Shown here piece by piece: positions 1 to 64,000 of a DNA stretch of 64,000 nucleotides. The notes below the pieces were generated by a model. That model saw only the letters and a list, made by a program, of their open reading frames with translations. It was not told where the DNA came from and did no database searches. Position 1 is the first letter of the stretch. Every line of letters starts with the position of its first letter. The stretch is from Eledone cirrhosa. Taxonomy: Eukaryota. Both the position numbers and the translations under genes were made by a program. Location of the stretch: the NCBI GenBank assembly GCA_964016885.1, contig CAXHJY010000315.1, positions 10,221 through 74,220 of the forward strand, read 5' to 3'.

Positions 1-425
1 GTTCAGTGATTCTTTCTTGAGACATTCTAACCACATACCCATAGTATCGGAGCTGTGATCTATCAATTCGGGGGAAGTAGCAGCTCTACCTGGAGTGACT
101 CTCTGATCTCCGAGTTACAAATCTGTTCAGTGATTCTTTCTTGAGACATTCTAACCACATACCCATAGTATCGGAGCTGTGATCTATCAATTCGGGGGAA
201 GTAGCAGCTCTACCTGGAGTAACTCTCTGATCTCCGAGTTACAAATCTGTTCAGTGATTCTTTCTTGAGACATTCTAACCACATGCCCATAGTATCGGAG
301 CTGTGACCTCTCAATTCAGTGATTCTTTCTTGAGACATTCTAACCACATACCCATAGTATCGGAGCTGTGATCTCTCAGTTCGGAGAAATAGCTGGTATA
401 ACAGAAGTGACTCTCTGATCTCCAA
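1..425 (-). mobile_element. RTE-clade LINE ORF2 C-terminal fragment amplified as a 124-bp tandem repeat
   Basis: Units start at 1, 125 and 249, with a partial copy from ~314. The minus strand reads NSEIRESLQVELLL/(+1 frameshift)RIDRSQLRYYGYVVRMSQER, resembling the RTE post-RT motif N.EIR...RLRWFGHV.RM...R. Confidence 0.7.
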
Positions 426-576
426 CTCTTGCGGTTTTTTGTTATCTTCATTTTATGTTCTCAGATTAAATCCATTCCCAGATCAACTTTGCTTTCTTTT
501 CTATCTGGGTCGATAAAATAGGCCTTAATGAAAAGATAAGATCCATGGAATAATCTATTCTCTAAATTTCTTGCAT

Positions 577-785
577 GGATTGGAAATATCGCTAGAGCAT
601 CGGACAAAATACTTTGCGCTATTTAATTAGGTATTTCAACATTCTGAGTTCAAATTCCGCCGAGGTCAACTTTGCCTGTTTTCCTTCCTAAGTCGATAAA
701 ATAAAGTACCAGTTATCCACTGGGGTTGCTATAACAGACTTTCCACTTCCTGCAAATTGCTGGCCCTGTGTCAATGTTAGAAAGA
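577..785 (+). mobile_element. tRNA-derived SINE, diverged copy
   Basis: A-box-like TTGGAAATATCGCTAG, B-box GAGTTCAAATTCC and the family core AACTTTGCC..GTCGATAAAATAAAGTACCAGT. Confidence 0.8.
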
Positions 786-801
786 TTTATGTTTATATTC
801 T

Positions 802-842
<41 letters not shown>

Positions 843-843
<1 letters not shown>

Positions 844-922
844 ATAACTGATTCTACATAAAGTCCTATGGCTTTTGTAACTTACCATGTATATTATCAC
901 CCTTGTGTCCAATAAAGAAATT

Positions 923-925
<3 letters not shown>
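843..925 (+). mobile_element. Short L1/Tx1-like LINE 3' end within (TA)n
   Basis: Ends CCCTTGTGTCCAATAAAGAAAT, similar to the minus-strand termini near 16620, 32915 and 57580. Confidence 0.45.
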
Positions 926-998
<73 letters not shown>

Positions 999-1131
999 TA
1001 CACACACACACACACACATACACACACATATATATTTATATATATTTATATATATATATATTTATATATCATATATATATATTTGTATATCATATATATA
1101 TATCATCTATATATGTATATATTTCTTTTAT

Positions 1132-1166
<35 letters not shown>

Positions 1167-1167
1167 T

Positions 1168-1211
<44 letters not shown>

Positions 1212-1300
1212 CATATATATATATATATATATATATCATATATATATATATCATCTATATATGTATATATTTTGTTTATATCATATATATATATATATAT

Positions 1301-1410
1301 AAACGCTCAGCCGTCAGGGTCCTGAACCTTTTCATATTACCCACTCTATTACCCCAAGTATCGAGTACTCTGGTGGGTGATGGTCTAACTGGTTTTTACC
1401 ACACTCTATC
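1301..1410 (+). mobile_element. Fold-back family A, truncated diverged copy
   Basis: GCTCAGCCGTCAGGGTCC..TTACCCACTCTA..GAGTACTCTGGTG matches the family A arm and tail; (TA)n on both sides. Confidence 0.75.
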
Positions 1411-1432
1411 TAATATATATATATATATATGA

Positions 1433-1485
<53 letters not shown>

Positions 1486-1488
<3 letters not shown>

Positions 1489-1665
1489 GATATTAACAAA
1501 TGGAAACTATATTTATAAAACCATATCTATTTTATTATACATATTTCAAGGATACCATGTTAAATTATGGTGTGCTTTCATCAGACAAAATACAATATAT
1601 ACCAGTTTTATAAATAAATATTGACGTACCCTTTCAAAATGCAACCGTTACTTTTGGAAAACATC
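1486..1665 (+). mobile_element. Fold-back family C, inverted arm only
   Basis: TACGATATTAACAAATGGAAAC..GGTGTGCTTTCATCAG matches the left arms at 40279 and 50871; the extension is the reverse complement of the inner right arm of the 40279 copy. Confidence 0.75.
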
Positions 1666-1813
1666 GGGATATTGGATTTGTTTATCTTAGTAAGTCATTG
1701 TGTTTCGGAGAACACAATATATATATACACAATATATATATATATAATATACTATAAATTATGTCCATAGAATCATTTGATAAGATATATACTCTATACT
1801 ATATATATATATA

Positions 1814-1929
1814 TATTGTTATACTTTGGGAGGGTCATGTTGGCAACATGACCCTCCCAAAGTATAACAATATCGGTTTCAACACACGATTTCAGATAAA
1901 GAATCTTGCTAAACAAATTCAGAAACGAA

Positions 1930-1930
<1 letters not shown>
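1814..1930 (+). mobile_element. Fold-back family B, shortened palindrome plus tail
   Basis: TATTGTTATACTTTGGGAGGGTCATGTTG / CAACATGACCCTCCCAAAGTATAACAATA followed by the same tail as 22386-22591. Confidence 0.85.
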
Positions 1931-1961
<31 letters not shown>

Positions 1962-2035
1962 TAACAAAATTATTTGCAGAATTTGTGTTTCGGCTCTTTA
2001 TGTACAGAGTTTAAATCCAGGGGTCGAAGATACAA

Positions 2036-2453
2036 GGTGGATTGGCAGTATCGGTAGAGGGTCGGACGCCATGCTTTGACGCCATTCTGAGTTCAAATCC
2101 CGCCGAGGTTAACTTTGCCTTTCATCCTTACGGGGGTCGATGAAACAAAGTACCAGTAATGCACTGGGGTAATTGCTGGCCTTGTGCCTAAAATAGAAAC
2201 AATTATTATATTTTGTATTGGTATTTGAGGGTTTCTCCTATTTATAGCTGTCCGAACGATTGGAAAAAATCTCACAACCTGTGTGGTTAATGATTATAAG
2301 ATGAGGACTGATAAAATTGATTACACTAATTCCTTGAAATGTTTTAATTAATAAAATTAATAATTGTTTGTTTGTTTTTTGTTTGTTTTTGTTTTTCATA
2401 ATCGAAACTGAATAAACTTCAAGCAATTTGTATTTCGGGATGGGGGGCGGGGG

Positions 2454-2511
<58 letters not shown>

Positions 2512-2691
2512 TTGGCAGTAACGGTAGAGGGTCGGACACCATGCTTTGACGCATAGAGTTACGGCCCTTGCCATTCTGATTTCAAATCCCGACGAGGTTA
2601 ACTTTGCCTTTCATCCTTAAAGAGTCGAGAAAATATAGTACAAGTAATGCACTGAGGTAATTGCTGGCCTTGTGCCAAAACTAGAAACATT

Positions 2692-2729
<38 letters not shown>

Positions 2730-2913
2730 TATTATTTGGCAGTATCGGTAGAGGGTCGGACGCCATGCTTTGACGCATATAGAGTTACAGCCCTTGCCAT
2801 TCTGAGTTCAAATCCCGCCGAGGTTAACTTTGCCTTTCATTCTTACAGGGTCGATAAAATAAAGTACCAGTCACGCACTTGGGTCATTGCTGGCCTTGTG
2901 CCAAAACTAGAAA

Positions 2914-2915
<2 letters not shown>
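2036..2915 (+). mobile_element. Three tRNA-derived SINE copies (~2036-2209, 2512-2692, 2736-2915)
   Basis: Each has TTGGCAGTATCGGTAGAGGGTCGGA, GTTCAAATCCCG, the core TTTGCCTTTCATCCTTACGGGGTCGATAAAATAAAGTACCAG and a TAGAAACA end with an (ATT)n or (ATC)n tail. The core resembles the MetaSINE-type domain from memory. Confidence 0.9.
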
Positions 2916-2952
<37 letters not shown>

Positions 2953-3343
2953 TATTATCATTATCATTATCATCAAAATTGTTAATTTATGTGGCTAATA
3001 GATTGTATTTTCCTGAGATACTCTCGTGAAATAAAATGTGGCACACCCACTCACTTAAAGATGGAGCCAATTGAAAAGCTCTACTTAATGAAGGTGGTTT
3101 CAGGTGAAACACAATAACCTACCTGGCTGCTACAATACATCTTCAGCATGGTAGGCGAAGATATATTTTATTCATCACCATATATTATATTTTGAAAATA
3201 CCTCCCCCCTGCATAGTGGAAATCTAATAATTATATATTGGCATATATTTCGTTACAGAGGAGTTTGTATATGTAAGCTGAAGTCTGTGTGGGTGTTAAG
3301 GGAGTAAAAGGTCTCTCTCCCTCTCTCTCTCTAACTCTCTCTC

Positions 3344-3458
<115 letters not shown>

Positions 3459-4219
3459 ATAATGATAAATTTGAAGACTAAAATCCAAAGAGGGCTCGAT
3501 ATATATATATATATATACACACACACATACATATAAGTATATATATGTATATATATATATGTATATATTTATAGATATATAAGTATATATATGTATATAT
3601 ATATATGTATATATTTATAGATATATAAGTATATATATGTATATGTATATATTTATAAATATATAAGTATATATATGTATATATATATATGTATATATTT
3701 ATAAATATATATGTATATGTATATATTTATAGATATATAAGTATATATGATGTATATATATATATATATATTTATATATAGATATATATGAATGCATGTA
3801 TGATGTATATATATTAATGTATATATGACGTATATATATTTATGAATGTATATATGATGTCTATATATATATATTTATGAATGTGTATATGATGTATATA
3901 TATATATACATATATATAAATTTATGAATGTGTATATGATGTATGTATTTATATATATATTTATGAATGTATAAATGATGTGTATATATATATATACATG
4001 CAGATTAAGGAGCGTGTGAGTGTATGAGAAAAAAAGGCCTATATATATGTGTGTGTGTGTGTGTGTGCATGCTATAGGTGTGTGTATAAAGTCTATGTGG
4101 GGGTGCAACGGTGTAAGAAAAGAAATGGCGGTATAAAAAAAAAATTTAGAGATCTAGTTAATACTGATTTAGTTGTTAATATTATTTAACTATAGGAGAT
4201 ACACTGAAAGAATTTTAGC

Positions 4220-4265
<46 letters not shown>

Positions 4266-4294
4266 TGTGTGTAATATAATATAATATAATATAG

Positions 4295-4385
4295 TATAGA
4301 AATGGCTTCTACAGGACTAGAACTGTTTCATTTTGCTGTGTACCTTACTTACAGTGGTTTCCCCCCCTATTGAACCCGCGATAAA
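4295..4385 (+). mobile_element. Fold-back family D, internally deleted copy
   Basis: Left arm TATAGAAATGGCTTCTACAGGACTAGAACTGTTTCATT joined to the tail GTACCTTACTTAC..TTGAACCC seen at 29474 and 30490. Confidence 0.7.
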
Positions 4386-4444
4386 CACACACATATATAT
4401 ATATATATAAATATAAATACATATACAGGATGTGAGTTGTTGAT

Positions 4445-4496
<52 letters not shown>

Positions 4497-4552
4497 TGTA
4501 CGTGTGTAAATTTATATTCCATATTATATATTAAATATATACATTAAATATA

Positions 4553-4593
<41 letters not shown>

Positions 4594-4595
<2 letters not shown>

Positions 4596-4779
4596 CGAAG
4601 GAAATGTGGTAAGGAACCAGGTGGACCATAACGCACCAAAGTACTCAATACTTAGGGTAGTAGAGTGGGTAATAGGAACGAGTAGGACCCCCGACGGCTG
4701 AGCTCAAGCCGTTTCGACGGCTAAGTCCAGAATTAGCCGTCGAAAGGGCTTAAGCTCAGCCGTCGGGGTCCTACTCGTT

Positions 4780-4783
<4 letters not shown>
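4594..4783 (-). mobile_element. Fold-back family A copy (tail 4594-4672, palindrome 4673-4783)
   Basis: Arms TAGGAACGAGTAGGACCCC..GACGGCTAA / TTAGCCGTC..GGGGTCCTACTCGTTCCTA; (TA)n on both sides. Confidence 0.9.
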
Positions 4784-4820
<37 letters not shown>

Positions 4821-4928
4821 TAACTAGAATTATAAGCTTTCGCTGTAATTCATGTAGAGAAATCTAATAGTATATATAACAAGGTATATAAGTGCACCAT
4901 AGCGGAAGAAAATGAGGATTTACACAGG

Positions 4929-4997
4929 TGGGGAGGTTCATATAATGGGCGAGCACACTTATCTAGAAATTAGGAGACGTGTGTTCGATTCCCATCA
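4929..4997 (+). other. Degenerate tRNA-like head (possible SINE remnant)
   Basis: GGTTCATATAATGG followed at tRNA-like spacing by a B-box GTTCGATTCC; no intact cloverleaf. Confidence 0.3.
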
Positions 4998-5090
4998 ATA
5001 CTGATATCCATTTGTGTCAGTTATGAGGGATTATATATCTTGTTAATACACAATTTTCTGTAGTCAAAATACGGCGAAAGAGTTTAAATC

Positions 5091-5137
<47 letters not shown>

Positions 5138-5139
<2 letters not shown>

Positions 5140-5277
5140 GAAAAAGTATGACCCCGACGGCAGAGCTCAAGCCATTACGACGGCTATTTCTGGACTATTT
5201 CCCACTCTACCACCCTATATATTGAGTACTCTGGTGCGTTATGGTCCATCTGGTTCCTTACCACAATTCCTTTGTTA
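5138..5277 (+). mobile_element. Fold-back family A copy with right arm deleted
   Basis: Left arm AGGAAAAAGTATGACCCCGACGGCAGAGCTC joined directly to the tail CCCACTCTACCACCCT..CCTTACCAC. Confidence 0.85.
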
Positions 5278-5293
5278 TATATGTATATATATA

Positions 5294-5341
<48 letters not shown>

Positions 5342-5379
5342 TATTTATATACATACATAGATATATATATATATTTATG

Positions 5380-5411
<32 letters not shown>

Positions 5412-5567
5412 TATATTTATAAACGTATATATATACAAATATAAATATAGATTTATATATATATAGACATATATGTGTGCGTACGTGTGTGTATGTGTTT
5501 GTGATTGTGTGTTTATATATACATTCAGGTATGCATGTATATAACTATGCGTATATATACATGTTTG

Positions 5568-5635
<68 letters not shown>

Positions 5636-5747
5636 ATTTGTGTATGTATATATTCTATAAATGCATAAGTTTATATATTGGTACATTTAGTTATATATAT
5701 TTACACGGGCACCCATCTGTATATATGCATATATATGCATATATATG

Positions 5748-5782
<35 letters not shown>

Positions 5783-5917
5783 GTGTATGTATATATGTAT
5801 ATGTATATGTATATATATAATATGTATATGGTTCATATAAATATATATATATATATAATGCATACTTACAAACATACATGTAGATATATATTTATTTATA
5901 TATATATGTATAAGTAT

Positions 5918-5963
<46 letters not shown>

Positions 5964-6161
5964 TTATACATATATACTTATACATATATACTTATACATA
6001 TATACTTATATATATATACTTATATATATATACTTATACATATATACTTATATATATATATACTTATATATACATACTTATATATATATATATACCTATA
6101 TATAATCTTATAAACTTACAACCCCCCCCCCCCCAACACACACACATACACATACGCACAC

Positions 6162-6234
<73 letters not shown>

Positions 6235-6267
6235 AATATATACATGTATCTATATGTAAAGAGTTTC

Positions 6268-6407
6268 AGGCAGGAGACTAGACTATATAAGAAACGAAAC
6301 CTCGGTCCAATGTTCTGTGGGTATATAATACACTACATAATTACTGTGTGGTTACTGTAATAATTTAAAGTTATATATACTACACATAGAATATAGTCTC
6401 TCCTGCA
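6268..6407. mobile_element. Degenerate fold-back element with half-hammerhead motif
   Basis: Imperfect inverted ends GCAGGAGACTAGACTATA / TATAGTCTCTCCTGC; GAAAC-CTCG-GTC at 6296-6307; TA-flanked. Confidence 0.35.
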
Positions 6408-6412
6408 TATAT

Positions 6413-6440
<28 letters not shown>

Positions 6441-6443
<3 letters not shown>

Positions 6444-6501
6444 CATATATCAGATCTCATCAATTATTAATATTATTATTAATATATATATATATATTAT
6501 A

Positions 6502-6558
<57 letters not shown>

Positions 6559-6648
6559 TTGTGTGTTTGTGTCTGTGCATATATAGTGTACATTCAAATA
6601 TATATATATATATGCATGTATACACACAACACACACAAATATCTATAT

Positions 6649-6725
<77 letters not shown>

Positions 6726-6731
6726 ATATAA

Positions 6732-6796
<65 letters not shown>

Positions 6797-6866
6797 ATAT
6801 AAATATATAATATATATATATATTAATAATAATATTAATAATTGATGAGATCTGATATATGTATAT
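6441..6866. repeat. ~65-bp inverted repeat around a microsatellite-filled loop
   Basis: ATACATATATCAGATCTCATCAATTATTAATATTATT at the left end and its reverse complement ending at ~6866. Confidence 0.85.
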
Positions 6867-6872
6867 TTCATA

Positions 6873-7510
<638 letters not shown>

Positions 7511-7559
7511 CATAGATATGTGTATATATATACATAGATATGTATATATGTATATATAG

Positions 7560-7590
<31 letters not shown>

Positions 7591-7897
7591 GATATGTATA
7601 TGTGTATATATAGATATTATATATAGATATATATACATAGATATGTATATATATATATACATAGATATGTATATATGTATATATAGATATTATATATAGA
7701 TATGTATACATATCTATGTATATATATATATACATAGATATGTATATATGTATATATATTATATATAGATATATATACATAGATATGTATATATATATAT
7801 ATATGTATATATTGATATGTGCACTGAGGCACATGTGGATTTACTTACGTAAGCAACAATAGATGTACGTGCATCGTTATATATATATACACATATA

Positions 7898-7929
<32 letters not shown>

Positions 7930-7982
7930 CATATATATATATACATATATATATATACATATATATATATACATATATATAC

Positions 7983-8065
<83 letters not shown>

Positions 8066-8097
8066 TATATATACACATACATATATATACACATATA

Positions 8098-8151
<54 letters not shown>

Positions 8152-8281
8152 TATATATATATGCACATATATAAATATTTATTTGTATATATACATATAT
8201 ATGTATATATATATGTGTATATATATATATGTGTGTATATATATATATATATGTGTGTATATATATATATATATATGTGTG

Positions 8282-8334
<53 letters not shown>

Positions 8335-8381
8335 TTATGTATATATAGATATGTGTGTATATATATATATATGTGTGTGTG

Positions 8382-10308
8382 TAAAATAAAGTACCAGTAA
8401 TGTACTGGGTAATTGCTGGCCTTGTGCCTAAAGTAGAAACAATTATTACACATTCATAACACCGACTTCTATCTACTCACATAACCACTAACCTCTAAAG
8501 GACCACCTACGTAACCTCTCAACTGCTAAAAGTAGCAGTCATATTCAAATCTCAAACCATTCTGTCATACTCTCTTTTAAAGGTCATTCGTCGATTGGCA
8601 GTATCGGTAGAGGGTCGGACGCCATGCTTTGACGCAAAGAGTTACGGCCCTTGCCATTCTGAGTTCAAATCCCGCCAAGGTTAACTTTGCCTTTCATCCT
8701 TACGGGGTCGATAAAAATAAAGTACCAGTAATGCACTGGTTAATTGCTGGCCTTGTGCCTAAAGTAGAAACAATTATGTATGAAATAAAAAGAAACTCGT
8801 GATGATCATGGCTAGAATGTATTTGATTATTAGTCTTGTCGGATAAGGGTGGTGAATTGGCAGTATCGGTTGTAGCTCGGACGCCATGCTTTGCAGCATA
8901 GAGTTACAGCCCTTTACGGTCTGAGTTCAAATCCCGTCGAGATTAACTTTCCTTTTCATCCGTACGGAGTCGATAAAATAAAGTACCAGTCACGCACTGG
9001 GCTCGATTTAATCGATTGTCTCCTCCCCCAAAATTGCTGGCCTCGTGGCTATATAAGAAACCCTTATTCGTCTTCTCGGTGAATTGATCAGTATCGGTAG
9101 AGGGGTGGACGCCACGCTTTCTAGCATAGTTACGTCCCTTTACGGTCTGAGTTCAAATCCCGTCGAGATTAACTTTGCCTTTCATCCTTACGGGGGTCAA
9201 TAAAATAAAGTACCAGTAATGTACTGGGGTAATTGTTGGCCTTGTGCCAAAAGTAGAAACAGTTATTGGTCTTCTCAGTCTGTGTTTCCTGAGACTAAAC
9301 CACCATAAGGACAACCAGACATTTTACAATCTTCTGGCGCCTCATAGAAATGCGTAAGGTGGTTCGCATTGTGTATTCAATATATATGGCGGTGTTTCCC
9401 AGTAATCGGTAGAGCATCGAACAATATGCTTTGTGGCATATAATTACTGTCCTTTGTGTTCTGAGTTCAAATCCCACCCTGGAATCGGTAGAGCGTCGGA
9501 CAATATGCTTTGTAGCATATAGTTACGGTCCTTTGTGTTCTGAGTTCAAATCCTGCCTGGGTTAGCTTTGCCTTTTATCCATACTGGGTCGATAAAATAA
9601 AGTACCAGTAACGAACTGGGGTCTGTTTAACCGACTTCCACTCCCCCCAAATTGTTGGACCCGTGCCCATCTCAAAACCCATTGTCTATACAATGTATAG
9701 GGTGGGTGGTAGATCGACAGTATTGGTAGAATATCGGACAGCATGCTTTGCGGCATATTGTTACGGCCCTTTTCATTCTTAGATCAAACCCTGCCAAAGT
9801 TAGCTTTGCCTTTCATTCTTATGGGGTCGATAATGGGATGGGGCTTGTTATTATTATTATTATTATTATATATTTTGAAGGAGGGGGTAGTTTGCTCTTA
9901 TGATGTCCACTTCCACCCTATCTCTTGTAGCAAATATAAGATATTGTTATTATTATACTTTACACGGATTGGCAGTATCGGTAGAGAGTCGGACGCCATG
10001 CTTTCCAGCATAGTTACGTCCCTTTACGGTCTGAGTTCAAATCCCGCCGAGGTTGACTTTGCCTTTCATCCTTACGGGGTCGATAAAATAAAGTACCAGT
10101 AATGCACTGGGTAATTGCTGGCCTTGTGCCTAAGGTAGAAACAATTATTTCGGCCCTTTACATTCTGAGTTCAAATCCCACCGAGGTCAGCTTTGCCTTT
10201 CATCCTTACGGAGTCTATAAAATAAAGTACCAGTAATGGGGGTCGATTTAAACGACATTTCCCTTGTCATGAAATTGCTGGCCTTGAGCCAAAAGTCGAC
10301 ACAATTAT
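8382..10308 (+). mobile_element. Cluster of about 8 same-orientation SINE copies and fragments
   Basis: Copies near 8382 (3' fragment), 8593, 8848, 9079, 9388 (head duplicated), 9706, 9965 and 10150 (5' truncated). Two 3' variants occur, with or without GGGGTCGATTTAATCGAC. Confidence 0.9.
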
Positions 10309-10604
10309 GTATGCAATGTATGCAGTGTATGCAGTGTATGCAGTGTATGTAAAGTATGCAGCAGAGCCAGTTCTATATTTAGTTAGGTGCACCTATGAAA
10401 TGTAGCCCACACATTGTCGCCCACAATGAAATATAGAGTAGGAGGCAGCTGAGGTAGGAGTCGCTAGATGTCGAGGGGGGGGGGGAGTAACGTTGTTGCA
10501 GTTTGCTGCTAACGTCTCCCTCTTCACAGAAATACATTTTGGGAAAGTCACCTTCAATTCTATTATAATATTTCATTAGTCCATCAAAGCCATTTATTTC
10601 TCAA

Positions 10605-10821
10605 GCACAAGCTTCTCTCTCTCTCTCTCTCTCCCTCTCTCCCTCCTTCGTGAACTTTCTTTTCTCATAAGCTTCTCCTCTGTCTTTATCTTTATTATTG
10701 GTCTCTCTCTCTTTCTCTCTCTCTCTCCCTCTCTCTCTCTCTCTCTCCCTCTCTCCCTCCTTCGTGAACTTTCTTTTCTCATAAGCTTCTCCTCTGTCTT
10801 TATCTTTATCATTGGTCTCTC

Positions 10822-10852
<31 letters not shown>

Positions 10853-10920
10853 CACACACTCTCTCCCTCCTTCGTGAACTTTCTTTTCTCATAAGCTTCT
10901 CTGTCTTTATCTTTATCATT

Positions 10921-11008
<88 letters not shown>

Positions 11009-11065
11009 TCGTGAACTTTCTTTTCTCATAAGCTTCTCTGTCTTTATCTTTATCATTGATCTCTC
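10605..11065. repeat. Compound minisatellite: four ~60-bp cores separated by variable (CT)n
   Basis: CCTTCGTGAACTTTCTTTTCTCATAAGCTTCTC..TCTTTATCTTTATCATTG near 10645, 10759, 10869 and 11006. Confidence 0.9.
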
Positions 11066-11248
11066 TCTCTTTCTCTCTCTCTCTATCTATCTACCCCCCC
11101 CCCCCCCGCATCTCTCTCGCTTTACAATAAAATATGTCAGTCTGTCTGAATATTTCTATGATTCTGCCTTTACTTTCTCATTGATCTCTCTCACTATGAC
11201 TCCCTCTCTCACTATATCTCTCTCTATATATATATATCCCTCTCTCTC

Positions 11249-11297
<49 letters not shown>

Positions 11298-11843
11298 CCC
11301 TCTATCTCTCACACACACTCTCTATAACTTTATAATAAAACATGTCAGTCTTTCTGAATACTTCTGACTATATCTTTACCCTTCTCGTTGTTCTCTCTCA
11401 CTAACTCTAACTATGTCTCACTATCTCTCCTCTCCCTCTCTCACTATATATATATCTCACTCTCTCTCTATCTCCCTAATATCCGCCTCTCCCCCCCCCC
11501 CCTCGCTCTCACACAATCACTCTCTATAACTTTACAATATAATATGTCGGTCTCTCTCACATCATCTATGACTCTGTCTTCAAATTTCTAATGTCACCTT
11601 GATTATGTTTGGCCTACAAGAGAAAGAAATATGTTTCCGTGTAGTTGTTGTTCATATTGCTACTGTTGTGTGTCTTGCTTAAGATGTAGTGATAGAGCTG
11701 GGGGTGAAGAGTTGGAGCTGGTGTTCGATGTATTGATTAGGAATAGAACATTTGTCCACCACACACACTACCATTTTTTACACCATAATCTTTGTTTCTA
11801 GCCAAAAGTATATAACACTGGAAGATATATATATAATTATATT

Positions 11844-11899
<56 letters not shown>

Positions 11900-11901
<2 letters not shown>

Positions 11902-12093
11902 GAACAAGTATGACCCCGACGGCAGAGCTCAAGCCGTTTTCGACGGCTAATTCAGTCCAGAATAGCCGTCGAAACGGCTTGAGCTCTGCCGTCGGGGGTC
12001 ATACTTGGTCCTATTACCCACTCTACTACCCTAAGTATTGAGTACTTTGGTGCGTTATGGTCCATCTGGTTGCTTACCACGTTTCCTTCGTTA
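11900..12093 (+). mobile_element. Fold-back family A copy
   Basis: Arms GGAACAAGTATGACCCCGACGGCAGAGCTC / GAGCTCTGCCGTCGGGGGTCATACTTGGTCC plus tail; lies between (GA)n and (TA)n. Confidence 0.9.
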
Positions 12094-12481
12094 TATATAT
12101 ATATTACTAAAACTCTGTGATTGCGTGCTTGTCTTTAATGTAATATAGCCAAAACTGGCGCATAATGGGAAAAACACTTTGAAAATAATTTTCAAATGAA
12201 ATGGGAATACAAATGGAATAAAACAAGTTTTGCGTAAATCGAAGCACGGGACCTCGAGATACGGGATTTTTCTGCGTACCTTCATAAATAGCAAACAACT
12301 CCGTGATAACCTATAACGCTCTCTATATATTATAACTCCCTCTCTCTCTATAATAACCCTCTCTCTTTTTATATATTATAACCCTCTATATATATAAAAT
12401 ATATATATATATATTTTTTTTTTTTATATCGATATTTGTTTCGGGCATCCACTGATGATTTATAAGTGCCCACCTACATAT

Positions 12482-12750
12482 ATTCCTACGGACTATGTGT
12501 CGGCTTCTACATAACCTGGACATTATTTTCCCAATTTGTAGAAACTTATAATGAAACGATCGTTATGGAAAAAGAGATGTATTTTAATTATGTCTCATAT
12601 AAATTAATACAACTGGCTATCCGCAAAATACGTATAGTTAGCACCCCAAACGTATAATTGGGATTGTACTAAGGTATATCCTAATGTTTGTTGAGTGAGA
12701 CGGAAGCCGGTCGGAGTATTGCTTAAAGCTTTCTCTGTTAATGTATTAAA
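12482..12750 (+). mobile_element. Dispersed ~270-bp repeat (family L) with hammerhead-like motif
   Basis: Reverse-complement copy at 25853-26123. Contains TTTTCCCA..TTGTAGA..GAAAC-GATC-GTT..TGGAAA at 12526-12571. Confidence 0.75.
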
Positions 12751-12770
12751 TATATAAATATATATATATT

Positions 12771-12811
12771 ACTAGACTATCCGTGACCAAACGGGTCATG
12801 GGTGGTCTAGT
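12771..12811. other. 41-bp hairpin with CTAGT termini on both strands (Helitron-3'-end-like)
   Basis: ACTAGACTAT-CCGTGACC-AAACG-GGTCATGG-GTGGTCTAGT. Confidence 0.4.
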
Positions 12812-12831
12812 ACATAATAAATATATACTCA

Positions 12832-12960
12832 TATGGCTGTGTGGTTGAAGAGTTTGCTAAGCAATTACGTGGACTCGGGTTCGGTCCAACCACGTGGAAT
12901 TTAGACAAATGGTTTGTCAGACAATTTTGGCTAACGGAAACTGTACAAAAGTTACATCAG
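12832..12960 (+). mobile_element. Degenerate copy of a second tRNA-derived SINE family
   Basis: A-box TGGCTGTGTGGTT, B-box-like GGTTCGGTCC, then ..ACGGAAACTG; resembles an abundant octopus SINE recalled from memory. Confidence 0.55.
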
Positions 12961-13049
12961 ACATATAAATACGTATGTGTCTACATTTCAGTATGGCATA
13001 TATATGGTTTATTGTAGTTGTTGGTGTTTTGGGGCTTTCGTCATCTCTA

Positions 13050-13238
13050 ACGTGTAATGATCCAGTTGATTCAATCAACAGAACTGTTTATCTAGGAAAT
13101 TAAAGTATAAGTAGCTGAGCATTTCACAGACACGTGCACCATTAACGTAGGTCACAGAGAAATTTAATTTTTTTTATATAATACGTGACAAAGTTGGGTC
13201 CTTCAAATACAGATACAACTCATTTTTGCCAACTGAGT
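13050..13238 (-). mobile_element. Degenerate interspersed repeat (SINE 3' part)
   Basis: ATCAACAGAAC..GAAATTAA..GCTGAGCATTTCACAGACACGTG..ACAACTCATTTTTGCCAACTGAGT; related fragment GATCAACGGAACAG..GTGAAATTA at ~63066-63096. Confidence 0.5.
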
Positions 13239-13508
13239 ATGTTGCGTCTGTTATATCTTCTGATAAAAATTATCAGAGATCTGACTGACGTTACAGTCAC
13301 ATTGAGTCTTACATGTCACAGTCACATTGATCCCTGTATCAAGAACTATAGATCAAATTGAATCCTGCACGAAGACAGGAAGAAATCAAAATTCTTTTAT
13401 GCCGACCAACATGAACATACGTGTGATGCATCGTTCGATTCCCCGAAAGCATTTCTCTCTACATTTTTTCTCTCTCCAGGGATTTAACTAGTAACATATC
13501 CATCTCTT

Positions 13509-13565
<57 letters not shown>

Positions 13566-13577
13566 CCCCCACACACA

Positions 13578-13623
<46 letters not shown>

Positions 13624-13687
13624 CCTCCCTCCGCTCAAACTAAACTTCAACATATAGTGTTTGTGAGTGTTGGAATGTGTGTATGTA

Positions 13688-13730
<43 letters not shown>

Positions 13731-14067
13731 GTGTGTGTGTGTGTATATATATGTGTGTATGTGTATATATATGTGTATATATATGTGTATATATATGTGT
13801 GTGTGTGTATATAAATGTGTATATATATGTGTGTGTGTATATATATGTGTGTGTGTGTATATATATGTGTGTGTGTGTATATATATGTGTATATATATGT
13901 GTTTGTGTGTATATATATGTATATGTGTGTGTATATATATGTGTATATATATATGTGTGTGTATATATATGTGTATATATATATATATCTGTGTGTATAT
14001 ATATGTGTATATATATGTGTGTGTATATATATGGGTATATATATGTGTGTGTGTGTATATATATGTG

Positions 14068-14098
<31 letters not shown>

Positions 14099-14111
14099 GT
14101 ATATATATATA

Positions 14112-14179
<68 letters not shown>

Positions 14180-15097
14180 CAAAGATAGACTTATGTTGAG
14201 TAATATATATATAGAGAGAGCGAGCGAGTGTGTGAGAGTTTAATAATCTAACGTAATATATGAGAAATATGTAAGTATTCACAAATGCATAGATTGCGTT
14301 TCCAACCAAAAATAGAAATTTAGAAGTCTGCATAGAAATGAAGGTGAACTACTAAAACGAAATTTGGCAATGTTGTAGTGTGACTGATATTGAATAAATA
14401 ATAATTAGTATTATTATCATAACAGAAAAAAGATGTGAGTGGTGGACATAAATTGAAACATTCCACCACAAATAGAGAGAGGGGGGAGAGAGAGAGGAGG
14501 GGGGAGTGTGTCAGATTGAAGTCGGTGGTTTGTGTGTGTGTGTGTGCTTGAGAGAGGGGAGGGAGAAAGAGAGAGTGGTACAGAGAGAGAGAAATAGAAG
14601 TCGGTGGTGTGTGTTTGTGTATGTGTGCGTGTATGTGTGTATGTGTGTAAATGCGTGTGTATCTGAGAGAGAGAGTGTGTGTGTGTGTGTGTGGAACAGA
14701 GAGAAAGAGAGAAATGGAAGTCGGTGATGTGTATGTGTGAATGTATATGTGTGTCTGAGAGAGAGAGAGAAAGAGGTGCGTGTGTTTGTATATGTGTGTG
14801 TATGTATGCGTGTGTATGTGAGAGAGAGAGAGGGGTGGAAATAGGTGTTGTGTGTGTGTTTGTGTATGCGTGTGTGTGAGAGAGAGGGGGTGGGAATAGG
14901 TTGTGTGTGTTTGTGTATGTGTGTGTATGTATGCGTGTGTGTGTGTGTGAGTGTTTGTGAGTGTTTGTGTATGTATGTGTGAGATAGGAGTTTTGGCTGA
15001 TGAAACTGTGGCGTTGGAAAGAGATGGATTGATGGAAAAAGAAAGAAAAAGAGAGGACATGGAAAGAGAGAATAATGGGAGTGGTTAGAGGAGAGAG

Positions 15098-15145
<48 letters not shown>

Positions 15146-15180
15146 ATATATGTATGTATATTGATATATGTATGTATATT

Positions 15181-15247
15181 GTCAAGTATGAAATTTGTAG
15201 AAATTTGTGGAGGTTTTCTACAAATTTCTACAAATTTCATACTTGAC
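15181..15247. repeat. Near-perfect 31-bp-arm hairpin in TA-rich context
   Basis: GTCAAGTATGAAATTTGTAGAAATTTGT / ACAAATTTCTACAAATTTCATACTTGAC. Confidence 0.85.
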
Positions 15248-16136
15248 GACCCAATATATATATATATATGTATGTATATAGTGTAAATAAAGTTTATACG
15301 TACATACAGACAGACATAAATACATACATACATAAATACATATATACATACATAAATACATATATACATACATACATACAGACAGACATAAATACATACA
15401 TACATAAACACATATATACATACATACATAAATACATATATACATACATACATATATACAGACATAGATATATATAGATATATACATAAATACATACATA
15501 CATACATACATACATACATGCATACGTATATACATACATACATACATACATACATAAATATAGACATACATATATACATACATAGATAAATACATACATA
15601 CATACACACATACATACATACATACATATACATACATACATATATACATACATGCATGCATGCATACATACATATATAGAGAGAGAGAGTCAATAAGGAA
15701 GTTAAGGTAGTGAAACTGTGGAGGTGTAGTAAGAGTCAGAAATACAAGGATAGAGGGGGAAGGAGGATTTAATGGGGAGGGGTGACAGAGAAGGAAAGAG
15801 AAAGAAAGTAAAGGGTGGAAGTTAAAATAGAGGAGTGTGTGTGTGTACGTGTATGTGTGTGTGTGTGTGTGCGTGCATGTGTGTGTGGTGTATATGTATG
15901 TGTGTGTGAGTGTGTGGGCATGTGTGTGTGTGTGTGTGTGAGTGTGTGTGGTGTGTGTGTGGTGTGTATATGTGTGTGTGTGTGTGAGTGTGTGTGTGGT
16001 GTATGTGTGTGGTGTGTGTGGTGTGTGTGGTGTGTGTGGTTTGTATATGCGTGAGTGTGTGTGTGTGTGGTGCGTCTGTGTGTGGTGTGTGTGGTGTGTA
16101 TATGTGTGTGTGTGAGTGCGTGTGTGGTGTGTGTGT

Positions 16137-16208
<72 letters not shown>

Positions 16209-16617
16209 AGTGTGTGTGTTAGAAAGTGGAAACTATGGAAAGGCGTCATTGGAGTACAGTGAATATAGAGTTTGAAATGAGGCTGGAAATAGAGAGAGAG
16301 AGAGAGATGGAGAGTTTGATTGTAATAGAGTGAGAGAGGAAGGAAATGGAGAGAGAGAGAGATGTATGAGAGGGAGTGAATATGGGTATGAGAGAGAGTG
16401 GGGGTGAGATAGAGAGAGGGTGAGAGGAAGGGAGTGGAGAGAGAGAAAGATACGAAGGAGAGTGAATAAGAGTGTGAGAGAGAACGACAGAGAGAGAGGG
16501 AGAGAGAGAGAGAGAGTGAGAGAGAACGACAGAGAGAGAAAGAGTGAGAGAGAGAACCACAGAGAGAGAATGATAGAGGAAGGAAGTGAATAAGAGTGTG
16601 AGGGAGAGTGAGAGAAG

Positions 16618-16878
16618 GATAGATATATTTCTTTATTAGCCACAGGGGCACAAAAGAAGGGGACAAATACAAAGGGGGAAGTTTACATACAATAAAAACG
16701 TGTAAAATGTTATCACAGATGGAATTTAAAAGTTAGTCGATTTTCCCCAATAGAGGGAGACAGTTCATATGGGTAACACATACCCCCGAAAAAAAATGTG
16801 CAACCCTCATCTCCAGGAGTACGAAGAGTTTGTACTCCTTTCCTCTCCTCCTCCTTTTCCTCAACCTACAGGCTGATA
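16618..16878 (-). mobile_element. L1/Tx1-like LINE 3' UTR
   Basis: Minus strand ends GTGGCTAATAAAGAAATATATCT; near-identical shorter copy at 32912-33093; embedded in (GA)/(TA) repeats. Confidence 0.6.
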
Positions 16879-17055
16879 TAGAGAGAAGGCCCATTCACTC
16901 GGGAGAAGGATAGATAGATAGAGAAGGATAGATAGATAGAGAGATAGATAGATAGATATATATATATAGAGAGAGAGAGATAGAAAGAGAGAGAGAGATT
17001 TAGAGATTGAGAGAGGAAGAAAGAGAGAGAGAGAGAGATGGATGGATAGACAGAC

Positions 17056-17086
<31 letters not shown>

Positions 17087-17199
17087 CAGAGAGAGAGATA
17101 GAGAGATAGATAAATAGATAGACAGACAGACATATATATATATATAGAGAGAGAGAGAGGGAGAGATAGAGAGATAGATAAATAGACAGACAGACAGAC

Positions 17200-17278
<79 letters not shown>

Positions 17279-17395
17279 TAGAGAGATAGATAAATAGATA
17301 AATAGATAGACAGACAGTCAGACATACAGACAGACATAGATATATATATAGAGAGAGAGAGAGGGGGAGAGAAAGGGATGGATGGATAGACAGAC

Positions 17396-17434
<39 letters not shown>

Positions 17435-17483
17435 TGGATAGAGAGATAGATAAATAGATAAATAGATAGACAGACAGACAGAC

Positions 17484-17521
<38 letters not shown>

Positions 17522-17569
17522 GGAGAGATAGAGAGATAGATAAATAGATAGACAGACAGACAGACAGAC

Positions 17570-17616
<47 letters not shown>

Positions 17617-17637
17617 GATGGATGGAGAGATAGACAG

Positions 17638-17668
<31 letters not shown>

Positions 17669-18195
17669 TAAATAGATAGATAGACAACAGACAGACATAC
17701 AGACATATATATATATATAGAGAGAGAGAGGGAGAAAGGGAGAGAGAGAGGGGGGGGTGCTTGGAAAAGGCGAAAGTGTTGTAAGTGGATATTAGAGGAA
17801 AAGTTATAAGAGTAGGAAATATGAGAATGACGGATGAAAAGAAAGAACGAAAAGTAGCTTGAGGTTGTTGAGAGAGGGTATAAGAAAGATAGAGAGTGAT
17901 ACAGAGATAGGTAGAGAGAGGGGGGTAGAGAGAGTGTAGAAGAGGAGGTGGAACGAGTTGAGGGGGTGTGGGAGGAGGTGCAAGAGAAGGAAAGTAGAGT
18001 TGGAAGTGATTTCTGACTTCAGAGAAGGAGAGTTGGAGAAAGGGGAAGGTATTGAGTTAAGATTTTAATTAGGAGGCTATAATTTATTTTGATTTCTGCA
18101 GTTGTGGAATAGAAGTGGTAGGGTGGGTGTGGACTGTGTAGTGGATGTCCGTTGTCTAGTGGTTGCTTTCTCTAACTAGCTTCTATGGCTGTGTG

Positions 18196-18228
<33 letters not shown>

Positions 18229-18289
18229 TTGGGTATGTGATTTGTGGCTCTGTGTGTGTGTGGGTAGAGGGCATGGGTGTATATAAATA

Positions 18290-18435
18290 TATATATATAT
18301 ATTTATTTATTTATTTTGTGTATATATATATATATCTATATATATAATGCATATTTATATATATATATTTTTATTTATTTTGTATATATATATATATATA
18401 TATATATAATGCATATTTATATATATATTTATTTA

Positions 18436-18470
<35 letters not shown>

Positions 18471-18521
18471 TTATTTTGTGTATATATATCTATATATATA
18501 ATGCATATTTATATATATATA

Positions 18522-18562
<41 letters not shown>

Positions 18563-18738
18563 TTATTTTGTGTATATATATCTATATATATAATGCATAT
18601 TTATATATATATATTTATTTATTTTGTGTATATATATCTATATATATAATGCATATTTATATATATATATTTATTTATTTTGTGTATATATATCTATATA
18701 TATAATGCATATTTATATATATATATTTTTATTTATTT

Positions 18739-18796
<58 letters not shown>

Positions 18797-18817
18797 GCAT
18801 ATTTATATATATATATA

Positions 18818-18855
<38 letters not shown>

Positions 18856-18878
18856 ATGCATATTTATATATATATATA

Positions 18879-18921
<43 letters not shown>

Positions 18922-18985
18922 TTATTTTGTTTATATATATCTATATATATAATGCATATTTATATATATATATTTATTTATTTTA
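18290..18985. repeat. TA-derived minisatellite with recurring TAATGCATATTTATA and TTTATTTTGTG anchors
   Basis: Eight TAATGCATATTT anchors separated by variable (TA)n. Confidence 0.8.
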
Positions 18986-19141
18986 TATATATATATACAC
19001 ATGTATATATACATGTATTTATTTATATATGTGTGTCTGTGTCTAAATAAACATTTATCAAATTTTTCATACATTTCAAATTGATAAATATACTTCACCA
19101 TACCAAATTTATCAAATAATATATTTCTATATGTGAATATA

Positions 19142-19180
<39 letters not shown>

Positions 19181-19323
19181 ATATATATATATATGCGTGT
19201 GTGTGTGTGCATGTATGTATGAGTATGTTTATATGAGTTTATGTATCTGTTCGTAAGTGTACATTTACGTGGAAGTGTATGTGTGTGTGTGTGTGTGTGT
19301 TGAGTGTATACATGTGTGAGAGA

Positions 19324-19397
<74 letters not shown>

Positions 19398-19524
19398 CTG
19401 CTATGAACTGTATGTATTGTGTGTACATATCTGCCAATATACACGCCGGAAAGAGATTGCCATGCTTGTATATAAGGAATCTTTTCATATTTAGGAATGC
19501 AAGCATAAGCTCGCGTGTGTAAAA

Positions 19525-19593
<69 letters not shown>

Positions 19594-19595
19594 AC

Positions 19596-19640
<45 letters not shown>

Positions 19641-19771
19641 GAAATGTGTGTGTACAATAATTCATCCAGTTTAGTCAATTTGATATATATATATATACAT
19701 ACACATATTAGTTTGAAACATACATACATACATACATACATACATACATACATACACACATACATACACAC

Positions 19772-19810
<39 letters not shown>

Positions 19811-19892
19811 TACATACATACATACATACATACATACATACATACATACATACATACATACATACATGCATGCATACACACATACATACACA

Positions 19893-19924
<32 letters not shown>

Positions 19925-20739
19925 TACATACATACATACATACATACATACATACATACATACATACATACATACATACATACATACACGACTAGTTAGA
20001 AAATTACAAGTACAATCCGTTAATGGAACAGTAAAAATATTTAAAACATTTCAACAATTCTGCATCTAATGACTGCATGTACACATGTACAGATACAAAA
20101 CATATGAGCATGCCCACATACAACTCAAAACATACACATCCACACATACAAAAACATCCATATACCTGCTTATACACACATGCATGCATGCAGACATGCA
20201 TATATATCAACCTAGTTGATGTTGTTCCAATGAGAGAGTCTTGTGTCCATCTTAGAAACCGTCTCTCTCTCTCTATTGGCAAAAATTATAAAATTATAAA
20301 ACCAGAAGAGCATACAAACATACATACATACATGGTGGCTGCCAACTCGTTTTCGAGTACGGCCACTACTTTATATCCATGTAGGAGAACCCCTACCGAT
20401 GCGCTGAACGAGTGAGACTTTTTAGTCCAGCCAGCGACTTGAAAACTCTGGTACAAACACTACACTTGTGACAATTATTGACACATAGTGCAGGGCCCAT
20501 GGTACCATGTGACGACAAGTGCAGAGAGATCTCCAGATATAAAGCAATGTCTGTGCCGTGAAGCTTTTATAGTGAGCAAAGGCACTGCACAAAGCCAGTC
20601 CCACTCTCTTAACCAAGATGATATTTACCAAAAAGAACAAGTCAACATCATTGGATACCATCAGGGTTGCAGGTGTTATATCAGAGTTTTCCTTCTCCTA
20701 GAATTCTGCCTTGACAAAGGCTAAGGAGTCATTTCTCTC

Positions 20740-21250
20740 ATACATACATACATACATACATACATACATACATACATACATACATACATACATACATGAT
20801 GGCCGCAGACTCTGCTAAGAGTATTGCAATCGCTTGACAGATTCAGATGTGTGACGCTCCGATATGGCTTTTCAAGCCTGCTAGAGACTTGCACTCCTTC
20901 GCACATTGACGAAAACTATGGATCTCCCTGGCCTCAGGTCTTGCATCAGGTTGCCTGTGAACCTTCACAATACCGTGGAGATCATAATTCATTGGTTCTC
21001 TCTGAACATGGCTGCGTCTGTGACACCTGAGCCGAGATTTGCTCAAGCAAATCTTTCCACACTCTGGGCACACCAATTCAATGGAGACTCCGATCGTTAC
21101 GAGAGATACACCAGGGCATTGCTTACGCACATTCCGTTTGATCTTCTGGTGCTCTATGCGTCTGTCCTGAAAATTATGGACCCCATCATTCACCATTTCA
21201 CGCCAAGTTTTAATTTCAAGAGCTTCTATTTCCCAGTCAGCCACCATCAA
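20740..21250 (-). mobile_element. RTE-clade LINE 3' fragment with zinc fingers and (ATGT)n tail
   Basis: ORF 20843-21250 reads WEIEALEIKTWREMVNDG..CPECGKICLSKSRLRCHRRSH..CAKECKSLAGLKSH, a typical RTE ORF2 end, followed by a tetranucleotide tail at 20740-20797. Confidence 0.8.
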
Positions 21251-21267
21251 ACATACATACAGAAGAC

Positions 21268-21392
21268 CGATGGCTCAAACGACTGGTGGCTCAAGGGAAC
21301 GATGGCTCAAAGGAATGATGGCTCAAAGGGACGATGGCTCAAAGGGACGATGGCTCAAAGGAATGATGGCTCAAACGAAACTGGTGGAACCT
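21268..21392. repeat. 16-bp tandem repeat (GATGGCTCAAAGGRAY), about 7 copies
   Basis: Directly visible; ends in GAAACTGGTGGAACC. Confidence 0.85.
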
Positions 21393-21672
21393 AAAAATAA
21401 AAGTGGTATTGTTGTTTGAGATCACACATTAAACACATTCTCTGTTGCTGAAGTCAGCTGCCAGCTTGATATCAATGAGGCAAGAAAAATACAAGAGAAG
21501 GAGGATTCCTAGAGACCATTGATGGGGAGTTTGTAGATCCAGGATCCAAGACACTTGTTCAACTTCATATTTATCATTATTAGAACTACAAGACATAGAC
21601 GAAGCCACCTGGACCAAAGGATGTTCGGTAGCCTCTCTTTCAGCGTATGTGAAAACGTGAGAACATAAATCC

Positions 21673-21747
<75 letters not shown>

Positions 21748-21974
21748 GAGAGTATTGAAGTTTGCTTGAAGCATTGTGGAATAATAGGTAAATATCATTA
21801 AGTCGTTTGGAAGCCTCGACAATGCAAATAATGGGTAAATCTCCGGGTAACAAGATCCGGTGGTGGAGAGAGAGATGTAAGTGGGTGTACGTTGAGATGC
21901 GTGGTATGTATAAGACGTGTAGAGGAATGAAGGAAAGAGTATAAAGGATTAAATAAAAATATATAAAAATATAT

Positions 21975-22119
<145 letters not shown>

Positions 22120-22123
22120 TAAA

Positions 22124-22353
22124 TCCACCAATTAATGGTAGGGTCTAAACCGTATTAAGAACTCAATGTAATCCGTATGTAGAAGATGTCGTAAAACAAA
22201 GTTTAAAATACAAAATTTTCAACGATATAATTCATTGGATACAGAGTCAAAAATACAAACAGTAAAACAATGAAATTAAACAAAACACGGTTAATCCATG
22301 GTACAACTCGTGAATTAACCGTTTTTTTTGTTTAATTTCATTGTTTTACTATT

Positions 22354-22358
<5 letters not shown>
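22124..22358 (-). mobile_element. Fold-back family H (tail plus palindrome 22253-22358); duplicate at 23593-23827
   Basis: ATACAAACAGTAAAACAATGAAATTAAACAAAACACGGTTAAT / ATTAACCGTTTTTTTTGTTTAATTTCATTGTTTTACTATTTGTAT, then (TA)n. Confidence 0.75.
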
Positions 22359-22385
<27 letters not shown>

Positions 22386-22392
<7 letters not shown>

Positions 22393-22591
22393 ATACTTAG
22401 GGAGGGTCATGTTGCCAATAAGAAATACACGCACCAGATGCTTTCACTTCAATTTATTATAATAAATTGAAGTGAAAGCAACTGGTGCGTGTGTTTCTTA
22501 TTGGCAACATGACCCTCCCAAAGTATAACAATATCGGTTTCAACACACGTTTTCAGATAAAGAAGCTTGCTAAACAAATTCAGAAACGAAA
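22386..22591 (+). mobile_element. Fold-back family B, long copy; duplicate at 23855-24060
   Basis: ~74-bp arms with no spacer (centre AATTTATTA|TAATAAATT), 57-bp tail, (TA)n on both sides. Confidence 0.9.
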
Positions 22592-22680
22592 TATATATAT
22601 ATATATTTATATATATGTGGGGTGGGGGGTATATATGTATCTCTCTCTATATATACTATATATACATCCATATATATATA

Positions 22681-22867
22681 AATTGAGTCAGGACCCCGAC
22701 CGCTGAGCTCCGGCAGTTTCGACAGAGGTGTTCGGATCTAGCTGCCGAAACGGCCGGAGCTCAGCCGTCGGGGTCCTGACTCTTTTCCCATTACCCGCTG
22801 TACTACCCTTAGTATCGAGGACTCTGGTGCGTTATGGTCCACCTGATTTCTTACCACACTTTCTTTG

Positions 22868-22870
<3 letters not shown>
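22681..22870 (+). mobile_element. Fold-back family A copy, GAGTCAGG variant; duplicate at 24150-24339
   Basis: GAGTCAGGACCCCGAC..GAGCTCCGGC / GCCGGAGCTC..GTCGGGGTCCTGACTC plus tail. Confidence 0.9.
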
Positions 22871-22913
<43 letters not shown>

Positions 22914-22950
22914 TTATAAAACCATATTTATATATATATATACATATATG

Positions 22951-22988
<38 letters not shown>

Positions 22989-23142
22989 GAGAGAGAGGGT
23001 GTGCGGTGGTGGGACTGAGGAGACCCTTAATCATGGGGAGTACTCAATGCATGGGGAGATGCAGTATGTGTATAGAGATGTATATGTATATATATACGTA
23101 CATATATCATACATGTATATATACATATATGTATATATATAC

Positions 23143-23210
<68 letters not shown>

Positions 23211-23437
23211 GAGAGTATTGAAGTTTGCTTGAAGCATTGTGGAATAATAGGTAAATATCATTAAGTCGTTTGGAAGCCTCGACAATGCAAATAATGGGTA
23301 AATCTCCGGGTAACAAGATCCGGTGGTGGAGAGAGAGATGTAAGTGGGTGTACGTTGAGATGCGTGGTATGTATAAGACGTGTAGAGGAATGAAGGAAAG
23401 AGTATAAAGGATTAAATAAAAATATATAAAAATATAT

Positions 23438-23588
<151 letters not shown>

Positions 23589-23822
23589 TAAATCCACCAA
23601 TTAATGGTAGGGTCTAAACCGTATTAAGAACTCAATGTAATCCGTATGTAGAAGATGTCGTAAAACAAAGTTTAAAATACAAAATTTTCAACGATATAAT
23701 TCATTGGATACAGAGTCAAAAATACAAACAGTAAAACAATGAAATTAAACAAAACACGGTTAATCCATGGTACAACTCGTGAATTAACCGTTTTTTTTGT
23801 TTAATTTCATTGTTTTACTATT

Positions 23823-23861
<39 letters not shown>

Positions 23862-24336
23862 ATACTTAGGGAGGGTCATGTTGCCAATAAGAAATACACG
23901 CACCAGATGCTTTCACTTCAATTTATTATAATAAATTGAAGTGAAAGCAACTGGTGCGTGTGTTTCTTATTGGCAACATGACCCTCCCAAAGTATAACAA
24001 TATCGGTTTCAACACACGTTTTCAGATAAAGAAGCTTGCTAAACAAATTCAGAAACGAAATATATATATATATATTTATATATATGTGGGGTGGGGGGTA
24101 TATATGTATCTCTCTCTATATATACTATATATACATCCATATATATATAAATTGAGTCAGGACCCCGACCGCTGAGCTCCGGCAGTTTCGACAGAGGTGT
24201 TCGGATCTAGCTGCCGAAACGGCCGGAGCTCAGCCGTCGGGGTCCTGACTCTTTTCCCATTACCCGCTGTACTACCCTTAGTATCGAGGACTCTGGTGCG
24301 TTATGGTCCACCTGATTTCTTACCACACTTTCTTTG

Positions 24337-24382
<46 letters not shown>

Positions 24383-24419
24383 TTATAAAACCATATTTAT
24401 ATATATATATACATATATG

Positions 24420-24457
<38 letters not shown>

Positions 24458-24611
24458 GAGAGAGAGGGTGTGCGGTGGTGGGACTGAGGAGACCCTTAAT
24501 CATGGGGAGTACTCAATGCATGGGGAGATGCAGTATGTGTATAGAGATGTATATGTATATATATACGTACATATATCATACATGTATATATACATATATG
24601 TATATATATAC

Positions 24612-24706
<95 letters not shown>

Positions 24707-24784
24707 TATACTAATTTACTCTTTTACCTGTTTCAGCCATCCGGCTGAGGCCATGCTGGGGCACCGCCCTTATATATATATATA

Positions 24785-24878
<94 letters not shown>

Positions 24879-25327
24879 GAGAGAGAGAGGGAGATGCAGA
24901 CATACATTTATAAATGGCGACGAAAGTATGGCCATTGCAATGACATGTATGTATATCTTAATTTGTGCGTGGGTGTATAGGTATCTCAGATTTATATATT
25001 ATAATAACTTGCCTGCAAAAATATTGACCGTATACATATATATATATCTCCAAATATAGAGCAATGTGGGATGTAACGAAACTATACATATAATTTATGC
25101 AGACAATTTACTTGGATATATCCATCTACATCTAGAAATTTATTGATATCTACATGAATACAAACCATGTATCTGATGTACAACACCACGACATTACTAT
25201 GTTTCTCTGTAATATTTGAATTCTTTCTCGTTCCCTCTTCCTCCCAGATATTTATCTATACAGACGCACACCTATATATATATATATATATATGAACCTT
25301 TTTTGCACCTCTGTTTTTGTCTCCTTG

Positions 25328-25377
<50 letters not shown>

Positions 25378-25379
<2 letters not shown>

Positions 25380-25580
25380 CGAAGGAAATGTGGTAAGGAA
25401 CCAGATGGACCATAACGCACCAAAGTACTCAATACTTAGGGTAGTAGAGTGGGTAGTAGGAACGAGTAGGACCCCGACAGCTGAGCTCAAGCCGTTTCGA
25501 CGGCTAATTCTGGACTAATTAGCTAGTCCAGAATTAGCCGTCGAAACGGCTTGAGCTCAGCTGTCGGGGTCCTACTCGTT

Positions 25581-25584
<4 letters not shown>
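25378..25584 (-). mobile_element. Fold-back family A copy with perfect arms
   Basis: Tail, then TAGGAACGAGTAGGACCCCGACAGCTGAGCTCAAGCCGTTTCGACGGCTAATTCTGGACTA and its exact reverse complement. Confidence 0.92.
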
Positions 25585-25620
<36 letters not shown>

Positions 25621-25638
25621 CCTTTTTTATATATATAT

Positions 25639-25802
25639 AAGTTAAAACAATGAAATAAAAAATCAAGTCATTAGAGATATACTTCACTGCTTTACGATCG
25701 TTTCTAGATGATGATAATTCATCCTTACGGGGTCGATAAAATAAAGTACCAGTAATGCACTGGGTAATTGCTAGCCTTGTGCCTAAAGTAGCAACAATTA
25801 TT
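25639..25802. mobile_element. Chimera: minus-strand partial hammerhead element fused to a plus-strand SINE 3' half
   Basis: Minus strand GATGA..GAAAC-GATC-GTA (25693-25723); the SINE starts at TTCATCC (25718). Confidence 0.55.
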
Positions 25803-25852
25803 ACAACAATATAACCCTCCTCAAGTATAACTATATATATATATATATATAT

Positions 25853-26123
25853 ATTTAATACATTAACAGAGAAAGCCTTAAGCTATACTCTGACTGGCTT
25901 CCATCTCACTCAACAAACATTAGGATATACCTTAGTATAATCCCAATTTTACGTTTGGGGTGCTATCTATACGTATTTTGCGGATAGCCAGTTGTATTAT
26001 TTTATATGAGACATAATTAAAATACATCTCTCTTTCCAAACGATCGTTTCATTATAAGTTTTCTACAAATTGGGAAAATAATATCCAGGTTATGTAGAAG
26101 CCTACACATAGTCCGTAGGAATC
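25853..26123 (-). mobile_element. Family L, second copy
   Basis: Reverse complement of 12482-12750. Confidence 0.8.
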
Positions 26124-26156
26124 TCCCTATATCTCCCTATATATATATATATTAAC

Positions 26157-26295
26157 TATATGTTGGTAGTTTACCGACACCTCAGTATGCAGATTGGAGC
26201 ACTGGACGAAGTATGCAGGTTGGTTTGTTTACTCCGGAGTAATGTAAATTTATAATAAACGAAGCCAACTTTTACATATTTGACTTAATTATATT
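26157..26295 (-). mobile_element. Fold-back family E, collapsed diverged copy
   Basis: Reverse complement of the tail at 40163-40250 (TTACTCCGGAGTAA..ACTGAGGTG) plus an arm remnant AATAAACGAAGC..ATTTGACTT. Confidence 0.8.
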
Positions 26296-26331
26296 ATATA
26301 TATATATATATATATGTGTGTGTTTGTGTGT

Positions 26332-26594
26332 AAATGAAGTAATTCCGTCGGAAAAGTCCAGGAAAGAAGAGTGCTCTATGTAGGTAACAGAGCTTAATAG
26401 TTATGTAATAAACAACATAAGGCAATTATTTCATTTACCAGTGGTTTCTTAAAAGCAAAAAAAAATCTGCTTTCAATCATCAGGATTTGCTTTCAATCAC
26501 CAGGATTTTTTCATTCTGATGATTGAAAGCAAAATTGTTTTGCTTTTAAGAAACCACTGGTAAATGAAATAATTGCCTTATGTTGTTTATTACA

Positions 26595-26600
<6 letters not shown>
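26332..26600 (-). mobile_element. Fold-back family G with minimal hammerhead-like core
   Basis: Arms 26398-26485 and 26516-26600; CTGATGA-TT-GAAAGCAAAA..TTTTGC-TT from 26516. Confidence 0.8.
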
Positions 26601-26642
<42 letters not shown>

Positions 26643-26702
26643 CATATATGTATATATACATACATTATATATATATACACACACACACACATATATATAT
26701 AT

Positions 26703-26898
26703 AACGAAGGAGGTGTGGTAAGGAACCAGATGGACAATAACGCACTAGAGTACTCAATACTTAGGGTAGTAGAGTGGGTAATAGGAAAATGTTTAACCCC
26801 GACGGCAGAGCTCAAGCCGTTTCGACGGTTATTTCAGTTCTCAATCCAGAAATAGCCGTCGAAACGGCATGAGCTCTGCCGTTGGGATTAAACATTTT

Positions 26899-26902
<4 letters not shown>
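26703..26902 (-). mobile_element. Fold-back family A copy, AAAATGTTTAA variant
   Basis: TAGGAAAATGTTTAACCCCGACGGCAGAGCTC / GAGCTCTGCCGTTGGGATTAAACATTTTCCTA. Confidence 0.9.
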
Positions 26903-26942
<40 letters not shown>

Positions 26943-27091
26943 TATACATACATGATATACATATATATATATATATATATACATATTATACATATGTATA
27001 TATATATATAGGAAACTTTATAGTTTGAGGGAAATTTAGCTGCTATGAACAATATTTTGAATATCTTAAAGTGAAGAAGTTGGTATATTAT

Positions 27092-27279
27092 AACTGTTTC
27101 TACTTTAGGCACAAGGCCAGCAAAACACCCAGTGCATTACTGGTACTTTATTTTATCGACCCCGTAAGGATGGAAGGCAAAGTCAACCTCGGCGGGATTT
27201 GAACTCAGATCGTAAAGGGACGTAACTATGCTGGAAAGCATGGCGTCCGACTCTCTACCGATACTGCCAATCCACCGCC
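27092..27279 (-). mobile_element. Full-length SINE with target-site duplication
   Basis: Starts GGCGGTGGATTGGCAG on the minus strand; direct repeat TGGTATATTATAACTG at 27081-27096 and 27280-27295. Confidence 0.92.
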
Positions 27280-27884
27280 TGGTATATTATAACTGGTACT
27301 CAGTTGTCAACGGCGGAAGTAGGCGATTGCTACCAAAACCACTTCCTGTATTTCCTTCCTTATAAACCCGATGCTTCATTCCTAACTTAAAGAAATCAAT
27401 ATTCCCTTGAGAAATGTCATCCACTAAACTGCTATAATGCAATTCATGTCTTTCTTATATATATATATATGTTTGTTGTTGTTGTTGTTGTTGATCTTAG
27501 TGTTGCTGTTGTTGTTGTTGTTGTTGTTGTTTGAGTTGTTGTTGATGTTGATGTTGTTGTTGTTGGATTACATTATTGCATTATTGTATTATTGTATTAT
27601 TACAGTTTATGTTGAATTTATTCTGTTGTTTGTGATGGTGGTGGTGGTGGTGGTGATGGTGACGGCGATTACAGTGGTTACGGTGGTGATGGTTGTGATG
27701 TGGTGTTGGTGGTGGTTGTTGTTGGTGGTAGTGGTGGTGGTGGTGGTGGTGGTGGTGGGTGGTGGGTGAGGTTACATCGGAATTGTGATCTTTGTAAAAC
27801 TAATGAATGAAAGTCAATAACCATTTGGGTTTGGCAGTAAAGTGTAGTGAAACGTAAAAACACACTTGGATTGAGAGAAAGGGG

Positions 27885-28566
27885 TTGAGAGAGAGAGAGG
27901 GGGGTGAGAGGGATAGAGAGGGCGAGGGAGAAAGAGTTGGGAGTGGAGACTGATACAGGGGGAGAGAGAGAAATAGAGAGAGAGAATAGAGAGAGAGAGA
28001 GACAGTGAAACAGAGAGAGAGAAAGAGAAACATAGATTGAGATAGAGAAAGAGAAACACAGACAGAGGGAGAGAGAGGGGAAGAGGGAGAGAGACAGACA
28101 GAGGGATGGAGAGAGAGGGAGAGAGAGAAAGAGTTGGGAGTGGAGACTGATACAGGGGGAGAGAGAGAAATAGAGAGAGAGAGACAGTGAAACACAGAGA
28201 GAGACGGAGAGAGGGGGACAGAGAGAGAAACATAGATTGAAGGAGAGAAAGAGAAACACAGACAGAGGGAGAAAGAGAGGGGCTGAGGGAGAGACAGACA
28301 GACAGACATACAGAGGGTGGTAGAGAGAGAGAGAGAGAAAGAGAGAGACAGAGGGAGAGAGAGATAGCGGAAGAGAGACAGAAGGAGAGAGAGGGGCAGG
28401 CGGAGAGAGAAAGCGAGACAGAGAGAAAAGGCGAGACGGAGAGAGAGAGAGACAGAGAGAGAGAGACAGAGAGAGAAACATAGATTGAAGGAGAGAAAGA
28501 GAAACACAGACAGAGGGAGAAAGAGAGGGGCAGAGGGAGAGACAGACAGACAGACATACAGAGGGT

Positions 28567-28620
<54 letters not shown>

Positions 28621-28742
28621 AGAGACAGAGGGAGAGAGAGATAGCGGGAGAGAGAAAGAGAGACAGAGGCAGAAGGAGAGAGAGGGGGCAGGCGGAGAGA
28701 GAAAGCGAGACAGAGAGAGAGAGAGAGAGATAGAGAGAGAAA
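27885..28742. repeat. Cryptic (GA)n tract with higher-order duplications
   Basis: Repeated anchors GTTGGGAGTGGAGACTGATACAGG (x2), AAACATAGATTGA (x3) and GGGGCAGGCGGAG (x2). Confidence 0.85.
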
Positions 28743-28946
28743 GATGGAAGGGAGTGGAAAGCAATGCAAAGAGAAAGGCAATCGTTGGGAGCTTGTGTCT
28801 GTGTGTCGGGGTATGTGTTTCTGCGAACGTGTAGAAAAGGGAGATATCTGAATTACTGCCAAACAACAATATAGAGACAAACAAAGATGGCGAAGAACCA
28901 CAGACCGTAGGTGGGTATATAGGCAAGCACACATGCACACACACAT

Positions 28947-28991
<45 letters not shown>

Positions 28992-29051
28992 TGTATATAT
29001 ACACATATATTTATATATACACATATATTTATATATATATATATACACATA

Positions 29052-29095
<44 letters not shown>

Positions 29096-29151
29096 TTTAT
29101 ATATATATATATACACATATATTTATATATATATATATATATATACACATA

Positions 29152-29343
<192 letters not shown>

Positions 29344-29413
29344 TTTATATATATATATATATACACATATATTTATTTATATATACACATATATTTATTT
29401 ATATATACACATA

Positions 29414-29473
<60 letters not shown>

Positions 29474-29479
<6 letters not shown>

Positions 29480-29659
29480 TGAGATTCTACAGGACTAGAA
29501 CTGTTTCATTCATTAGAAATCATCAGAGATTCCTGATGATTTCTAATGAATGAAACAGTTCTAGTCCTGTAGAATCTCATCTATATTAAAACTTTTATAC
29601 TCTGCTATGTATTGAGTACCTTACTTACTGTGGTTACCTCCGATTCAACCCGGAATAAC

Positions 29660-29660
<1 letters not shown>
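29474..29660 (+). mobile_element. Fold-back family D copy
   Basis: Perfect palindrome 29474-29585 plus a 75-bp tail; (TA)n on both sides. Confidence 0.9.
29526..29578 (+). ncRNA. Type I hammerhead ribozyme (family D)
   Basis: Stem I GAGATTC/GAATCTC; CTGATGA at 29533-29539; short stem II TTC-TAAT-GAA with a U.U base; GAAAC at 29552-29556; stem III CAG/CTG with CTAG in the loop; cleavage triplet GTA at 29569-29571. Confidence 0.8.
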
Positions 29661-29705
<45 letters not shown>

Positions 29706-29707
<2 letters not shown>

Positions 29708-29801
29708 GGTCCTACTCGTTCCTATTACCCACTCTACTACCCTAAGTATTGAGTACTTTGGTGCATTATGGTCCACCTGGTTCCTTACCACATTTCCTTC
29801 G

Positions 29802-29804
<3 letters not shown>
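29706..29804 (+). mobile_element. Family A copy starting right after the predicted GUC cleavage site
   Basis: (TA)n-GGGGTCCTACTCGTTCC..tail; in other copies GGGGTCC directly follows GAAACGGC-loop-GCCGTC. Confidence 0.85.
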
Positions 29805-29834
<30 letters not shown>

Positions 29835-29838
<4 letters not shown>

Positions 29839-30043
29839 AAAAGAGACAGGACCCCGACGGCTGAGCTCTGTCCGTGTTTCGACAGCTAGATCTGAACTCA
29901 GTTCAGATGTAGCTGTCGAAAAAGGGCCGGATCTCAGCCGTCGGGGTCCTGACTCTTTTCCTATTACCCACTCTACTACCCTAAGTATTGAGTACTCTGG
30001 CGCGTTATGGTCCACCTGGTTCCTTACCACACTTCCTTCATTA
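29835..30043 (+). mobile_element. Fold-back family A copy
   Basis: TAGGAAAAGAGACAGGACCCCGACGGCTGAG / CTCAGCCGTCGGGGTCCTGACTCTTTTCCTA plus tail. Confidence 0.9.
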
Positions 30044-30229
30044 TATATATATATATGATAATAAGGGCGCTGCGGAGTTGCAAATGGGTTACATATGAAA
30101 AAAGTTTGTCCTTCATCAGTGATCTTCCAACCATCAGAGGCATTTCATCGCTTTAAAGACCATATACCTCCGGTTGGTGCGAGCAACGGCTAAAAAAAGT
30201 CGTTGGGACACGTAAATAAAGGGTAAACA

Positions 30230-30317
<88 letters not shown>

Positions 30318-30350
30318 ATAATAATCAAAGAACTGTTCAAAGCATTTTTG

Positions 30351-30397
30351 TGCTTGCAACTGTTTCCTCCAAACCGAGGTTTGGATTCTTCGGAGCA
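30351..30397 (-). ncRNA. Decayed hammerhead ribozyme
   Basis: Minus strand TGCT-CCGAAGA-a-TCCAAACC-tc-GGTTTGGA-g-GAAAC-AGTT-GCA-AGCA; two core T>C changes (U4 and U16.1). Confidence 0.5.
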
Positions 30398-30489
30398 ATT
30401 TATTAATGAATGAACAGTTATATGACCTCCTTTTCACCCAAGAGACATACAGATACATATAATTAATATTATATTTATATATATATTAT

Positions 30490-30711
30490 ATATAATGTTT
30501 AATATAGAAATGGATAATATAGTATTAGAACTGTTTCATTCGAAGTAATTCATCAGGCTTTCGAGATGATTTTTTTTTCGAATGAAACAGTTCTAGTCCT
30601 GTAAAAGCCATTTCTATATTAAATATTATATATATACTCTACTATTTATTGAGTACCTTACTTAGTGTAGTTACCTCGATTGAACCCCAGGATACTCACA
30701 CTCACAGACAC

Positions 30712-30714
<3 letters not shown>
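30490..30714 (+). mobile_element. Fold-back family D, diverged copy
   Basis: Same GAATGAAACAGTTCTAGTCCTGTA block and tail; stem I is GGCTTT/AAAGCC; the plus-strand core is damaged (CGAGATGA) while the inverted arm keeps CTGATGA. Confidence 0.8.
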
Positions 30715-30799
<85 letters not shown>

Positions 30800-30801
<2 letters not shown>

Positions 30802-31007
30802 GTTAAACAAGGTTCAATGAATAAATAAAAGAATGAGTTTTACAATAGATTGGAAGCACTCAACAGATGGTTTTCAAGAGTTATTAATATTAATTCAAAA
30901 TATTAATCTGATGAGGACGTACTGTTGAAGATAGCTCAGTACCTCTGAAATATGTATAATAAAATATACTTGATCACACGAATATCTATTTTTGTTAATA
31001 TTTTGAA

Positions 31008-31013
<6 letters not shown>
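30800..31013 (-). mobile_element. Fold-back family J
   Basis: Tail, then arms ATTAATTCAAAATATTAA / TTAATATTTTGAATTAAT; TA-flanked. Confidence 0.7.
30901..30966 (+). ncRNA. Type I hammerhead ribozyme (family J), stem I partly overwritten
   Basis: CTGATGA at 30908-30914; stem II GGA-c-GTACTG / CAGTAC-c-TCT; GAAA at 30947-30950; T-ATGT-A stem III; triplet ATA at 30956-30958. Confidence 0.65.
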
Positions 31014-31072
<59 letters not shown>

Positions 31073-31208
31073 AAGTAAGAGACATATATAGTTGACGGAC
31101 TAAATATGGGTGCTAATATGTTCTTATAGCTCCAAGCATTTCTTTTAAAGAAATTGGTAAAGGAAGCGAAGCATATAAATATACATATATATATATATAT
31201 GCATATAA

Positions 31209-31320
<112 letters not shown>

Positions 31321-31322
31321 AC

Positions 31323-31383
<61 letters not shown>

Positions 31384-31388
31384 TAAAC

Positions 31389-31443
<55 letters not shown>

Positions 31444-31461
31444 TATATATACATACATATA

Positions 31462-31497
<36 letters not shown>

Positions 31498-31519
31498 AAT
31501 ATATATATACATACATATA

Positions 31520-31565
<46 letters not shown>

Positions 31566-31583
31566 TATATATACATACATATA

Positions 31584-31631
<48 letters not shown>

Positions 31632-31645
31632 CATATGTGTATATG

Positions 31646-31688
<43 letters not shown>

Positions 31689-32001
31689 CCATAAAGAAAG
31701 AGAGAGATAGGGTTAACCATACAGAATGGTCACGTGATCACTGTTAGCACAGCGGGCAATACCATAGATTTCATTATAAATCCCTCTACAATCATTTACG
31801 AAACCTCAAAGACAAGTATCTTGTTGATCCATTCTTTAACAACTCCCGAGAGAGCTTTGCCATTCCATCCTTTATAGTTATCTATTAATATAAATAGTTG
31901 TTCTCCTCAAAGAAGAACTCCGGTTAGGAAACATAAAAGACGCGGAAAAATGGTACATCATAAAGATTCGTATAATTTTACGAATATACATACACACACA
32001 C

Positions 32002-32033
<32 letters not shown>

Positions 32034-32124
32034 ATGTGTGTGTGTGTGTGTGTATGTATGTGTGTTCGTGTGTTTGTGCCTGTGTGTCTGTGTGTGTATT
32101 TATGCATTATCTATATATATATTC

Positions 32125-32206
<82 letters not shown>

Positions 32207-32250
32207 AAAGAATAGAGAGCAAACAGCACGGACACTCTATCTCAAAATTA

Positions 32251-32288
32251 TTTTTGAGAAGCATTTAGAAATGCGCAACCGGTAAAAA
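32251..32288 (+). ncRNA. Decayed hammerhead-like motif with U3-A8 core
   Basis: TTT-TTGAGAA-GCATTT-ag-AAATGC-GCAA-CCGG-TA-AAA, with A13>C. A matching half motif GCGAAA-CCGG-TA lies on the minus strand at 58907-58918. Confidence 0.4.
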
Positions 32289-32406
32289 CTTAAAAACTTA
32301 AAACCACAACTGAATACTAACCCATACAATCACTAATACTCTTGTATTCCTAATTAAACCATTTTTTCAACTGTGAACAATTTGTCAGCATTTTCTATTC
32401 CGTTTA

Positions 32407-32476
<70 letters not shown>

Positions 32477-32674
32477 ATAAATGAAAGGTATAGAAAACAT
32501 TGTAGCAAAAGTCAACAGTATTCCATAATATATAAGTGACTATGTCGTCAAAATGGGAAAAATAGTTAACGTAAGATGTGGGGAAAATAATTCAAACTCA
32601 TCTCAAAGAGAATCAGGATTCTTATATTATATATATATATATATATACATTATATATATATTATATATATATAT

Positions 32675-32858
32675 AACGAAGGAATTGTGGTAAGGAACCA
32701 GATGGACCATAACGCACCAGAGTACTCAATACTTAGGGTAGTAGAGTGGGTAATAGGAAAAAGTATGACCCCGAAGGCAGAGCTCAAGCCGTTTCGACGG
32801 CTATTTCTAGAAATAGCCGTCGAAACGGCTTGAGCTCTGCCGTCGGGTTATACTTTTC

Positions 32859-32861
<3 letters not shown>
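32675..32861 (-). mobile_element. Fold-back family A copy
   Basis: Tail plus a palindrome centred on GGCTATTTCT|AGAAATAGCC. Confidence 0.9.
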
Positions 32862-32901
<40 letters not shown>

Positions 32902-32911
32902 ATATATAAAG

Positions 32912-33093
32912 AGATAGATATATTTCTTTATTAGCCACAGGGGCACAAAAGAAGGGGACAAATACAAAGGGGGAAGTTTACATACAATAAAAACGTGTAA
33001 AATGTTATCACAAATGGAATTTAAAAAAGTTAGTCGATTTTCCCCAATAGAGGGAGACAGTTTATATGGGTAACACATACCCCCGAAAAAAAA
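32912..33093 (-). mobile_element. L1/Tx1-like LINE 3' UTR, second copy
   Basis: Near-identical to 16618-16797. Confidence 0.6.
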
Positions 33094-33102
33094 TATATAA
33101 AG

Positions 33103-33145
<43 letters not shown>

Positions 33146-33493
33146 ACTTGGTAGTAGGCTAGTATTTGCTGTGTTTCAATAAATCTTATTTCGTACCATT
33201 TCACACAATTTCGACACACAGAGCAAAAATTTGAACTTCGTGCGTCCCTACGCAAATAAGTATAATAATATTTGATTACTAGAAATAGTATTTGAGAAAG
33301 TCGGGTAAAATACCTCTGACTTGGCAGGGATTAATTAGTAATTAATTAGCCATGTGAGAACGCTAGATACTACTGTTTCAGAGTATTGAGATAAGAATAA
33401 GCAATAGCTTATATGCCTTCCTACAAATATCTATTAGGAATCATGCTATGTTAGTGCTACTACTAATTGGTCCCATATATATATATATATACA

Positions 33494-33608
33494 CCAGTAT
33501 TCTGATGATTTGATCAAGCAAAGACTGTAATTAAGGTCGAGTGACGTAATTTCTAACGATAAGCGACTTTTAGACTCACCTGATTAATGAAACAATTGTT
33601 AATACTGG
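33494..33608 (+). ncRNA. Type I hammerhead ribozyme with ~80-nt stem II region (family I; element extends to ~33659)
   Basis: Perfect 8-bp stem I CCAGTATT/AATACTGG; CTGATGA at 33502-33508; stem II base TTGATCA/TGATTAA; GAAAC-AATT-GTT at 33589-33600. Confidence 0.85.
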
Positions 33609-33804
33609 AAATAAACCATTTGTGTACAGCCGACCATGTTATTCTTCACTCTTTTACTATATATAGAGAGAGACTAATAGTTATGGAAAAGGTTTGTACA
33701 TTTTAATTCAATTTTTATCATGTATTTTTCGTTTGTTTCATAGATTATATTCTTCATATCAAAGTGGTTTTACAGCCCTCGTTGTTTAAACACATTTTTC
33801 TGTG

Positions 33805-33848
<44 letters not shown>

Positions 33849-33871
33849 ATATATTATATATATATATATAT

Positions 33872-33926
<55 letters not shown>

Positions 33927-34057
33927 AGGGAACAAAGAATGAGTGTTGCATCATATACATATTTAATTACATATTACATATGTTTCACTGTTGATCAGCT
34001 CGAGGAACGATCGATTAATGATCGATGCTGACTCTCGAAACGGAAGCTCCTCAGCTC

Positions 34058-34098
<41 letters not shown>

Positions 34099-34136
34099 GA
34101 AACACACAGATACATGCGGACACACACATATATACA

Positions 34137-34739
34137 TGAATGCATCCGCACCCAACTGCGAGTTAAGGGTGCCAACTTCACCGATGTTGCTCAATGAATG
34201 ACTGGGACAGACCAATTCAGTTTGAACCAGACTGAACCAGTATCAGAGTTAAAAATACATTATGAAGAGGGAAGAAACATTTAGATATAATTGGTAATAA
34301 AATGTATCATACCTAAACTGCTCCTAAATTCCTCGACTACGTAGTTTCGTGGCATAAACAAAAACAATATATCAAAGATATAGAGTCCTTGCGAGGTCTG
34401 CCAACTTATCAAGAGGATACCTCATTTTACTAGTCTCAAGAACGCTCCGTGGTATTTTCTTCGTGGTTATAAGAGGCTTAGCTCTGTTTCTCGACCGTTA
34501 TATCGCGTGACTATCTCCCCCTCCGCCTTTTGGGATTCTTTCTCACGTCGTGTAGACGCGTTCTTGAGACTAGTAAAATGAGGTATCCTCTTGATAAGTT
34601 GGCAGACCTCGCAAGGACTCTATATCTTTGATATATTGTTTTTGTTTATGCCACGAAACTACGTAGTCGAGGAATTTAGGAGCAGTTTAGGTATGATACA
34701 TTTTATTACCAATTATATCTAAATGTTTCTTCTCTCTTC

Positions 34740-34744
<5 letters not shown>
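34137..34744 (-). mobile_element. Fold-back family F: 187-bp arms, 112-bp spacer, ~120-bp tail
   Basis: Arms 34259-34445 and 34558-34744 with one visible mismatch; ends in (TA)n. Confidence 0.92.
34586..34673 (+). ncRNA. Type I hammerhead ribozyme, U3-A8 variant (mirror copy on the minus strand at 34330-34417)
   Basis: Stem I TCCTC/GAGGA; TTGATAA at 34591-34597; stem II G-t-TGGCA/TGCCA-C with a long insert; GAAAC-TACGTA-GTC at 34655-34668. Confidence 0.78.
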
Positions 34745-34782
<38 letters not shown>

Positions 34783-34809
34783 GCTGGCCTTGTGCCGAAA
34801 TCAGAAACT

Positions 34810-34844
<35 letters not shown>

Positions 34845-34925
34845 TGTCTGTGTGTGCGTGTGTCCACGTGACCGCACATGATGTCTGTAAACATTCAAAT
34901 GTTTATTATTATCTCCAGTAAGGAA

Positions 34926-35515
34926 GGGCGGCGGGTTGGCAGTATCGGTAGAGGGTCGGACACCATGCTTTGCAGCATAGAGTTACGGCCCTTCATGATC
35001 AGAGTTCAAATTCTTTCATCCTTACGGGGTCCATAAAATAAAGTACCAGTGACGCACTGGGGTCGATTTAATCGACTTTCCCCTCCCTCAAAATTGCTGA
35101 CCTTGTGCCTATATAAGAAACCATTATTTTGGACGCCATTTTTTCCCAGCATAGAGTTATGTTCCTTTACGGTCTGAGCTCAAATCCCACCGAGGTTAAC
35201 TTTGCCTTTCATACTTACGGGGTCGATAAAATAAAGTACCAGTCACGCACTGGGGTCGATTTAATTGACTTTCCCCTCCCTCAAAATTGCTGACCTTGTG
35301 CCTATATATGAAACCATTATTTTGGACGCCATTTTTCCCAGCATAGAGTTATGTCCCTTTACGGTCTGAGCTCAAATCCCACCGAGGTTAACTTTGCCTT
35401 TCATACTTACGGGGTCGATAAAATAAAGTACCAGTCACGCACTTGGGGTTGATTTAATCGACTTTCCCTTCCCCCTGAAATTGCTGGCCTTGTTCCTATA
35501 TAAGAAACCATTATC
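34926..35515 (+). mobile_element. SINE followed by two tandem 5'-truncated units (~190 bp)
   Basis: Junction GAAACCATTATTTTGGACGCCATTTTT at ~35117 and ~35310; three cores. Confidence 0.9.
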
Positions 35516-35873
35516 TTCAGTCAGGAAACAATCTCAAAAGCTAATAAGAAATCAATATCAACCATAATCTACCATATAAAATACATAAATAAAAATGAAA
35601 AATAAAAAGTTCAAGATCATTCGAGACTAAAGACAATTCCCGTTGAGATTCTTTGCACTTGGTTATAGAAAGTATTGAAATTCGAGTGACATCTTCTTGA
35701 AGCCAGCATCACTATGATTCTAGTGAGTTCTTTTATATTTTACTGTATTTATAAATAAGATAAGAAAATATTAGAAAAGAAATACTTTATTTCTAAGACA
35801 ATATTTACGTTTTCTTGTGTAACTTCAATCTATAAACATGCTTAAGATAACATGTTACGTACTTAATAATTCG

Positions 35874-35910
<37 letters not shown>

Positions 35911-35940
35911 TTATGTGTTTGTGTGTGTGTGTTTGTGTGT

Positions 35941-35978
<38 letters not shown>

Positions 35979-36021
35979 TTATATATATATATATTTATGT
36001 ATATATATGCATATATATGTG

Positions 36022-36052
<31 letters not shown>

Positions 36053-36122
36053 GTATATATATGTATATATATGTATATATATGTGTGTATGTGTATATGC
36101 ATATATAAATGTATTTATATAT

Positions 36123-36170
<48 letters not shown>

Positions 36171-36215
36171 ATATGCATATATATATGTGTATATATATAT
36201 ATATGTGTGTGTATG

Positions 36216-36253
<38 letters not shown>

Positions 36254-36255
36254 TG

Positions 36256-36293
<38 letters not shown>

Positions 36294-36339
36294 CAGAGAG
36301 AGAGAGATGATAGAGAGCTGAGTAGATTCATGCATGTTC

Positions 36340-36410
<71 letters not shown>

Positions 36411-36424
36411 CACACACACATATA

Positions 36425-36502
<78 letters not shown>

Positions 36503-36620
36503 TCATATTTGCAAATCCTAAAAAAATACGTCATAACTTTATTTATTTTTATGACATTATTAATAACACTTGACTGAAGAACATGACTTAAAAGAATTAA
36601 TTCTGTGATTCGACTTCTTT

Positions 36621-39600
36621 CTTTGAAAGTCCTTAAACACAACAAAAACACCGCCAGAATTACGCCCACATACATACAAACGAATATATACACACATACA
36701 CATCTTTGAAAGTCCTTATACACAATAAAAACACCGCCAGAATTATCCCACATACATACAAACGAATGTATACACACATACACATCTTTGAAAGTCCTTA
36801 TACACAACAAAAACACCGCCAGAATTATCCCACATACATACAAACGAATGTATACACACATACACAACTTTGAAAGTCCTTATACACTAAAAAAACACTG
36901 CCAGAATTATCCCACATACATACAAACGAATGTATACACACATACACACTTTGAAAGGGCTTAAACACAACAAAAACACCGCCAGATTTATCCCACATAC
37001 ATACAAACGAATGTATACACACATACACATTTTTGAAAGTCCTTATACACAAAAAAAAAACACCGCCAGAATTATCCCACATACATACAAACGAATGTAT
37101 ACACACATACACATCTTTGAAAGTCCTTATACACAACAAAAACACCGCCAGAATTATCCCACATACATACAAACGAATGTATACACACATACACATCTTT
37201 GAAAGGGCTTATACACAACAAAATCACCGCCAGAATTACCCCACATACATACAAACGAATGTATACACACATACACATCTTTGAAAGTCCTTATACACAA
37301 CAAAAACACCGCCAGAATTACCCCCACATACATACAAACGAATGTATACACACATACACATCTTTGAAAGTCCTTATACACAACAAAAACACCGCCAGAA
37401 TTATCCCACATACATACAAACGAATGTATACACACATACACATCTTTGAAAGTCCTTATACGCAACAAAAACACCGCCAGAATTATCCCACATACATACA
37501 AACGAATGTATACACACATACACATCTTTGAAAGTCCTTATACGCAACAAAAACACCGCCAGAATTATCCCACATACATACAAACGAATGTATACACACA
37601 TACACATCTTTGAAAGTCCTTAAACACAACAAAAACACCGCCAGATTTATCCCACATACATACAAACGAATGTATACACACATACACATCTTTGAAAGTC
37701 CTTATACACAACAAAAACACCGCCAGAATTACCCCACATACATACAAACGAATGTATACACACATACACATCTTTGAAAGTGCTTATACACAACAAAAAC
37801 ACCGCCAGAATTATCCCACATACATACAAACGAATGTATACACACATACACATCTTTGAAAGTCCTTATACACAACAAAAACACCGCCAGAATTACCCCA
37901 CATACATACAAACGAATGTATACACACATACACATCTTTGAAAGTCCTTATACACAACAAAAACACCGCCAGAATTACGCCCACATACATACAAACGAAT
38001 GTATACACACATACACATCTTTGAAAGTCCTTATACACAACAAAAACACCGCCAGAATTACGCCCACATACATACAAACGAATGTATACACACATACACA
38101 TCTTTGAAAGTCCTTATACACAACAAAAACACCGCCAGTATTACGCCCACATACATACAAACGAATGTATACACACATACACATCTTTGAAAGTCCTTAT
38201 ACACAACAAAAACACCGCCAGAATTACGCCCACATACATACAAACGAATGTATACACACATACACATCTTTGAAAGTCCTTATACACAAAAAAAAAACAC
38301 CGCCAGAATTATCCCACATACATACAAACGAATGTATACACACATACACATCTTTGAAAGTCCTTATACACAACAAAAACACCGCCAGAATTACCCCCAC
38401 ATACATACAAACGAATGTATACACACATACACATCTTTGAAAGTCCTTATACACAACAAAAACACCGCCAGAATTATCCCACATACATACAAGCGAATGT
38501 ATACACACATACACATCTTTGAAAGTCCTTATACACAACAAAAACACCGCCAGAATTACGCCCACATACATACAAACGAATGTATACACACATACACATC
38601 TTTGAAAGTCCTTATACACAACAAAAACACCGCCAGAATTATCCCACATACATACAAGCGAATGTATACACACATACACATCTTTGAAAGTCCTTATACA
38701 CAACAAAAACACCGCCAGAATTACGCCCACATACATACAAACGAATGTATACACACATACACATCTTTGAAAGTCCTTATACACAACAAAAACACCGCCA
38801 GAATTATCCCACATACATACAAACGAATGTATACACACATACACATCTTTGAAAGTCTTTATACACAACAAAAACACCGCCAGAATTATCCCACAAACAT
38901 ACAAACGAATGTATACACACATACACATCTTTGAAAGTCCTTATACACAACAAAAACACCGCCAGAATTATCCCACATACATACAAACGAATGTATATAC
39001 ACATACACATCTTTGAAAGTCCTTATACACAACAAAAACACCGCCAGAATTATCCCACATACATACAAACGAATGTATACACACATACACATCTTTGAAA
39101 GTACTTATACACAACAAAAACACCGCCAGAATTACGCCCACATACATACAAACGAATGTATACACACATACACATCTTTGAAAGTCCTTATACACAACAA
39201 AAACACCGCCAGAATTATCCCACAAACATACAAACGAATGTATACACACATACACATCTTTGAAAGTCCTTATACACAACAAAAACACCGCCAGAATTAT
39301 CCCACATACATACAAACGAATGTATACACACATACACATCTTTGAAAGTCCTTATACACAACAAAAACACCGCCAGAATTATCCCACATACATACAAACG
39401 AATGTATACACACATACACATCTTTGAAAGTCCTTATACACAACAAAAACACCGCCAGAATTATCCCACATACATACAAACGAATATATACACACATACA
39501 CATCTTTGAAAGTCCTTATACACAACAAAAACACCGCCAGAATTATCCCACATACATACAAACGAATGTATACACACATACACATCTTTGAAAGTCCTTA

Positions 39601-39693
39601 TACACAACAAAAACACCGCCAGAATTATCCCACATACATACAAACGAATGTATACACACATATACAACTTTGAAAGTGCTTACACACAACAAA
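36621..39693. repeat. 82-bp tandem satellite, about 37 units
   Basis: Unit CTTTGAAAGTCCTTATACACAACAAAAACACCGCCAGAATTATCCCACATACATACAAACGAATGTATACACACATACACAT; 82-84 bp variants; ORF-track periodicity is 82/83. Confidence 0.97.
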
Positions 39694-39745
39694 CATATAT
39701 ATATGTATATGTGTTTATAAATATATATTTATATATATATATATA

Positions 39746-64000: not shown

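Follow-up and report, generated by a model that had tools for sequence, protein, structure and literature searches.

A truncated Penelope-like copy in Eledone cirrhosa begins at the predicted cleavage site of a hammerhead ribozyme

The DNA considered here, termed the window, is a 64,000-nucleotide stretch of the Eledone cirrhosa genome (contig CAXHJY010000315.1). On its plus strand, positions 29706..29805 are occupied by a copy of a repeat termed family A, which corresponds to the first 100 nucleotides (+1 to +100) of a Hydra-clade Penelope-like element's cut-to-cut unit, numbered by comparison with an intact unit in array L381. The copy sits in a (TA)n target. A perfect run (29661..29705) forms its left flank and a further repeat run (29803..29836) its right flank, the final TAT being common to copy and target. 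As the first-pass annotation of the window stated, the copy begins with GGGGTCC straight after (TA)n, and no inverted arm is present between the run at 29661-29705 and the copy. Its 5ʹ end coincides with the predicted hammerhead cut, and the plus-strand bases GGGGT (29706..29710), the 3ʹ strand of stem I, would be the opening bases of the predicted 3ʹ cleavage product. In a neighbouring copy, the identical G run is preceded by GCCGTC (29937-29942|29943). The 29706 junction is without microhomology because the flanking base is T and the template base is C. A second fixed end of family A, TTCC-TAT (29719..29725, plus strand), which in two-armed copies marks where the tail-less inverted arm terminates on its outer side, is unused in this copy.

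The copy is bordered by other insertions. On its right lies a two-armed family A copy (29837..30045, plus strand) that is older, contains only the 3ʹ half of the ribozyme, and reads through the cut site (29942|29943). Compared with the 7 closest of its 46 full-length subfamily relatives, the 29706 copy has a single difference in 99 bases, and it belongs to a different subfamily from the adjacent palindrome; it is therefore a separate, young insertion. Among the 11 family A tail anchors listed for the window, it alone begins at the cut base. On the left, the perfect (TA)n run doubles as the right flank of a two-armed family B element (29479..29660, plus strand) whose minimal hammerhead motif, of C3-G8 type, is complete (CTGATGA at 29533). 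Family B is a different family from A, yet its insertion anatomy is alike: two-armed (TA)n insertions are found at 29479-29660 and 30513-30694, and their tail has TATTGAGTAC in common with family A. Further hammerhead-like motifs (CTGAWGA ... GAAAT) from at least three other repeat families, two of which occur as inverted pairs, lie at 1584 (-), 30908 (+), 39847 (-), 40061 (+), 40377 (-), 40495 (+), 42485 (-), and 50969 (-). The window also contains a direct duplication of about 1.47 kb (21959-23209 and 23422-24710), each part with a family A copy (22685 and 24154), which is either a segmental duplication or an assembly artefact, and a tandem array at 36620-39693 made up of 37 copies of an 82-bp unit with 96% matches.

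Family A is abundant, with at least 37,432 genome matches to a 16-base tail anchor. The typical copy is about 200 bp long and lies in (TA)n, with an inverted arm followed by a sense arm whose tail runs to +100; most copies are palindromes. The outer ends are fixed at approximately +20 (inverted arm) and +100, and both share TAT with the target. A hairpin is predicted past the fixed end at +100, and the hairpin just past the fixed end at +20 is not the minimum-energy fold there.

Family A is the truncated end of an autonomous, protein-coding Penelope-like element of 3.54 kb, because long copies run via a 3ʹ UTR and the tail/5ʹ UTR into an open reading frame (ORF) of reverse transcriptase/GIY-YIG type. 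These long relatives were reached via copies chosen for ending at the cut. The parent unit of 3,543 bp is ordered as cut site, tail to +100, 5ʹ UTR, ATG at +190, ORF, a 1.2-kb 3ʹ UTR, and hammerhead, and the tail continues into the 5ʹ UTR in 288 counted internal junctions. An intact ORF of 719 amino acids comes from an array whose units measure 3,543 bp; two of these units match each other at 3,537 of 3,542 aligned bases. By eye, the single ORF contains the motifs FDIESYY, MG, LYRDDG, and VIYQC...AYIG, in keeping with a reverse transcriptase followed by a C-terminal GIY-YIG endonuclease, together with SDKTG, CNCPDRSIC, CNLC, and CKH, corresponding to the DKT, CxCx5C linker, CxxC, and CxH of the Hydra clade, in which CxxC and CxH lie around the conserved E and N and CCHH is absent; near the N terminus it has RWR where the clade has RWK. 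Pfam and PDB searches of the ORF gave no match, and its Atlas neighbours (0.96-0.99), which serve as leads only, include some clusters in which GIY-YIG is found in 26-50% of members and RVT_1 in 18-92%. Hydra-clade traits are also evident in the insertions, including the (TA)n target, partial and full tandems, an inverted truncated arm, and a tail at one end. On its motifs, the parent element is assigned to the Hydra clade as a new member. The RNA intermediate proposed in the first-pass annotation is borne out, the parent being a reverse-transcriptase element.

Head-to-tail arrays of near-identical full units of 3.53-3.54 kb occur in L381 and L382 (both at G000:C1:91.47-91.49 Mb), at C1:437.20 Mb, and at C2:320.55 Mb; the array at C1:91.49 terminates in a tandem run of a short ORF piece of about 55 bp. 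Another array, L380 (G000:C2:356.03 Mb), consists of a 299-bp internal-deletion derivative with seven full units, each bearing a complete ribozyme with a shortened loop II, and represents a retrozyme-like array arising from a coding element. This array alone fits the noncoding tandem-monomer description of a retrozyme. For family A as a whole, classification as a non-LTR retrozyme, built of noncoding tandem monomers of a few hundred nt that each bear a complete hammerhead, was rejected, the copies being truncated ends of a coding unit. A MITE or Helitron reading was likewise dropped in view of arm length that varies at the centre, matching variants, and continuation into the reverse transcriptase ORF.

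The first-pass annotation described the ribozyme of family A as a half-hammerhead. The ribozyme call stands, but the motif is not a half: it is complete in long copies, and the short copies are truncated, those in the window retaining just the 3ʹ part. What the short copies lack is ACCCC, a core that reads TTGANAA, and the stem II 5ʹ strand, and this 5ʹ half with TTGANAA has 3,689 genome matches. ACCCC lies directly 5ʹ of the core in long copies and pairs with GGGGT (97% of cells being paired across 14 aligned copies). In supplying the missing strand that pairs with GGGGU and carries the core, the long copies also confirm that the cut site had been rightly placed. The core order of a type I hammerhead (stem I, core, stem II, GAAA, stem III, NUH, stem I) is present in 24 distinct complete copies. 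The 3-8 pair is U3-A8 in all 24, core invariance being built into the search pattern, and position 7 is free (G in 8, A in 6, T in 6, and C in 4). Over all stems, 92.5% of cells are paired in the 14 aligned copies. Loop II is approximately 37 nt long, and stem III is a GC-rich hairpin of 5-6 bp with its 3ʹ foot 2 nt away from the cut site; given a stem III of this length, the monomer ribozyme could be active. The "half-hammerhead" is best described as one half of a full type I motif whose core is U3-A8 and for which self-cleavage is predicted.

The structural support that the Eledone genome provides by itself is modest. Only 1 of 18 pairs shows a double change, a value equalled or exceeded in 177 of 500 shuffles of copies that are about 90% identical. 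The hammerhead fold (-23.1 kcal/mol) is not the minimum-energy fold, an alternative at -25.5 kcal/mol being 2.4 kcal/mol lower, and Rfam searches gave no match with the window, nor with the complete ribozyme at E values up to 10. Two other candidates were set aside. A CTGAWGA core 5ʹ of the half ribozyme has 30 matches, none with stem I in place, and these are arm joints or chimeras. An apparent fixed 5ʹ end near -66 (8 matches) is a sequence variant selected by the search pattern, and long copies extend past it.

The first-pass annotation proposed a histogram of 5ʹ ends as a check of the cut site, and such a histogram has its peak at the cut base. The sample comprised 5ʹ ends that abut a TA run within 30 nt of the anchor, taken from the first 100 of 462 matches to a single pattern of junction (T followed by G/C) that required exact anchors; 94 regions were fetched and scored by script. 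Thirty-five of the 100 scored rows were left out (25 inverted arms, 5 incidental anchors, 2 mis-scored palindromes, 2 inversions, and 1 duplicate). Among the matches listed, 15 of the 65 cleaned, non-inverted arms start at offset 0, compared with 0 to 2 at each neighbouring position (0, 2, and 1 at -3 to -1; 2, 1, and 1 at +1 to +3), or 7 for the six neighbours pooled. The binomial p value is 3e-9 against a flat spread and 1e-8 against the six neighbours. The next-highest bins (4-6 arms) are positions where a template T or TA matches the target, and against the best of these microhomology-assisted bins the spike stands at only 15 to 6 (p 0.04).

Exact patterns searched genome-wide gave 89 arms that end at 0 before five A/T bases, compared with 45 for -1 and -2 pooled; the bins from +1 to +3 rest on the 65-arm sample. 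Counted by eye, 45 of the 89 and 16 of the 45 lie in strict TA repeats, and about a dozen of the 45 arms at -1 and -2 are palindrome centres that share a GAATTA joint. Position -2 has the help of microhomology, yet the pooled count at -1 and -2 stays below that at offset 0. The spike at the cut base is real, and at the level of the family the excess is beyond chance; a single copy alone is uninformative.

A further set of traces is found in copies that are expanded at the cut site. A pattern spanning -7 to +7, a 14-nt interval, recovered 68 copies with at least 3 extra bases. Nine of these contain A/T-rich, non-duplicated inserts, all located between GTC and GGGG with no base lost; the remaining expansions include one replacement ending at +1 and are otherwise local duplications or longer G runs. 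Among the 40 expanded copies that were examined for the core, namely the 9 insert copies and 31 others, a complete core is present in 8 of 9 insert copies versus 1 of 31 control expansions (p 1e-6). The ninth insert copy (L386) carries an identical insert in both arms, as would be expected had the insert been in the template.

Several insertions use the cut base more than once. In L084, the inverted arm ends at the cut base and two sense segments start there, giving three junctions; in L383, both arms end at the cut base with a purine-rich spacer between them; in L398, two segments start at the cut base; and L351 likewise uses it repeatedly within one insertion. L396 (G000:C12:24548.4 kb) contains five direct 24-bp repeats, each comprising the 17 nt that follow the cut, together with TA, and followed as a group by a full tail, which reflect either repeated re-priming or later slippage; L086 has a similar repeat. 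Additionally, in three copies the cut base is fused to sequence further inside the same unit (at +172, +246, and +651), and joins to ORF sequence run in the sense direction. These repeated junctions and joins are probable traces of an enzyme that met a physical RNA end and then jumped. End-to-end jumping with added bases is reportedly known for the R2 element.

Other composite insertions were also observed. In L038, L047, L054, and L058, a family A arm passes straight into an inverted arm or a half ribozyme from another hammerhead family, and these are chimeric insertions from two RNAs. Poly(A) or poly(T) spacers of 13-26 nt lie at the palindrome centres of L117, L175, and L273, which suggests untemplated addition of A to the cDNA end.

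The cleaved-RNA route is a minor one. This is evident from an unselected series, the first listed rows of tail-anchor matches, in which none of 97 tail arms ends at the cut base, 10 end downstream, and 87 read through. The 89 genome-wide arms at offset 0, which exclude those joined to an inverted arm, amount to about 0.2% of anchors. Among arms in which the whole unit had already been copied, inspected by eye, offset 0 is the stop for 3 of the first 100 in the list. Self-cleaved RNA, the probable template of the 29706 copy, is seldom used as a template across the family.

Most arms stop elsewhere. Of those that reach -34, 58 of 68 end at -34 to -48, within loop II, with a sharp upstream edge, and tail-less arms show the identical edge; an example in the window lies at 29890-29900. 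Arms with the full unit copied stop in loop II less often (4 of 23), and in L197 one insertion records two jumps from -44. The loop II stop looks like a second, far commoner RNA 5ʹ end and possibly reflects a transcription start inside the ribozyme. TCATTT and TTAGTC at the stop resemble the Drosophila initiator. An internal promoter has been described for Penelope (PMC2377424). A search for a cap signature, an extra G before the loop II stop, lent no support: in the unselected set, the untemplated neighbour is G in 3 of 20 cases. Splicing at the loop II TTTAG was considered and is unsupported, no recurrent upstream exon being seen by eye at the joints.

The best reading of the 29706 copy is that it was probably reverse-transcribed, as a run-off product, from a self-cleaved RNA by the parent element's own enzyme, with cleavage deduced from DNA. 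The main rival, which is unlikely overall, holds that the enzyme stalled on uncut RNA at the foot of the folded ribozyme, either at stem III or at the three-way junction, or, as a variant, that the stall needs the whole folded ribozyme. The GC-rich stem III hairpin, with its foot so close to the site, would suit such a stall, as would the continuity of most templates across the cut site and the use of unprocessed RNA in vitro by PAc, the Poseidon element of Anolis carolinensis (described in PMC11167929). By our own reasoning on reverse transcriptase stalling, however, a stop at a hairpin should give ends at -1 or -2, and those bins are low. Moreover, short copies also possess stem III, yet 8 of 9 inserts accompany a complete core, and a stall leaves unexplained the insert copied into both arms of L386.

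A considerably less probable explanation is that the copy is an ordinary random 5ʹ truncation that happened to coincide with the cut base, despite the excess in the family. Neighbouring positions receive about 1.2 ends each versus 15, so roughly 1 in 12 offset-0 copies is expected to be background of this kind; about nine-tenths of them are explained by the excess, and the 29706 junction has no microhomology to attract an end. Long perfect palindromes beside (TA)n are unstable and most family A copies are palindromic, but the notion that the 29706 copy began as a two-armed palindrome and later shed its hairpin through a deletion whose breakpoints fell preferentially at the G run is very improbable, as it gives no account of A/T-rich inserts without base loss, of sense joins to the ORF, or of both arms ending at 0, and breaks at +1, +2, and +3 within the same G run are rare.

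Under reverse transcription from a self-cleaved RNA, the endonuclease would nick the (TA)n target, and priming by the nicked DNA would take place at +100, with the other DNA end priming at +20. The enzyme would copy 100 nt and then fall off the 5ʹ-OH end left by cleavage, after which the cDNA would be joined to the other target end to yield a copy of the 29706 type. Alternatively, the enzyme would jump, either to another RNA end, namely the 3ʹ end that cleavage leaves on the unit, in many cases with additional A/T-rich bases, or from the cut end to an internal point of its own RNA. In most insertions, the templates would be continuous across the site, either uncut or seamlessly re-ligated, with copying mostly stopping in loop II. 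Judged from these DNA traces, the ribozyme likely cuts in living cells. The 3.5-kb arrays and the 299-bp derivative array fit a circular template, and tandem transcripts would also yield them.

A more speculative scheme, which we regard as doubtful though worth stating, places the start of the mRNA in loop II, about 41-45 nt before the cut, with the leader removed in trans, a 3.5-kb circle, and three RNA states recorded in the genome. The mRNA would then bear a half hammerhead at its 5ʹ end and a whole hammerhead at its 3ʹ end. The 3ʹ core strand would complete the 5ʹ half across the ends and remove the capped leader, and the resulting cut-to-cut RNA would close into a 3.5-kb circle. Under this scheme, RNA with the uncut leader would give rise to the 200-bp palindromes that make up most copies, the circle to long arms and the 3.5-kb tandem arrays, and the cut linear RNA to the 29706 copy. 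On cut RNA, the telomerase-related enzyme would jump from end to end, and in L396 it would have re-primed five times on the first 20 nt.

The tens of thousands of family A copies constitute a natural end-mapping experiment. It reveals an excess of ends at the cut, re-joined ends whose extra bases track the complete ribozyme, and a larger stop zone in loop II. Neither the class of element nor the U3-A8 core nor the pair of fixed ends is new. Full-text searches covering few subscription journals found no report of genomic cut-site traces, and the role of the hammerhead in Penelope-like elements is called unclear in one account of the Hydra clade (PMC8557442).

That clade, and specifically Hydra-1_Obim (Craig et al. 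2021, PMC8557442), provides the closest parallels in protein and insertion. As described there, its members resemble the Eledone element in having a single ORF with DKT, a CxCx5C linker, and C-terminal CxxC and CxH, as well as a (TA)n target, an inverted 5ʹ-truncated arm, a tail at one end, and a hammerhead at the 3ʹ end. In the supplement to the same paper, N-terminal and reverse transcriptase stretches of the Hydra-1_Obim protein resemble the 719-aa ORF by eye. The Eledone element is nevertheless a different family. According to PMC8557442, Hydra elements are generally shorter than 3 kb (2,507 bp for Hydra-1_Obim), compared with 3.54 kb here; they have RWK instead of RWR and a tail of 30-40 nt instead of 80 nt, and the core of Hydra-1_Obim is CUGAAGA, in contrast to the U3-A8 core and loop II of about 37 nt found here.

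Animal non-LTR retrozymes (Cervera and de la Pena 2020, PMC7229834; Li et al. 2026, bioRxiv 10.64898/2026.07.22.740005) are similar in their type I hammerhead, and the 299-bp derivative array, with one ribozyme per unit (L380), is like them. As these sources present them, however, they are tandem noncoding monomers, whereas family A is the truncated end of a coding element. The hammerheads of the Schistosoma Penelope-like element Cercyon (Cervera and de la Pena 2014, PMC4209133) share the U3-A8 core swap, the G10.1-C11.1 pair, an unpaired base where stem II begins, and a palindromic loop III, but are described as minimal, in contrast to the stem III of 5-6 bp here. The same paper proposes cleavage, ligation, copying of more than one unit, and a circular template, and states that in vivo evidence is absent.

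PAc (Frangieh et al. 2024, PMC11167929) offers a biochemical counterpart. As reported for that element, both strands of the DNA undergo extension, two fixed RNA sites just 3ʹ of the hammerhead serve as internal starting points for copying, and uncut RNA is the main template; all of this is alike in family A. Unlike the situation here, in which both starts share TAT with (TA)n, the PAc start sites are reported to have no homology to the target. Cleavage was dispensable for PAc insertion in vitro, and in the RNA-seq data described no reads begin or end at the cut. PAc is thus without reported RNA ends at the cut, whereas in Eledone genomic copies record ends and re-joins there. These traces name the exact bases at which the role of the hammerhead can be tested, and they support the cleave-and-rejoin model of 2014.

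Follow-up and report, generated by a model that had tools for sequence, protein, structure and literature searches.

A 591-nt non-coding repeat with a U3-A8 hammerhead in Eledone cirrhosa, found as two-armed insertions with two fixed 3' ends and probably copied by a Penelope-like enzyme

How does a hammerhead motif come to stand on both strands of a near-perfect inverted repeat, and is its altered core a variant in its own right or the product of decay? In the 64,000-nt stretch of Eledone cirrhosa DNA analyzed here (the window), the original prediction placed at 34259–34744 a 187-bp inverted repeat carrying on each strand a hammerhead in which both partners of the C3-G8 pair are changed to U-A.

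Anatomy of the insertion and its motif

The arms at 34259–34445 and 34558–34744 are reverse complements over 187 bp with a single mismatch (34270/34733), their complementarity stretches to 191 bp with two mismatches, and both motifs were located within them, in agreement with the prediction. Mapping onto a 591-nt repeat unit revealed, however, that the predicted extent was too short: the element runs from 34090 to 34748, and the 187-bp repeat is merely the stretch common to both of its arms. The features are:

34090–34748: entire insertion, 591-nt retrozyme family; two 5'-truncated arms head to head, within (AT)n
34090–34445, minus strand: long (tailed) arm, unit positions 1–356, 99.7% identical to the unit; its 3' end, 34090, abuts (AT)n
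34445–34748, plus strand: short (untailed) arm, unit positions 479–591 then 1–191; its 3' end, 34748, abuts (AT)n
34090–34254, minus strand: 165-nt tail, unit positions 192–356, between the two fixed 3' ends; on one arm only, with predicted hairpins
34445: head-to-head junction of the arms, overlap 1 nt
34446–34557, plus strand: loop of the inverted repeat, 112 nt, unit positions 480–591, short arm only
34586–34673, plus strand: type I hammerhead; stem I 34586–34590/34669–34673, U3-A8 core 34591–34597, helix II with its extension 34598–34654, GAAA 34655–34658, palindromic helix III ACUACGUAGU, predicted cut after 34668
34330–34417, minus strand: identical hammerhead in the opposite arm; core at 34412, predicted cut after 34335

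Both arms of this copy are shorter than one unit, and the copy is therefore most likely a dead end. Its inverted repeat records one insertion event, in the course of which the same RNA was likely copied onto both cut strands of DNA, beginning at two fixed points.

Each arm reads TCCTC-TTGATAA-(57 nt)-GAAACTACGTAGTC-GAGGA. The core TTGATAA, at 34591 on the plus strand and 34412 on the minus strand, corresponds to U3 U4 G5 A6 U7 A8 A9, with positions 3 and 8 both swapped to U-A as had been claimed. Stem I (TCCTC/GAGGA, 5 bp), GAAAC, the ACGT loop and GUC are likewise intact in both arms, the 3' side reading GAAAC-T-ACGT-A-GTC, with a self-complementary 10-mer as helix III and cleavage at the GUC site predicted after C34668 (plus) and C34335 (minus). 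The layout was thus described correctly, but the 57-nt helix II arm that separates A9 from G12 had been overlooked; this helix, closed by G10.1-C11.1, has 6 bp, one bulge and a long hairpin extension. The motif contains the bases that a type I core requires (U4 G5 A6 N7, A9, G12 A13 A14, A15.1-U16.1 and an NUH site, here GUC), U3-A8 provides the Watson-Crick pair needed at 3-8, and the three-helix layout with an open stem I folds at -20.2 kcal/mol when constrained, as compared with -23.1 kcal/mol for the free fold. A search pattern for this layout gave two matches in the window and none in 200 shuffles, and what was observed at 34259–34744 is a genuine hammerhead layout. Rfam hammerhead models matched neither this motif nor a second one at 32254, at the gathering score or at E ≤ 10, and over 32000–35000 Rfam returned at E ≤ 10 just weak hairpin and miRNA matches; the long helix II insert and the minimal helix III are a likely cause. 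A motif does lie on each strand, but because both stem from one insertion and one template, they do not count as independent evidence.

An abundant non-coding family with a fixed core

A DNA search of the 3.0-Gb genome found 100%-identical copies spaced 591 nt apart. The 24-nt 3' half of the hammerhead has 7,444 exact matches genome-wide, and hammerhead copies of the family number about 7,000. Units are arranged in tandem with a period of 591 and one type I hammerhead each, in arms that reach 2,907 nt, or 4.9 units. The unit, whose longest stop-free frame has 86 codons, is non-coding; its predicted fold is more stable than those of shuffles (z -5.4), and its GC content is 42%, below the 50% that, together with the lack of coding capacity, characterizes non-LTR retrozymes. 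These tandem non-coding units with type I hammerheads (PMC7229834) have been proposed as non-autonomous partners of Penelope-like elements (bioRxiv 2026.07.22.740005), and the 591-nt family shares with their metazoan members the tandem non-coding organization, one type I hammerhead per unit, the GC content, the thousands of copies and the proposed partner. It differs from them in its non-canonical core and in its short, dispersed, two-armed insertions with fixed ends; its length exceeds the 150–450 bp given in PMC7229834 but falls within the 51–972 bp of the later preprint. No ORF with RT plus GIY-YIG is present in the unit, and the family was therefore not filed as an autonomous Penelope-like element. 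No exact match of the family was found in viral contigs, and our literature search, with supplementary lists as a possible home of such a family outside its scope, yielded no description of it. The 591-nt repeat is a new family with an already known core variant, and the locus is one copy of a very abundant non-coding mobile repeat whose U3-A8 hammerhead is likely self-cutting.

With positions 3 and 8 left free, U3-A8 was present in all 759 matches of the window's subfamily, which answers the question of fixation that the prediction had raised. Family-wide, the same search gave 7,095 matches; among the 100 listed, 99 are U3-A8 and one is U3-G8, and none of the 7,095 has both bases changed or is a C3-G8 member. 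An older subfamily (123 matches, 25% diverged), picked without using the 21 columns of the hammerhead 5' half, has kept U3-A8. Between old and young units 132 of 533 background columns differ, as against one of the 21 in the 5' half, namely the bulge (P=0.02), and stem I has gone from 7 bp in the old to 5 bp in the young subfamily. Retention of the 5' half across 25% divergence points to selection on the motif. The possibility that the motif is a C3-G8 hammerhead in decay, or has arisen by chance within a palindromic repeat or an assembly fold-back, draws on the missing Rfam match; it is contradicted by the lack of C3-G8 among the 7,095 matches, by the retained core, by the shuffles, by the unequal, non-nested arms of the window copy and by contigs of run X1, which may be the source sample, where both ends recur and are again followed by (AT)n. 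We consider decay from CUGAUGA, or chance, scarcely credible.

The reading of U3-A8 as a tolerated compensatory swap holds in so far as natural hammerheads with this covariation have been reported and earlier in vitro activity cited (PMC3088659), but there is no covariation at 3-8 inside the family; it is seen between families only. When all retrieved loci (815 kb, with overlaps) were scanned with both positions free, U3-A8 occurred in three further motif types and C3-G8 in five, and a single copy was mismatched. Nor is the variant a surprise, since natural U3-A8 cores were published in 2011 and, in Penelope-like elements, in 2014: about 1,300 U3-A8 minimal hammerheads occur in those of Schistosoma, in opposite-strand pairs 100–700 bp apart, with dimer action through a palindromic helix III and low in vitro activity (PMC4209133). 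With Cercyon of S. mansoni (PMC4209133) the 591-nt family shares the core, a short stem I (4–5 bp), G10.1-C11.1, a short palindromic helix III suited to dimers and the spacing of opposite-strand pairs, whereas its helix II has a 44-nt hairpin extension and its copies, of high uniformity, are part of a non-coding tandem unit instead of adjoining an ORF. A short-helix-II version of the motif was searched for, and one deletion dimer only was found; in this tandem dimer (L171/L172) the helix II extension of each unit lacks the same ~21 nt.

The second motif, at 32254, had been noted as U3-A8-like. It does read TTGAGAA, with U3-A8, and is hammerhead-like, but it belongs to a different family and has A13 changed to C. 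In full it reads TTGAGAA-GCATTTAGAAATGC-GCAAC-CGGT-A, inside a 200-bp two-armed fragment, with helix II GCAT/ATGC, loop CCGG and GCAA where the core needs GAAA. This family has 6,325 matches, with C at position 13 in 98 of the 100 among the matches listed, and has spread in this form; fixation alone is thus no proof of cleavage. The motif is part of the terminal repeat (window 32203–32410) of an element with a 784-aa RT/GIY-YIG frame (L185–L192), in which a cysteine motif precedes the nuclease, as described for the Neptune and Nematis clades (PMC8557442). The window also contains direct repeats of ~190 bp at 35026–35400, belonging to another dispersed repeat, and an 82-bp tandem array at 36538–37987.

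Two fixed 3' ends and one template per insertion

We mapped 86 loci, comprising all 51 behind the first 100 of the 7,444 3'-half matches and 35 others, some chosen as two-armed, with matches under 85% identity dropped. The 3' ends sit at unit position 191 or 356, 165 nt apart, and 126 of 129 on-site 3' ends continue into (AT)n, within whose flanks a target-site duplication is unreadable. There were 50 head-to-head pairs, 44 with both ends on site, four with one end rearranged or interrupted and two cut by the edge of the locus. Every one of the 44 scorable pairs (21 at the 51 unbiased loci and 23 at the other 35; 43 independent pairs, as L054 and L057 are duplicates) combines one short and one long end, while single arms divide into 20 short, 15 long and three off site. 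The arms overlap at their junctions mostly by 0–7 nt, the lengths of short and long arms are uncorrelated (rho 0.11), and the old subfamily uses the same two 3' ends. A published count of this pairing rule was not found in our literature search.

These insertions resemble those of EN+ Penelope-like elements (PMC3846280, PMC8557442, PMC11167929) in the head-to-head, inverted, 5'-truncated arm, the (TA)n or AT-rich microsatellite target and the two internal RT starts. A tail on one end only has been described for such elements (PMC3846280, PMC8557442), and for the anole element in vitro the tail lies between two internal RT starts, both target strands being cut and extended (PMC11167929). In contrast to them, the 591-nt family has no ORF, its tail is 165 nt and not the published 30–40 bp, the one-tail pattern is here a count, and both arms trace to one sequence variant. 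If the second arm were made not from a second target-primed start but through fold-back or self-priming, with the first cDNA or an antisense RNA as template, this would agree with a published model (PMC3846280) and with near-perfect fold-back junctions at L003, L085 and L095. In 17 of the 44 pairs, however, including the window's, neither arm is contained in the other, and these pairs therefore cannot have arisen by simple fold-back on the first cDNA, although an antisense template is still compatible with non-nesting; further, both 3' ends lie at fixed sites, one of each type, in all 44. On balance, we judge this origin improbable.

The RT/GIY-YIG elements of the genome likewise have (AT)n as their target and a tail on one end only, and U3-A8 motifs are present in the repeats of some of them. 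In the 32254 family the ends are 40 nt apart, and short and long ends are paired in six of seven inverted loci; in the remaining one a long end is combined with a short end of deviating size. A coding family with a 938-aa frame (L151, L152, L156, L160, L162) has ends about 129 nt apart and, in its repeats, a complete U3-A8 minimal hammerhead (UUGAAAA, GCAG/CUGC, GAAACCGGUA). A further fold-back insertion with arms of unequal length, again set in (AT)n, lies at 32675–32860 of the window and, elsewhere, at L168 2810–2950; it likely represents a third tailed family. In the search for a partner, no terminal sequence shared with the 591-nt unit was present in 50 (30 + 20) GIY-YIG loci out of 10,597 candidates, nor in 12 loci of the 32254 family; one locus (L146) has a copy of the 591-nt family as its neighbor, and a single 18-nt match had E 0.33. 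Likewise, no ORF was found between three spaced old-subfamily copies on C2.

Units diverge by 0.30% within an arm, by 0.31% between the arms of an insertion and by 2.6% between loci. In 31 of 36 insertions the opposite arms are identical at shared polymorphic sites, where 2.9 would be expected from other loci. Of the locus-private alleles, 15 occur throughout both arms (up to 8/8 units) and 8, at sites covered by one arm only, throughout that arm; 101 are confined to a single unit and 5 to part of the units, four of these 5 coming from one locus that holds two separate insertions. Based on these distributions, we infer that a single RNA variant serves as template for both nicked strands of the target, which prime at one site each, and a circular monomer best explains arms that are uniform over several units, although conversion after insertion may also be their source.

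The same element and enzyme could instead use as template an uncut linear multimer from a homogeneous tandem array, the hammerhead being slow or a protein-binding fold. Arm 5' ends show no accumulation at the hammerhead cut site (2 seen, 1.1 expected) and gather at unit 445–530 (41 against 19 expected, in an interval picked post hoc), which may mark the start of a linear transcript; the anole element was supplied in vitro with unprocessed RNA as its substrate (PMC11167929); and the C13 family has spread without a full core. On the other hand, a linear array with unit-specific changes is expected to leave private alleles on matching units of the two arms, and these are almost never seen: the alleles lie on all units (23) or on one (101), and on part of the units in just 5. 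Arrays would, moreover, shrink with each round unless some step re-multiplies the monomer. We regard a linear template as rather unlikely.

The stretch at unit 445–560 (window 34445–34530), enriched for arm 5' ends, has two CCCCCTCCGCC boxes and, outside the ribozyme, is better conserved than any other part of the unit (13% against 25% divergence); it is possibly a promoter or an RT stall. Two contigs of one unit plus 30 nt, 621 nt (X4) and 620 nt (X6) long with a depth of about 8, were set aside, as trace tandem-copy DNA would look alike.

Predicted activity, mechanism and meaning

In isolation the motif folds no better than shuffles (z -1.1), and the hammerhead fold is predicted to cost about 3 kcal/mol, with intermolecular pairing of helix III predicted at -12.9 kcal/mol. 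In a 1.7-unit RNA, modeled as a single full-length molecule on its own, stem I has almost no predicted pairing (near 0), and the core's 3' half is predicted to pair downstream, a sequestration that would suit an uncut template. Read-through RNA of the window locus is predicted to form a long duplex of the two arms that buries both motifs. The predicted partner of the 3' core half is a stretch that ends at the short priming site (unit 98–195, window 34655–34748), and in this folding model the pairing might act as a switch between cutting and priming folds. Eight of nine Xenopus retrozyme dimers showed no cleavage in vitro (bioRxiv 2026.07.22.740005), and for the anole element the ribozyme needed protein, while ribozyme mutants left insertion in vitro unaffected (PMC11167929). 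We lean slightly towards the view that dimers of the 591-nt family cleave under some physiological condition.

Cumulatively, the genome holds a family with a fixed core, two fixed ends, one-of-each pairing and a haplotype shared between arms, and the locus is probably a truncated two-armed insertion of the 591-nt U3-A8 repeat, copied, as seems likely, by a Penelope-like RT-endonuclease. In the mechanism that we propose, tandem copies would be transcribed, and two hammerheads would likely pair through their palindromic helix III, cut and free a monomer, which would likely be circularized. A Penelope-like enzyme would likely nick both strands of the (AT)n target, with one DNA end priming at unit position 191 and the other at 356; both ends would copy the same RNA variant over a variable length, up to 4.9 units, and the two products would be joined head to head. 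We put forward, tentatively and with somewhat less than even confidence, the more specific proposal that two RTs of one Penelope-like complex circle one circular retrozyme RNA, the (AT)n strands priming at non-equivalent sites 165 nt apart, always one each.

In LINE-1 twin priming, too, both target strands prime on one RNA, with an internal inversion as the outcome. The 591-nt family shares this feature with LINE-1, but its starts are internal and fixed, there is no poly(A), and its arms overlap and span several units instead of abutting.

The U3-A8 swap being already known, the interest of these findings rests mainly on the insertion statistics. Build-up of the inverted repeats and tails of Penelope elements is named as an unresolved step in PMC8557442 and PMC11167929, and the value of the locus lies in its family: the insertions number in the thousands, are young, short and nearly identical, and preserve a record of how these structures are made by Penelope-like elements. 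Strict pairing of short and long ends, a single haplotype and non-nested arms narrow the models, and the 591-nt unit offers a small substrate for in vitro work. The hammerhead families of this genome, with C3-G8, with U3-A8 and with U3-A8 plus C13, form a natural series bearing on the need for cleavage. If the proposal of two RTs on one circular RNA is true, the family would be the first genome-scale record of dual-primed rolling-circle retrotransposition and would explain the inverted-repeat-plus-tail structure of Penelope insertions.
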